Shown here piece after piece: positions 1 to 64,000 of a stretch of DNA of 64,000 bases (position 1 is its first letter; the number at the start of each line of letters is the position of its first letter). Origin of the DNA: Hyaloraphidium curvatum SAG 235-1 (lineage: Eukaryota; Fungi; Monoblepharomycota); the NCBI GenBank assembly GCA_025558095.1, contig JAIVFI010000004.1, positions 806,001-870,000 on the forward strand. Reading direction: 5' to 3'. The position numbers and the translations under genes are program-made. The notes under the pieces are model-generated. The model was not told where the DNA came from, did no database searches, and saw only the letters and a program-made list of their open reading frames with translations.

Positions 1-3000
1 AATCGCCGACCTCGAAGCCAGCATCGCGCGGTCGAAGGAGGAGTACGCAGCTCTCGTGACGGAACAGCAAGTCACCAAAGCGGAGATGGACCGCGTCACG
101 ACGAAGGTGACGCGCAGTCTCAAGTTGCTGGAGAACCTGTCGTCCGAGAAAGGTCGCTGGTCGGCAACGAGCGAGAACTTTGACGCCCAGCTCACAACTA
201 TCGTCGGCGACGTCATACTCGGGTCGGCCTTCCTCGCCTACGCCGGCTACTTTGACCAGTCGTACCGCGAGCAGCTCGTCTCGCTCTGGTGTGACCACTT
301 GGAGAAGGCCGGCATCCAGTTCAAGCAGGACATTTCCCTTTCGGAATTCCTTTCGACGGCCGAGGAGAGGCTCGGCTGGGTCGCAAACTCGTTGCCTGCC
401 GACGATCTTTGCACCGAGAACGCGATCATGCTCAAGAGGTTCAACCGGTTCCCGCTGATCATCGACCCGACCGGGCAGGCCACCACGTTCCTCCAGCAGG
501 AGTTCAAGGCGAGGAAGATGACCACTGCCAGCTTCCTGGACGACGCTTTCGTCAAGAACCTGGAGAGTGCCTTGCGCTTCGGCAACCCGCTCCTGGTCGA
601 GGACGTGGAGAGCTACGACCCCATCATGAACCCGGTGCTGAACCGGGAGCTGCGGCGCACCGGGGGCCGCGTTCTGATTCGGCTTGGGAGTCAGGAGATT
701 GACTTCTCGCCCTCGTTCACCGCCTTCCTCAGCACCCGGGATCCGTCGATCGACTTCCCGCCTGACCTGAGCAGCCGCGTCACCTTCGTCAACTTCACCA
801 TCACCAAGGCCAGCCTCCAGAGCCAGTGCCTGCACGAGGTCCTTAAGAGCGAGCGGGCCGACATTGACCAGAAGCGCACGGACCTCATCAAGCTCCAGGG
901 CGAGTTCCAGCTTCGCCTGCGCCAGCTCGAAAAGTCGCTCCTCCAATCTCTGAACGACAGCAAGGGCAACATCCTGGACGACGACGTCGTCATGACGACA
1001 CTGGAGACGCTGAAGCAGGAGGCCGCCGAGGTCGCGAGGAAGATGGAGGAGACGGACCGGGTTATGGCCGAGGTGGAGGCGGTAACGCGGATCTACACGC
1101 CCCTCGCCCAGGCCTGCAGCGCCGTCTACTTCGTCTTGGAACAGCTCGGCATGCTGAACCACTTCTACCGCTTCGATCTGGACTACTTCAACGGCATTTT
1201 CCACTCTGTGCTCTACGAGAACAAGAACCTCGACGGGGTCAAGGACCCGAAGGAACGCCTTGCGATTCTCACGACGGACCTCTTCATGGTCACCTACCGG
1301 AGGACGGCGGTGTCTTTGCTCCACGAGGATCGGGTGGCATTTGCCGTTCTCTTGTCCCAGATTGTGCTCAAGGGATCGCCCGATCAGCTCGAGGAATCGG
1401 AAATGGACCTCTTCCTGTCTTCGATCGACAGCCTCGGGACCCCGGTCACGCGGCAGGGCGTCGCGGACCTCGTGGCCATCTTGGGCATGGATGCGGCACA
1501 TCGGGTGCCGCGCTTGTCCGAGATGCCGGCTTTCAAAGAGCTTAGGGACCATGTTCGGTCGAACGGCGAGGCATGGCGGACTGCCATTCATTCGGCTGAG
1601 GCCGAACGTCTCGTGCCGCACTGCTGGAAGGGCACCGGAACACCGAGTAAGTGCCGCTCTGCGCTTGTCTTTTGCCGGCATGCTGAACCAATCTCTCGCA
1701 GTCGATAACGCCTTCAAGCGCGTGTTGATCGTCAAGTTCCTCAAGCCGGACCGGCTCGTCGCGGCAGTTACCGAGTTTCTTCATGTCGCGCTTGCCGGTG
1801 CTTCGCTCAACGCGGAAGTGAACCTGCAGGAGCTCGTGCTGCGCGAGGTCAAGTCGTCGACCCCGATTGCCTTCTGCTCGGTTCCTGGCTACGATGCCAG
1901 CTACCGCGTCGAAGCCTTTGCCCGGGAGAACGGCCGCAAGTTGTCGGCGGTCGCGCTCGGATCCGCGGAAGGTTTCGCTGCTTCCGAATCCGTCATCCTC
2001 TCGGCCGCCCGGAGCGGAGACTGGGTCCTGCTGAAGAACGTTCACCTGGCGCCGCAGTGGCTTGGACACCTCGAGAAGAGGCTTCACGCGCTCAAGCCGG
2101 AGCGGGACTTCCGCCTCTTCCTCACCATGGAAACCAACCCCTCCATCCCCACCAACCTTTTGCGCATGTCGCGGACGCTCATGTTCGAACCGCCGCCGGG
2201 GGTCAAGGCGAGCATGCTGGACACCCTCGCCGGCATCCACGGCCCGCGACACGGACGCAGCCCCGCGGAGCGCTCGCGCCTGTACTTCATGGTCGCCTGG
2301 CTCCACGCTGTGCTGCAGGAGCGCCTGCGGTACTCGCCGCTCGGCTGGACCAAGCAGTACGAGTTTACGGACGCGGACCAGGACACGGCCCTGGCCTGCG
2401 TGGACTACTGGCTCGACTCGGCCGCCGGCGGCCGGGCCAACGTGCCCCCCGAAAAGATACCCTGGCAGGCGATCCGCCGCCTGCTCAAGGAGACGGTATA
2501 CGGCGGCAAGATCGACAGCGAGTTCGACCAGCGCCTCCTGGACAGCCTGGTGGACGAGCTGTTCGTGCCGGCGTGCTTCGAGCTCGGGTTCAAGCTCGTC
2601 CGCGGGCCCGCGGAGGTCGCTGCCCCGGAAGGCGTCAAGTTTTCCGAGCTGGAAGGCTGGGTCCAGACCCTGCCGCCCCTGCAGCCGCCCTCGTGGCTCG
2701 GCCTTCCGGACAGCGCGGAGCTCGTCGTCATGGCGAACAAAGGTGGGTAGCTCCGGCGATCGGAGAGGAAGGCGGGCACTGAATTGATTTCCCAGGCAAC
2801 GAGCTCGTGCGCAAGGTCCGCAAGATCGCGTCGCTCGCGGACGACGAGGTCGTATACCCCAACCTGTCCGTCGAGGAGGGCTCCGCGGTGCCGTCGAGCT
2901 CGCGCACCATCCTTCTCGTCGTCGAGCGGTGGCTGGCGGCTTTGCCCGAGGTGCGCGCCTGCTTTCATGCTCGTGTGCGCTCTGTTGACCTTGCGACCCA

Positions 3001-3831
3001 GACTCTCGCCCAGCTTCCGGCTTCGAAGGACGCGGCAAAGGACCCGCTGCTGCGGTTCTTTGCCCGGGAGAACGCCACGGCGCGGCGCCTGCTCGAGACG
3101 GTGCGCAAGGACGTCAAGGAGCTGGCCGCGGTGTGCGCCGGCACGGCCAAGGGCACCAACCGGAGCCGGTCGCTGGCGGACTCGATCGCCAAAGGTGGGA
3201 GCTCGCGATCGGGTTCGCACGGGACGCCGCTGATCGTCCTTCAGATACCATACCCCCGCACTGGCTCGCCTACAAGGTCCCCCGCAGCATGACCCTCAAC
3301 TCCTTTGTCTCGGACCTCGTCCGGCGCTGCGGCGAGGCCTCCCGGCCGCCGTCCTCCTCGGCGCGGCTGGGCGGGCAGTTCTTCCCCGAGGCGCTCGTCA
3401 CGGCCACGCGGCAGCTCGCGGCGCAGCGCAACGGGTGGAGCGTGGAGGAGCTGGAGCTGGAGGTGGGGGTGCTCGCGGAAGGGGCGGCGCCGCCGGCGGA
3501 TGCGTTCGTTGTCGAGGGTGGGTGCGGATCGGGGCTTGCGGCGCAACCGACCGGGCTGACCGTTGCTTTGCGCCCGCCAGAGATGAAGCTCGAAGGCGCC
3601 GTCTGGCGCGAGGGTGCCGTCGAGCCCTCGGCCGAGGTGCAGACCGCGCTCCCGCCCGTGGCCCTGCGCTGGGTGCGGCGCGGGAAGCGGTCCGACGCGC
3701 AGCAAGGGGGCTCGCTCCCGGTCTATTTGAATTCGGACCGGGCGGAGCTGCTTTTCGAGGCGAGGCTGCCGACGAGGCGGATGAGCGGGGTGGAGGCGCT
3801 GCAGCGCGGGATCGCGATCGTGTGCCTGTGA
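1..3831 (+). CDS. DYN1: Cytoplasmic dynein heavy chain, 3' part (stalk CC2, AAA5, AAA6, C-terminal domain); 5'-truncated by window, multi-exon
   Basis: Motifs RFNRFPLIIDPTGQA, LESALRFGNPLLVEDVE, GDWVLLKNVHLA, YGGKIDSEFDQRLL and terminal LPVYLNSDRAELLF across consecutive ORFs; GT-AG introns at about 1647-1701, 2743-2795, 2951-3001, 3195-3244 and 3518-3580; stop TGA 3829-3831. Confidence 0.96.
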
Positions 3832-3877
3832 GCATGGAGACCGATGTAGAGAGAGAAGAGGCCAGACAAGGAGAAGC

Positions 3878-5155
3878 CTATGGTGCAAGTTCGAGCCTGC
3901 CCACGGCCCTCTCGATGGCCGCCAGCCACGCCCCCCTGCGCCCAAAGTACGCCGCGATGTGACCCCCCTTCTCCCACACCAGCTCGCTGTCCCCTTGTTC
4001 CGCGAACGCCTCCAACACGGCGTGCAGCTCCGCGCCGAGCTCCCCCCTGACGAACCGGTCGTGCCGCCTCGGTACCGAGACCAGCGCGCCAATGCCCGCC
4101 CCCTCCCGGCGCGCCAAAGCGTCCGCGAGGCGGGAGGTGTGGAACGAGGCGAGGAAGGCCGCGACGCGCTCCCGCACGTGGTCTTCGGTGGCATCCTCGG
4201 GCGGGACCGGGGGGAGCATGTTGCCCCGGGCGTCCTGGACGGCTGGGATCCCCCGGGTGCGGGCGTCGAGGAGGAGGGCGCGCCAGTGCACGTCCCCGCG
4301 GAGGATGCCGCCTGCGAAGACGCCCGCGGGGGAGGGGAAGCCCGAGTACGGGATGGCGGCGAGGCGCGAGCGGGGGACGAGGGCGGCGGCGGCGACCGAG
4401 GCATTGCCGGCGGTGCATCCGCCGAAGGAGAATCCGGTGAGGCCGATCGCGGACGGCGGCCAGAGGTGGTGCGCGAACGCGGCGAGGTGCGCGGCTTCGA
4501 CGGTCGCGGCTGTGCCCTGCGCGCCGAGCTCGCCGAGGGTGCGGAGGTGGTAGCCCCTGTAGCCTGCGGGGCACCGGGGGCCGTAGAAGGGCGCCGAGGG
4601 GAGGAAGGTTGCCCAGCCGCGGGTGCGGGCGAGGTGGAAGGGGATGTCGAGGCGCCGCCGCGGGGTGTGCTCGCCGGCGGCCGCGAGGGAGATGAGCACG
4701 GCGGGCGGGGCGCGGTGGGGAGACGCGCAGCTGGATGCGGTGCTGCGCTTGCCGGCGCGGGCGAGCACGTCGGCGGCGTGGTCGGTGCCGGCGGGCACGA
4801 CGAGCAGGAAGGGGACGGTGCGCGAGGCGTCGGGCAGGATCGACGCCGCGGGCGAGGGGAACTCGCCCTCCCATACCTCGACACCGTCGCTCTTTGCCCA
4901 CGACAGCGACAGCGGCGGCGGGCCGGGCAGCTTGGCCAGTTTGAGGAGGGTGAACTCGCCCATCCGCAGTTGCTGTTCCGCGCCGTCCGAGCCGGCGACC
5001 CAGTCGACCAGCAGGTTGCAGTACTGCTGCACGGCCTCGGGGTCGCCGAAACCCCCCGAAAAGAAGAACGGCCGCGTGGGCGAGAGCCGCAGCAGGTGGT
5101 ACACCCCGTCCAGCGACCCCAGCGCCGCCGACGCGAGGTGCGTCCGCCGGGGCAT
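3878..5155 (-). CDS. ABHD18/DUF2048-like alpha/beta hydrolase
   Basis: ATG at 5155 (MPRRTHLA); N-terminal LDGVYH..FFSGGFG, PFYGPRCP, nucleophile elbow GFSFGG and C-terminal GGHIAAY, as in the ABHD18 family. Confidence 0.8.
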   Translation of the reverse strand: MPRRTHLASAALGSLDGVYHLLRLSPTRPFFFSGGFGDPEAVQQYCNLLVDWVAGSDGAEQQLRMGEFTLLKLAKLPGPPPLSLSWAKSDGVEVWEGEFPSPAASILPDASRTVPFLLVVPAGTDHAADVLARAGKRSTASSCASPHRAPPAVLISLAAAGEHTPRRRLDIPFHLARTRGWATFLPSAPFYGPRCPAGYRGYHLRTLGELGAQGTAATVEAAHLAAFAHHLWPPSAIGLTGFSFGGCTAGNASVAAAALVPRSRLAAIPYSGFPSPAGVFAGGILRGDVHWRALLLDARTRGIPAVQDARGNMLPPVPPEDATEDHVRERVAAFLASFHTSRLADALARREGAGIGALVSVPRRHDRFVRGELGAELHAVLEAFAEQGDSELVWEKGGHIAAYFGRRGAWLAAIERAVGRLELAP

Positions 5156-5296
5156 TGCGTGAACGACTGTCAGCAGAGACCTGGCTATTGGCTCCTCCAA
5201 GTCCCGTATTCTGCGTGTTGTCCCCCGCGAGGTCGCAGCGTCTCCAAAATCGATCGAAATCGTGGCAAGGGGTTTCGCGCCCGCACGTAGTCCAAG

Positions 5297-7190
5297 ATGC
5301 GCCTCCATTTCCTGCTCCTGCTGGCGCTCGCCGGTGCCGCGTCCGCGCAGGAGACGTGGTGCGGCAAACGCTACAAGACGCCCGACGGGAAGGACCCGCC
5401 ACCGTCGCACGACCCGTTCCGCCGCGTGTCCCATCCCGACGCGTCGCCCAAACACGGAGAGCGCCCGGCGCTGGTGCTGCAGAAGGACTCGCACGCCCTG
5501 GGCGCGCGGGCCGCGTGTAATTTGTCGGACGAGTGTGCGCTGGGCGGTCTCGTGGGAAATCGGGGGAGGAATGCCGAGTTCAACGTCGCGGCGCGGATGC
5601 TGCCGTACAGCTGGGAGTCGCGGGGCTCGCTGCTGTTTGAGCTGGACGACAAAATGCTCGAATCTACGGAGGGCTCTGCGGAGGGCGAACTGGGAGGGGA
5701 ATCGCGGGCTTTGGGCCACGACGTCGAGGTGGACGCCGTGCGCGAGGACGACCCCTCTTCGGGGCTCGTCGAGCGCACCCGCGTTTCGCGCGGCAAGCTC
5801 CACGAACTCCCCTTCGACCTCGACCGCGCCGTCGCCGCCCCCTCCGGCGCCGCCGACGCCTCCGCCGGCCGCATCCTGGTGCGCGTGTTCGACCCTCCCG
5901 CCTCGGCGCACCCCGCGCGCGAACGCACGGTGCCGGTCCTGCGGGTGCGCCCGCGCCATCCGCGGGGAGGGAGCATCGTCAAGATCGACGGGCTGTACCG
6001 GGCGTCGTTCGCGGATGCCGACGACGGGCAGGGTTCCGTGCCCTTCCTGGGGTTCGGCGGGATGACCTCGGGCGAGTGGGTGCTCGGGAACGCGTCCGAA
6101 TCGATGCGGAGCTTTCGCGAGCGCGGGCTGAGCATGGTGCACGTCGTCCCCGGTGGGTCCTCCGTTGGCGCTCGCGTCTCGTAGTCGTCTTCGCTCATTT
6201 CTGCGTCGCTCCTCCTTCCCGTTGAAGGCGGCCCACTGACCGACGCCGCCCCCTGGCGCGCCCTCTTCGACGCCGCGCACGCCAACGGCCTCCGCGTGCA
6301 GTACAACCTCCGCCACACGTACCGGAACCTCTCCCAGCTCCTCCGCGAGGTCCGCGAGTTCCGCGACCACCCGGCGCTGCACTCGTGGTACACCGCCGAC
6401 GAGCCCGACGGCTTCGACGAGGCGAGTCCTCCGCTATTCCGGTTACCCTTTTGCTCACGCTTCGGTCCAGGACGAGCGGTACCCCCGCCTCGCGTACGAG
6501 CTCTGCCGTCGCGAGGACCCGCACCACCCCGTCGCCCTCGTCCTCAACTGCCGCGACTTCCGCACCGCCGATTTCGTCCCCGCCGCCGACATCCTCTACG
6601 CCGACCCGTACCCCATCGGCGTGGACTGCTCCCGCTGCGACGCGGGGTTCGGATGCTGTGGGTGCGACATGTGCGCCCCCTCGGGCGGGGTAAGGGAGGT
6701 CGCGCTGCGCACCGGGAGAATGGTGGACGCGATGCGGGGCAAGTTCGGCCCGGCGTGGATCGTGGTGCAGGCCTTCGGCCCGGAATCGTGGTGGTCCCGC
6801 CACCCCACCCCCGCCGAACTCCGGGCGATGGTGTACCTCGCGCTGGCGGAGGGTGCGACGGGGATCTCGTGGTGGATCTCGCCGTCCCCGCTCGAGGGGG
6901 AGCTCGGCGCGATCGCCGGGGAGGTAAGGGGCTTCGCGGCGAGGAGGCTCGGGTCGCTGCCCTTCCCCGTGCGGAGCAAGGGCAGGCAGGTGCATGCGGC
7001 GGCGTGGGAGGGCGGCGATGGGGGGTTGCTGGTGGTGGCGGTGAACGCGGGGGAGGGGAGGGTGCGGGCGGAGCTGGACGGACTGCCGCGCGGGACGGTC
7101 GAGGTGCTGGTTGGGCCCGAGCCGGAAAAGGGGCACAAGGTGGTGTTGGAGGCGCTGGGGGTCAGCGTGTTTGTCGTTCACCGCAAGTGA
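5297..7190 (+). CDS. Secreted glycoside-hydrolase-like (TIM barrel) protein of an uncharacterised fungal family
   Basis: Signal peptide MRLHFLLLLALAGAASAQ, WCGKRY, HPALHSWYTADEPDG, DPHHPVALVLNC, DPYPIG, CCGCDMC, WIVVQAFG; introns near 6153-6227 and at 6422-6470. Confidence 0.75.
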
Positions 7191-7224
7191 TGTTATGTAC
7201 ATGGCCAATCGATTTGCACCGCCG

Positions 7225-7328
7225 AAGACTTCGGATTCTGGGCGACCACGTCTCTATCCATGATGAACTCGGCGACCGTCTTCTTTAGGTCCGGATCGGC
7301 GCAGACTACCAGCGCCCCCCTGCCGAGG
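7225..7328 (-). pseudogene. Degenerate duplicate of the 3' end of the SDR gene at 9275-10072
   Basis: Translates LGRGALVVCADPDLKKTVAEFIMDRDVVAQNPK vs LGRGPLVVCADPDLKKTVAEFMERDVVAKNPKL; DNA closely similar to about 9280-9377; the rest of the gene is absent. Confidence 0.85.
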
Positions 7329-7897
7329 AGCAGAGTCTGCTGCTTCTGCTCCGCGGCATCGTCGTGCACGTCCGAATCCGGGTCGCAGTTGGTCCCGGCC
7401 GTCGCGCACATCAACACCGGGCGCCGAGTCTCCTTCACTGCTCCGTTCGCGCCTTGGAGATGATGCGCAGGCAATGTACAAATCTCCTTGAAACGATGCT
7501 CGTTGCGTCCTTACAGAGACGTTCCGACCCCGTTGCACGCGGCGGTCCGCCAACAGCATCCCCGGGGAGTGCAATCCGCCCGTGCTTGATCGATGCTACC
7601 CGTTTCTGTCGTAGGAGTCGAGGACCCGAAATCATGCCGATGCGGGCTCCGACCGGCGGCTCCGACCGGTTGGGCACTGCCATTTGGGAAGGCCCCGTCA
7701 GGTGCCGCGGTGTAACGGCGGGGACCGGGAGGAGGCGTCCGTTGATGCCCAAGATGCCGTTTCCTGCAGGGTTTCCCCGGAGCCCATCAACCGGCCTGGA
7801 AAGCTCCCCATTGCGTCACTGCATCCGTCAGCCAACAGGGACACAAAAGAGAGCCATAGGATTCCCACAATCTGCCCGACCTCGAACGCCCCTGGCG

Positions 7898-8605
7898 ATG
7901 CGCGCCGCCCTGATTCTCGCCGTCCTGTGCGCGGCCTTTGCCCTCGTCGTTGCTGTCCCCGCGTGGGTCCCGCCGCGCGGTGTTCTGTTCCGCGGACCCT
8001 TGACTCACGCCCCTCCCCCCAGCAACCGCGGCGAACGCGTGGTCTTTGCCCGCAGCTGCTCCGAGTGCGACCCCGGGGCATACTGGTACGCTGCTCGCCC
8101 GCCATCTCCGCCCTCCGCTGAGCCCTTTCCCGCGCCCGCCAGCGAGTTCGCCCGCCCATCGGCCCCCGCCGACCACATCGCCTGCGTCACCAACCCCTCG
8201 TCGCGCTCCCTCCTCCGCCGCTACTGCTCGGGCGCGTGGACCACCGTGACCCTCGGCACCAACGAGGGGTGCGCCGGTGCCGGAGACCCGGAGACCCTCG
8301 GCGAGGCTTCGTCTCTGGCCGACCTGCTCGATTACGACTACCCCAAAACGTGCAAGGAGTACTGCGACGCCGAGACCTTGAACTCGCCCAGCGTCGTCGC
8401 CGAACTGCGGTGGGACAGCAACGTGGGTGCCCGCCTGCCCCCCGCGCGCGCCCCCGCCGTGCCGCTGACGGCGCCACGCGCACCGCCGCAGGATCAAGTC
8501 AACTGCTTGTGCTCCGCTGAAACGACTTGCACAATCACGCCGGTGTCGGGGACCTTCACTGTCCTCGGCGGCTATGCTTTCGTCAACGCGGGGGGCTGCA
8601 ACTGA
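7898..8605 (+). CDS. Small secreted cysteine-rich protein (multi-exon)
   Basis: Signal peptide MRAALILAVLCAAFALVVA; about 10 Cys (CSECDPG, CKEYCD, CLCS, GGCN*); likely GT-AG introns near 7963-8022, 8086-8142, 8423-8491. Confidence 0.6.
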   Translation: MRAALILAVLCAAFALVVAVPAWVPPRGVLFRGPLTHAPPPSNRGERVVFARSCSECDPGAYWYAARPPSPPSAEPFPAPASEFARPSAPADHIACVTNPSSRSLLRRYCSGAWTTVTLGTNEGCAGAGDPETLGEASSLADLLDYDYPKTCKEYCDAETLNSPSVVAELRWDSNVGARLPPARAPAVPLTAPRAPPQDQVNCLCSAETTCTITPVSGTFTVLGGYAFVNAGGCN

Positions 8606-9274
8606 GGAGCCCGCCCGCGGCCTGCCCCGGAACCGGCCTCCACGTCATCGTGGTCGTTCTGTACACCATCACACCATCGAGCATCATTAGCCGTCCCGTT
8701 TTCTTTCGCCAATAGGACAGTAGACACACTTACATCCCGCTGCCTCGCTCGCCCCTTTGCGCTGCATCCACCCATACAACCTGAACCCGGCAACCTATCC
8801 CGTCCTCTTCCGCGCTTTAGTTTTCCAGGAGGTCGGCCGGGTGCTTCGTCATTGTCCCACCGAGGCGGCGGGATTCGAAGCCGGCGCAAAAGCCGGTATC
8901 TTCCCCGATTGCACATCCTCGGTCCGGCACTATGTTGGCCGGGCCGATCAGCGGCCAGGGTGTTTCGAGGTTTGCCGCTCGCGCGGCCCGGCTCTGTCTC
9001 CGTTCCGCAAAAGATCATAGCGCTATACCGCGCACCCGGAGCGGCCGTCTGCAGCGGAATCCCGACCATGTCAGCACTGGAATTTGAAGAACGTCCACGG
9101 GCCTTGGGGGCGCCGGGCCAGGAGGCGTTCTGGGCGAGAACGGGGCACCCGGTAGCGAGGCTGGGTTCTCGGCGGCGATGTGGTTCCTGGGGGGCATGCG
9201 TGATACCGGGTCTGTCTCCTTGCTCATCGCCTTGAGCTCCTCGATCGCTAATTGCACCTTTGAGTTACATTCCG

Positions 9275-10072
9275 TCACAACTTAGGGTTCTTCGCGACCA
9301 CGTCTCTCTCCATGAACTCGGCGACCGTCTTCTTCAGGTCCGGATCGGCGCAGACCACCAGCGGCCCCCTGCCGAGGTGCTTCATGAGCAGCGCGGCCAC
9401 CTGCTCGGCCGTGTCGGCGACAAAGTCGAACTTGGGCAGCTCGCCCCTGGCCCTGGCGCCCTTGCGGCCCCACGTCATGGCGGCGCGGGGGAAGGCGGTG
9501 TCGGTGAGCCGCGGGGCGAGCATTTGGACGGTGACGCCGTGCGGGGCGAGGTACGAGGCGTAGGTCCTGCACAAGCCTAGCACGGCATGCTTTGAGGCAA
9601 CGTAGGGCGCGTCCATCCCCCCTTCGCTCCCATAGAACGAGTTCGTTGACCCCGTCACGACGACGTGCGCGCCGCCCGAGGAGACCAGCGACGGGAGGAA
9701 CGCCTGCAGCCCGCGGACGACGCCGAACACGTTCACGTCGAACAACTTTTGCCATTGTTCGAGCGGGATCAGCTCCAGCCGCCCGCCTGCTCCCAGCCCG
9801 GCGTTGAGGTGGAGCACCGACACCTTGCCCATGGCGGCCGCGGCGTCGGCCAGACGGGTGCCGCTGTCGGCGGCGGTCACGTCGCACACGATCGTGCGCA
9901 CGTCGCCTCCGGCCGCACGCACGCGTTCGGCGGCGCGCTCCAGCGATGCGGCATCGACGTCTGCGAGGAGTACCGACGCGCCGCGGCGGGCGTACTCGAT
10001 GGCGCAGGCGAGCCCGATCCCGTTGGCGGAGCCCGTGACGACGGCGACGGTGCCCTTCTTGAGGTGGCTCAT
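9275..10072 (-). CDS. Short-chain dehydrogenase/reductase (classical SDR), intronless
   Basis: VVTGSANGIG, HLNAG, catalytic YVASK; ends PKL. Confidence 0.92.
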   Translation of the reverse strand: MSHLKKGTVAVVTGSANGIGLACAIEYARRGASVLLADVDAASLERAAERVRAAGGDVRTIVCDVTAADSGTRLADAAAAMGKVSVLHLNAGLGAGGRLELIPLEQWQKLFDVNVFGVVRGLQAFLPSLVSSGGAHVVVTGSTNSFYGSEGGMDAPYVASKHAVLGLCRTYASYLAPHGVTVQMLAPRLTDTAFPRAAMTWGRKGARARGELPKFDFVADTAEQVAALLMKHLGRGPLVVCADPDLKKTVAEFMERDVVAKNPKL

Positions 10073-10320
10073 CGTGCTTTGGGCGATTCACAATGGAGAG
10101 GTGGCCGGCACGCGTTCGAGGAGGTCCGGGAGACACCGGCGATCGTTGTTTACGCACGGGTGCCCGTGCTCGACTCGACTACCCGTTTTCTCGTCCAAGC
10201 TACTTAGCTAGTACATCCACGCATCCAATGGAACTCTAGCCTGCTCTGCGAAATAGATTATGTGCGGCATTCTAGCACGAGCCCGCAATGCAACTGGGTT
10301 GCCGACACGCTTTTTGCAGC

Positions 10321-12697
10321 CTACGGCGAGCCCGCGATGCCGACGCGGTTGCCCACACGCACGACGGTCTCGAGCGCCTTTGCGCTGTTGGCCACGAGGT
10401 CCTGGTCCAGTGTCACGATACCTTTCTTGACCAGGAGGATGACTTGGGATCGGGACGTCAGATGGTGCTCGCTGGCCTCCACGGGAGCAGGCAACCCACC
10501 GGTGGAGCCGCCAAACTTGAACAGCCCCATCTCGTCCATCCTCCCGACCTGCTGGCCCTCCTTGACCAGCCAGACGATGCTCCCGACCATCATCGCGCCA
10601 ACGGCCACCACCGCCACGCGGCCAAACGTCGGAGAGTTCACGTAGCACACCTCCCGCACGTTCTCGCCAAACACGTTGACGGTCGAGCGCACCGCCATGG
10701 GGTTGACGGTGTAGTAGTGCCCCGGGATCCGCACGGGCACGATCTTGTCCACGCGGCCGTCGACGGGGCAGTGCCAGCGGTGGTAGTCCTGGGGGGCCAG
10801 CCGGTGGATCACCATCGTGCAGTCCTGGAACTCCTTGGATATCTTGGCGTCCCCGCCGAGCAGCTGGAACACGGTGAAGTCGGTCCCCTTGACCCAGATC
10901 TTGGTGGCCTCCGTAACGGTCGGGAAGCACGTGAGCCTGCAGTCCGCGGCAGAGACGAGCACCTTAGGATCGCCCGGCGAGTCCAGCTTCCGCATGCCCG
11001 GCTTCAGCCCGCGGGAAAAGAAGTCGTTCATGTTGGCGTACTCCGACAGGGGCTTGGCGATCTCGTCCACGTCAATCGAGTAGGTCTTGATAAAGTCCGG
11101 AATCTCGGCCTTGCTTGCCGGGTCGTCGTACAGCGGGCCGTGCGCCATCGTCGCGCTCTTGAGCGCGTTCTCCACCGTCGCCATCTCGACGGCGCTGCGG
11201 CTGACCCGGTTCCGGTACAAAAGCTGGATTCCCAGCCGTACGTAGGACGGTATGTACTCCTCCTCCAGCCGGCCCGTCTCGCGGTTCTGCACCAGGATGT
11301 GGCCCTCCACGGAACCGACCTTGTACGTGCCGAAGCCGAACCTGGTGAGCAGGTAGGTCGACCACGAGGTGTAGAGCCCGCGGGCGGCGGCGTCCTCGGT
11401 GAGGTACGTCGACGTCGAAAACCTGGATGCCGACGCGCACACGAGCAGGTGGTCCATCTGCTGTGCGGCGAGGGGCAGGGAGGATGTCGGGTCCGCGTCG
11501 GGAAAGGGGAGCCCGCACGAGATGCAGGTGGGTGCGGGCGGGGCGGCGCCGCCCGCGGGGCGCTTGAGCGAGCCGAGGCTACCCAGGACTTTCTTCTTGA
11601 CGGATCCCGTAGCTCCGGATGCGGCTGCCGCGTCCGTGGCTGCTGGATCGAGCACCCAATCACGCTGGTACCAGGCCTCGACAAACTCGTCGACGGGCAT
11701 CTCGTCGCGGTTCCCGAAAATAGATTCCACGTTCCCGTCGCGGTAGAACGGGCCCAGGTTCTCGTGGTCGAGCAGCATCGCGTCGGCGACCGTCACGTGG
11801 GTAAGGGGCCGCAACGGGGGCGGTGTGGGCGTCGGGGCGGGGGAGATGGCGGCTTTCTTCGCCAGAGGATGGTTGTCCGACCGGGTGGAATGCAGGATGG
11901 TGAGAAGCAGGTTTCGAAGCAGGTGCACCCGGGGCGTGAAGCCCGCCCGGACGTTGAGCACGATCGGAGGGAGCTTCTCGACCGTCCCATCGGGCTTGAC
12001 CACGGGAGGCTGCTGTACCTCCAGCCTCCTGTCCTTCATCTTGGGCAACCGCAGCCCCGGGGCCCGCACGGGGCGCACACCAGGACCTGGAGCCTGGGGA
12101 TGGCCCACATCCGAGTCGTCGGTCTCCCAGTAGTCCTTGGCGTCACGCTGCGCCTGGTCCACGATGTCCGCGATCTCCACCGAGAGGTCCGTGCCGATGG
12201 CTTCGTTGTCGCCCGTCACATGGTGATCCCGGAGGGCGAAAACGACGTCGAAAGCCACGGCCTGCTGGAGCACCGCGAAATCGGGCACTGTCTCCGCGAC
12301 GAGCACCTTGGCCGGGCCGGTGCCGGGTTCCTGCGCGTACGAATTGGTCTTGAAGCTCCGAGCACCTAACGAGACGACCACAAAGGGCGTCCAGCGGCGC
12401 GCCGGTTCGCGAAAGACCGTGCTGGCGATCCTCGAGAGGTGTTGCCGCTCCGGGAGGTTCTCGATGCTTACGACTGCAACGCGCCGGTCAGCAGGCGGAA
12501 GAACGTCGAGCCGCTCGTGACCCGCTTTCTATCTTTAAGGACCCAAGGAGCTCCCCGGGGATCATCTCTCTCTTCTCCGGGCCGCCTTCCGGGATCGGTT
12601 TCGCGGGCTCGGTCTCGGCGAGGTTGTCGAGGCCCAGGCGCGCGAACTGGGCCTCGAGGGTGCCCGCCTCGGTGAGGGCCGCTTCCGAAGTGGCCAT
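10321..12697 (-). CDS. PSD2: Phosphatidylserine decarboxylase proenzyme, type 2 (C2-domain containing)
   Basis: NMNDFFSRGLKPGMR, SAADCR, HRLAPQDYHRWHCPVDG, YYTVNPMAVR, VGAMMVGSI and self-cleavage FGGST(V) once the intron at about 10444-10499 is removed; N-terminal PFVVVSLG C2-like strand; probable ATG at 12697 (MATSEAA). Confidence 0.92.
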
Positions 12698-13170
12698 TTC
12701 GTCGTCCGGTGGCCGTACGCTGGTCGACAGAACGGAATGCGAGGTGGAGGTTGCGGGTCCACGCGGATCGCGATGTTGCCCAAGCCCCGAAAAGGCGCAG
12801 ATCGCCGGCCACCCAACAGTTCCAATATCCCGCGACATCAAGGAAGTCTACAGAGAGAGCACCCTAGGGCACTTCTCTTGATTGGAAACAGACTGTCGCC
12901 CGTTCTTTTGATGATGGTGCTTCCAAGCAAGACGTCATTGTGAGATGGCGTTGCGCAGTCATTCCTGCAGCGATCGGCCAGATGCGGCACTGATGCTTGC
13001 GGGATACTTCTGAATACTCTCCTGCGGCCATGGGAGCTGAAGGCAGGGTGCGGCGCCTGGGGACACATTTGAGCGCAAAGGCGCATCAGCTTTGCCACCG
13101 TCGACCACGCCGACTTTTCTCGTGGAAGGACCACGTCTCCCAGGGCGGAGCGAATCCCGTCTCGCTTGCG

Positions 13171-14878
13171 ATGGCTTCGTCTTTAGGCAACGATGTTGTT
13201 CCGCCCGCGCCGCCCGCGCCGCCCGTGTCGCTGGCGACGGAGGCGCCTCTGCCGTCCCCCGCGGCTGCGGACCTCCTTTCAGCCGAACACGACGTTTCCG
13301 ACGGGAGCACCGCGGACGTTGCCGTCGATGACGATCCCGCGGAGCCGGCCAAGGGCTCCGAAATGGCCGGGGCCGGGGCGGACGGGAAGGCCGTGGAGAT
13401 GGAGATGGACGAACTGAAAGCGGAGCCGCCGGAAGGGGCAACCCCCGCATTACCAGCGCCTCCAGACGGCGGCTATGGGTGGATCCTGGTCATGGCCTGT
13501 TTCCTGACGCAGGCTTTTACTTTTGGTTATCAAACCAGTTTTGGACCTTTCCAGAGGTACTGTCAACGAACCATTCCCCGCCGCCAGTTCTAACGAACAT
13601 TTCAGGTACTTCGTAACCAACCAGACGTTCGGACCTGGCACGACGAACGTGCAGATCGCCTTTGTCTCGTCGCTATGCTCGGCAATCACCTTCATCGTCG
13701 GCCCCTTCACCGCGGCCGTGATTGCCAAGATCGGGTTCCGCGCGACGGCCATCACTGGGTCGCTGCTGCTCGCGCTCGGCCTCGAGCTCGCTTCCCTTGC
13801 CAACGCCGTGTGGCAGCTTTACCTGTCCTACTCCCTCATCGGCGGCATCGGCATTGCGCTGGCGTACATCCCATCGACATCCGTCGTTCCGCAATGGTTC
13901 GGCAAGCGGATGGGGCTCGCAATGGGGATCGCAATAGCCGGTGGCGGCATCGGGGGCCTCATCCTCGCCCCCGTGAGCCAGGCATTAATGGACGCGTACG
14001 ACTGGCGCATGGCCTACCGCGTCGGCGGCGCCATCGCCGGCGGCGTGGGGAGCCTTGCCGGCCTGCTTATCAAGGCGAGGCTCCCGCCGGCGAAGCGGAC
14101 GGGCAGCCTGCTGCAGCAGTACGATTTCCACCGGTTCAAGGACTTCACGTTCACGAGGCTGTATCTTTCGATCATGATGGCCTCTCTGTCGTTCTTTGTG
14201 CCCTACGTGTTTGTGCCCCTGTACGCGGGCTCGATCGGCATCCCGCCGACGACAGCCTCGGTCATCATCGGCCTCATGAACGCCCTCAACGCGGTGTGAG
14301 TACTCCTCGGTTAGGGTGGACATGCCTGAATCTCACTCTTATCTCCAGGGGCCGTATTGTCATGGGCTTTGTCGCCGACTACTTCGGCGCAATGAACACT
14401 TGGTTGGTCCGACGGTCGCTTCTTCGCGCTCTCGAGAGCTCACCGCCGGAAACCCAGGCTCCTCAACATCTGGCTCTGCACCATGTCGATCCTCCTGATC
14501 TGGACCAACGCGTCGACGCTGGGCCTGCTCATCTTCTTCGCCGTCTGGTTCGGCTTCACCGGCGGCGCCTTCACCTCCCTGTACCCGCTCAATGCCGCCA
14601 AGATCTGGGGCGCCCAGGGCGCCGCCGCGCTCATGGGCGTCCTCTTCACCTCGCTCATCCCCGGCGGGCTCCTCGGGGCCGTACTCGGGGGCGCCATCCT
14701 GGACTCGACCACGACCGTGGCGCCGGACGGGAGCAAGCAGTACCATTTCCTGGGTCTGCAGCTCTACACCGGCTTCATGATCATGATCTCGGCGCTTATT
14801 CTCCTCTGGGTCCGGCTGGAACGGGGCAACACGATAGGGAAGGAAGGTGTGATCAAGGGCTTGAAGCTCCTCATCTGA
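13171..14878 (+). CDS. MFS transporter, monocarboxylate-porter (MCT/MCH) family, multi-exon
   Basis: PPDGGYGW motif, about 12 hydrophobic helices, QWFGKRMGLAMGIAIAGGGIGG, GRIVMGFVADYFG; several short introns. Confidence 0.92.
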
Positions 14879-14972
14879 TCATTAGAACGTGGTTGGGATC
14901 TCGAAACCGCGGCACCTGCCCCCGCCCTCCACACGTCAGCTTCCTCGCATCGCGTCCGCTTCTTGTTGCGTT

Positions 14973-15035
14973 TGGGAAAAGGGGGGGGGGGGAGGGGGAG
15001 AAAGAGAAGGGGGAAAGGGGAGAAGGAAAAAGGGA
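14973..15035. repeat. Purine-rich low-complexity (G/A) tract including a G12 run
   Basis: gggaaaagggggggggggg...ggagaaggaaaaagggag between the MFS and beta-lactamase-like genes. Confidence 0.7.
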
Positions 15036-15245
15036 GTCGACGTCGTTGAGCTTCCACACGGCAAACACGGCCGCGTTGTAGGTGATGTAGAGGAATGACG
15101 CTTCGCCGAGGGACGGAACGCGAGCCATCGCGCTGCGGCGGGCGGGAACATGAAAGTGGTGACCCGCGCGCCGCCCAATCGAACACTGTCTCCCGCGCCT
15201 TCCTCGTCGCGAATCACGTCTCGATCGCCGGCGAACCGCACGTAA

Positions 15246-16828
15246 ATGTCGGCATCGTCGGCCTCGGGCGCCGGCCCGGCGGTTGCCGCAGCCCTCGGCG
15301 CCGCCGCGCTCGCCTCCCTCTCCCTCGCCCGCAGCGGCGCCCACGCCACCACGGTTCCCTCCCTCACCTTCAACACCCTCGGGCGGCCGACGACCTACGT
15401 CGGGGGCTACGTTGCACCGGGCTACGAGGCCGTGCTGGACGCGTACAGGGCCAACTTCGAGGCGGGGGACGAAGTCGGCTCGACGCTCACCATCATGGTC
15501 AAGGGGAGAAAGGTCGTGGACCTGCACGGCGGGTGGACGGACGCGAGCTTCAAGACGCCCTACTCGGGCGAGACGGTCAACGTCGTGTTCTCGGCCGGCA
15601 AAGCGGTCGAGACCTTTGTCGCGCTCTACTGCATCTCGAAGGGCCATTTCAAGCTGGAGGACAAGATCGCGTCCATTTGGCCAGAGTTTGACGCCGGGGG
15701 CAAAGAAGACGTGACCGTAGAGGACCTCCTAGCGCACCGCGGCGGCGTGGCATGGCTAGATAAGGACCGCAACACCGTCTCCGTGGTCGACATGCGCGAG
15801 GAGAACCTCGGCGCGCTGGCGGACAGGATCGCGGGGCAGCCCCACAACTTCCCCGGCGGAAACAAGCAGGCCTACCACGCCATCACCCGCGGATGGTACC
15901 TCAACGAGATCATCCGCCGGCAGACGGGGATGTCGATGGGCAGGATCTGGCGCGAGGTGCTCAACCCGCTCCTCGGGACCGAGATCTTTGTCGGGCTGCC
16001 CGAGGAGGAGCAGTGGCGGCGCGCGGACCTTGTCGCGTACCCGCTGTGGAAAACGGTTACGCGGCAGTACCTCCCCGGGGCCGTCACGGGGCAGACAGCC
16101 CTGCCCGTCGTGAGTTGACGCTGCTTGCCCGCACGGTGGTCACACGGACTTACTGTGCGCCCCAATCGCCACAGGACCCATCTCACCAGGAATTCCTCCG
16201 CAACCCGCGCGCCTACCTCTCCCGCGGCGACGTCCCCCCTCGTATTTTGATCATGATGACGTCCCCCCGCATGCCTCCCCCGCATTCGGCCGTCCCGTTC
16301 CCCGAACGGTGCAACCTCCCCTCCTACACCGCCGGCGAGGGCACCAGCTTCTGCACCGTGACCAACGCGCGCTCGCTCGCCAAGGTTGCGGCGGTGCTGG
16401 CTGCGGGTGGCACCGCCGAGGTCCGGGACCCGGTCGGCGGGGGAACCAAGGCGGTCAGGCTGGTGGATCCCGGTGTGCTCGAAGCGGCGCTGGAAATGGC
16501 GCCCGACCTGGGGCCGGACGTGAACCTGGGGCCGTCGATGCCGCCTCTGACACGGTGCGGCTTCGGCAGGGGGCAGGGATACAGGGTTCCCAACTCGTTC
16601 CGGGGGGACGACGGCGCTTTCAGGCCAAAGGATTCTGACTGGGACTGGATGGGGTGGGATGGTATGGGCGGCAATATGTGCGTTTTCGAGAGGACGAGGG
16701 GGATCGCGGTTGGGTACGCTGTGAATGGCCTGCATCCAGGGGGCGGTTGGAACGACCGCAGGCTCGGCAGGGTGCTGGAGGCCTTTGCTGCGTGCTTCGA
16801 CAAGGCGGAGGGCAGGTCCAAGCTGTGA
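15246..16828 (+). CDS. Beta-lactamase/transpeptidase-like serine hydrolase, C-terminal SKL
   Basis: GYVAPGYEAV, SxxK (FSAGK), WPEF, LLAHRGG, AYHAITRGWYLNE, GWDGMGG; intron near 16110-16173; ends GRSKL*. Confidence 0.9.
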
Positions 16829-16868
16829 ATTGCACCGACATGAACTAGACCGATTTGGGTATCGCGCC

Positions 16869-18122
16869 TCAATCATCCTCGCTCTCGCTCAACAGCACCG
16901 CCCTCCTCTTCCTCCGCGGGGCCACCACGCTCCCCTCGCTCTCCTCCTCCACCGCCGCGTCGTCGTCGCTCCACCTGATCCGCGCGCCCGCCTCTTCTTC
17001 CTCTTCTTCCGACGAGGAGGTGGACGCCGGGCGCGGGGGCCGGCGTCGCGCGCGGGGTACCTGGCCGATGTCCGCCGACGAGGCGCCCGAGCCCGACGCT
17101 GATTCCGATCCTGATTCCGAGCCCGACTCCGATCCCGAGTTAGATTCCGATTCCGAGGCCTGCGCGGATTCCTCGGAGGGCGAGTGCTGCGACGCGTCGG
17201 CGCCGTCCGTCACGAACGAGTCGTCCGACGCCGGGACCCCATCCGGTGCGGCACCCCGCGCGCCGGGTTCCGAGCCCGACGCCGACTCGTCGATGTCCTC
17301 TGCCACGCCGTGGTCCGGATCGTCCTCCCCGAAAGACCCGTCCTCCTCAACGCCGTCTGGGAGATCCTCATCGTCGAACGATTCGTCGCCCGAACCGCCG
17401 CCGCCGAGGTAGTAATCCACGTCCCCGCTCCCCACCTCGCTGTCGCTGTACGCCTCCGCGTCGAGCCACTCCCCGCCGTCGTCGGGGAAGTCCCCGTACT
17501 CCCCGTCCCACACCGCGCCGCACCGCTCGCAGGCGCCGTCGTCCTCCTCGAGCTCGAAAAGGCACGAGGGACACCGCACGACGCCATCCGCGGCGTCGAA
17601 GACCGGGAGGTTGCTGGGGGGCTGCGGGAACAGCTCGGCCCAGGGGTCCGTGCCGGCGGGAGGGCGGGCCGCGGATTCGCGTGCGGCGTGCTCCGCGGCG
17701 TGGCCCTGCAGCGAGGCCGCGAGCGAGGCGAATTCGGCGGCGGCGAGGTTGGGCGCCGGGCGGGAGACGCACGGGCGGCGGCACTGCGGGCACCAAAGGC
17801 GGGTGCGGCCGGGTGCGGCGGCGAGGGAGGAGAAGTGCGATTTCAGGCACGGCGAGCAGAAGGAGTGGCCGCAGCCGGGGAGCAGGTGCGGCGCGCAGAG
17901 GATGTCGAGACAGATGCCGCACGTGGCGGCGTGGGCAAGCTTGGCGGCGGCGGCGGGCGGGAGGGGCGGGGCGGGAGGGCTCGCCGAGGGGGCTGCCCCG
18001 TGGCCGGCGGGTTCTGCCGCCTGGGCCGAGTCCTGCGCCGACACCGCCGACGCCGAGCCCTGCGATGCGGCAGCCGGCTCGATCTCGGCCACGATCCACC
18101 GCGAGCGGTGTGGGCTCGGCAT
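16869..18122 (-). CDS. RING-HC E3 ubiquitin ligase with second C4 zinc finger and acidic tail (Psh1-like)
   Basis: CGICLDIL..CGHSFCSPC..CPQCR RING; DGVVRCPSCLFELE...CERCG; long D/E/S-rich C-terminus with RRKRR; probable ATG at 18122. Confidence 0.8.
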   Translation of the reverse strand: MPSPHRSRWIVAEIEPAAASQGSASAVSAQDSAQAAEPAGHGAAPSASPPAPPLPPAAAAKLAHAATCGICLDILCAPHLLPGCGHSFCSPCLKSHFSSLAAAPGRTRLWCPQCRRPCVSRPAPNLAAAEFASLAASLQGHAAEHAARESAARPPAGTDPWAELFPQPPSNLPVFDAADGVVRCPSCLFELEEDDGACERCGAVWDGEYGDFPDDGGEWLDAEAYSDSEVGSGDVDYYLGGGGSGDESFDDEDLPDGVEEDGSFGEDDPDHGVAEDIDESASGSEPGARGAAPDGVPASDDSFVTDGADASQHSPSEESAQASESESNSGSESGSESGSESASGSGASSADIGQVPRARRRPPRPASTSSSEEEEEEAGARIRWSDDDAAVEEESEGSVVAPRRKRRAVLLSESEDD

Positions 18123-18882
18123 CTTTCGGGCGCCCGGGGCGAACTGGTCACGGGGCGTAAACAAGGCACGCGGGGCCGAACTCCGGGGAGCGGCGCGTGC
18201 CCGGACCTCGAAGCACGGAGAATAGGCTCGGGAGAACGAGCACGAGGAGCTTGAGGCCAGTCGATGCCCGCGAGGACGGCCCAGGCTCACCAGAAGCGTG
18301 TGTTTTGTTGGGCTCTCAGATGGGCGTCGCGCGGGGTGTGTAATGGGCGTCGCGACACCGGTCTCAATGAATCCGGGGTCGCCCCACAGGAAGTTCAATC
18401 TTTGATGCAGCGAACAATAGCTCGCGCTCATGGGAGGGGGGCCGAGTTCGACGACGTAATGGTCTCGGTGATGATCAGACTGGGTGGCGTGCGCACACTC
18501 ATGGTCGACGCTGCCTGCGCCCTCGATACTCGTTTCTTGCCGGAATCATCACATCGGCCACAGCCCCCGACATACAGCACCCGCTGAGGAGACGCGGCTC
18601 TACCCCAAGCCTCTTCATCCTCCCGGCCGATCCCGTGGCTCACATGCGAGCGCGGAAGGAGGTGGAGCGGACACGGCCTTGAGCCATGCTATTCAACGCC
18701 TGTAGCGGTGACTGGTGTCTCGATGTAGGCCCGACTTGTTCCTCTCAATGCCATCCGATATCGGCCCTGGCTGCCTAGTATTGCGGTCCACGATCAAAGA
18801 TTGCCCCCGATAGTTCGGCAAGAAGCTGACATGGATAGTTCAACGCGGACTTAGATCGGCGTGTTCAACGACTACTTAACAA

Positions 18883-20415
18883 ATGGACACTCCTCCGCCG
18901 CAGCCCCCGCTCCCGGGCGGCCTCACTTCGCGCGAATGGCTTTGCATCCTTCCCGCGCCAGTATCGCCCCGCGGCGAGTTGGGCGAGCGGGACCCGGCCG
19001 ACCCCGCGGCCCGTGCGAGACAAGACGACCCGCTTTCCCCAGCTGCCGCGCTGACGGCGGCCGCCGCCGACCCTTTGCTGCGGCGGCTGACACACGTTTC
19101 GTTTGCTCTCGCGCCTCTGGCCGCCCGCGGCGTTCTGAGGGTGGCGCTGAGCAATATCACGGCAGCGCTGCTCGCCGGCTTTTTGTGGACCAACGGGCGA
19201 GACCAGTTCGGGCAAGCGCAGATCGCAGCCACAACCGCGGTTTTCGTCATGGAGGTCTTTGGGATGGGCTTGGGAGTGCCGCTGGCAATCGCGGCGGCAG
19301 GCGGCGACCCGCGGCAGCCACAGCCCGCGGCGGCGCACAAGAGCGGCATCCTACGAGCCGCCACGTTGGACGCGTGGCCCGAAGCGGGGTTTTGGAGGTA
19401 CCGACGGCTGGCCGCCTCATCGGAAAGCGCTGTCCTGCCGGACGGCAAACCCCTACTCCTCCTCGAGCACTTTGAAGGCGACCAGGACTGCTGCTGCCCC
19501 CGACCAACATGCGCGGGCCCCCTCGCCGCGCGCTCCGCCCAGCTGCGCCTCCTGCTCCTGCTCGGCTCCGTGCTCTACGCGGCCTTCTACATCCTCGCCA
19601 AGCACTACACATTCTGGGTCACCCTCGGCCCGCAGCTGTGGACCTCCCCATGGGCCGTGCTCGGCGCCCTCGCGGTGGCTAATCTCTTCATCAACGAGGG
19701 CGTGAGCTTCTCGGGCGGGTCAGTGTACACCGACAACGTCGCGGTGCGGGAGCTCGACCGCCGGCTGCAGCTGCGCACGGTGCAGTCAGCGCTCGTCGCC
19801 CTGGTGGACCACTTCCGTGGGATGGTCGACTCCGGCACGAACGGTCCGGCAACGGACGCCGAGCATCATTACGCCGAGATCGTCCCCCTGCTGAGGTGCA
19901 GGTGGCAGCAGGACGACTTGCTCCCCCAGATGGCCGCCGCTTCAGTCGCCATCGTCGCAAACGCCCTCGTCGGCATCGTCGTCTACGTGTCCACGGGGAG
20001 CTGCATCCCCGCCTACACCCTCGGTTTCGTCGGCATCGGCCTCTTGCTGCTCGCGTACGTTCTGACCAACGCCGTGATTGGCAACGCCCGCATCGTGCGC
20101 ACCTCTTCCCTGCTGCTCTCCGCCTCGCTCTCGCTCCGGAAACTCCTCTCCTCCCTCGAATCCTCCCCACCCTCTCCCGCAGGCGACCGCCTCGCGCGCC
20201 GCCTCGCGGCGCACGCGGACGTGCTGGATCGCCTCGCGGACGTCCGCGGCGCCGGTGCCAGGCTGCTCGGCGCTCCCGTGACGGCGGGGCTGGCGAGGAG
20301 GCTGCTCGCTGGAGCGCTGACGGCGGGCTTCGCGGCGTGGACTGTGTTGCGGGCCACGGAGGTGGTGGTGACGATTCAGTGCGTGTGCCCGTCGCAGGGG
20401 GCCGATGCTGCTTGA
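18883..20415 (+). CDS. Multi-pass membrane protein of a lineage-expanded family (paralog of 54358-55727)
   Basis: 510-aa intronless ORF with several hydrophobic segments; motifs shared with the copy at 54-55 kb (GDxDCxC, DNVA..LxRRL, GxCIPA, WTVLR). Confidence 0.75.
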   Translation: MDTPPPQPPLPGGLTSREWLCILPAPVSPRGELGERDPADPAARARQDDPLSPAAALTAAAADPLLRRLTHVSFALAPLAARGVLRVALSNITAALLAGFLWTNGRDQFGQAQIAATTAVFVMEVFGMGLGVPLAIAAAGGDPRQPQPAAAHKSGILRAATLDAWPEAGFWRYRRLAASSESAVLPDGKPLLLLEHFEGDQDCCCPRPTCAGPLAARSAQLRLLLLLGSVLYAAFYILAKHYTFWVTLGPQLWTSPWAVLGALAVANLFINEGVSFSGGSVYTDNVAVRELDRRLQLRTVQSALVALVDHFRGMVDSGTNGPATDAEHHYAEIVPLLRCRWQQDDLLPQMAAASVAIVANALVGIVVYVSTGSCIPAYTLGFVGIGLLLLAYVLTNAVIGNARIVRTSSLLLSASLSLRKLLSSLESSPPSPAGDRLARRLAAHADVLDRLADVRGAGARLLGAPVTAGLARRLLAGALTAGFAAWTVLRATEVVVTIQCVCPSQGADAA

Positions 20416-20774
20416 TGTAACCAACGTGATGTTGTAGCTCCGAGTGCGGCGTTTCCGTCACAGGGACGTGCCGGGATTCTCGGAGCATCAGGCTTGCCCG
20501 GGCGTTTAGGGCGTCTCTACTACTTGTACGCGCGGCCGTGAGCTGATGACGTCGTCGCAACTGAGTGGAAGCGGATCAAACACGGTCATCCGGCTTCCTG
20601 CCTGCTTCAGTCGTGCCACCACCATTGATTCTTCGGCCCGGAGTGCACTCCACTCCGCACCGTCTTCAAGAGGTTTGAGCCGGTTAGCGCCGAAGAAATG
20701 GTATCAACGGTCCTTAAGGCGAGCGCGACGCGTCCCTACAACGAAGGCCTCCCGCACCCCGCCACCATCCCGCG

Positions 20775-21813
20775 ATGGCGTCCTCCGCGGGCCGCCTAAT
20801 ATCTCCCTGCCTATTTTCCCGGCCGGCGGTTCTGCTGCCCCCGCTCGCCCGGGCGCAGTCCGCGCTCCCGGCCGTCGCGCCGCGCGGGCTCACGCCCGCG
20901 GACCGCCGCGCGCGCGCCCTCGCGCGCCTCCGCCAGCTGCGCGAGGACGCCGCCACCGACGGCGCCGCCGCGTACCTCCCGCCGCCGTACCTGCTCCCCG
21001 GCGGCCGCAGTCCCTTGGGCGCCGCCGCGGCCGTCACGCTGCCCGCCCTACTCGCCGCCGGCCTGCACCTCGGCCACAAGCCGCGGCGCCTGTCGCCGTA
21101 CATGCTGCCGTACATCTTCGGCGAGCGCGCAGGCGTGCACATCATCAACCTCGAGCACACTCTGGCGGCGCTGAGGCGGGCGATGAACGTCGCCAGGGAG
21201 ATCGCCGCCCGGGGGGGCGCCATCCTGTTCGTCGGCCAGCGCCCCGCTCTGCACCGGATCGCGGTCGACGCGGCGAAGGAGTCGGGCGGGTACTTTTGCA
21301 TCGACTGGAAGGAGGGCCTGGTGACCAACAAGGAGCGCATGCTGAAGCGGAGCACGGGGTTCGACCCCTCGCGCGCCGTGCAGCGCGAACCCGCACCCGG
21401 CGTCGCGCCGATCCTCTTCCAGCCGACCGTAAGCACCGGCTGCTCCGCCTTCCGCTCCCCGCCTGATCGCTCCCCGGCCCGGCGTGCAGGTCCACACGCC
21501 GCACCTCATCGTCTTCCTCGACATGCCCAACACCATGCCCGCCGTCTACGAAGCCATCCAGTGCGGCATCCCCACCGTCGCCGTGGTCGACACCGACATG
21601 GACCCCCGGAAAGTCACATACCCCGTGCCCGGGAACGACGACTCGGCGGCGAGCGTCGGGTACGTCGCGGAATGCTTGGCGAGGGCGGCGAGGGAGGGGC
21701 TGGAGGTGCGGACGGCGGGGGTGACGGGGAAGCAGGCGCGGCCGGTGAGGAAGGTGGAGAGGAAGGAGGAGGGGGAGGCGTCGTGGGGGGAGGGGTGGGA
21801 CGCGCCGACGTGA
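20775..21813 (+). CDS. MRP4: Mitochondrial ribosomal protein uS2m
   Basis: LLAAGLHLGH, YIFGERAGVHIINL, ILFVG, IPTVAVVDTDMDPRKVTYPVPGNDDS; presequence-like N-terminus; intron about 21429-21490. Confidence 0.92.
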
Positions 21814-21994
21814 GCTCCGCGGCCGAGGGGGAGGGGAGGTTAGCGGGTTCAGATAGGACCCCCAAGCGTCACAGTCACGCGACGTCGTCGACAGGCTCCT
21901 TATGCCTTGGCAAATGGCCCCTTTGCGATCAGCGGGGTGCGATCAGCGCCTGTGATAGAGACCGGAAGTACATCATCAAGGAGATCTACTACTG

Positions 21995-22588
21995 ATGCTG
22001 TACTTCCGAACACGTCGGAAGCGGGACGAAATCACCAAACCCGGCCTCCGCCATGCTCCGCACCGCCTCGTTTCCGTGCGTGCGCACCTTCCCGTTCGTC
22101 CACTGCGGCTTGTCGACGTTCCTCGCCCGCCGGCGGTCCTCGGGGCCCGGCCCCTGGGGGCGAGCGCCGCGGATGTGCCCAACGTCAACGACCTTCTGCG
22201 CACGCTCGTCAGCGGCCGTCGCGAGCAGTTCTGGCAGCGTTACTTCCTGTCGGACCCACCGTTCCTGCGGACCATGGCTCGGTGCAGTGGGCAGCAGGAG
22301 GCCGTCAGCAGGGCAATTGAGAGGAACAAGCGTGATGCACTTGAGAAGCTGGCGAGGAGCGAAGCTCAAAGTATGGTTGGCCTTTACAGGTACCTCTGCG
22401 AAGGCATCCACAATCCGCGTGGGGTGCACTTTCTTCCGATCGCGGCCGGCGACAGAAGGCGTGTTTGTCAGCTGCAGGGGATCGCCGACGCCTTCAAGGT
22501 CGAGTGGCGGGTCATAGATCGGGCAGACATCGGCATCGACAAGGTCTACGCCCCCGTCCCCGGAGATTCGGCAGAGGGCGACACGTGA
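21995..22588 (+). CDS. Hypothetical protein (possibly a fragment)
   Basis: 197-aa ORF with globular-looking composition; no recognised motif; start uncertain. Confidence 0.3.
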   Translation: MLYFRTRRKRDEITKPGLRHAPHRLVSVRAHLPVRPLRLVDVPRPPAVLGARPLGASAADVPNVNDLLRTLVSGRREQFWQRYFLSDPPFLRTMARCSGQQEAVSRAIERNKRDALEKLARSEAQSMVGLYRYLCEGIHNPRGVHFLPIAAGDRRRVCQLQGIADAFKVEWRVIDRADIGIDKVYAPVPGDSAEGDT

Positions 22589-22900
22589 CGAAGGCCTGCT
22601 CGGGAATTTCGTACGGAAAGGGGGCCGAAGATTCGGGTACGGCCCGACGAGGCGCCTTTCTCGCGTCGGGTTCTTTTGGGCGAGGCTGTGTGGCGCGATC
22701 GAAGAAGCAAGAGGAGCTTTGGCGTGGAGCCCGCGTGTACTTTCCTTTGATTCCTTTGTCAATGATACTCCTTTCGTGACTGACGCTCGTGCAGCCGCCA
22801 CCCGCGCAGTGTCTCCCAAATCCCACACTCACAAATCCCACCCACCCCCCGGAAACGAGGGCCCAAATCCCAACCCAACGGTCCTCACCGCATCACCCAG

Positions 22901-24171
22901 ATGGCCACCGACCCTGCCGTCGTCCTGCACGGCGTGCGTGACCTGCGGCTCGACCAGGTGCCGCGGCCGAGCCCCGGCCCCGGCGAGGTCCTCGTGCGCA
23001 ACCGCGCGTGCGGCATCTGCGGTTCCGACTTGCACTGGTGGAAGGGAGAAATGCCGGTGCGCACCTTCCCATTCCCGATGGGCCATGAAGCGAGCGGAAT
23101 CATCGAGGCGGTCGGGGACGGGGTCAAGAATCTCAAAGTCGGCGACCGCGTGGCGATGAAACCCGGCGCGGGGACGGCGATGCTCGCTCGCTACTCGAAG
23201 CAGATAGCCGAGAACTGCTTCGTGCTCCCGCCGCACGTGTCGTTCGAGGAGGGGGCCTTTGTCGAGCCGTGAGGTTTACCGCGCCCCGGACGGACACCTG
23301 CCGACCCCGCGTCCCGTCACAGGCTCGCGGTCGGTCTTCACGCCGTCAAGCGCGCCGGTTTCCCTGTCTCGGCAACGTCCACCGCCCCAAGGCCGTCCAA
23401 CATCCTCGTCATCGGGGCCGGACCGATCGGGCAGACGGTGTTGGTCTGCGCCAAGGCGTTGGGTGCGGCGTGGGTCGGCGTGGTCGACAAGCGCGAGGAC
23501 AGGCTCGAGGCTGCGGCGAAAGTGGGTCTCGGAGTCTGAGTAGGTCGTCTGCTGGATTCTTACATGTCTTCGTGTTCGAAGATCGGCGCCGATGCCACTA
23601 TCGTCCCGCCATCCGGACTGGCCCCCGGCGAAACTCCTCCTCCCGAAGCCGGTTTCTTCACCGAGCGGGTCCCCGAGTCTACCTGGGCGCTCGCCAACCG
23701 CGTCAAGGCCGTCGTCCCGAATGGCGGGGCTGTGGATGCCGTCGTGGACTGCGTGGGAGTCACCGAGACCCTCAACGTGGGTTCGCCCGCGGCAATCTTT
23801 CCGCTCGCCCTCATTTCCCAGCAGACCGCCCTCACCCTCGTCAAACCCCACGGCGCGGTGGTCAACGTCGGCATCGGCGCCTTCAAGAGCAACGGCCTCG
23901 ACCTGATCCTGATGGCGCTCAAGCAGGTCGACCTCAAGGGCGTGTTTGCGTACCCGGAGGAGTACCCCGAGGCCCTGGAGCTCATCGCTTCGGGTCGCGT
24001 GGACGTCAAGCCGCTGATCTCCCACGTGATGCCGATCGAGGACTTTGAGAAGGGATACCAGACGGTGGGTCGGTCGCGGGCGGGCCGATTCTTGGGAGTC
24101 TGACGTAGGCTCGGTGTCGATAGGCGCTGGACGCAAAAGCAGGCAGTGTGAAAGTGATGTTTTCCCTGTAG
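22901..24171 (+). CDS. Zn-dependent medium-chain polyol (sorbitol/xylitol-type) dehydrogenase, multi-exon
   Basis: CGICGSDLH, GHEASG, VGDRVA, SFEEGAFVEP, GAGPIG, VDVKPLISH, VKVMFSL*; introns near 23269-23322, 23523-23581, 23777-23824, 24065-24123. Confidence 0.9.
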
Positions 24172-24599
24172 CGCTAGTACGTGGACACCCGTTTTGCTCG
24201 GGATTGGGCCGGGTTCGGGATCGTGGAGGCGGAGGTGGAGGAGGCATCGTGGGAAGGGGGACAGTGGGATGCTGGGACCAACAAGTGGTGAATCCACGCA
24301 CCGGCCAGGCGGTTCGGAACGAACGGCTGGCGATTCGCTGGGTTAGCAAGGTTCCACCGGGTGGACGATCACCCGGGAAGCAAAGACTAAGCCATTGAGA
24401 GCCACGAAGCGCTCGCGCCGGGGGTTTTCAAGTCTTGGCCTGCCGTGGCAAAGGGGGATCAGCAGGAAGTCCGAGAAACTGTCTGCGATCTGCGATTCCG
24501 TGTCTTCAGATTACATTGCCCGCCCGAAGACTTCATTCCCATCGTTGGTTACTTGGCCGCGGCTCATCCCTCCCAGCCCCATTTCGCCCTCGAAGTGCC

Positions 24600-25238
24600 G
24601 TGACGGTCCCAAAACGTCTGCCGCCCCACAAAGACATCCTGACGATGTTTGCGGGTCGCGGATCGGGCGACGACGGCTTCGATCCGCGGCGCCGCGGATT
24701 CCGGCCTCGAGTTCCATGGTCAAGAGCACAGAAGCTCGGTCGTGCAATCGCCAAATCCGTGGGAGCCTCGGCGCAAACGGGTCGTCCGACTGTTCCAAGC
24801 TGGCCACAGCTGCCTCGAGGACCAGGGGCCGCCGCCTCAGGGCAACGGCAACCCCAGCCTCCTTGCACTGGCCTTCCTGTACTCCTCGTCCTCGAGCCTC
24901 GCCCGGCCCTTCGTCGTGTTCTTGATCAGGCTCAGGTGCAGCCGCCGGTCGAGGTCGGTCACCTCGCCGAACTGCGCGATGATGAACTACCCCCACACGG
25001 CCTCTTCCTCCGGCCGCCACGGCCAGTCCCAGTTTGCGGGCGTTTTCCCGGGCTTCTTTGCGGCGGCCGGGCCGACCTTGGCCGCCCCCGCGCCCTGTGC
25101 GGCTTTGCACGCGTCCCTGTGGCCGGCCCTCCACGCGCTCCGCTGGCACTCGGCGGAGCAGTACCGCGCGGCGCGGCACCCCGTGCACGTCTTGTCCGCG
25201 GGCGCGCCGCATGCGTCGCTGGCGGGTGGGGCACTCAT
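24600..25238 (-). pseudogene. MYND-type zinc-finger gene, apparently disrupted
   Basis: CTGCRAARYCSAECQRSAWRAGHRDAC; in-frame TAG near 24987 followed by continued coding-like sequence (FIIAQFGEVTDLDRRLHLSLIK) and another stop/frameshift; 3' limit approximate. Confidence 0.6.
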
Positions 25239-25470
25239 GGGACCGGAGGGAGAGAACGGCGGGCGGGGAGACAGGGTCGTCCCAGGGTCGTCCGCCAAGG
25301 GACGCTCCCGCATGAGGAAAGGCCTCCTAAACCGCGATGCGGACCACGGCGGGGACAAATCGGCCCGATCTTGGACACTTCGAAGCTCGTCTTATCCCGA
25401 TTTGTTCGCGAAGTCTCTGTCTGCTTTTCATCGTCGGTTCACTTTGCGACGCTCGCGCATAGCACGTCGC

Positions 25471-26184
25471 TCAGGGGACTACGTCCGCACCGTAACCGTA
25501 CGAGGCCCAGTACTCGTGCTGTTGCTCAAGCGTCCACCCGCCATCGGCACTGCAGTCGACCAGCCCGCGGATTTCAGCCCTCCACCCCCTCGGGCGCGGA
25601 CGCCTCCCGTACGGCGGAATCCACAGGTCTTGGACCAGGTCGGGGGAGCCCAAAAAAGCAGGATATGCGGGGTGAATGACCAGCGATCCGCTCTTTGCCA
25701 AGACATTGAGCTCCGTCAGCAAGTACTGGATCTGCCTGAGGGCCGCGGATGTGACGACGGCGTGGCGGATCCGCCCGGCGGCCGCGCCAATGAGGTCCAT
25801 GGCAAAGCTCACTTGGGAGCCGGCAAGGTCCACTTCGAGCGAGCCAAGGTGCTTCATCTCCATCAGCAAGAAGCGGAGCTTCCTGATTTCCGCCTCCCCC
25901 ATGCCCGCGAGCCGCACCGAGACCTCGGACACCAGCTTCGGGTCGTCCAGCACGGAGCCGAGGAGCAGGAACCGCTGCCGATCGAAACGGAACCTCCTGA
26001 CGACGCATTCCAGGTTTCGTAGGTTGATGTCGATGCGCCGGAGGAGCGGCTCGTGGCCGATGGCGTAAGTCGCCCGGTCGGCCATGAGCCGGTGGAGCAG
26101 CGCCCGGCGCCACCCGCGAGCCGCGAGCACTTCCATGATCATCCGCACGAGCTCCGCGGGGAGCGTGGGGTCGGCGGCGGCCAT
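25471..26184 (-). CDS. Hypothetical protein with F-box-like N-terminus (lineage-specific family)
   Basis: MAAADPTLPAELVRMIMEVL resembles the F-box LPxEL..I start; intronless 237-aa ORF; degenerate paralog at 28.3-29.0 kb. Confidence 0.65.
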   Translation of the reverse strand: MAAADPTLPAELVRMIMEVLAARGWRRALLHRLMADRATYAIGHEPLLRRIDINLRNLECVVRRFRFDRQRFLLLGSVLDDPKLVSEVSVRLAGMGEAEIRKLRFLLMEMKHLGSLEVDLAGSQVSFAMDLIGAAAGRIRHAVVTSAALRQIQYLLTELNVLAKSGSLVIHPAYPAFLGSPDLVQDLWIPPYGRRPRPRGWRAEIRGLVDCSADGGWTLEQQHEYWASYGYGADVVP

Positions 26185-26396
26185 CGTGAGCGGGGAGAAG
26201 CAGCTAGGGAGCGTTTCGACGTTGTGAACGCCACGTCATCCCTTGTCTTCCTTGTGAGAAGGGTATCAAGGTCCGATACTCAACGAGCTGATTCCAATAC
26301 TCCAATACGACATTTATTGCAGAGAACCTTACATCATTGCGAACGACTTTGTTACATAGAACCTGACCATCCGCCAGACCCATGATTGCCATGAAT

Positions 26397-26448
26397 GTCG
26401 AACCGGTCAAGGGAGCCCCATGGTCGAACCGGTCAAGGGAGCCCCATG
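26397..26448. repeat. Perfect 26-bp tandem duplication
   Basis: gtcgaaccggtcaagggagccccatg at 26397-26422 and 26423-26448, spanning the stop codon of the Cys-rich gene. Confidence 0.9.
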
Positions 26449-27837
26449 GCCATGAAGGTCAGAGCGATCCCGATCAAAAAGTCAGCTGCAGCTCGTCTCG
26501 AGGTGGCCGCGCTGGGCCTCGATGCAGCCGGGGCGGAGGACGGTGCCGTGGTCGGCTGTGTCGCAGACGAAGTGGCCGCAGCCGGCGCCTCGGTGCCAGT
26601 TGCCGCCGGTTGCCCCACTTCCTCCTCCACCAGCTCCTCAAGAGGCTCCTCCATCGGCTCCTCGCCGTTTGCACCGAGCGCGAACGAGGTCCCCGGCTTG
26701 GATTTGCAGGTCTGCGTCACGGCGTCGCAGAATCCGCTCGCGCACTGCCTGTTGCCGTCAATCCGAGGGCAAGACGAGCCCAGGGGCTTGCGGGTTTCGC
26801 ATTCCGTAGCGCCGCAGTACTGCCGCGACGTGCACTGCGAATGGTTGTCGCACGCAGCGCACTTGCCGGCCTTGCAGATGCCGCTCCTGCATTTGGCCGG
26901 GCGATCGCACAGCAGGCCATTGTTGTGCTTGGGACGGCAGCCGTTCAGGCCGTCCGGGTCGTTGGTCACGCAGAAGGCCTGGGACATGGCCGGGATGCCG
27001 ACGCACTTGCTGTCGTCCCGGCAACGTACGCACTTGCCCCCGAGGCACGAGTTGGACGCGCACTCGCGGTCGGAGGCGTCGCTGACGATGAAGGGACAGG
27101 GAGCATCCAGCACCTTGCGGTCGAAGCATCGCTTGGAGAAGCCGCAGTATTTGTCCGACGGGCAGTTCCTGGCACCGGTTGAGATAAGGTCAGACCAGCC
27201 TGATGGCGCGTCCAGTGCCGCTCTGTACCCACTCGTGGATGAGGCACTCGACGCACTTGCCGAAGTTGCACCTGCCCGAGAGGCATTCGGCGTCCCCGGC
27301 GATGAGGGAGCAGTCGGCGTCGAGAGGCTTGCGGGGCTGGCAAGTGACGCCGGCGCAGTACTGCGCGGCCGGGCACTCGGAGATTCCGCTGCGGCACTGC
27401 GAGCAGATCGAGTTCTTGCAGATCCGGCTCTCGCACATGCCGTCGCGGGAGCACGAGGACGAGACGGAAAGCCGGTTGCGGCAGGCCTTGGCGTCGGTGC
27501 AGAATCGGCCGGCGCCGCAGTGCGAGTCCTCCTTGCAGGCGACGCACCGGCCGAAATCGCAAAAGGTGGAGTCGCACTGCCTGTCGCCGTTGATCAGATC
27601 GCAGGAGTCGCCGTTGGACCTGGGGGGGAGTGGGAGGCAGCCAGAGCAAAGGAGGGAGTCAGTCCTTCGATTCGGCACGAGAACGCCTCCTGCCGGCCCG
27701 AACCTCTTCGAAACGCAGTTGCCAAAGTGGCAGAACTGGGTGGAGCGGCATCCGGCGTCGTTGGAGCAGGCGGCCGCGGCGGGAAGCAGCACCGCCAACG
27801 CGACCAGCACCGCGGCGGCAAGGATGTGGCTCGGCAT
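26433..27837 (-). CDS. Secreted, probably GPI-anchored cysteine-rich repeat protein
   Basis: Signal peptide MPSHILAAAVLVALAVLLPAAAA; repeated C..D..C.S..C..G.C..C units; Ser/Thr/Ala/Pro stalk; hydrophobic C-terminus FLIGIALTFMAMGLP*; two introns (about 27640-27700 and 27175-27235). Confidence 0.8.
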
Positions 27838-28286
27838 GGCGGCGGCGCTGGCGCGGAGCGGGTGGCGGCGGCGGCGCTGGCGACCGACAGGCGAGCAGAC
27901 GAGATAGCAACCGACCGGGAAGATTCCAATCGCGATGAGCTGTGTTGCGGCAACTTGCCGGCCCCAGCCGCCACCACCGAGGACTGGACCTTGCTGCCCC
28001 AAAGGATTCGGACGGCTCCCTCAACCCACCAAAGCACCGCTCCAAGGTCGCCGCATTACTGCGATGTAAGGAATAGCTGTAGTATTAGTTCCGCCCGAAG
28101 TGGTCAGTGCGATGCATTGGACGATCGGGCCCCTGAACCGTCGGACCCGCTGACGCATCTTCCCGACCGACCGTAGCAGCGGTCAAGTACGGGAATAGCG
28201 GCCCGCCCTCGGGGATTGACTAGATTGTTGCGGGTCGTATTCCACTAATCAAGCCTCTCTTCTCTTGTCTCCATCGGGTGGGCCAT

Positions 28287-29020
28287 TCAGGGACGACTAT
28301 CGCGCCGCACGCGTAAGAAGCCCAAAAGCCGCGCTGCTGTTCCACGGTCGGGCCTCCACTGGCACTGCAGTCGACGAGGCCGTGTATCACCGCCCTCCAA
28401 TGCAAGGGCTTGATGTGCCGGGGCCGCGGGAAAATGCCGTCGACCAAGGCTCGCCGGCCGAGCCGCACCGCGCCAATGGCCGGCCGCAGGGTGAGGAGGC
28501 CCCCGCCCGCCACCTGCCGTAGGCATCCAGCAAAATCTGCATCTGGGCGGGGCCGGCAGATTCGACGACGACCTCCCCGGCGGAATGAGCCGCGGCCTCG
28601 GCGAGACGGCAAGCGAACGACGTCCTCCGAGAGCCGGCCACATCGATTCTTGGCGAACGCACGCGTCCGAAACGCGTCAGCAGAGCCTCGAGCCCTTCGA
28701 AGGTCTCGCTGCCCATGCCCGCGAGCCGCACCGAGACCTCCGACACGGGGTCGGCGTCGGGAAGAGGCTAACGGGCGGGGCGAGGGCCCTCATCTCCCGG
28801 AAACTCCCAGCGGAAGAAAGCGATCGAAATGCGTCCTCCGAATCTCGCGATGGCCGCGCGGGCGTTTCCGTCGTGCACGTCGATCCGGCTAACGAGAGGC
28901 GTGAGTCCGCGAGAATAGCTCGCGCGGTCCGCCTGGCAGAAGGAGAGAGGCGTGCGCGCCAGCCGCGCGCGGCGGGCACTTCCAAAATAATCCGAACGAG
29001 CTCCGCGGGGAGCGATGGGT
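28287..29020 (-). pseudogene. Frameshifted paralog of the F-box-like gene at 25471-26184
   Basis: Fragments in different frames match it: LPAELVRIILEVPAARGWR, ADRASYSRGLTPLVSRIDV, SEVSVRLAGMG, GLVDCSASGGPTVEQQRGFWASY. Confidence 0.8.
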
Positions 29021-29122
29021 TCTACATCGCGATCGGGGCACGAAGCACAGTGGAGCGGGGGAACCGGGGGACGCACGCCGCGCACGCGCGGAATCCGCGT
29101 TTCCGCACGCGCATTTCGCAGA

Positions 29123-29713
29123 ATGAATCCCGCCAGGGCCGCCGTCCTGCTCAGTTGCTCGCTTAAGAGGCCCCCATTCGTCGGACTCCGGGCCTTGAGT
29201 CCCCTGGGGGCGCGGGCCAACTCTCCCGTCTCGCTGACCGACTTCCCGGAACCCTCTCCGCCGAAGCTACGCGTCTCGGACCCGGACTATGCCTCCCGCA
29301 TTCGCACCTCGTTCTCGCAGCAGAACGCGATGGCCCTCCTCGGCGCCTCCATCGCCCGCGTGGCGCCCGGGGAGGTCGACATCGACCTGCCGTTCCACGA
29401 AAAGATCACGCAGCAGCACGGGTTCGTGCACGGCGGCGTGATCGCCGCCGTCATGGACTCGGCGTGCGGATATGCCGCGTCGACGCTGATGCCGGCCGAC
29501 GCGGGCGTGCTGACCGTGGAGCTCAAAGCCAACTTCCTGGCGCCGGCGGCGGGGGACGTGTTCCGATTCCGCGGGAAGGTGAAGAGGGCGGGGAGGTCGG
29601 TCAGCTTCGTCGAGGGGGAGGCGTTGGCGGTCAAGGACGGCGCGTCGAGGGTGGTGGCGACGATGCAGGCCACCATGATGACCATCCAGGGGAGGGACGA
29701 CGTGAAGATGTAG
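29123..29713 (+). CDS. PaaI-family hot-dog thioesterase with N-terminal presequence-like extension, intronless
   Basis: QQHGFVHGGVIAAVMDSACG, VLTVELKANFLAPA; Arg/Ser/Leu-rich N-terminus from ATG 29123. Confidence 0.88.
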   Translation: MNPARAAVLLSCSLKRPPFVGLRALSPLGARANSPVSLTDFPEPSPPKLRVSDPDYASRIRTSFSQQNAMALLGASIARVAPGEVDIDLPFHEKITQQHGFVHGGVIAAVMDSACGYAASTLMPADAGVLTVELKANFLAPAAGDVFRFRGKVKRAGRSVSFVEGEALAVKDGASRVVATMQATMMTIQGRDDVKM

Positions 29714-29758
29714 GCTACCTGGCTTGGGCTTGGGCAACAATCTCTTCCACCGAAGCCT

Positions 29759-31409
29759 CTACAGCTTCTGCTTGCCTTCCACGGCCCGCACCGCCTCGAC
29801 CACGGCTTCGCAGATCCTCTTGCCCCGCTCGTCGCCGTTCACTCCGGGGAACATCACATTCATCGCATATCCGGAAGCCACGCGGTGCTCGCGGTTCCAC
29901 TGAATGTGCGAACCCCCCGCTCCAAACCAGCCCGTCCAGCGAAACTCCTTGTCCTTGGGCAGCTTCTCGAAGCGCGCAAGCTTGGGCCGCGCGGGGTCGT
30001 CGTAGCTGATGATGATCTGCGGCCAGGTGGTGCCCTCGTTCGACTCGACGAAGCCGCCGTGCGTCCACTTGAAGCGCAGGTTCAGGACCAGGTCTGCGCA
30101 ATACGTTACCGTCAGAACCGGGCGGGTTCACTTCGGTCGGGATCGGTGACCCACCCTTCTGGTCCTTGTTCTCCTCCTCCACCACGTGCGCCCTCTCCCA
30201 CACCTCCTTCTTCAGGTATTCCTTCCCCCTGAATTTTCCCCCGCACGCCATCACCGCCGCCACCGTCGCCAGCGCGTGCGCGTTGGTCAGCATCGACCCC
30301 GACGGGCTCTGCCCCCTCCACATCCGCCACTCGAACGGCTCCGCCGCGTTCGGATCGCCGTCCAGCGGCCGCGACCCGTCCATCGCCTTGTAGCTCGGGT
30401 GGTCCACGTCCGGCGCGGCGGCGTTGAACGCGTCCCGCACGGGGTGGCTCGCCATCGGGCTCACGAAGGCGTCGGCCTCGCGGGGGAGGCCGCAGTAGCA
30501 CCGCATGCCCAGTTCGCGGCCGAGGGGGAGGAGGAGCTCGCCGATGGAGAGGCCGCGGGTGCGGCGGATGATTTCGTTGACGCACCAGTCGCGCGTGATG
30601 GCGTGGTCTGGGAGCGGGAGGGGTGGGTCAGGTCCGGCCGGGGAGCGGGCACGGCGGGGGGGTACGGACATGCCCGCGTGGTCTTGCCGCCGTTGTTGTG
30701 AGGCTGCTGCGCGATCAGCGCCGCGAGCTTGTCGAGGTTCTCCGTCAGCGTGTACTCGACGGGCGGGCGGTAAGGAGGGTCAACCCAGGCCACGCCGCCC
30801 TGGTCAGGACAAACAGAACACGGTCAGACGGCAACAGCTGGGCAGAAGGGGCGGGTTCCGCACCGAGTGCTCCAGCATCTCCTTCACCGTCACCTTGTCC
30901 TTGTTCCCCACACCGAATTCTGGCCAGATCTTGGCGATCCGGTCGTCGAAGTCAAAGTGGCCCTGCGAGATGCAGAGCAGGGCGACGAACGCGGCCTGCA
31001 GGTTCCTTGAGTAGGCGTTCTCGTTCGTGACCGGCGGTCCGACCACGCACCACCATCTTGCTGGACGAAAACACCACGTTGATCGTCCCGAAATCGTACT
31101 CCTTCGTCATCGCCTTGTCGATCCATCCTCCTACGAGGTCCACGACGACATCCTCGCCGTCTACCGGCCCGTTAGCTTCCACGTGCGGCGCACCGAGGGC
31201 GAAGACCCACGGTACACGCAGCACCCCGCGCCCAGCTCCAAATCCCGCCGGAAATTCTCCTCAAAGGCCCCGAGGACGGGTTCCCAGCCGGGCGCGACGT
31301 AGCCCTTGACGGGGAAGGTCTTGCCCGATGCCGAGGTGACCGAGCGGGAGACATTGACGGTGGGAGGGAGGGGCCGGGGGAGGACGGGGGAGGAAGCGGA
31401 GGAGGACAT
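29759..31409 (-). CDS. Beta-lactamase-like serine hydrolase, second paralog (many introns; possibly degenerate)
   Basis: GYVAPGWEPV, FSSSK (SxxK), IWPEFG, HAITR, TNAHALA, C-terminal GYAMN...AVEGKQKL*; exon structure not fully resolved. Confidence 0.75.
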
Positions 31410-31924
31410 TGGGATGGTCGAGATGCGCTGCTAAGCGCGGTAGAATAGGAGACTTGAGGACGTTTCGGCCCCGACAAGAGGGATGAGGAGGTGGGGGAAG
31501 TCCCTTGTGCGCCCGCGTTCCCGTCAGGTTCTTGTCTGGATGAAAACAATATACACGAAAAGCGTGCCCTGCCCCCCGAAAACTACCCTTCCATCTCGTA
31601 GAGCCACTGAGCCGTGCCATCCACCCGCCTGCTTACCTAACCGGCCGCACCCCCAGCCGCCGTGGACGCCCCGTGCAGCGGGCCCGATCTTGTGGGCCAA
31701 GCGGTGGGCCATGGAGGTCCCCGAACTCCCCAACGAGATGGACTGTGGAGCAGCAGCGGAAGTACTGGGCCTCGTATGGTTATGGGGCCTCCGTGGTCCG
31801 TTGACGACCATGAACGGCCGGCCAGCGACGGCGTTGGCGCCGCGGACGCAGCGGCATCGCAGCAGGAAGTCTGCCATTTGTAACCCATTCTTGTATTTGC
31901 TTTCCGCTCTGGAAACTGCGGACC

Positions 31925-32985
31925 TCATTCGATGGCGCGATCGGCCCCAACCGCCCCTGCGTCCTCCTCGGCGGCCCCGCCATCCTCTTCCGCAGCCCGA
32001 ACATCCTCCTCGAGGATCGACTTGTCGTCTGCTTCATCCGGCATCCTATCCTCGAAAAGCTCCGGTCGGGCAAGGCGGACGTGCTCGACAAAGGCGGCCT
32101 GCTTGTCGGGGTGGATGAAGGTCAGGTCCTTTGCGGAGCCGCTTCATGAGAGTCAGTAAGCCATCCGGAATGGCGGCCGCCCATCTGGCTCACTTGTCGC
32201 GGTTGAACTCTTTGGCCAGCTCCTGGTACTCCGTGGCAACGAGGCGGTTCCTATTGTTGTGGAGCTCCTCGAGCTTGGCTTTCAGGATCTTCGGGTCCGA
32301 CCAGTTCCTCCGCCTGACCTCGCGCTTCAGGATCATCAGCGCCGAATCCTCGTGGCCGAGAATCGTCTTTGGGGCCGGGGCGATCAGGGGAACCAGCTTC
32401 GCGGACAAGTCAATCTCACCTTGGGACGCGGCCGGCTCACCTTGGGAACGGTCCCTGCAGCCGATGAGGTGCGGGACACCGATGATTGCTTCTTGGGCAC
32501 CCGCTTCTTGGGTGGCGGCGTTACCTCGGTGTCGTCCTCCGAAGACTGGGGCGCCGGCGTGACACGTCACCGTACGAATCCGAATCGTGGAGTGAGGAAC
32601 GAACCTCAACCGACTCGACTTCCTGCGCCGTAAAAGCCGAAAGAGCCCTGCTGTCTGCACGCAACCGGTAGGGGGCAGAGCTCTGCTCCTTTGCGAGCGG
32701 GACCGATCGAACAAGGTCGACCGTCCTGCCCTCGGCCGTCCCGTTGCGCCGCACCACGGCCGTCTCGTGCGGCATCTTCCGGTTCCCATCTTGTCCGGCG
32801 CTTGTACGCGCGGTAACAAACTCCTGTGCATCCAGCACGGCGGGCTGATCCCCTGCGACGCCGGCGCTCTCCATCGCCAGGCCCATGATGAAGCGGCGCT
32901 CCTCCTCGGGCAGGGCATCGAGCTTGCCGCTGGTGAAGGCGTTGAGGAAGGCGACCTTGTCAAAGGATGGGGCGCCTTTCGACAT
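31925..32985 (-). CDS. Unknown four-copy family, copy A
   Basis: Header MSKGAPSFDKVAFLNAFTSGKLDALPEEERRFIMGLAME; core ALMILKREVRRRNWSDPKILKAKLEEL..AKEFNRDK | FIHPDKQAAFVEHVRLARPELF; acidic tail; intron after NRDK. Confidence 0.7.
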
Positions 32986-33452
32986 GGCGGCGGCGATTCC
33001 AGTTGTGTTTTTGTTGGAGGTGAGCGACTGGAAGCATGACGATGACTTGGCGCAGCTGTCTCACAACTGCAAAAGCAAACCGCACGCTACAATCCATCAT
33101 GAGCACCCGGCGGATCATCGACATCCATGATGAACATTGATTCGCGGCCAAGGTTCTTGCGAGGACCTGGGACGCGAGTCCAGGGTCGCGGGTCCTTTGT
33201 GAGGGCGATCCACGCGTACCCGGGATCGGCGTCCGGCGGCGTCAGCACGCGCGTTCCCGAGTCCTCCCGACGGACGGAAGGAAGATAGGAAAGGTCGCAC
33301 AGCTCTCGAATTCCTTCATTCTGAGTAACATCAGATATTGAACCCAGCGACTGCGGCGCGGCGCCGTCGGCCACTGCCACCAAGACTCCGCCTCACCCAA
33401 CCGGCGCCTTCCTTTGCTGTCCGGCATTCCGGCGACCCCTGCCGGCACGGGA

Positions 33453-34131
33453 TCAGCTGCTCTCGTCCTCCTCGCCCTCCTCGTCCAGGAATTCCGCAAA
33501 GTTCTGAACCTGCGCCTCCGTCGGGGGGCCGGTAGAGGATCTGGCGTCGAGTTTCGAGAGTAGCTCCCTATGGTTGTTCACGATGATTGCCATGTTCTGC
33601 TGGTTCTGCTGGTTGCCGGACTCGATCATCGCTTGGATATTGTCGAACCTCTGGAGGAGCTGCGTCAGGGCCGCGGGCTGCGGGGGGGAAGGTAAGCTTG
33701 CGGGCGGGGTGCGGGCGGCGTTGCGTGACCCGCGTCTGAGCGGTGCGGCAACCCACCGCCGTCTGGCGCTCCTCGAGCACATGAAGCGGAGCGGCGGTGT
33801 CGGGCAGCGGGGCGGCCTTCAAGGGAAGCGCGGCGGAGAGGGCGACAAGAAGCGCCGCGCCGAGTCGGGCTGCGCCGGGGGACAGTCACGTGGCGCCGCG
33901 GCGGAGCGCCGGCACGCGCACCGATGAGGGACGAAACGCGCATTTTGCACTGATAGCGTGGACGGACTCGAGCGGGGCGGCGAGGGGGAAGGGCAAGTAC
34001 GGGGCGGGCCGAAGGCGGCCGCGGGGCTGTACTACTTTGGCGTCATCCAGGAGTTCACGAGCCACCTCTCGCGGCACGCCGAGTAACTCAGCGCTTACCG
34101 AGGTCAGGTCGCAAGGTTGCCTCGGGTGCAA
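33453..34131 (-). CDS. Hypothetical protein (coiled-coil-like segment, acidic C-terminus); structure unresolved
   Basis: LTQLLQRFDNIQAMIESGNQQNQQNMAIIVNNHRELLSKLD...FLDEEGEEDESS*; upstream exon uncertain. Confidence 0.3.
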
Positions 34132-34471
34132 ACTACGGTCCGCGCCCAGGCTATCGCGGGTCGCGGGAGGCGCCTGCCAGCCTCTTGTGAAGACGCGAAG
34201 GGCCGCCCGATCGTCTCTCTCGGCGTCGAGGTGATCCGACGACCAAACAACACTAAAGAGCTATCTCACAACTCCGATCCATCATCAGCGCCCGGGGAAT
34301 CATCGACATCCGTGCTTACCATCGATTCGCCGCGGTTCTTAAGGGGCGCGAGTCTTCGGGCGCCGGTCCCTTCCCAGAACTTTCCCCGCGTTCCCAACTA
34401 TTCAACTGTCTCCCGCACTGCAGAGCGTCCATCGCCACGCCGGCGAAATAACGGAGCACTCCCCACATGCC

Positions 34472-35383
34472 ATGCCCCTCGACGTGTTCACCGCCGGCGT
34501 CCACCGCACCGCCTCCACCTCCATCTGGGTCGCCCTCCTCGAGCTCGGTATCCCCGCGATCCACTCGTACAGCTTCACGGGCACCCCGCCGTCCGCGTGG
34601 CCGGTCGTGCGCGCCACGGGTTTCGACGTCGGGCTGGAGGACACTGGGCGGCCGCCGGGATTCAACAGGGAGAAGCCGTGGGAGTGCCCCGTGTTTTCCG
34701 ACGGGCTGACGACGTTCGAGGGGACGGCGGACGGCACCAAGGGGGCCGAGGACGCCGACGCGTTCCTCCGCAAGTACTTTTCGGATGCACGCGCGTTCTG
34801 CGACTGTTGCTACGCGTTCGACGCCTTGCGACTCGCGTACCCCAACGCCAAAGTCATCCTGAACGTGCCGCCAACGTCGATGGACAGCTGGTTTGACTCG
34901 CTGCGGTCCAACTTCTTCCCCTTCGACGTGCCACGCGCGTGCGAGGACCTGCGCAAGATGGATGGGCGATTTGTGTTCCCGATGAGGATGGTGTCAGCGT
35001 GGCTCGGGGCGTTCCTCGGCGGGAGGCCGTTCACCAGGGTGGGATCGACCCGTGCGACGACCCCGTGCTTCGTTCTCACTCTCCTTTCACGCTCCTTCCA
35101 CGCCCAGACGAAAGCGATCGCCGCGCACAACGAGCACATCGCCCGCGTGCGCGCCTCCGTCCCGCCCGAGCGCCTCCTCGTCTACTCCGTGGCCGAGGGC
35201 TGGCCCCCGCTCTGCGCTTTTCTGGGCGTGCCCGTGCCAGACCGACCGTTCCCGAAGGTCAACGACTCGGACGCGATGAGGAGCGGGCCGGGGATGACGG
35301 CGACGTGGTTGGCGGCGGGGTTGGGAATCGCGGTAGGGGAAGTGCTGGAGCGGTATGCGTGGGGGCACGACGTGGAGGCTTAG
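34472..35383 (+). CDS. P-loop sulfotransferase-like protein (Sulfotransfer_4 type)
   Basis: AGVHRTASTSIWVAL, AYPNAKVIL, HNEHIARVRASVPPERLL, GWPPLCAFLGVPVPDRPFPKVND; intron about 35039-35107. Confidence 0.85.
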   Translation: MPLDVFTAGVHRTASTSIWVALLELGIPAIHSYSFTGTPPSAWPVVRATGFDVGLEDTGRPPGFNREKPWECPVFSDGLTTFEGTADGTKGAEDADAFLRKYFSDARAFCDCCYAFDALRLAYPNAKVILNVPPTSMDSWFDSLRSNFFPFDVPRACEDLRKMDGRFVFPMRMVSAWLGAFLGGRPFTRVGSTRATTPCFVLTLLSRSFHAQTKAIAAHNEHIARVRASVPPERLLVYSVAEGWPPLCAFLGVPVPDRPFPKVNDSDAMRSGPGMTATWLAAGLGIAVGEVLERYAWGHDVEA

Positions 35384-35621
35384 GACGGGGGGCGAGGGAT
35401 AGGGAGGGACCAGGCAAAGAGAGTGCAAAGAACGTGTTCAGCAAGAGACTGCGAGGCACTTCGCAATCATAAAGGCAATCGTGCCGCTCCCCGCACTTGC
35501 TAACCCTCGAAAAAAGAAGAAAGCATGGCAATCGCTTGCCGACGCTAGCTCGATTGCCCGTAGTACTTGTCCATTCGGAAGCTCATCCCTGCTCCTCCAG
35601 TCAGGGCGCATGTCACTCAGT

Positions 35622-36632
35622 TCACTCCCCCGGCTCCCGCGCCAGATCCAGGTGCAGGAACCTGCTGAATCCGCCCACCTCGTAGCCGGCGTACCCCTCC
35701 CCCTCCCTGAACTCCGCCTTGGTGTAGATCGCCAGCGCGGCCTCGAACGCCGGCCCCCTGCCCGTCTCGAGGCTCAGCCGCGCGTACCCCCTCCTCCGCG
35801 CCTCGCCGATAATGTGATCCAGTATCGCCGCGCCGGCCCCACGTCTTAGATGGTCTGGGTGCGTCCGCATCGATTTGATCTCGCCGTGGGTGGGGGAGAG
35901 TTGCCGCACAGCACCGACGGCGACGAGCACGGGCCCGTCCCAAGCGGCGTACACGGACACGTCCGGGCGCCGAAAGTCGGAAAAATCGAGCGGCAACCCG
36001 GTGCCGGAGGGTAGGTTCGCGCGCATCGAGTCGAGGTGCAGCTGCAGGAGGGCGAGCAGCTCGGGGGAGGAGAAGTCCGCGGGGCGCACGTGGAAGACGG
36101 TCCGGGGCTCCGCGAGATCCAGGTGGAAGAACCTGTTGAAACCGCTGGTGCCGTAGTCCGCAAACACTTCGCCCTCCGCGAACCCGCGCTTGGTGTACAT
36201 GGCCAGCGCCGCCTCAAACGTCGGCCCGCTGCCCGTTTCGAGGCTCAGACGCGCGTAGCCCCTCCACCGCGCCTCGGCGATGATGTGCTCGAGCATTGCC
36301 GCGCCGGCTCCGCGTCTAAGATGATCCGGATGCGTTCGCATCGACTTTATCTCGCCGTGGGTGGGCGACAGTTCCCGCAGCCCGCCCATTGCGACGAGCG
36401 CGTCGCCGTCCCACGCGGTATAGAGCGACACATCCGGCCGCTGCACGCCGGACAAATCGAGCGCGTAGGCGGTGCCCGGCGGCGAGGAAGAGCGCATTTC
36501 GTCGAGATGGAATCGAAGCAGCTCCAGGAGAGCGGGGGAGGAAAAGTCGGCGGGGCGGATGTCGAAGGGCGCGGGCGGCCGGGCGGACGCGTCCGGAAGG
36601 CCCTCCTTGCCGTCGCGGCCATCCGAGGCCAT
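35622..36632 (-). CDS. Tandem double GNAT N-acetyltransferase (YsnE/YedL-like), intronless
   Basis: Two near-identical domains each with HGEIKSMRTHPDHLRRGAG and GYARLSLETG..FEAALA.Y. Confidence 0.9.
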   Translation of the reverse strand: MASDGRDGKEGLPDASARPPAPFDIRPADFSSPALLELLRFHLDEMRSSSPPGTAYALDLSGVQRPDVSLYTAWDGDALVAMGGLRELSPTHGEIKSMRTHPDHLRRGAGAAMLEHIIAEARWRGYARLSLETGSGPTFEAALAMYTKRGFAEGEVFADYGTSGFNRFFHLDLAEPRTVFHVRPADFSSPELLALLQLHLDSMRANLPSGTGLPLDFSDFRRPDVSVYAAWDGPVLVAVGAVRQLSPTHGEIKSMRTHPDHLRRGAGAAILDHIIGEARRRGYARLSLETGRGPAFEAALAIYTKAEFREGEGYAGYEVGGFSRFLHLDLAREPGE

Positions 36633-36639
36633 TTTTATG

Positions 36640-37708
36640 ACTCCAAACGAACGATGCGGCGGATGAGGTTGCGGGGGAAGCGAAGTGGTCCTTCAGGACC
36701 TGCGCGAGAAGGACACCGGGGCCACCTTCGATCATGTAGCGTGAGCCGGCGGGCATCTCGTCGCGGTAGAGCTCGGGCTTGGCGGAACGGATCGCCTCGA
36801 GGAACGAGGCTTGGTTCGCAGGTCGGACAAATGCCCCGTCCCCGGCGCAGTTTCTGCAACGACATTGTTTCACGCATCCGGGGTGCATGTACTGCTGATT
36901 CCTCACTTTTCGGTGTTCCAGGTTTTGGCAAAGTCGTGGCACTCGGTCGAGATCTTGCGGTTCTTGTTGAAGTCGAGAAGCGCGAGCTTCGCCTCCAGGA
37001 TCTTGGGGTCAGACCACGTCCGCGACCTCAAGTCATCCTTGACGACGACAAGCACCCCGTTTTCGGGCACATCGTGGGCCGAACGCTGGACTTCGTCGAT
37101 CGTAGGAGATGGGTGTGTAGCCGCATGGTCCGTCCCCGTCTCCGCGTCCTGGCAAGATCAATAGTTAGAAGATGACCTCACGAACTCCAACGACCATCGA
37201 ATACCGACATTGGATGCGCTCTCGGGTGGGTCCGACGGAAGCGGATTCTTCCTGGGCCTCCCGCGCGGCCTCTTGGCGGCGGGCTGAGCCGCACGTCCCT
37301 GCTGGGCCGGCTGGATCTGCTCCACGGCCGCCTCGAGCTCCTTCCTCGGCCTGCCGCGAGGCCTTTTTGTCGGATGCTGGACGGGATGAGCTTTCTTGTC
37401 CTCCCTGGGTCGGCCGACGGGTCGCTTGGTGCCGTGCGCGCGAGGCGTCTGCAAAGGTGTCGTCGGCAGACGCCCGAAACTCGAAATGCTGGAAGGCTCA
37501 CATGCTCGTCACCAGTGCTGCTATCCTCATCGTTGCCGCTCCCGTGTCGCGCCGCCTGCTTCGCGTCGGGCTCGCGCGCTCCGTCGCTCTCCATCGCGAG
37601 GGCAATCAGGTACCGCTGCTGTTCGGGGGGAAGGTGGGCGACCTTCCCCTCGGTGAAGGCATTGACAAGGGCTGCTTTGTTGATGGACGCCGAGTCCTTC
37701 ATCGACAT
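36640..37708 (-). CDS. Unknown four-copy family, copy B, with AT-hooks; 3' end apparently truncated
   Basis: Header MSMKDSASINKAALVNAFTEGKVAHLPPEQQRYLIALAMES; KRPVGRPR and two KRPRGRPRK; core WSDPKILEAKLALLDFNKNRK..AKTWNTEK | FVRPANQASFLEAIRSAKPELY. Confidence 0.7.
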
Positions 37709-37966
37709 CGCGTTGACCTGGGGTTGAAGGGCGGCGAACGATGAATCATCAGTGGTCCCGCCGGCTTCACAACTCCATGAGCTCGGGCATCGCACGCGCA
37801 CAACACCGCTGCTACGCAATCGACGTTATCTCATCGAGATGTTTGACCCTCCACAAGATCGATTAGATTCCGTCCCATGCCCTCTCTAGTTCGATCGTCT
37901 ACATCTGCCTCTCCATCTCCAATATAAGGCAACGCGGGCGGCGCCATATTGCGGGGCACCCAATCT

Positions 37967-40501
37967 CTAGAGCTTAGCAACGCCGACCTTGACCGCCGCC
38001 TCCTTGACGGCGTCGCGCAGCGGGGGCTTGACGATCTTGCCGGTCGGGTTGCGCGGCAGGATCTCGTCCCAGAACATCATGAACACGGGGACCTTGAACG
38101 AGGCCAACTTCTTCTTGCAGTGGTCGATGAGCTCCTGCGTCGACACCTTGCCCTTGAACTCGGGCTTGAGGGTGACAACGGCCGCGACCTCCTCGCCGAG
38201 CACGCGGTGGGGCAGGCCGACGGCGGCGGCGTCCAGCACGGCGGGGTGGTCGTACAGCGCGTTCTCGACGTCAATGCAGTCTGCGGATTGATGGGGTTAG
38301 GCTGGCGACGGGGCCGGGCCCTCAGGATACGTACAGATGTTCTCGCCACCGCGGATCACCTGTCACGAACGAAGAGGTCAGCTTCAGGGCTCACGAAACC
38401 TGCACCACGAGCAAAACACGTGCCATGTCCTTAGCGCGGTCGACAATGTAGTGGAATCCCTCCTCGTCCACCTTGCCGACGTCGCCGGTGAGGAACCAGC
38501 GCCCGGGCAGGAAGCTCTTCTTGGTCGCCTCGTCCTTCTTGTAGTACTCCTTGAGCACCTGCGGCCCGCGGATCGCGAGCTCGCCGATCTCGCCGACGGG
38601 CACCTCCTTGCCGTTGGCGTCGACGTACTTGACGTCGTGGTTGGGCGAGACCAGGCCGATCGAGGTCGGCTTCCGGACGAGGTCGTCGCCCGAGTTGGAG
38701 ACGACTCCGATGAGGGTCTGTGGGTGCAGTCAGCACGAGTTCACCGTAAGAAGTTCGGGAGGAACCAGACCTCGCTCATGCCCCAGCCGTTGGTGGGCAC
38801 CTTGAGCGGGAACTTGCTCTTGACGTTGTCGGCGAACGACGACGGCGCGGGGGCACCGCCGGAGGCCATGGCCTGCAGGGACGACAGGTCGTACTTGCCG
38901 ACGTCGGGGTGCTCGAGGATGCCGATGTGCATCGAGGGGACGGCGGCGAAGGAGGTGATCTTCTCGCGCTGGATGAGTTCCATCGCGTGGACGATGTCCC
39001 ACTTGTACCTGGAGATGCCGACGGCGACAGCTGTGAGAAGAGAATGACAGAGATCGTCGTAGAGGACCCACATGAGGATGCACTTGGTGCCGACCGAGGT
39101 GTAGGGAACGGTCGTGGCAGTGCTAGCCGTCACCTGTCAAGCACAGTCAGAATCTCGAAGCGACACTCGAAACCGGCGTAGAACTCACGTGGAAAAGAGG
39201 CGTGGGGACCAGGCAGACAGACTGAGGGTCCTCCTTGTTGAACTTGGGGAAGAACTCGGGGCCGTCTATGGGGCCGTCCAATGAGTTTGCGGACCCAGAA
39301 AACGAGCAATCCGAGGTCAACTGACATCCCATCTTCAGCAGGCCGACGCAGATGCCGTACTTGCCGGCGACGGTGCCGCCGACGACGCCGCGGTGGGTGT
39401 GGAGAGCACCCTGTCGGCGAAAGGTCAGCGAGCCCGAGATATGGAAGGCGACAGCCAATCCAAGCATGCCTTGGGCTTCCCAGTCGTTCCACTTCATCAG
39501 AAAGCCGTGTCAGAGAACGAAAAACAAATTGCCTCAGTCGACTATGACCCACCTCGTGAAGAAGATGCAGGCGTTGTCCTCGAGACCCAGCTGAACCTCC
39601 GGCAGCTCCGTCTTGCCCTTCTTCACGTACTCCCCAACCAGAGCCTCGAACTTGTCGCCCCTCGGGATGGAGTAGTTCTCCGGGCGGGCGACCAGCATGG
39701 GGATCTTGGCGAGCGTGTCGAGCTTGCCCAGCAGCTGGGCGCGCTCGCCGTCGGCGATGAGGAGGACCGACTCGCCGTCCAGGATGCTGGAAATCATCGT
39801 CCCAACAGGGAATCCGGCGTCAGAATCATGGGATCACCGAAGGGGACACGCGCGAGCCCACCAGTACTCCATCTCCGGCGGGGTCAGGAAGCAGTTGACG
39901 TTGACGACAACGGCACCGAGGGAGAGGACGGCCCACCACGTGATGATCCACTCCGGGTAGTTGCGCTGTGGGGTGTCAGAAGGTCAGGATCGAGAGTCCC
40001 GGCCAGGAGGTCTGCTCACCATGGCGAGGGCGACGTGCTTGCCCTTCTTGATGCCGTACTTGTCCGCGAGAACGTTGGCGAGGGCTCCAACGAGCTTGCC
40101 GGCCTCGCCGTACTGTGTGACAAGCGAGATTCAACTACTCGCTCTTGTCTCGTCGTGCTGAAGTCGACCCACCGTAATCCTGACCTCCTCTCCGGTCTCA
40201 CGGCGCGAGTAAACGATGTACTCGCGGTCCGCGTACTCCTACAGCCGGGGAAACGGGGCGGGAAACCGCGTGAGCCCTCCTATTACCCGACGAGGCAGGC
40301 CGGCTGCCCGAATCCCCGCCCGACCTTGACCGAGTGCTGCCACATGTGCCGGGCGCTCTGCGGCGTGTGCTTCCAGCAGCGCAGCTTCTCGCCGCGCACG
40401 TCGACGAGCTCGAGCTCGAACGGCGCGCCCTTCTTGGTCAGGAACTCCTGCGCCTCGAGCGAGGTCATGGGCTTGATGTTCGGGGGCGGGAGCGCGGCCA
40501 T
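37967..40501 (-). CDS. AMP-dependent acyl-CoA synthetase (FadD/long-chain type), many introns, C-terminal AKL
   Basis: Spliced P-loop FTSGTTGKPKG, PLFH, GWGMSE, WFLTGDVG, DRAKDM/VIRGGENI, LPRNPTGKI; ends VAKL*. Confidence 0.92.
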
Positions 40502-40820
40502 CGTTGCAAATGGAGCGGAAGAAGGCCGGAGACGGAGAAGGAGGGTCTTCCGGCGGCAGACGACGCGCGGAGAGTGAGGGCAACGAAAGGACCGGCTGAA
40601 TTGCCGAGCCGATCGACCTCTTGCCCCCACAACCAAACAACGGCGAATCACTGCCGCGCCTAGCCTGATCCGCGAGCTCCAGACGCGTTTCTCAAGTCTT
40701 GGAGTGGTTCATCTATTGTCCTCTTGAGGCTCGGCCGTTCCCAGCTCGCACATTCGCCACCTTCTGGTCCGGGAGACAGCTCGGAGAACCACCACATTTT
40801 AACTCCTTGGACGCCGCAAA

Positions 40821-41774
40821 ATGGACGTGGGCTTCGTCGGACTCGGCAACATGGGCTTCCCGATGGCCAGCCGGCTGCTGGACGCGGGCCACCGCGTCAC
40901 CGTGTTCGACGCCAACCCCGAGGCGGTCATGAAGGCCGTTTCCCGGGGCGCCATCGCCGCCGAATCGGCCAAGGAAGTCGCGGACAAGGTGGAGAACGTG
41001 TTTCTCAGCCTGCCGACCCCGGCGATCGTCAGGGAAGTGTGCCTCGGCGAGCAGGGCGCGGCCAACGGAGCGGCGGTCAAGCGCGTCGTGGACCTTTCGA
41101 CGACGGGCACCAAGGTCGCACAGGAAATCAACGCTGCCTTGCGAGAGAAGGGGATCCTGCTCGTGGACTCGCCGGTATCGGGAGGCGTGGCCGGGGCGGT
41201 CAGGGGAACGCTGGCAGTGATGGTTTCGTGCCCGAGGGACGATTTCGCGGTCGTGCGGCCGGTGCTGGAGGTCCTGGGCCGGCCCTTCTTCGTCGGCGAG
41301 GCACCTGGACAAGGGCAGACGATGAAGCTGGTCAACAACTACCTGAGTTCGGTCGCGCTGGCCGCGACATCGGAGGCCATGGCCGTCGGCACGAAAGCGG
41401 GGCTCGATCCTTCCATCATGGTCGACGTGGGCATCTGCATGGAAAGCTCTCGCTGATCTTTGGCCTGACTTCCGCTGTTTCAACAGGTGGTGAACGCCGG
41501 CAGCGGCCGGAACTCGGCCTCCCAGGACAAGTTCCCGAAATCCGTCCTCCCCGGCACCTTCGACGCCGGCTTCACCTCGGGCCTGATGCTCAAGGACCTC
41601 TCGCTGTTCATGGAGGAGGCTTCCGCGCAACAGGTCCCCATGACGGTCGGGGACGCGGTGCTGGACGTGTGGAAGAAGACCGTGGAGACGCAAGGAGCCG
41701 GCAGCGATTTCACGGAGATTGCGAAGCACGTCGAGGACAAGGCGGGTGTCAAGATCCGGGCAAAGAAGCCGTAG
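40821..41774 (+). CDS. 3-hydroxyisobutyrate/beta-hydroxyacid dehydrogenase family protein
   Basis: VGFVGLGNMGFPMA, DSPVSGG, KLVNN, LMLKDL; single intron about 41427-41487. Confidence 0.92.
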
Positions 41775-41994
41775 GACTATGCCCGTTTCTTCTTTCCCGA
41801 GATCGTGAAGCCCCGTTGAGCGCCTCGCGGGAGTTGAGATGGAGGCAAACGATGTGCGGCGATGTACATATTCTCCTGCACAATAGCATGGTGGAAGTGT
41901 GGGATCTGCCGGGGGACATGCTCGATCGGTTCATAGGACCATGCGACGGAGAGCTGAGCGCAACGACCGCCAACGTCGCAAACCCAGCAACGCA

Positions 41995-42672
41995 ATGGCG
42001 TTCCGAAGCGTCGACGTGGACGCCTACAACGACGACGACGAGAAGTTTGTCGACAGCTTCGCGGGCCTTACGACCGCCGCGCCGGCCAACGACGCCGAGA
42101 TCCGCGCGGCGCTGGGAAGGTGCGCCCGACGCGTCGGTCCGCGGAGCCGCTCTCACGACGCGCCCGCCTTCGCGCCTCCTTCATCTATGTCTATTTGCCG
42201 CGTTGTCGTCGGCGCGATTCAGGGGCGACGGCGCCTCGGCGCTCAAGCTCGCCCTGCCGTCCTCCCCGCTTGTCGTCGACTGCCTCCTCGCCGTGCGGGC
42301 AGCGGACATCCCGAACGTCGTCAAGGGGCTGCAGCCGGACCAGTGGGATGCGGTGGTCAAGGCGATTTTCGGGGGCTGGAAGGCGGGAAAGGTGGACAAC
42401 GGGCTGCTGGTCTGGTTTGAGAAGGTGCGTCGTGCGGGGGCAACGAGGGCAAATTCTGGTCATTTGGAAGCGAACACATTGGGCTTGAGCGGCAGGAATG
42501 GAGGAAGGCACCTGGGACCGGTGCGAAGTGGAAGAAGGCGGCCCTTTGGCACCACAGCTTCCTCACGACCCGGCATCCAAGAATCCTTTACTGACCACGG
42601 CTTCCGTTATGCCAGGTCGTCGAGGTTGCGGGCCTGGGGGCCATCGTGCGAACACTGACGGACCGGGCATGA
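41995..42672 (+). CDS. ARPC5: Arp2/3 complex subunit 5 (p16-Arc)
   Basis: MAFRSVDVDAY, LLVWFEK and GLGAIVRTLTDRA*; introns about 42120-42222 and 42425-42615. Confidence 0.85.
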
Positions 42673-42733
42673 CGGTGGATCTGCGTCGTTGAATAATACC
42701 ATCCACTTTGATTTGCTCCCCTCCCCTTCGTGC

Positions 42734-43916
42734 CTACCGTCCCCACCGGGCCTCGATCAGCTCCTCCACATCCAGCTCCTCTTCGCCGTCGTTGGTCCCG
42801 TATTCGGCCGCCCGCAGCTCGTCCTCGTCCATCTCGTCCTCCCCGTCCATCGCGTCCGTCTGCATGTCCTCCGAGCCGCGCTCGGGGATGCGGAAATGCT
42901 CCTCCTCGTCCCGCCCGCGGAACCCGGGATCGTCCGCATCCTCCTCCCCGTCCGCCGCGCCGCCGTCCGAATCGGCGTCGGAAATCAGGCTCTCCCCGTC
43001 CGCGTCGCCCTCGGCGTCCGTCGCCTCCTCCACATCCGACACCTCCGCCTCCGCCCCGGCCATCCCTCCCACCCGCCTCGCGCCGTCCTCGTCGCGCGCG
43101 CGCTTGTCGGGGGTGTCGTTGGCGGGCGAGGTCGGCTTGCGCTTGCGCGGGAGGGGGGTGCCCGGTGCCATGTCGGCCTCGGACGGGGGGTCGGCGTCGA
43201 TGTCGGTGGCTTCGCCGGCGGGGTCGTCGGAAGCAGGGGCGGTGGCGGCGGCGGGGGGTTCTTTCGGCGGGCGTTTGAGCTTGCCGCAGGCCCGCCATGC
43301 TGTGAAGTCGTGGAGTGGGTCGTGGGGACGACAGAGCAGCAGCGCGACATCCTCACCCTGCATGGTCTCGGTGAGGATGTCCGTAAACTCCTCCTCGAAA
43401 TCGGCTTCCTTGAGGCACTTGATGACCTCGATGTCGGTCACCGTCTTTTTCTTGCCCGGCAGGTTGCTCCGCGCGATGTCCGTTATCATTGCTGGCAGGT
43501 CGAAAAGAAGGGGAGGAAACCGGGGCGGAGAGGGCACAGAATCCCGTCCGGAGACCGTCAGCAAGAGCAAGCAGCCGGCACGGGGCGACCGACATATCCA
43601 CACCGTCGCGGCCTTTGTTGCGGCCTCCTGCGCGTCCTTTGCTATCTGTGTCCGCCGAGGGCAGCATTAGCCCGAGCCCCGCCCGCCGGCTGGGTTCTGC
43701 GACGTGCCTTTGCTCCCGGCGGCAGCTGCCATGAGAAATGGAGTGGAAACGCGGAGCCGGGAAGCGGGAAACGGGAGGGAGAGCGGGGAACAGGGAGCGC
43801 GCTCCAATGAGCCGGGCGTCCTCCAGACCGCGGCGGGGCCGCCACGGACGCACCGCCTTCTTGCTGACGCGCGTAATGTTGCTGCGCGGCAGCCACAGCT
43901 CCTGGAAGGAGGTCAT
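42734..43916 (-). CDS. NF-YB-type histone-fold protein (DPB4/POLE3-like) with long acidic tail
   Basis: LPRSNITRVSKKA, KKKTVTDIEVIKCLKEADFEEEF; D/E-rich C-terminus; several introns. Confidence 0.75.
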
Positions 43917-44316
43917 TTTCGGGAGATCCGAGGTGACAAGCTGGGACGGCGGTCGCAGGAAGGAGGCGGCGACGCGTCGCGCCGACATCAAACAGAGCAG
44001 GTGAAACGAGCGGCGAACACCTCTCGAGCCATCCAGTGTCGCAAATAGATATTGGATCATCTTCTAAGCGACGGAATGTCGCCCACCGGCTCCTCCTCCG
44101 CCGCGCATTGTCCGCGAACCTGGCACATTACCTCGCTTCCCGACACAATGGGAGTGGGTCAGTCAGGCCGGGGAGATCCATCGAGGCTAATACCCGCTGA
44201 TCTGTACCTATCTGTAACGTAACATGGAAAATTGACCTTTGCGCCGTGTGAGCTCATGCTCGTCGATTGCGGTCAGAATCGCCGCGACGCGTCGGCACGA
44301 ACCGCCAACATTTCCG

Positions 44317-46557
44317 ATGTCCACGCAGTTCCCGCCAGGCGATGATCCGGCAGCACCCGCCTCGCCGTTTGGATTTGCGGACGATTACGGCGACCCGTGG
44401 GCGTCGCCCGTGGCCGCGGAACCGTTCGAGGACGACGAAGACGCGCCCTCCGCGCAGCCGGAGCTGGACGCGCTGCTGGGCCGCGAGCGCGACGACGCGG
44501 ACGCTACGCCGGACTACTACGCCGTGCTGAACGTGGAGCGCGGCGCGTCGGACGAGGACATCAGGAACTCGTACCGCAGGCTGGCCCTTGTTTACCACCC
44601 GGACCGCGTCGCGGCGGAGGACAGGGCGGCGGCGGCGAGGGCGTTCGACACGGTTCAGAGGGCGTTCGATGGTGCGTTGCGACGTGCGGCGCGTTCCATC
44701 GCCTTGGGTGACCCCAGTTATTCGACAGTGCTGTCGAACCCGAGGACGCGGGCGCTGTACGATGCCAAGGGCGAGGAGGGCCTCAAGATGGGACTGGCGG
44801 TCGGTTCCAAGCTCACGATGCCCGACGAAGTGAGTCCAATGGCTGTGGCGTGTGAGCAGCCCCTTGAACCACTTCCGCACCAGATCTTCATGGAGTACCA
44901 GCGGCTGCTCGCCTCCAAAGCGCGGGACGCGGTCACCGAGCTTGTCGAAGCCCGCGGCACCATCGTCATTTCGCTGGACGCCGAGGACCTCGTTCGAACG
45001 GACGGTCCTCCTCTTTTCGCCTTCCAGGGCCTCCACGAGGTCGAGCCAAAGGACAGATGGCTCCCCTTCATCGCGGGCTACTTTGCGCGCCTGCCTTCCC
45101 TCCGGGTCCGCCTCCCCGAGCTGAGGAAGCTCTCCGTCACCCACTCTTTCTCCCTGCCGACCGCGTTCGGCAGCCTGCACCTGCGCGGGAGCGGCTCGTC
45201 GCGGAACGGCATCGGCTCGGCCAACGTCGTCGCCAGCTTCGAGCGGCCGATCGTAGGCTACACCATGGGCACCGCGATGTTCTCGCTGGGCGGGCACCCG
45301 AGCTTGACGGCCAAGGTCACGCACCGGATAGACTCGAAAGCGATGTGCGTGGCTTCCCACGTCGAGCAAGGCACTCTCATGACACTTCTCGCAGGGTCGT
45401 CACGGCCGTGGCCCACGCCACGACCGTTTCCCAGCCCCCCATCCTCACCTTCTCCCTCGCCCGCGACCTCGTCCCCTCCCTCCGCGGATACGCCGCCTTC
45501 AGCACCGGCCTCTTCTCCCTCGGCCCCTGGGGCACCCCCCAGCCCGTCGGCTCCTCCTCCTTCACCGTCGGCCTGGCCCGCAGCGGGCAGCTCCACTCCT
45601 CCTTCGAGCTCACCGCCGGCATCCGCGACTCCCGCGCCGAGCTGGGTGTCGGCACGCGCGTCGGCGACGCCGGCTGTCTCGGCACGGGGATCCTCGCCCG
45701 CGGTGCCGTGCAGCTCTCCGCCTCGCTCTCGGCCTCCTCCGGCCTGGCCGTGGCGTTCGAAGCGGAGCTCGGCCGGGGCGCGGGGTGGAAGGCGGGGATG
45801 GCGGTGGAGCTCTCGGGGAGCGGGGTGGCGCTGCTGCTCCGGCACACGTGGCTGGGGCAGAAGATCAGCGTCCCCGTGAGGCTGGGCGGGGGGTGGGATC
45901 CGGGGCTGGCGGTGCATGCGGCGGCGGTGCCGATCCTGTTGTGGTGGGCGGCGGAGACGTGGATCGTGGGGCCGCGGCGGAGGAGGGCAAAGGCCGAGGA
46001 GAGGGCCAAGCGCGGGGCGGCCAGGGCCGAGAGGGCGAGGGCGGGCAAGGAGCGCGCGGAGGAGGCGCAGAGGTTCCTGAAGCCCGTGGCGGCAAAGAGG
46101 GCGGATGCGGAGGCGAGGGTCCACGGGCTGATCATCGTCAAGGCCGTCTACGGGGATCTGGCGGACAAGGGGCAGGGCGTGGTGGACGTGGCCGTGCCGC
46201 TGCAGGCTGCGGTCTTGGATTCGCAGCTGCGGATAGCGGGTGGCCATTCCAAAGTAAGTGGCCATGATCCTGCCGTTGTAGCTTTGCTGCTAACCGCCCT
46301 TACAGTCTTCCATTCCGGGCTTCTACAACATCGCGCCGGGGAGACCAAAGCGCCTGCGGATCGAGTACCGCTTCCGCGGCGATCTGCACTCGGTCGAGGT
46401 GGACGACACCACGGCGCTTTCGATCCCCGTGCGGGAGCACCGTGTCTCGGGCGGGGACGGGGAGGACGTGGTGGAGGGGGTGCCGGTCGCGGACGGCCAT
46501 CCGAGATCACGGACGAGGGAGGGCGATCTGGCCGGGCCGGCGCCGGCACGATTTTGA
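44317..46557 (+). CDS. DNAJC11: DnaJ homolog subfamily C member 11 (J domain + DUF3395)
   Basis: DYYAVLNV..YHPD, VLSNPRTRALYD..GEEGL, LGQKISVPV, GLIIVKAVYG, DVAVPLQAAV..SQL, GF..LRIEYRFRG.LH.VEVDD; stop TGA 46555-46557. Confidence 0.9.
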
Positions 46558-46672
46558 TTAGAAGGGGGACGGGCGCGAGCGCTAGACGGTAGAACGGTTG
46601 GTGATGAGTGAGAAGCCGGACGGCCCTCGCTGAATCATCGCCCACTGTCTCCCACAACCAACGCCCCCCGCG

Positions 46673-47908
46673 ATGTCGAACGACGCGGGCCTTGTCGACA
46701 CAATCGCGCTCACCAATGCCCTTGTCACCGGGAAGCTCGATAATCTGTCGCCGGAACAGCAGCGCTTCATCGTCGGCGTCGCGATGGAAGCCGAATCCAA
46801 GCGCCCGGCTGAGGACCGGATCGAAGCAGCGGCGCCGAGCGAGGACATCGCCAAGGTAAGGACGAGCGCTTGTGCTCTATTCTACTATTGACTACGGGAC
46901 CAGCCTGCCAAGAGACCGCGTGGGAGACCTCGCAAGCACCCGTTGCTGCCACCAACAAAGCCGCCTGGCGAGGCCAAGACACTCGTCGGCAGGCAGAAGA
47001 AGATCCCTTTGCCTGCTGATTCCTTGGAGAGTGAGGTGCAGTCTCGTGCATCGCATGGCTGAAGTGCTGCGCTAATCGTCGCACGACCAGGACTCCTCCT
47101 CGCGTCCGGCCCGAGCTGCCAAGCGAGCTCGCGCGGCAGCCCAGGGAACGCAGTCCAAGATGCACCAGTTCTTTACCAACGCGGCGCTGCACATCATCAA
47201 GGAGGACATCAAGTCCAGGAAGTGGTCGACGCCCCAGATCTTGGAAGCCAAGCTCGAGCTCCTCGACTTTCACCGGAACCGGATCGTGGCGAAGGAATGT
47301 CACGACTACGCGCGTCGCTGGAACACCGACAAGTGGGAGGACATGACTTGCGTAGCGGAGGAAGGCTAATCGCGGCCTCGATCACTCACAGAGGCTGCGC
47401 CGAAGACGAAACCTTCATCCGAGCTTCAAATCACCGAGCCTTCCTCCGAGCGATCCGCGCCGCGAAGCCCGAGCTTTACCGCGACGAGATGCCAACGGGC
47501 TCGCGCTACAACGTCGAAGCCGGTCCTTCCGTGCTCTTCAGGGTGGTCCTCGAGGACCACTTCTCGAACCCGCCTGCGCCCAAGTCCCTCGAGCGGGGTC
47601 TCACGAACCTCGCCAAGTTCGCGAAGGCCCTCGAGAACCACGCCGTGGGCTTCAACACGGCCCACCACGGGACATCGACGATGGTGATCGCCAAGGCGGA
47701 CCACGAGCAGTTCATCAGCGAGGTCAAGCGCCACCGCGACTGGAGCACGATGTGGGAGAGGACGACGCGGGAAAGCAGCTCCGTGCAGGGCTCCGAGTCG
47801 GACGACGAGAGCGGCAGCAGCGAGAGCAGCGATTTGAGCTCTTTATCTGTGTCACTTCTTGGTAGGTTTCGCGAAAGCGTCGCACCAGACGGCTCAATTC
47901 CAAGCTAA
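46673..47908 (+). CDS. Unknown four-copy family, copy C
   Basis: Header MSNDAGLVDTIALTNALVTGKLDNLSPEQQRFIVGVAME; KRPRGRPRK after intron 1; core AALHIIKEDIKSRKWSTPQILEAKLELLDF..WNTDK | FIRASNHRAFLRAIRAAKPELY; second repeat; Ser/acidic tail. Confidence 0.75.
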
Positions 47909-48043
47909 ACGGACGCACTCCAGACGACTGAAGCAATCTTAGGCCTCTTGATGTACAACTTTCGTTTGATTGAGGTTTTGCAGTTGCGCGCCTGTCTCCC
48001 ACCCCGACCGGCTCCGTCATCACTCTCAACCCGCAGGCCCACC

Positions 48044-49302
48044 ATGGCGGGCAGCTCCGTTGACCCCGTAGCTTTCATCAACGCCCTATCGCACGGAAAG
48101 CTCGACAGGTTGCCACCCGAGCAGCAACGGTTTCTCGTTGGCGTCTTCCAACGGAGCCTGGAAGGCGAGAAAGCCACTTCCCCGGGCGTACTTCCCCGAG
48201 CGGAGCAAGCAGCGGCTCCGAGGAAAAGGACCGCTTCGACGATTGCCGGGAAGAAGAGGAGGTCGAGCAGTGCAAAGGAGCAGGAGTCGGTTGGTCTCGC
48301 GCTGAGTTCCACGGGGGACGGCAAGCGTGACTCGTCGATGCGAAGCAGGAATCCTCAGACAACGACGTGGACGAGACGCCCCGAACGAGAAGGCGGCTGT
48401 CAAAGACGGCCACGTCCTTTTCGAATCAGGAGGAGAGTGACGTCGAGGTGCGGTTGAGCGGACCTGGCGTAACGAAGTGGTGGATCCGTCTGACGGTCTC
48501 CGTCGAAGGAATCGGGATTCCAGGAAGGCTCCTATTTCAACGACAACGACCATTCGGCGCTGATGGTGCTGAAGCGGGCGCTGAAGGAGCGAACGTGGTC
48601 GGATCCGCGGATTCTCCAGTCGAAGCTCCAGACCCTGGACTACTACAAGAGTTGGACTACTCAAGAGCCGGGCCAGCGCCACGGCTTTCCAGAAGCTTGC
48701 CAGGGAGTGGAATGCTGCAAAGTGTGTGTCTTCTCTCTTCCTTGCTCACGCTGCTGACAACCGGCATCAGCGGCGACCCACGAGACCGTTTCTACATCCG
48801 CCCCTCGAAAGAAGCCGCCTTCGTGGCCCACATCCTCCAAGTCCGCCCCGATCTGTTCGCCGACGCTCTCTCCGACGCCCAGGAGCTTGCAGGCGGCCCC
48901 CAGGCGGTCCTGCGCGTCGCGCTGCAGCAGCACTTTGGCGCCTCCGACTCCACCTCGCTAGCAACGTCGATGGGTCTCGTGCGCGACCGCTTCAAGACTC
49001 CCCTGACGGCGTATGCGAAGGAGTTCAACGCCAGGAAGCACCCCGGATCGCCGGGCACGAGCATCCTCCGCGAGGCCGATCGGGACGAATTCGTGCGGCT
49101 CGTCCGGGAGCAGGATGCGTGGAAGAGCCTTTGGAAGCGCGACGGACGCGGCGACGAGAATGCCGGAGATTCGGACGACGAGGCACCTCGAGATGGTGCC
49201 GGTGCCGCTGGGGGCGAGATCGAGGAGGAGCGGCCCAAGACGGAGGACGATGCGGGCGACGATGCGGACCGCGCGTCCGAGCGATCGGTGGTTTCGACGT
49301 AA
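48044..49302 (+). pseudogene. Unknown four-copy family, copy D, frameshifted by a 16-bp duplication
   Basis: Header MAGSSVDPVAFINALSHGKLDRLPPEQQRFLVGVF; core ALMVLKRALKERTWSDPRILQSKL; duplication at 48652-48667 shifts frame before AREWNAAK | FYIRPSKEAAFVAHI. Confidence 0.7.
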
Positions 49303-49806
49303 TGCCGTTGGGTGTTATCACGACCTTCTTCGTTGCGGAGCTTGATGTCCATCCGCGCAGATCCGTGAACGCATGGCGGGTACCAAGTCATTGCCGAGAA
49401 AGTCCTTCGTGGACTGCTGTGAGTCTTCTTGATGCCATGTACAGCCGCCTTGATTAACGATTGTGACATTTCGACTTCGGTTCCATGGATCTGCGCTGGC
49501 GAGTAACGGTCCGCAGCCTCAGTACCGGCTCCACCAGAACTCGGATTGTCGGGGTGTCGTGGCCTGGCCTATATACACGAGGCGGGAATCACTGTCCCAA
49601 GGATTCCCGCCGGCCGCGATCATCCCTGCCTCCAGCCCAAGGGACCACTGATGCCGCCACCACCATTGTCCCTGCAGTCACCGCCCCGCCACTCCCCCTA
49701 TCCCGGCTGTACCCGCGCACCCATAGTCCCCGTGATCCCGACACAGAAGACTGATCCACATCAGAGCCAAAACAACGGGCCCTCACCCAAATGAACCATG
49801 ATGTTC

Positions 49807-50253
49807 TCACTGCCCTGGTGGCATGAGAGCCGCGAACGACGGCCCGACCTCCTTCCCGCTCCGCCGCTCCGTCAGCGCCAGCGTGTCCAGCGCCTCGAAC
49901 ACCTCCGTGATCCCTCCCTCCCCCGCCCTGGCAAACAGCGTGTACTCGTTCTCGTAAGCGCCGCCGGTGTCCCTGAACCGCGCGCGGTAGATGAATCGCA
50001 CGGCGCTGGACCTCTCGTCCCCACACTCGTCCAGGATCTCCACCGTGCAGTCGGGAAAGTGGTGCACGCCCCACACGGACTTGTTGAACTCCCACACGGC
50101 ATCGATGCCCTTCATCGGCCGCGGAAACGGGAGCGAGGCCGAAAGGGACCACTGAACGTCGGGCGCGTACAGCGCGCGCATCTCGTCGGGGCGACCGAAG
50201 AGCGCGACGAGGCGGCCGGCGGGCGTGTGTGGGGCCGCGGGACGGGAGGGCAT
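49807..50253 (-). CDS. SnoaL/NTF2-like protein, intronless
   Basis: LYAPDVQW, YENEYTLFA..GGITEVFEALDT. Confidence 0.82.
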   Translation of the reverse strand: MPSRPAAPHTPAGRLVALFGRPDEMRALYAPDVQWSLSASLPFPRPMKGIDAVWEFNKSVWGVHHFPDCTVEILDECGDERSSAVRFIYRARFRDTGGAYENEYTLFARAGEGGITEVFEALDTLALTERRSGKEVGPSFAALMPPGQ

Positions 50254-51026
50254 CGCGTCGGAGATGCGCTGGAGACGCGTTTCTCTAGGATACGAGCGGG
50301 CTTTCGTTCTGTCGGCGACCTGCTTCGAGGGTTTCGTTCTGGGAGTGGTGGCGACGGTGGCGCAGGGTCCGATCCGCTGCCAAGGTCATCAAGTGGAACG
50401 AAGTCTGGCTATCATTTCCTGCCTTGTCCTCAATCCCTACATGGATGCGCACTCTGGCTTGCTCCGTACGGGCTGGATCAAGTCGGCGACATCGGACGCG
50501 AGGATCAGCATCCTCCTCGAGCTTCGCGCTATTGTCAACTTACACTCTCTTAGCACCTACGCTGTGTGTGTTGATTTCCCATTTCTCAACAACAACGACA
50601 TCGGAGATCAATGAACGAGCTTGGGAAGCCGGACGTCACGCTGCTATGTCGGCACATGGGAGACAGCGGTGCGCAGCGAGCCCTATGGTCTGATGGCGCG
50701 GGGGCACAAATTATGTGGCCTTTCCCTTGCAACGTGGCACTGATTTCGATCATTGAGGGAGCTCAAGCCTCTAGCTCGCCTGGCCCGCTCCAGTCACAGG
50801 AATGCCAATATCAGCCCCCCCCTGGCCCTGATTTCAGATACATCGGAAGCAAAGATCGAGATGCTGGGTGTCTGATACCAATCATCTCGTGCGTTGGGGC
50901 CGTCGACACCGCACGAGCAGCTGGCTGGCAGGTGGCGGTGGACCCACCACGGACCCGTCGCTTCAAACGACCCACCGCCGCCGACGGCGCCATTCATCGC
51001 TCGGCCGCATGAACTGACAAGCGCAC

Positions 51027-52453
51027 ATGGAGCTGCAAGCCACGGGGCCTGCGGGCCGCGCCGCGACGCCCGGGCCCAGCAGCGAGACGCTCTCGGTGCC
51101 GCGGACGGCCACCATCTCCTCCTCGCGTACGCCGCTCGTGCCCGTCTCCAACGTCCACGACGCCTCGGATATTCCACCGCTGCCGCCAACGGCCCGGGAC
51201 CGCGCCATGGCGCCCTTCCGCCGCTCCACAACCCCCGACTCGGACGTGCCGCCGCCGCCGGTCGAGCCGGTGCGCACGCGAATGGTGGACGTCAAGAACC
51301 CGGGTCGGCCGCAGATCAGGACCGTGGGCATGCACGCGGCGCACCACGGCAGGGCGCACTTGGACCTGTTCTACCGGCTGCACGCGTGGTCGTTCCCCGC
51401 GTTCATGCTGTTCGTCGGGGTCACCTTCTTCCTCGCGAATCTCCTCTTTGCAGGGCTCTACATGGCCGAGCCCAACTCGGTCGCCAACGCACGCCCGGGG
51501 AGCTTCCTGGACCACCTCTCGTTCAGCGTCCAGACGTTCGCGACCGTTGGCTACGGGGTCATGTATCCGCAAACCACCTACGCCGTCATCATCATGTGCT
51601 TCGAGGTTCTCGCCGGCTACCTCCTCGTTGCCACCCTCACCGGAATGCTCTTTGCTCGCCTATCCAAGCCCACCGCCCAGATTGTCTTCAGCGAGGTAAG
51701 CACCTCACCTGCTTTACCCTCCCCATCAAGGCTCACGCCCTACGCCCGCCCGTCCAGCAATGCGCGGTCCACATGATCGGCGACACTCCCTACCTCCTCT
51801 TCCGCTGCGCCAACGAGCGCCGCAACCAGGTCCTGGAAGCCTCCATGAAGATCTCCCTCATCCGCGACGAGGTCGGCCCCGGGGGCACCTTCCAGCGGCG
51901 CTTCTACGACCTCCCCCTGGAGCGCGTCTCCACCCCCGTGTTTGTCCTCTCGTGGACCGTGAGGCACAGGATCGACGAGCGCTCGCCCCTGTACCTCGCC
52001 ACCCCGGACTCGCTCGCGGCCGCCAACTGCGAGATCGTCGCCGTGCTCTCGGGCCTGGACTCGACCGTCGGCCAGACCATCCACGCGCGGTACTCGTACC
52101 TCGGCGCCGACGTGGTCTTTGACGTGCGCCACGCGGACATCTTCCGGCGCGACGGGCAGGGGAAGGCAGTGCTGGACTTTCGGTTGTTCCACTACCTGGT
52201 GCCGTTCCCCGAGGCGGGGAGCGTGCTGGACAAGTGGGAGGAGATCGAGGAGCGGGCGAGGGAGAAGGTGCCGGAGCGCGGGGACGGGGGTTTCGGGGCG
52301 GTGCCGGTGCTGCCGCCACTGCTGAGCACGGACGAGATACTTGAGAAGGAGAAGGAGGGAGCGATCTCGCGGAGGATCAGCCTGACGACGGAGGAAGAGT
52401 TGGACGCGGATGAAGAGGACGCGGAGGCGTTGGAGGCGGTGCACCCGGTTTGA
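51027..52453 (+). CDS. Inward-rectifier K+ channel, KirBac-like
   Basis: Two TM helices flanking FSVQTFATVGYG; FARLSKP, RCANERRNQ, LSWTVRHRIDERSPL, GQTIHARYSY; intron about 51695-51758. Confidence 0.93.
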
Positions 52454-52496
52454 TGGGGAACTGTTCTGCCCGTCTGCTTGGTTGAAGCGTCCTTGG

Positions 52497-53243
52497 TCAC
52501 ATCTTTGGGGGCAGTTGGGGTGCCACCCAGCCTGTCCTCTTATGTCCTCTCTCCCGCTTCTCCAACGCCCTCGCCGGCATCCCCACCCACGTCCTCCCGG
52601 GCTCGAGCACGTCCTTGTTGAGCACCGTCCCCATCCCCGTCACCGTCCCCTCGGCGACGGCGATCTTGTCCCGCACCAGCGTTCCCAGGCCGAGCACGCA
52701 GTCCGCGCCAATCCGCGCGGCCCCACCGAGGTGCACCCGCCCGTTGAGCTGTGCGAATTCCTCGACGATGCAGTCGTGCGCGGCGGTCGAGTTGCCGCCC
52801 AGCCTCGCGAACTCCCCGATTCGGCACGCGTTGCCGACGCGGCAGAAGTAGCCGACGAAGCAGCCGCGGCCCAATACCGCGGTGCGAGCGACGGCCGCGT
52901 TGGGCGCGACGATGGGCGGGAAACGGAGGCGCGTCGCGGTCGGCAGGTCCGCTTCCAGGGCCTCGAGTCCGCCGACCATCTTTCGCAGCACCGCCGGGTC
53001 GCCGTGGCAAAGCAACGCGTCCACAAAAGCAGGATTCAATTGAGACAGCCAGTTGAGGACCTCCTCCGCCGTCCGCAGGTGATTAAATCCCGAGGCCACC
53101 AGCGCCGGGTGGATCTCGCCGCCGTCGTCCCAACACGCGGCCCGGCCCTCGGAAATCTCGGCGGCGTAGTCATCCGCGACAATATCATACACCGCGCCGG
53201 CCTGGCCGCCGCCGCCGCGGAGGAGCAGCGCGCGGGACCCCAT
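52497..53243 (-). CDS. Hexapeptide-repeat sugar acetyltransferase (NeuD/PglD-like), intronless
   Basis: GGGGQA N-terminus, AHDC catalytic His, LIV-G hexapeptide repeats, WVGMPAR. Confidence 0.88.
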   Translation of the reverse strand: MGSRALLLRGGGGQAGAVYDIVADDYAAEISEGRAACWDDGGEIHPALVASGFNHLRTAEEVLNWLSQLNPAFVDALLCHGDPAVLRKMVGGLEALEADLPTATRLRFPPIVAPNAAVARTAVLGRGCFVGYFCRVGNACRIGEFARLGGNSTAAHDCIVEEFAQLNGRVHLGGAARIGADCVLGLGTLVRDKIAVAEGTVTGMGTVLNKDVLEPGRTWVGMPARALEKRERGHKRTGWVAPQLPPKM

Positions 53244-53700
53244 TCAAGTCGTGTTCCGGGCGCGTGACCCGGGTCCCTCCCCGCGAACCTCCGGGTGAAC
53301 GGTCGAAAAGTGGGGATTTTGGTCCACATGAGATAGTTTGGCGAAAGATCTATCCACTTGAGACTCTATTTGGGCCCCGTGGAAAGCGCTTCGCCCATAT
53401 GGCCTGACGGCAATCTATCTTGGCTTGGCCGGGCTTGTCCTCATCCCCCGAGCTGTGGGTGGGCGGATCAGCTGCGGTCGAACCCCTGCATGCCAAGCTC
53501 GGACCGCTGATCTTCATTTCAACGCGCTTGTCGTTCCGGTGGTCGCCGTTGGGGCCGCCCTGCGTGCAGACCCGCGCTGTGTTGCGGGGTCCGTGGCACA
53601 GTTCGCCGCACCGCCACATGGACTTCCACCCGCCCCTGCGCCGAAGGTCCGCCCCGCAGAGCCCCAGTTCTATCGCGAGGCAGTGGCGGCCATGAATTGC

Positions 53701-53706
53701 TATAAA
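53701..53706 (+). promoter_or_regulatory. Candidate TATA box
   Basis: TATAAA in very GC-rich DNA, 99 bp upstream of ATG 53800. Confidence 0.5.
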
Positions 53707-53799
53707 GACCCGGGGCCGGGAGGGCCGAAACATCATCAACTCGACCGACTTCAATCGAACTCTTCGCAAATCCCGCGAATCTCCTCCACACTACGAACC

Positions 53800-54288
53800 A
53801 TGAAGGTCTCGACCGTCCTCGCCACCGTCGCCGCCTGTGCCGCAGCCGCCACCGGCGCCGCCGCCGCCCCGCTGGCCTCCTCCTCGAACTCGGGCTACTA
53901 CCCGCCCACCACGCCCCCCGCCAACGTGAAATGGGTGTGGGGAGGCTGCCTTCCCAGCTCCGCGAACCCGAACATGCAGTGCACCTACTCCACCAAGTAC
54001 TATTCCGGCGACCTGGCCGGGGACCTCACCCCGGAGGGCGAGCAGTGCGGCGACCCCACCGCCGCGTTCTGGTGCGGCTCATTCGTGGACCCCACCAAGA
54101 GCTTCTACCCCGGAGAGAGCACGGACTACATCCTCCCCGCGTACGCGAGGTGGCACTACGTGGGGTGCTCGACCCCGCTCGTGCCGCTGAAGTGCCCGAG
54201 CAACGTGCAGGTCTACCAGACCTACCACGGCCAGACCCCGGACAACACCCAGTGCGCCCAGGGGACGGGTCTCTGGTGCGGGTACTAG
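53800..54288 (+). CDS. Small secreted Cys-rich protein with two internal repeats
   Basis: Signal peptide MKVSTVLATVAACAAAA; two units of GC...C....Y.G..TP...QC....WCG; strong C-ending codon bias. Confidence 0.82.
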   Translation: MKVSTVLATVAACAAAATGAAAAPLASSSNSGYYPPTTPPANVKWVWGGCLPSSANPNMQCTYSTKYYSGDLAGDLTPEGEQCGDPTAAFWCGSFVDPTKSFYPGESTDYILPAYARWHYVGCSTPLVPLKCPSNVQVYQTYHGQTPDNTQCAQGTGLWCGY

Positions 54289-54357
54289 GTCAACGCGGCC
54301 AGCATGCTGCGATGTATTCCCCAATAATCTATACCACTGCTGCCAATCTCCTCGCAC

Positions 54358-55727
54358 CTAAAGCCCCGAGAAGCAGAAGCTCTCCAGGGTCGCCGACACC
54401 CCGAACGCGCGCAGCACCGTCCACAGCGCCACCGCGATCGTGGTCCCCGTCGCCAGCAGCGTCCTCACGCTCCCGAACGAGACCACGAAGCCGAACAGCT
54501 TAGCGCGGTGGTGCTGCACCTCCCCGAACGATGCGAGAGCGGCGCAGTGCATCGCCGCGTCGTCGGCCAGCGGGCCCGGGCCGCGGGCGAGGACGAGGGT
54601 ACGGAGGTCCCGCTGCGCTGCGCCGTGCACGGCCGTCACCGAGTCGATAAGGGCGTTGCGCGAGGCGAGGTTGACGGCGTTGACGGTCAAGTAGATCGCC
54701 AAGTAAACGAGGTAAGCGAGAACCCAGGCGGGGATGCAGCGTCCGACGGCCTGGCACGAGGGGTGCGGAGTCAGCGCTGCAGGGCGGCCTGGAGCAGGCA
54801 GAAAACAAGACGCACCGCGAACAGCGCTGCGAAAACAAGGGTGCAAGGCAGAAGCACGATCCCGGCGAGCCGCGGGACGAGTGCGGATTCCTGCCGGCGC
54901 CTTGCGCGACACATTGCAGCAAACCGATAGTAGAGCCTCACGTAAAGCCAGGAGGGCGATCGCGGCGGTTCGCTGCCGTCGGCAGCGGCGGAGCGGAAGC
55001 GTCCGAGGAGGTCTTTCATGGCCAGTGATGCCGCCCGGCACTGCAGCCGGCGCTCCAGCGTGGTGAATGCCACATTGTCGATACTTAGGGGGTTGGAAAA
55101 CCACACAACGACGACGATCGCGGGTAGACTGAGGAAGTAGAGCCCTCCCAGGAGACCACCGTAGGCCGTCCGCCACAGCTCTGCCCCGTATGTTACTAGA
55201 GGCGTGAAGACCATGGCAAACATAAACAGGCATCCCCAGGTGAGAGAGAAAGTGTGGAGAAGTGAAAGAGCACCCCCAGCACCTAGAAGCCAACCACTAC
55301 AAGACGGGCACGGGCAATCCTCGTCGCCGGGCACGTGTGCCAGCAGAGCTCCGGGCGGATTTCCATATTTGCCCACCGCATCAGGTGCGCCCTCACGCGC
55401 GAGACGGAGCCAGCGGCAGACGGCACCGAGCGGCGAGAATTCCAGTAGCCTGAGTTTGTTCGACCCCAGGCCGTTGTGCGACACTCCAAGGACCACCGCA
55501 TTCGCGCCGAGGATGACTGCAACACCCGAGATGCCGATTGCGCCGTCCTTTGCTGCGATCTCGGCGCCGGCCAGGGGCAGTGTGAGACCCAGCAATGCCG
55601 GTCCCCACTCCTGCGCTGGCCCCGGTAGGATGCAAGGTGATGCAACGGCGGATTTCACGACGCGGAAGAAGACTCGCCGGACTGATTGGAAGAATCTAAT
55701 GTGACTTCGAACCAAGCACCACGGCAC
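54358..55727 (-). CDS. Multi-pass membrane protein, paralog of 18883-20415 (5' end uncertain, possibly truncated)
   Basis: GDEDCPCPSC, DNVAFTTLERRL, GRCIPAW, AKLFGFVVSFG..ALWTVLR; intron about 54751-54814. Confidence 0.65.
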
Positions 55728-55728
55728 G

Positions 55729-56679
55729 CTACTTCAACAGCTTCGGATGAGCCTTGCGCAGCTGCACGTTCACGATCCAATCGAACCACGCCCTCGGCAC
55801 AACGGCCTTTATCCAGTGCACTGCGTTCGAGTCCGTCCCCGCTGGCAGCTCCTGCGGCGGCGACCCCGCCGCCAGCACCTCCCTGATCCTGTCCGTGACC
55901 ACCCTCGGCGGCGCGGCCACCTTGACCTGGTCGTCCACCATTCCGCGGACGACGTCCGGGAACCGCGCGCCGAAGTAGGCGTCCATCCGCGAGGCGTCCA
56001 GCCCGGCGAGGATCTTCGCGTCCTCCCGCTCGTTCTTGCCCCAGATGGGCGTGGCGATGCTCCCCGGCCGGATGTTGGTCACCGTGATCCTGCCCTGCCC
56101 GGACAGCACGAGCTCCCTCCTCAGCGACCCGGCGTACGCCTCCAGCGCCGCCTTGGAGGCCGCGTAGGGCGAGAGGTACGGGGGGGTGATGGCCACGCCG
56201 ATGGTGGAGATGTGCACGATGCGGGCGCCCTTGGGTGATTCACGGAGCAGGGGCAGGAAGGCGCGGTTGACCCGGACCGCGCCGTAGAAGTTGACGTCGA
56301 AGTCCGAGGCGTAGACGGAGGGGTCGAGGGCCTCGGCGGGGCCGGGGCCGGAGACGATGCCGGCGTTGGAGATGGCGGCGACCAGGTGCGGCTTGTGCGG
56401 GCCGCCGGCGGGGAGCGAGGCCAGGTGCGCCTTCACTGTTGCCGCGGCGGCGTCCACCTGCGCGGCGTCCGAGACGTCCACGATGACCGGCACGAGGTTG
56501 CCCTTGCCCTTGCCGGCGGCGGCCTGGGCGACCAGCCGCTCGCCATCGGCGGGCTTGCGCACGCCGGTAAAAACGAGAAAGCCGTCCGAGGCGAGGCCCA
56601 GCGCGGTGTCGGCGCCGATGCCGGTGGAAGCACCGGTGATGAACACCGCGCCGTCGCCGGGGCGCAGGCGTGAGGACAT
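55729..56679 (-). CDS. Short-chain dehydrogenase/reductase (retinol/17beta-HSD-like), intronless
   Basis: ITGASTGIG, SNAG, YAASK, RPGSIATPIW. Confidence 0.92.
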   Translation of the reverse strand: MSSRLRPGDGAVFITGASTGIGADTALGLASDGFLVFTGVRKPADGERLVAQAAAGKGKGNLVPVIVDVSDAAQVDAAAATVKAHLASLPAGGPHKPHLVAAISNAGIVSGPGPAEALDPSVYASDFDVNFYGAVRVNRAFLPLLRESPKGARIVHISTIGVAITPPYLSPYAASKAALEAYAGSLRRELVLSGQGRITVTNIRPGSIATPIWGKNEREDAKILAGLDASRMDAYFGARFPDVVRGMVDDQVKVAAPPRVVTDRIREVLAAGSPPQELPAGTDSNAVHWIKAVVPRAWFDWIVNVQLRKAHPKLLK

Positions 56680-57249
56680 GGCGGTTGCGGAGGGGAGCGC
56701 TTGCGAAGGTAAGTGCGTAGTTACACTGGTTGTCGGTTGCGGGTGCGATTTCGGCCGCGGAGGGGCGGGGTTATGAACGCGGCGGGACGGCGGAACCCGT
56801 TTGGCCGCCGCGCCGCGCCGCGCCGCCCAGGGTTTGCGTCATCACGCGCGATGATGCCGCTACCAAATCTGCCGCGGTCTCCTAGCGACAAATGTCGACA
56901 CAGCTTCTGCCACAAACCGTCTTGCACGCTGCAGGAGGGATGGCGGCGCGGACACCGGGGCGGTCACCGAGTCCGACGAGGGGCTCCATCGGCAATTTGG
57001 CAGCGGGGAGGATCAGGCGAGAACAGACCAACTCCGTTGCCTCTGTCGGGGCTGAAAGCGAAGCCCAGGACTCGATAAACTTATCATCCAAACGATAGGG
57101 AGCTTTTCTGATGTTGAAATATGTCGATCGATACTGCGAGGAGGGACTCGCGCGGTCACGTGAGGCCGTGAGGCATGCCGGCCCGCCAAGACTCCTTTAC
57201 GCCCGCCTCCGAGGCCTAACGTACTGGCGTTGGGTTTTATTGACCTGAT

Positions 57250-57551
57250 CCCCGGCCGAGCGCATCGGCCTAGAGATCGGCCCCAACGGATGCGGAGGAC
57301 TGGGGATCGGTTGCCGCATGTGCTACGGCTTCTCCCCGGCCGAGCGCATCGGCCTAGAGATCAGCCCCACCTATTCCAAATACATCAGGGATGATTCGAA
57401 TAGCTGGGTTCGATCGCGGGCGGGCGGGTGGGGCGTCAAAATTGGCACCCCTGCGTGATGGAGTTGCGGCGCTCCATGAGCCATCGACTCGGCGGGGTAG
57501 GGCGCTCTGCCCTCGAGGGGAGCGCTACCTGCGTGATGGAGTTGTGGCGCT
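57250..57551. repeat. Two pairs of direct repeats with hairpins in a divergent intergenic region
   Basis: ccccggccgagcgcatcggcctagagatc at 57250 and 57334; cctgcgtgatggagttgYggcgct at 57450 and 57528. Confidence 0.8.
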
Positions 57552-57704
57552 GGGGGACTGGCTCTAAGGCGGCGCGCCTACGTACTTGATTTATTGCTAG
57601 CCTCTCCCCAGCGGGCGTGAATAGCTACGGCTTCGCTTTGGCATTGTCCCTCAGCCGCCGCTCCGCCGAAGCTCCCTTCGTCGTTGTCGTCGCCCTTCCC
57701 CACG

Positions 57705-58193
57705 ATGTCCGTGTTCCGCGACCCCGCGCGCCTCGCCGCGGCGCTCTCCCTCGCGTCGATCCCGTGCGCCTTCTACGTCGCGCTCCTCCCGCACTTTTCC
57801 CGCCTCGCCGTGCTGCGGCGCCTCCCCGGCGGCTACAAAAACGCCGACCCGCGCCGGCAAGTGGCGGACATCGTCGGCGGCCGCGCGGAGGGCGTCTCGG
57901 AGGCCGACGCCGGGCTCGTCTCCCGCGCCACGGGCGCGCACGCGAACAATTTGGAGATGTTCCCGCTGTTCGCCGCGGGCGTGCTGGCCGCGCTGCACGC
58001 CGGCGCCGATGTGTTCCGCGTCAGAGATGCGGCCGGGGTGTACATCGCGGCGAGGATCGCGTACAACCGCGCGTACGTCGGGACTTCGGGCGAGGCCGCG
58101 AGCTGGTGGCGCGACGTGCCCTTCAACACCGCGGGGCTCGCGTGCGGCTACCTGTTCTACAAGGCAATCGCGGCGGTGCTCGCGGACAAGTGA
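57705..58193 (+). CDS. MAPEG-family membrane protein, intronless
   Basis: RATGAHANNLEMFPLFAAGVL and YIAARIAY. Confidence 0.88.
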   Translation: MSVFRDPARLAAALSLASIPCAFYVALLPHFSRLAVLRRLPGGYKNADPRRQVADIVGGRAEGVSEADAGLVSRATGAHANNLEMFPLFAAGVLAALHAGADVFRVRDAAGVYIAARIAYNRAYVGTSGEAASWWRDVPFNTAGLACGYLFYKAIAAVLADK

Positions 58194-59149
58194 GGGACGC
58201 GGATTCAAGCGGGAACGGAGTGAGAGCCGTGGGCATGGCGCGCTCTTGTCACCGCGGAGTTGGATGCCTTCGAGCCACCTGCCCGTCGATAATGCCTCAT
58301 TGGATTGTTCACGATAGCGCTTCGCCAAACCATCGATCCGTATTGCCCTCGCAGGCGGACCGATAATCACGCTAAAGCCCGAGCCGGGTGGGTGCTCAAG
58401 GCGATGCTGAGGGGGTACGTGGACCGCGCGGAGAAGCTGGGCACGTGGGGGGGCAGGGGCAAGGAGGTTTATTTGAAGGCGATGGCATGAGCCCCGAGTG
58501 CGGAGGGTGTGCGGCCCCTTGAGGTGTGTACAGCATGGAGCACAATGGCAGCTCGCCTTTTCCGAGCTGGATCTGGACAATAGGGTCTCCATTTGGCTTG
58601 GAATGACCTCGCCGCGTGGAGCCGGGTGGCGCTAGGGACCGACGCTCGATCGGGGTTTCGTCGTCTGGCCCGCCTTGCCGCCCGGTATTTCAGGGTCGGT
58701 TCCCGGCGGCGCGGCGGAGCGCCTCCCCGTCGAACATCCAGTGCTAGCCGATGCTGGTGCTCGATGGCAGACATCCCCGGTTCCTCCACACCACCCTGGG
58801 GTCGAACGGACGCCCGGCTTGGCCGCGAAGCCGGGTTGCATTCGAGGGCCGCGGGACCCGTTGCGGGACCGCCAGCGGCGGGAACTTCGGAGGTTCGCGG
58901 GCAGTTCGGGGCCTCCGGCTTGGAATCTTGGACCATTGAAATGAGCAATCCTCTTCGTCCTTAGTAGGACATGCACTTTTGCGGCCGCGGAGAGTGGATC
59001 TTGGGTTGAAAAGGCCCGTGAAAAAAGGGGGTCGTAGGGACCGGTCGCGGACGGTGGGTCTAGATCAGGGACGCATATTTACTCTCGCCCCCAATTTGTG
59101 CCCCTTCATTCCCAACGCTCTCTGCACCTCGAACTTTGTGGCCGTCGAT

Positions 59150-61658
59150 ATGCGAGGCCTCCTGCTCGCCGGCGCCCTTGCGGTCGTGGCCGCGGCCCGC
59201 GGGGCGGTCGCCCAGAACGCGGACTTTTCTTCGGTGCCTCTTCTGCCCGCCCTCGCCGGCTGCCCGCCCGCCGCGCCCGGCAGCGCCGCCCCGCAGGTCG
59301 ACGCCGCGCGCACCAACATGACGCGCGCGCAGATCACCGTGGCCGCGTGGACCGCGCCCGCCGCCGGCCGCAAGATGGTCATGTACCTCGGCCGAGGCAA
59401 GGCCGCCGAGCCCGCGTGCGCAGCCGCCTCGGTCGGCGACGAGGCCACGTGCAGGCACAACTTTGAGCTGTCGGGCTCGTGGAGGGGGCTGCGGGGCTGC
59501 GCGTGGTCGGCGCCCGACACGACGAGGCGGCCGGGCTACGAGGTCCGCAACAACACGGTCTACTTGGAGTGGCAGGACCTGTTCCCCGGGGGCAACCGCC
59601 AGGCCTCTCGTTACTCCTACCCGGTGTCAATTGCCCTGCCGATGACGGTCAACGTGCAGGCCGACGTCAAGCTCCTGGAGGAATCGGGCATCAAAAACTT
59701 CAACCTGACCGGCGTGTCGGTCGACGTGACCGACGCCGGCCGCTTCATCGTCGCCGACTTTATCATGCACTCCCGGTGGGTGGCGGTCGGCAGCTGCGGG
59801 ACCGTCCTGGTCTGACCTCGCCTCCTTGTGCTCATAAAGATGGCCCAACAACCTGACCCTGGACTCGACGAGCAACTACGTCAGCCTGCCCGGCTTCCCT
59901 GGCTCCACCGAGATCGTCTCGTACAACCTCCCGACCTGCGTCAAGACCGACGGCAGCAACTCGACCACCTTCACCACCGAGGACTTCTGCTACCAGAACG
60001 GCGAGGTCCGCATAAACATCGGGCAGCAGTGCAACGCCGGCGGCATCTACGTGTTCAACTTCAAGACCGACTGCTTCCCCGGCGCGGCCTCGACGCAGGA
60101 CTGCACGGGCAAGGTGCTCCGCGCCAACGCCGCCGTCGGCACCGAGGACGACTCGGGCAAGCTCGTGCTGGACCTCTGCGGCGGGCTGTACGCCACCGTG
60201 GCCAGCGTGACGGCCATCATGGTTGCGGACCAGCCCACGATGAAGGAGCTCAAGAAGATCACGGTCGGGCCCGTGCAGGCGGGGCAGGACGTGCTCATCG
60301 GGCCGGCGGACTCGATCGCCGACGCGCAGCTGCTCAAGGACGGTTCCATCTTCGGGATGACCTACATGGCGGCAAACTGGCCGGGCAAGGCGTTCGACGT
60401 CGGGGCGCCCTACATCAACAACGACATGCAGGTGCGTCCCCAGTCGGAGGCGTCGTAACACAGCAAGTGCTCAAACATGCCCTCCTCCCCAGCACCACTG
60501 GATAGTCGGTACAAAAGACGATTTTTTCAAGGCAGTTATCGTCAAGATCTTTGTACAGGGGGGGCAGGCGTTCGCCACCATCGTCGGCAGCGCCTACACC
60601 GACGCCTGGAAGATGGAGCCGCCGTACTCGTCCATGGACGCCCTCACGGCCGACCAGATGACCAGGTTCTGGAACTCGCCCAACACCAACCGCAACACGC
60701 AGGGCTCGTCCTACTTCCTGCAGTCGATCGTGGGTTGCCTTTGTCTCCTTGCTCGCGCACACGAAGCTGACCGTTCACGCCCTTCCAGCCCGTGGTCGTG
60801 CAGGTACCCGTCGCGCAGCGCCGCCTCGCCGCGCGTCAGGCACTCAGCGGCAACTCCACCGGCAACTCCACGGACGGGTACTTCTTCGGCGACACCATCG
60901 AGCTCCGCGCCTTCCTCAACAGCCCGCAGCTCCCCATCTACGAGTCTCGTCTCACCTTCCTCTCGGTGTACCGCAAGAACCTGCTCCGCACCCCGATTGG
61001 GCAGGCCAGCTTCACCGTGCGTGGCGTCAACACCACCCTGGTCTCCTCCGCCCTCGGCCCCCTGGGCCCCAACGCCCTCACCCAGCTCGCGCTCAACACC
61101 AACTTCACCTACTTCCCCGGCTCGGACATCGTGCGCATGCAGATGACCCCCAACATGCTCCCAGCCACCCCCGGCCTGGACTCGAACGAGCTCTCCTTCC
61201 TCACCACCGACGACTTCGATTCGACATCGGACTACACGTTCTACGCCACCTTCCGCGTGTACTTCGACCAGCAGTCCTCCGCAGGCCAGCGCAGGCGCAG
61301 GCTCCTGACGCGGGACGTGGCGGTGCCGTCGGCCGCGGTGCGGCAGACCGCGGGGGCCGAGGCGTCGGCGACCGCGAGCATGGTGATCCCCGGCGGGCCC
61401 GGGGCGCAGGGGCAGCAGCCTGCGGGGCAGGCCGGACAGCCTGGCCAGCCGGGGCAGACCACGCAGGCGGCGACTGGGTCCCCGGACGTGCTGGCGGCGG
61501 TGGCGGTAGCGATCGGCGCCGCGGCATTGCTGGCGTCGTGCTGCGCGGTGGTTGCGCTGGCCGTTTGGCGGAGGCGGAAGGCGGACGCGGGGCGGCAGGA
61601 TACCTACGCGAAGCTGGTGGATGAGGCGGCGTGGGAGAAGACGAGCACAAAATGGTAG
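59150..61658 (+). CDS. Large secreted type-I membrane glycoprotein, multi-exon, unknown function
   Basis: Signal peptide MRGLLLAGALAVVAAARGAVAQ; beta-rich Cys-containing ectodomain with many NxS/T sites; RRRRLL basic site; GQP linker; single TM; short tail with YAKL. Confidence 0.8.
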
Positions 61659-61709
61659 AGATGAGAAGACTGGCGCTTGGAGAACGCATTTGCTAGAAAA
61701 AGATCGCAT

Positions 61710-64000
61710 TCAAATGTCATCGTCGTCCAGAGCGACCCTGATCCTGAGCTTCTTCCCCTTGGGCTCCTTGTCCAGCCCCTGCTCAAACTTCCAGATGGCA
61801 CGGAGGTCGAACAGCGACGCCTCCGCCTCGGACGCCGCCGAGAACCCCAGGATCGTCCGCGGCGGCACCGGCGACGGCGGCGTCGCCGGCCCCTCCTGCC
61901 CCTCCCTCTCGCCCGGCAGCGGCGACGGCGCCCTCGACCTCCTCACCACGCGCGGCGGCTCGAGCGTGAAGTTGCGCGCGTCGGGCACCTCCCCCTCCTG
62001 CCGCCCGAACCTCGCCATGCGCCCGCGGTCCGTGTGCAGCTGCATCCGCACGATCGCGCCGATGCTGCCAGCGGGCTCGGCCCAGGAGCGCTCGTGCGGG
62101 CGGACGATGCCCGTCACGCGGACGAGCTGCTCGCCGGGTTCGAGGAGGAAGGAACCCGAAGCTGGGGCGGCGAGGACGCGCTTGCCGAGGCGGACGAAGG
62201 TCGAGTCGGTGAGGAAGAAGCTGAGGGCTGTTCGCCCGCCGCAGGTCAGAGCCATTCCAAGATGCAATCGAAGGAAGCCACCCACCAACGATCGACTTGG
62301 TGCCGTACCAGGCGACCCTTCTCAGCCCGACGCCCTTGGTACCCCACTTGACCTCCTTGGCCGTCTGCTCGTCAAACTCCCTCTGGCTCGCCCCCGCGCC
62401 CCGCGCCGACCTGACCAGCCTCGGCTCCTCGTCCTCGGCTGGCGACGCCGGGAACTCGACCGCCTCGGGCGAAAACAGCTCGTCCAGGTGCGGCGAATCC
62501 ACCCTCTCCGCCTCCTTGGCTAACAGCTTCCGCGCCTGCGGGCAGACGACCGCCAGCGCCGCCTCGTGCAGCGGCCTCAGCACCCGGTCGAAGCCGAACG
62601 GCAGCCTGTAGTCGAGAAGCTTCCGCGCGTCGTCCTGCCGGACCGGCACCTCGGCCCGCCCGTTGTCGTCTTCCGAGATGGCCGAAAGCTCGACCACTGC
62701 CTCGCACAGTTCCGCTAGCCGAGGCCACTCCTCTTCCTCCGGTTGCCCGCCCCGGATCCGCTCCAGCGCCGCGGCGGCCAGCGCACACATGGTCCCCGCC
62801 CCGGGGGGCACCTCGTTCCACTCCCTTAGCCTGTACGCGGCCTGATCCCCCGGGTGCACGCGGTCCCCGCACGCGAGGAGGAGCCACGCGTGCGCGGCAT
62901 CGTTGGCGCGGAGCACGCGGTCCGAGTCGGGGGAGGGGTAGAACTCCCGCGGGGCGTCGCGGAACAGCCGGCCGCAGAGCTTGCCCACCAGCCGCGCGCG
63001 GGGGATGGTCAGGTCGGGGAGGGGGGGGATGGCAAAGGGGCCGAAGGCGGGGGCGACGTCGGCGCCAAAGGTGGGGATGAGGGCCTGCACGGCGCCGAGC
63101 ATGCCGTTGTCGGGCCAGGTGGAAGAGAGGCACCGCAGGACGGTGTTCTGCCGGCCTTCGAGGTAGCTCCGCTCCTTGTCCGAGGCGCGGTAGGTCCGCG
63201 CCAGCTCGCCCGCGAGGCTCGGGTTCTTCCTGACCGCCTCCCGCAGGGCCGCCCGCGCGGTCGGCGCCCGCGAGAGCACCGGGTCCCGCAGGCCGTCCCA
63301 GATCCCGCGCGCGTAGTCGGACGCCCAGCCCTGGAGTACCTCGCGGCCCGGCGCCAGGCCCTCGTCGGGGGACGGGGCGAGGAGCATCCGCTCGGCAACG
63401 ATGGCGAGGAGCGACGAGGTCTCGGGGCCGTCTTCGCTGTTCCAGACGCTCTCGGCGACCTTGCGGGTGACCTCGAACCCGAGCTCGCGCACGGCGGGGT
63501 CGTCGAAGAGATGTCGGACGTACGGGGCGGGAACTCGGTCGAACAGGTAGAACAGGATGCGGGCGACGAGACGGGGCGAAAGTTTGGCCTCCTTCTGGCG
63601 CAACAGCGGTGCCACGAGATCCGGAGCCTGCACGAGCAGGGAGGCGAGGATCTGGCGGCGGTCGTCGAGCCGGTAGGCGTTGTCGCCCGAGAACAACGGA
63701 GGGTCCAGGGCGAGGCCGTAGTCGCTGACGAGCCGCGCCACCTTGGCCCGCTTGGGCTCAAAGTTGGCCCTCCGCGTGGCCAGCCACCCCGCTCCCGCCT
63801 GCGGGTTGTCGAACTCGGCCAGGTCTCCTTCGTCGTCCATGAGCGCCTCGACAGGGAGCTCGACCAGCACCCGCAGGTCGGCGGCGTCGCTCCGCCGCAG
63901 CGCGATCTTGGCCGCGCCGTACGCCTCGGAAGCCACGGAAAGCAGGTCCACGAGGAGCACCTGGTCGCTGCCGCGGACGGCGGGGTCGCGCAGGCGCCTG
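61710..64000 (-). CDS. Large helical protein with C-terminal jacalin-like beta-prism domain (5'-truncated by window)
   Basis: Long Leu-rich ORF, intron near 62245-62286, then FLLEPGEQLVRVTG..IVRMQLHTDRGR..FG..ILGFSA resembling a jacalin-like domain. Confidence 0.6.

What the first reader, a model, noticed from the sequence alone, without database searches (positions are those of the whole stretch)
31925..49302. Unrecognised four-member gene family: helical header + AT-hook/basic linker + tandem ~85-aa domain
Seen in sequence: four dispersed paralogs (31925-32985 -, 36640-37708 -, 46673-47908 +, 48044-49302 +) share (1) an N-terminal ~35-aa header A(F/L)xNA(F/L)xxGK(L/V)xxLxxE(Q/E)(Q/R)R(F/Y), (2) a fast-evolving basic linker, with AT-hooks (KRPRGRPRK) in copies B and C, (3) a core (L/I)KxxxxxRxWSxPxILxxKLxxL...A(K/R)x(W/F)NxxK | F(I/V)xxxxxxxFxxx(I/V)xxxxP(E/D)L(F/Y), interrupted in all four by an intron at the same position, and (4) in C and D a second diverged copy of the core (e.g. 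YAKEFNARKH..ILREADRDEFVRLVR) plus an acidic/Ser tail. I cannot assign any known domain. Inference: a lineage-specific nuclear DNA/chromatin-binding family in active birth-and-death, possibly selfish or transposon-derived. Best candidate here for an undescribed system.
Basis: partly seen in the sequence, partly recalled or inferred. Interest (0 to 1): 0.85.

Follow-up and report, generated by a model that had tools for sequence, protein, structure and literature searches.

The report
Orphan AT-hook nuclear protein family
A small family of genes found so far only in the early-diverging fungus Hyaloraphidium curvatum encodes probable nuclear proteins built from a conserved N-terminal helix pair, a basic AT-hook linker, one or two copies of an undescribed four-helix module and an acidic tail; the family is real and partly expressed, but its function is unknown.

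Summary
Copies A-D share a header, a basic linker, an ~85-aa core split by one intron at the same place and phase, and (C, D) a second diverged core plus an acidic tail.

Corrections:
- The genome is Hyaloraphidium curvatum, and the family has at least seven loci. Three more lie on other contigs.
- Copy D is frameshifted by a 16-nt tandem duplication and has no transcript contigs in the one run available.
- Copy B breaks off in the first helix of module 2.
- Copy C is transcribed. Its three introns are confirmed by spliced contigs.

An exhaustive HMMER profile search of 1.84 billion representatives found nothing outside this genome. Pfam, PHROGs, PDB sequences, and Foldseek, VIA-align and ESM Atlas searches with a pLDDT-81 model were all blank.

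Module 1 and module 2 are homologous (hhalign 94%, E 1.4e-7). dN/dS is 0.3-0.5 with saturated dS. Neighbours are ordinary genes, with no TIRs and no transposase.

Best reading: a lineage-restricted nuclear, chromatin-associated family. This is inferred only from the AT-hooks, NLS-like runs and acidic tails. A transposon origin and recent birth are not supported.

Interest is moderate to low: a well-documented orphan family with no functional handle.

The parts
31925..32985 (-). Copy A: header + basic linker (PPKKRVPKK, no GRP core) + module 1 + acidic tail (net -12). Exons 32985-32605, 32545-32420, 32366-32194, 32141-31925.
   Evidence: Six-frame reading. Exons mapped from public model KAI9031455.1 = P0004. 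That model skips A's own stop and runs on into the next gene through a ~520-nt intron.
36640..37708 (-). Copy B: header + linker with three AT-hook-like motifs + module 1 + only the first helix of module 2. The 3' end is unresolved and abuts the GNAT gene start at 36632. Predicted introns 37501-37449, 37208-37149, 36906-36854.
   Evidence: Closest paralog of C: ~70% nt identity over the two core exons, in inverted orientation.
46673..47908 (+). Copy C: full-length, transcribed. Exons 46673-46855 (header), 46904-47035 (AT-hook exon), 47091-47332 (linker + core-N), 47392-47908 (core-C + module 2 + Ser/acidic tail).
   Evidence: A spliced transcript contig spans 46735-47772 with GT..AG joints at 46856-46903, 47036-47090 and 47333-47391. 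The public model KAI9031464.1 (P0001) covers only the last exon.
48044..49302 (+). Copy D: header + basic linker + module 1 + module 2 + acidic tail. Disrupted as assembled, so a probable pseudogene.
   Evidence: No transcript contig over 47938-48939, and depth of at most 2 further on, in run X1.
48636..48667 (+). Imperfect 16-nt tandem duplication (TGGACTACTACAAGAG / TTGGACTACTCAAGAG) inside D's core-N exon. It shifts the frame by +1, so the AREWNAAK motif and everything downstream are out of frame.
   Evidence: Read directly from the DNA. Frame arithmetic checked.
47333..47391 (+). The family's conserved phase-2 core intron, in C (59 nt). Equivalent introns: A 32193-32142, B 36906-36854, D 48722-48770, and the member on contig 24.
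   Evidence: RNA joint. Donor and acceptor scan. A's intron from P0004 mapping.
37215..37454 (-). AT-hook exon of B: RPVGRPRE, KRPRGRPRK, KRPRGRPRK. Net charge +13 over 80 aa.
46904..47035 (+). AT-hook exon of C: PAKRPRGRPRK. Net charge +7 over 44 aa.

Best explanation
This is a gene family restricted, as far as can be seen, to Hyaloraphidium curvatum (Monoblepharomycota). It has at least seven loci encoding small modular proteins that most likely act in the nucleus on chromatin.

Shown:
- The architecture is a ~35-aa conserved N-terminal header, a fast-evolving basic linker (NLS-like runs, with true AT-hooks in B and C), one or two copies of an ~85-aa four-helix module, and an acidic or Ser-rich tail.
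- The two modules are homologous. They arose by an internal tandem duplication older than the gene duplications.
- One phase-2 intron is conserved in module 1.
- Copy C is transcribed and correctly spliced.
- Copy D is frameshifted and copy B is truncated.

Inferred:
- The basic linker imports the protein and tethers it to the DNA minor groove.
- The header is a docking or self-association element.
- The helical modules bind a partner (DNA, histones or another chromatin protein).
- The acidic tail, rich in CK2-type Ser/Asp/Glu clusters, modulates binding, as acidic tails do in HMGA and HMGB proteins (established knowledge of those families).
For: - Paralogy is far above chance.
- The contig 24 member has header, core intron and both modules.
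- Module 1 vs module 2: hhalign probability 94%, E 1.4e-7. Module 1 rows are 42-50% identical to each other but 17-22% identical to module 2 rows.
- The AF2 model of module 1 has pLDDT 80.7, pTM 0.71 and four helices.
- RNA contigs confirm three introns in C.
- dN/dS is 0.31-0.48 over 126-164 conserved codons.
- Charge layout: linker +7 to +13, modules +1 to +5, tails -6 to -12.
- No relatives outside this genome. No known domain or fold.
Against: - Nuclear localisation and DNA binding are not tested.
- Only two of the seven members have canonical AT-hooks.
- The modules are only mildly basic.
- dS is saturated and the dN/dS was taken on hand-picked conserved blocks, so constraint is overestimated.
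- Expression is shown for one copy only, in one run of uncertain library type. It consists of contigs, not reads.
- Fewer relatives of this lineage are sequenced (my general knowledge, not checked here), so 'restricted to this species' may only reflect sampling.
Confidence: 0.5

Rival explanations
1. The module is a very diverged member of a known small helical DNA-binding domain, for example Myb/SANT-like, another helix-turn-helix, or the four-helix core-binding (SAM-like) domain of tyrosine recombinases. The family would then be an ordinary transcription-factor or recombinase-derived family that the searches cannot recognise.
For: The module is a four-helix domain with a W...P.IL..KL helix and an A(K/R)x(W/F)N helix. 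A core-binding domain protein and integrases appear among the weak rows: BFVD rank 3 (E 1.7) and rank 29, and atlas row 8 (TM 0.39).
Against: No Pfam family reaches E <= 1 for any exon piece or for the spliced copy A. No PDB sequence match is better than E 0.56. Best Foldseek E is 1.9 and best VIA Z is 4.2, below the level the tool itself calls common for helical models. No recombinase catalytic domain lies nearby.
Confidence: 0.17
2. These are nuclear proteins that do not bind DNA through the modules. They would be histone-chaperone-like or adaptor proteins in which the acidic tails and helical modules bind basic partners, and the AT-hooks of B and C are late add-ons.
For: Acidic tails are present in six of seven members, whereas AT-hooks are present in only two. 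The modules are only mildly charged. Earlier unchecked notes of this scan list AT-hooks on many unrelated proteins of this genome.
Against: No similarity to any known chaperone fold. Every member has a strongly basic linker.
Confidence: 0.2
3. A selfish, transposon- or virus-derived family that spreads by its own means.
For: Copies are dispersed over four contigs and evolve fast. There is one pseudogene and one truncated copy.
Against: No terminal inverted or long terminal repeats flank any copy in the window. No transposase, integrase or viral hallmark appears in Pfam, PHROGs or BFVD. Flanking genes are ordinary (ORFs). Copies are old (dS about 1 or more) and few (7). Spliceosomal introns are conserved.
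Confidence: 0.06
4. A decaying family without present function, kept only by chance.
For: D is frameshifted and has no transcript contigs. B is truncated. Public gene models miss or mis-join most copies.
Against: C is transcribed at a depth like its neighbours and is precisely spliced. dN/dS is below 0.5 although dS is saturated. Motifs, intron position and phase are kept in five loci on two contigs.
Confidence: 0.07

Closest known systems
HMGA-type AT-hook architectural proteins
   Same: R-G-R-P AT-hook cores flanked by Lys/Arg (B: 2 perfect + 1 variant, C: 1). Small proteins with an acidic, Ser-rich C-terminal tail.
   Different: HMGA proteins are intrinsically disordered and have no folded domain. 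Here one or two predicted four-helix modules and a conserved N-terminal header make up most of the conserved sequence, and five of seven members have no AT-hook. No sequence similarity.
HMGB-type proteins (tandem helical boxes + acidic tail)
   Same: Layout: one or two ~80-aa all-helical modules made by internal duplication, followed by an acidic tail, with basic flanks.
   Different: No HMG-box match in Pfam at E <= 1. HMG boxes appear only as insignificant rows (Foldseek E 6.2; VIA Z 3.1). The model has four helices and a small beta-bridge, not the L-shaped three-helix box.
Species-restricted ('orphan') gene families of sparsely sampled early-diverging fungi
   Same: No detectable homolog outside one genome. 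Fast-evolving linkers. Poor automatic gene models.
   Different: Unusually well supported for an orphan: seven loci, a conserved intron, an internal domain duplication, transcript evidence and a confident fold prediction.

Membership tests
HMGA / AT-hook proteins | One or more AT-hooks: an R-G-R-P core flanked by basic residues | tested here: inconclusive
   Met in B (KRPRGRPRK x2, RPVGRPRE) and C (KRPRGRPRK). Not met in A, D or the members on contigs 24, 26 and 37, which are basic but lack the G-R-P core.
HMGA / AT-hook proteins | Otherwise disordered ~100-aa protein without a folded domain | tested here: not met
   Module 1 is predicted as a four-helix domain, pLDDT 80.7, pTM 0.71. The proteins are ~300-350 aa.
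HMG-box (HMGB-like) | Match to the HMG_box profile or the L-shaped three-helix fold | tested here: not met
   No Pfam hit at E <= 1. Only insignificant structural rows.
Myb/SANT-like, MADF, Clr5 and other Pfam helix-turn-helix families | Profile match to the family model | tested here: not met
   hmmscan of 10 exon pieces, the spliced copy A (P0004:1-290), the intronless contig 26 ORF and P0002 against all of Pfam-A gave no family. My recalled resemblance to Clr5/Myb motifs was a lead only. The Trp-to-Trp spacing also differs.
Tyrosine-recombinase core-binding (SAM-like) domain | Four-helix core-binding fold next to a catalytic recombinase domain | tested here: not met
   Only weak rows (BFVD E 1.7; atlas TM 0.39). 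No Phage_int_SAM or Phage_integrase Pfam hit. No catalytic domain in any member.
Transposable-element gene | Terminal repeats or TSDs, and a transposase, integrase or RT in or beside the copies | tested here: not met
   No flanking inverted or direct repeats of 25 nt or more around copies. Neighbours are Beta-lactamase, Sulfotransfer_4, GNAT and DNAJC11. TSDs were not searched base by base.

The most novel reading that the evidence does not exclude
The ~85-aa module (WSxPxIL..KL helix, A(K/R)x(F/W)N helix, F(I/V)RP strand, FV..VR helix, PELF/W..LW end) is a truly new chromatin- or DNA-binding domain that arose within the Hyaloraphidium lineage. With its header, it would define a new class of fungal architectural chromatin proteins.
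Probability: 0.3. Interest if true: 0.5.

Novelty: new variant of a known kind. Interest (0 to 1): 0.35.

Why it matters
If the module proves to be a new DNA- or chromatin-binding domain, it would add a lineage-born nuclear protein class in a deep fungal branch with few sequenced genomes. It would also give a clean example of how such a family is built: internal domain duplication, gene duplication, AT-hook gain, truncation and pseudogenisation, all visible in one 17-kb cluster.

In practice it also corrects the public annotation:
- The model of copy A is fused to a beta-lactamase-like gene.
- The model of copy C covers only its last exon.
- Searches that could have retrieved models of B and D returned none.

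Without a functional handle it remains one of many orphan families, so its general importance is limited.

Tried and rejected
Blank or uninformative searches:
- Pfam on every exon piece and on spliced or intronless members: nothing. PHROGs: nothing.
- Word-indexed protein searches: only the window's own protein, or nothing.
- Exhaustive HMMER profile search: only this genome's proteins plus two low-complexity repeat proteins (P0003, P0005). I reject those two as compositional.
- Metagenome scan. The alignment was too diverged to make patterns. A single-protein scan gave 225 pattern hits, none confirmed.
- The first AF2 model (D's last exon, pLDDT 61) was too weak, and Foldseek gave nothing.
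- The second model (module 1, pLDDT 81) was searched in PDB by Foldseek, in 48,161 chains by VIA-align, in the ESM Atlas and in BFVD. No match stood above background.
- ESM Atlas feature search twice and PDB sequence profile: nothing.
- Exact look-up of P0001's contig: not on record.
- Literature searches found nothing on this family.

Leads dropped: Clr5/Myb/MADF, SAP, LisH (for the header) and the recombinase core-binding domain. All came from memory or weak rows, and none was supported.

Not done:
- Joined (spliced) models of B, C, D and the contig 24 member were not built or searched. These copies were handled exon by exon by reference. Only the public spliced model of A (P0004) was used whole.
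- Because of that, no tree of full modules was made.
- RNA support for A, B and the three dispersed members could not be checked, as the read tools were capped at one call.
Full report
**What the window is.** The window is G000 contig 4, 806001-870000, of a 31.9-Mb, 55-contig, ~65% G+C genome. A protein encoded in it is 100% identical to NCBI KAI9031464.1, 'hypothetical protein DFJ74DRAFT_433348 [Hyaloraphidium curvatum]'. H. curvatum is a fungus of the phylum Monoblepharomycota, class Hyaloraphidiomycetes.

**Checking the observation.** Six-frame reading shows the four copies at the stated places:
- A: 31925-32985 (-)
- B: 36640-37708 (-)
- C: 46673-47908 (+)
- D: 48044-49302 (+)

The similarity is far above chance.
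- The core-N exon of C finds B, A and D in the whole genome at E 2.9e-18, 6.5e-10 and 1.5e-4.
- The last exon of C finds B and D at 3e-17 and 1.7e-11.
- The header of A finds D, B and C at 4e-7 to 1e-5.

The header alignment gives M-S-x-D-x-x-S-x-D-x-x-A-x-x-N-A-x-x-x-G-K-L-D-x-L-P-P-E-Q-Q-R-F-L-x-G-x-A-M-E. B has KRPRGRPRK twice and RPVGRPRE once. C has KRPRGRPRK once.

**The conserved intron.** In A, B, C and D, and in a further member on contig 24, the donor GT follows the first two bases of the Lys/Asn codon that ends the A(K/R)x(F/W)Nxx(K/N) motif. This makes it a phase-2 intron of 49-59 nt (A's acceptor comes from the public model). For C it is proven by a spliced transcript contig (joint 47332 to 47392, GT..AG).

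**Gene models.**
- *Copy C.* Run X1 is recorded only as a guessed RNA run. It behaves as a transcriptome: its contigs are spliced and end in Illumina adapters. One 897-nt contig lies on 46735-47772 and skips 46856-46903, 47036-47090 and 47333-47391. C's exons are therefore 46673-46855, 46904-47035, 47091-47332 and 47392-47908. The public model of C (P0001, 190 aa) starts inside the read-through of intron 3 and misses the first three exons.
- *Copy A.* The public model KAI9031455.1 (P0004, 749 aa) carries a correctly spliced A (aa 1-290). It then skips A's own stop through a ~520-nt intron into a Beta-lactamase-family gene. That intron is ten times the usual length here, so I take the fusion for an annotation artefact, but I could not test it.
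- *Copy B.* Three introns are predicted at the same relative places.
They were searched and aligned exon by exon, by reference, and the joined step was left out.

1. *The family is larger.* Profile searches of the genome and reading of the loci add three members.
   - Contig 24 (623.5 kb) is full-length: header (hhalign to the header profile 88.7%, E 2.5e-6), basic linker, module 1 with the same intron, an acidic spacer, module 2 and a short acidic tail.
   - Contig 26 (455.8 kb) is an intronless 208-aa ORF with both modules (E 4e-11 and 3.5e-26) and no header that I could see.
   - Contig 37 (412.2 kb; KAI9005107.1) has a header, a long linker, one module of the module-2 type and a long acidic tail.
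2. *D is broken as assembled.* A 16-nt imperfect tandem duplication (48636-48651 / 48652-48667) shifts the frame inside the core-N exon. Read straight through, the AREWNAAK motif and everything after it are out of frame. With the second unit set aside, the piece has exactly the length of C's. D also has zero depth over 47938-48939 in run X1, and at most 2 further on, while C and both outer neighbours are covered. Contigs show presence, not absence, so 'silent' is provisional.
3. *B is truncated.* It aligns with C through GGPGVLLAQVLKDHF, the first helix of module 2. It then loses all similarity about 60 nt before the ATG of the next gene, a double GNAT acetyltransferase. B therefore looks like a truncated two-module copy.

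**The tandem domain.**
- MAFFT aligns module 2 of C, D and the members on contigs 24, 26 and 37 collinearly with module 1.
- A profile of module 1 matches a profile of module 2 with probability 94%, E 1.4e-7, over 66 columns.
- Module 1 rows are 42-50% identical to each other. They are only 17-22% identical to module 2 rows. Module 2 rows are ~30% identical to each other.
- The internal duplication is therefore older than the gene duplications.
- AlphaFold2 on module 1 of A, with 12 family rows, gives pLDDT 80.7 and pTM 0.71. It predicts four helices (residues 14-24, 30-39, 46-62 and 74-87 of P0004:165-265) and a one-residue bridge between the ALMIL and TFI segments.
- The conserved intron falls in the loop between helices 3 and 4.

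**Is it known?** Every search for a known family, relative or fold came back blank.
- No Pfam family at E <= 1 for ten exon pieces.
- No Pfam family at E <= 0.01 for spliced A, the contig 26 ORF or P0002.
- Nothing in PHROGs.
- Nothing better than E 0.56 among PDB sequences.
- Structural searches with the pLDDT-81 model: Foldseek/PDB best E 1.9; VIA-align against 48,161 chains best Z 4.2, under the level the tool gives as ordinary for helical models; ESM Atlas best TM 0.51/0.33; BFVD best E 1.5.
- ESM Atlas feature searches gave no usable hit.
- A profile of core-C plus module 2 was read by HMMER against 1.84 billion representative proteins. It found only P0001, P0002 and P0004, all from this genome, and two repeat-rich proteins that I reject as compositional.
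- Word-indexed searches with C's last exon and with spliced A found nothing else. A metagenome scan found nothing.

Few relatives of this fungus are sequenced. That is my general knowledge and was not checked here.

**Selection and age.** Nei-Gojobori counts were taken exon by exon on the conserved blocks (126-164 codons per pair). They give pS 0.54-0.64 (dS 0.95-1.46, near saturation), dN 0.40-0.63 and dN/dS 0.31-0.48. The copies are old and have been under moderate constraint. The figure is biased low, because only alignable blocks were used. B and C are the closest pair (~70% nt identity, inverted).

**Mobile-element idea.** No inverted or direct repeats of 25 nt or more flank any copy. The genes between and beside the copies are ordinary: Beta-lactamase family, Sulfotransfer_4, a double GNAT and DNAJC11. 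The dispersed members also sit beside ordinary-looking genes. Nothing supports a transposon or virus origin.

**How it most likely works.**
- *Shown:* the domain order, and the charge layout along the protein (linker +7 to +13, modules +1 to +5, tails -6 to -12).
- *Inferred:* the basic linker supplies nuclear import. In B and C it also supplies minor-groove DNA contacts through AT-hooks, which is established for the R-G-R-P motif in HMGA proteins. The header is a partner- or self-association element. The modules bind DNA, histones or another chromatin protein. The acidic Ser/Asp/Glu tail tunes binding, as in HMGA and HMGB.
- I put this at about 0.5.
- The main rivals are an unrecognisably diverged known helical DNA-binding domain (0.17) and a non-DNA-binding chaperone or adaptor role (0.2). 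A selfish element (0.06) and a family in decay (0.07) are unlikely.

**Comparison with the known.** It works most like AT-hook or HMG-type architectural proteins, but it is a member of neither family. HMGA proteins have no folded domain, and five of the seven members here lack AT-hooks. The HMG-box profile and fold are not matched.

**Verdict.** This is a real, well-delimited orphan family with a probably undescribed helical module. It is partly alive (C) and partly decaying (D, B). It is a careful description rather than a surprise. Species-restricted families are common in poorly sampled fungal lineages, and nothing here yet points to a new mechanism. Interest 0.35.

Noticed in passing
window 46595-46735: A second GT..AG joint in run X1 (depth 30.7 against 100.5 for the main form). 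It links the base just after the DNAJC11-like gene's stop codon (46590-46592) to position 46735 inside exon 1 of copy C. This skips C's ATG and the first 21 codons of the header. It could be a read-through or alternative 5' form.
   Followed up: partly
window 31431-31951 and 29762-31430: Public model KAI9031455.1 joins copy A to the downstream Beta-lactamase-family gene through a ~520-nt intron that skips A's stop at 31925-31927. Confirmed introns here are 48-59 nt, so this is probably a mis-joined model.
   Followed up: partly
window 35622-36632 (-): One 336-aa ORF holds two GNAT acetyltransferase domains made by a tandem duplication (35640-35939 vs 36111-36410, 79% nt identity). Its ATG lies 8 nt from the end given for copy B.
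   Followed up: partly
window 33087-33148 and 34272-34333: A 62-nt direct repeat (81% identity). One copy lies ~100 nt upstream of copy A's ATG and the other ~140 nt upstream of the Sulfotransfer_4 gene. Short ORFs over both copies end in similar peptides (ESMF..DVDDPPGA / ESMV..DVDDSPGA). It is either a small duplicated exon or a shared regulatory segment.
   Followed up: no
window 33453-33782 (-): A 109-aa ORF with a Gln/Asn-rich centre and an acidic end (..EFLDEEGEEDESS). It has no Pfam match and lies between copy A and the sulfotransferase gene.
   Followed up: partly
L004 2303-2617 (-) (contig 37) and window 45057-46592: Two family members have a DnaJ-type gene as direct neighbour. C lies next to a DNAJC11-like gene. 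The contig 37 member lies next to an ORF that reads like a DnaJ C-terminal domain, which was not scanned against Pfam. This is probably coincidence.
   Followed up: no
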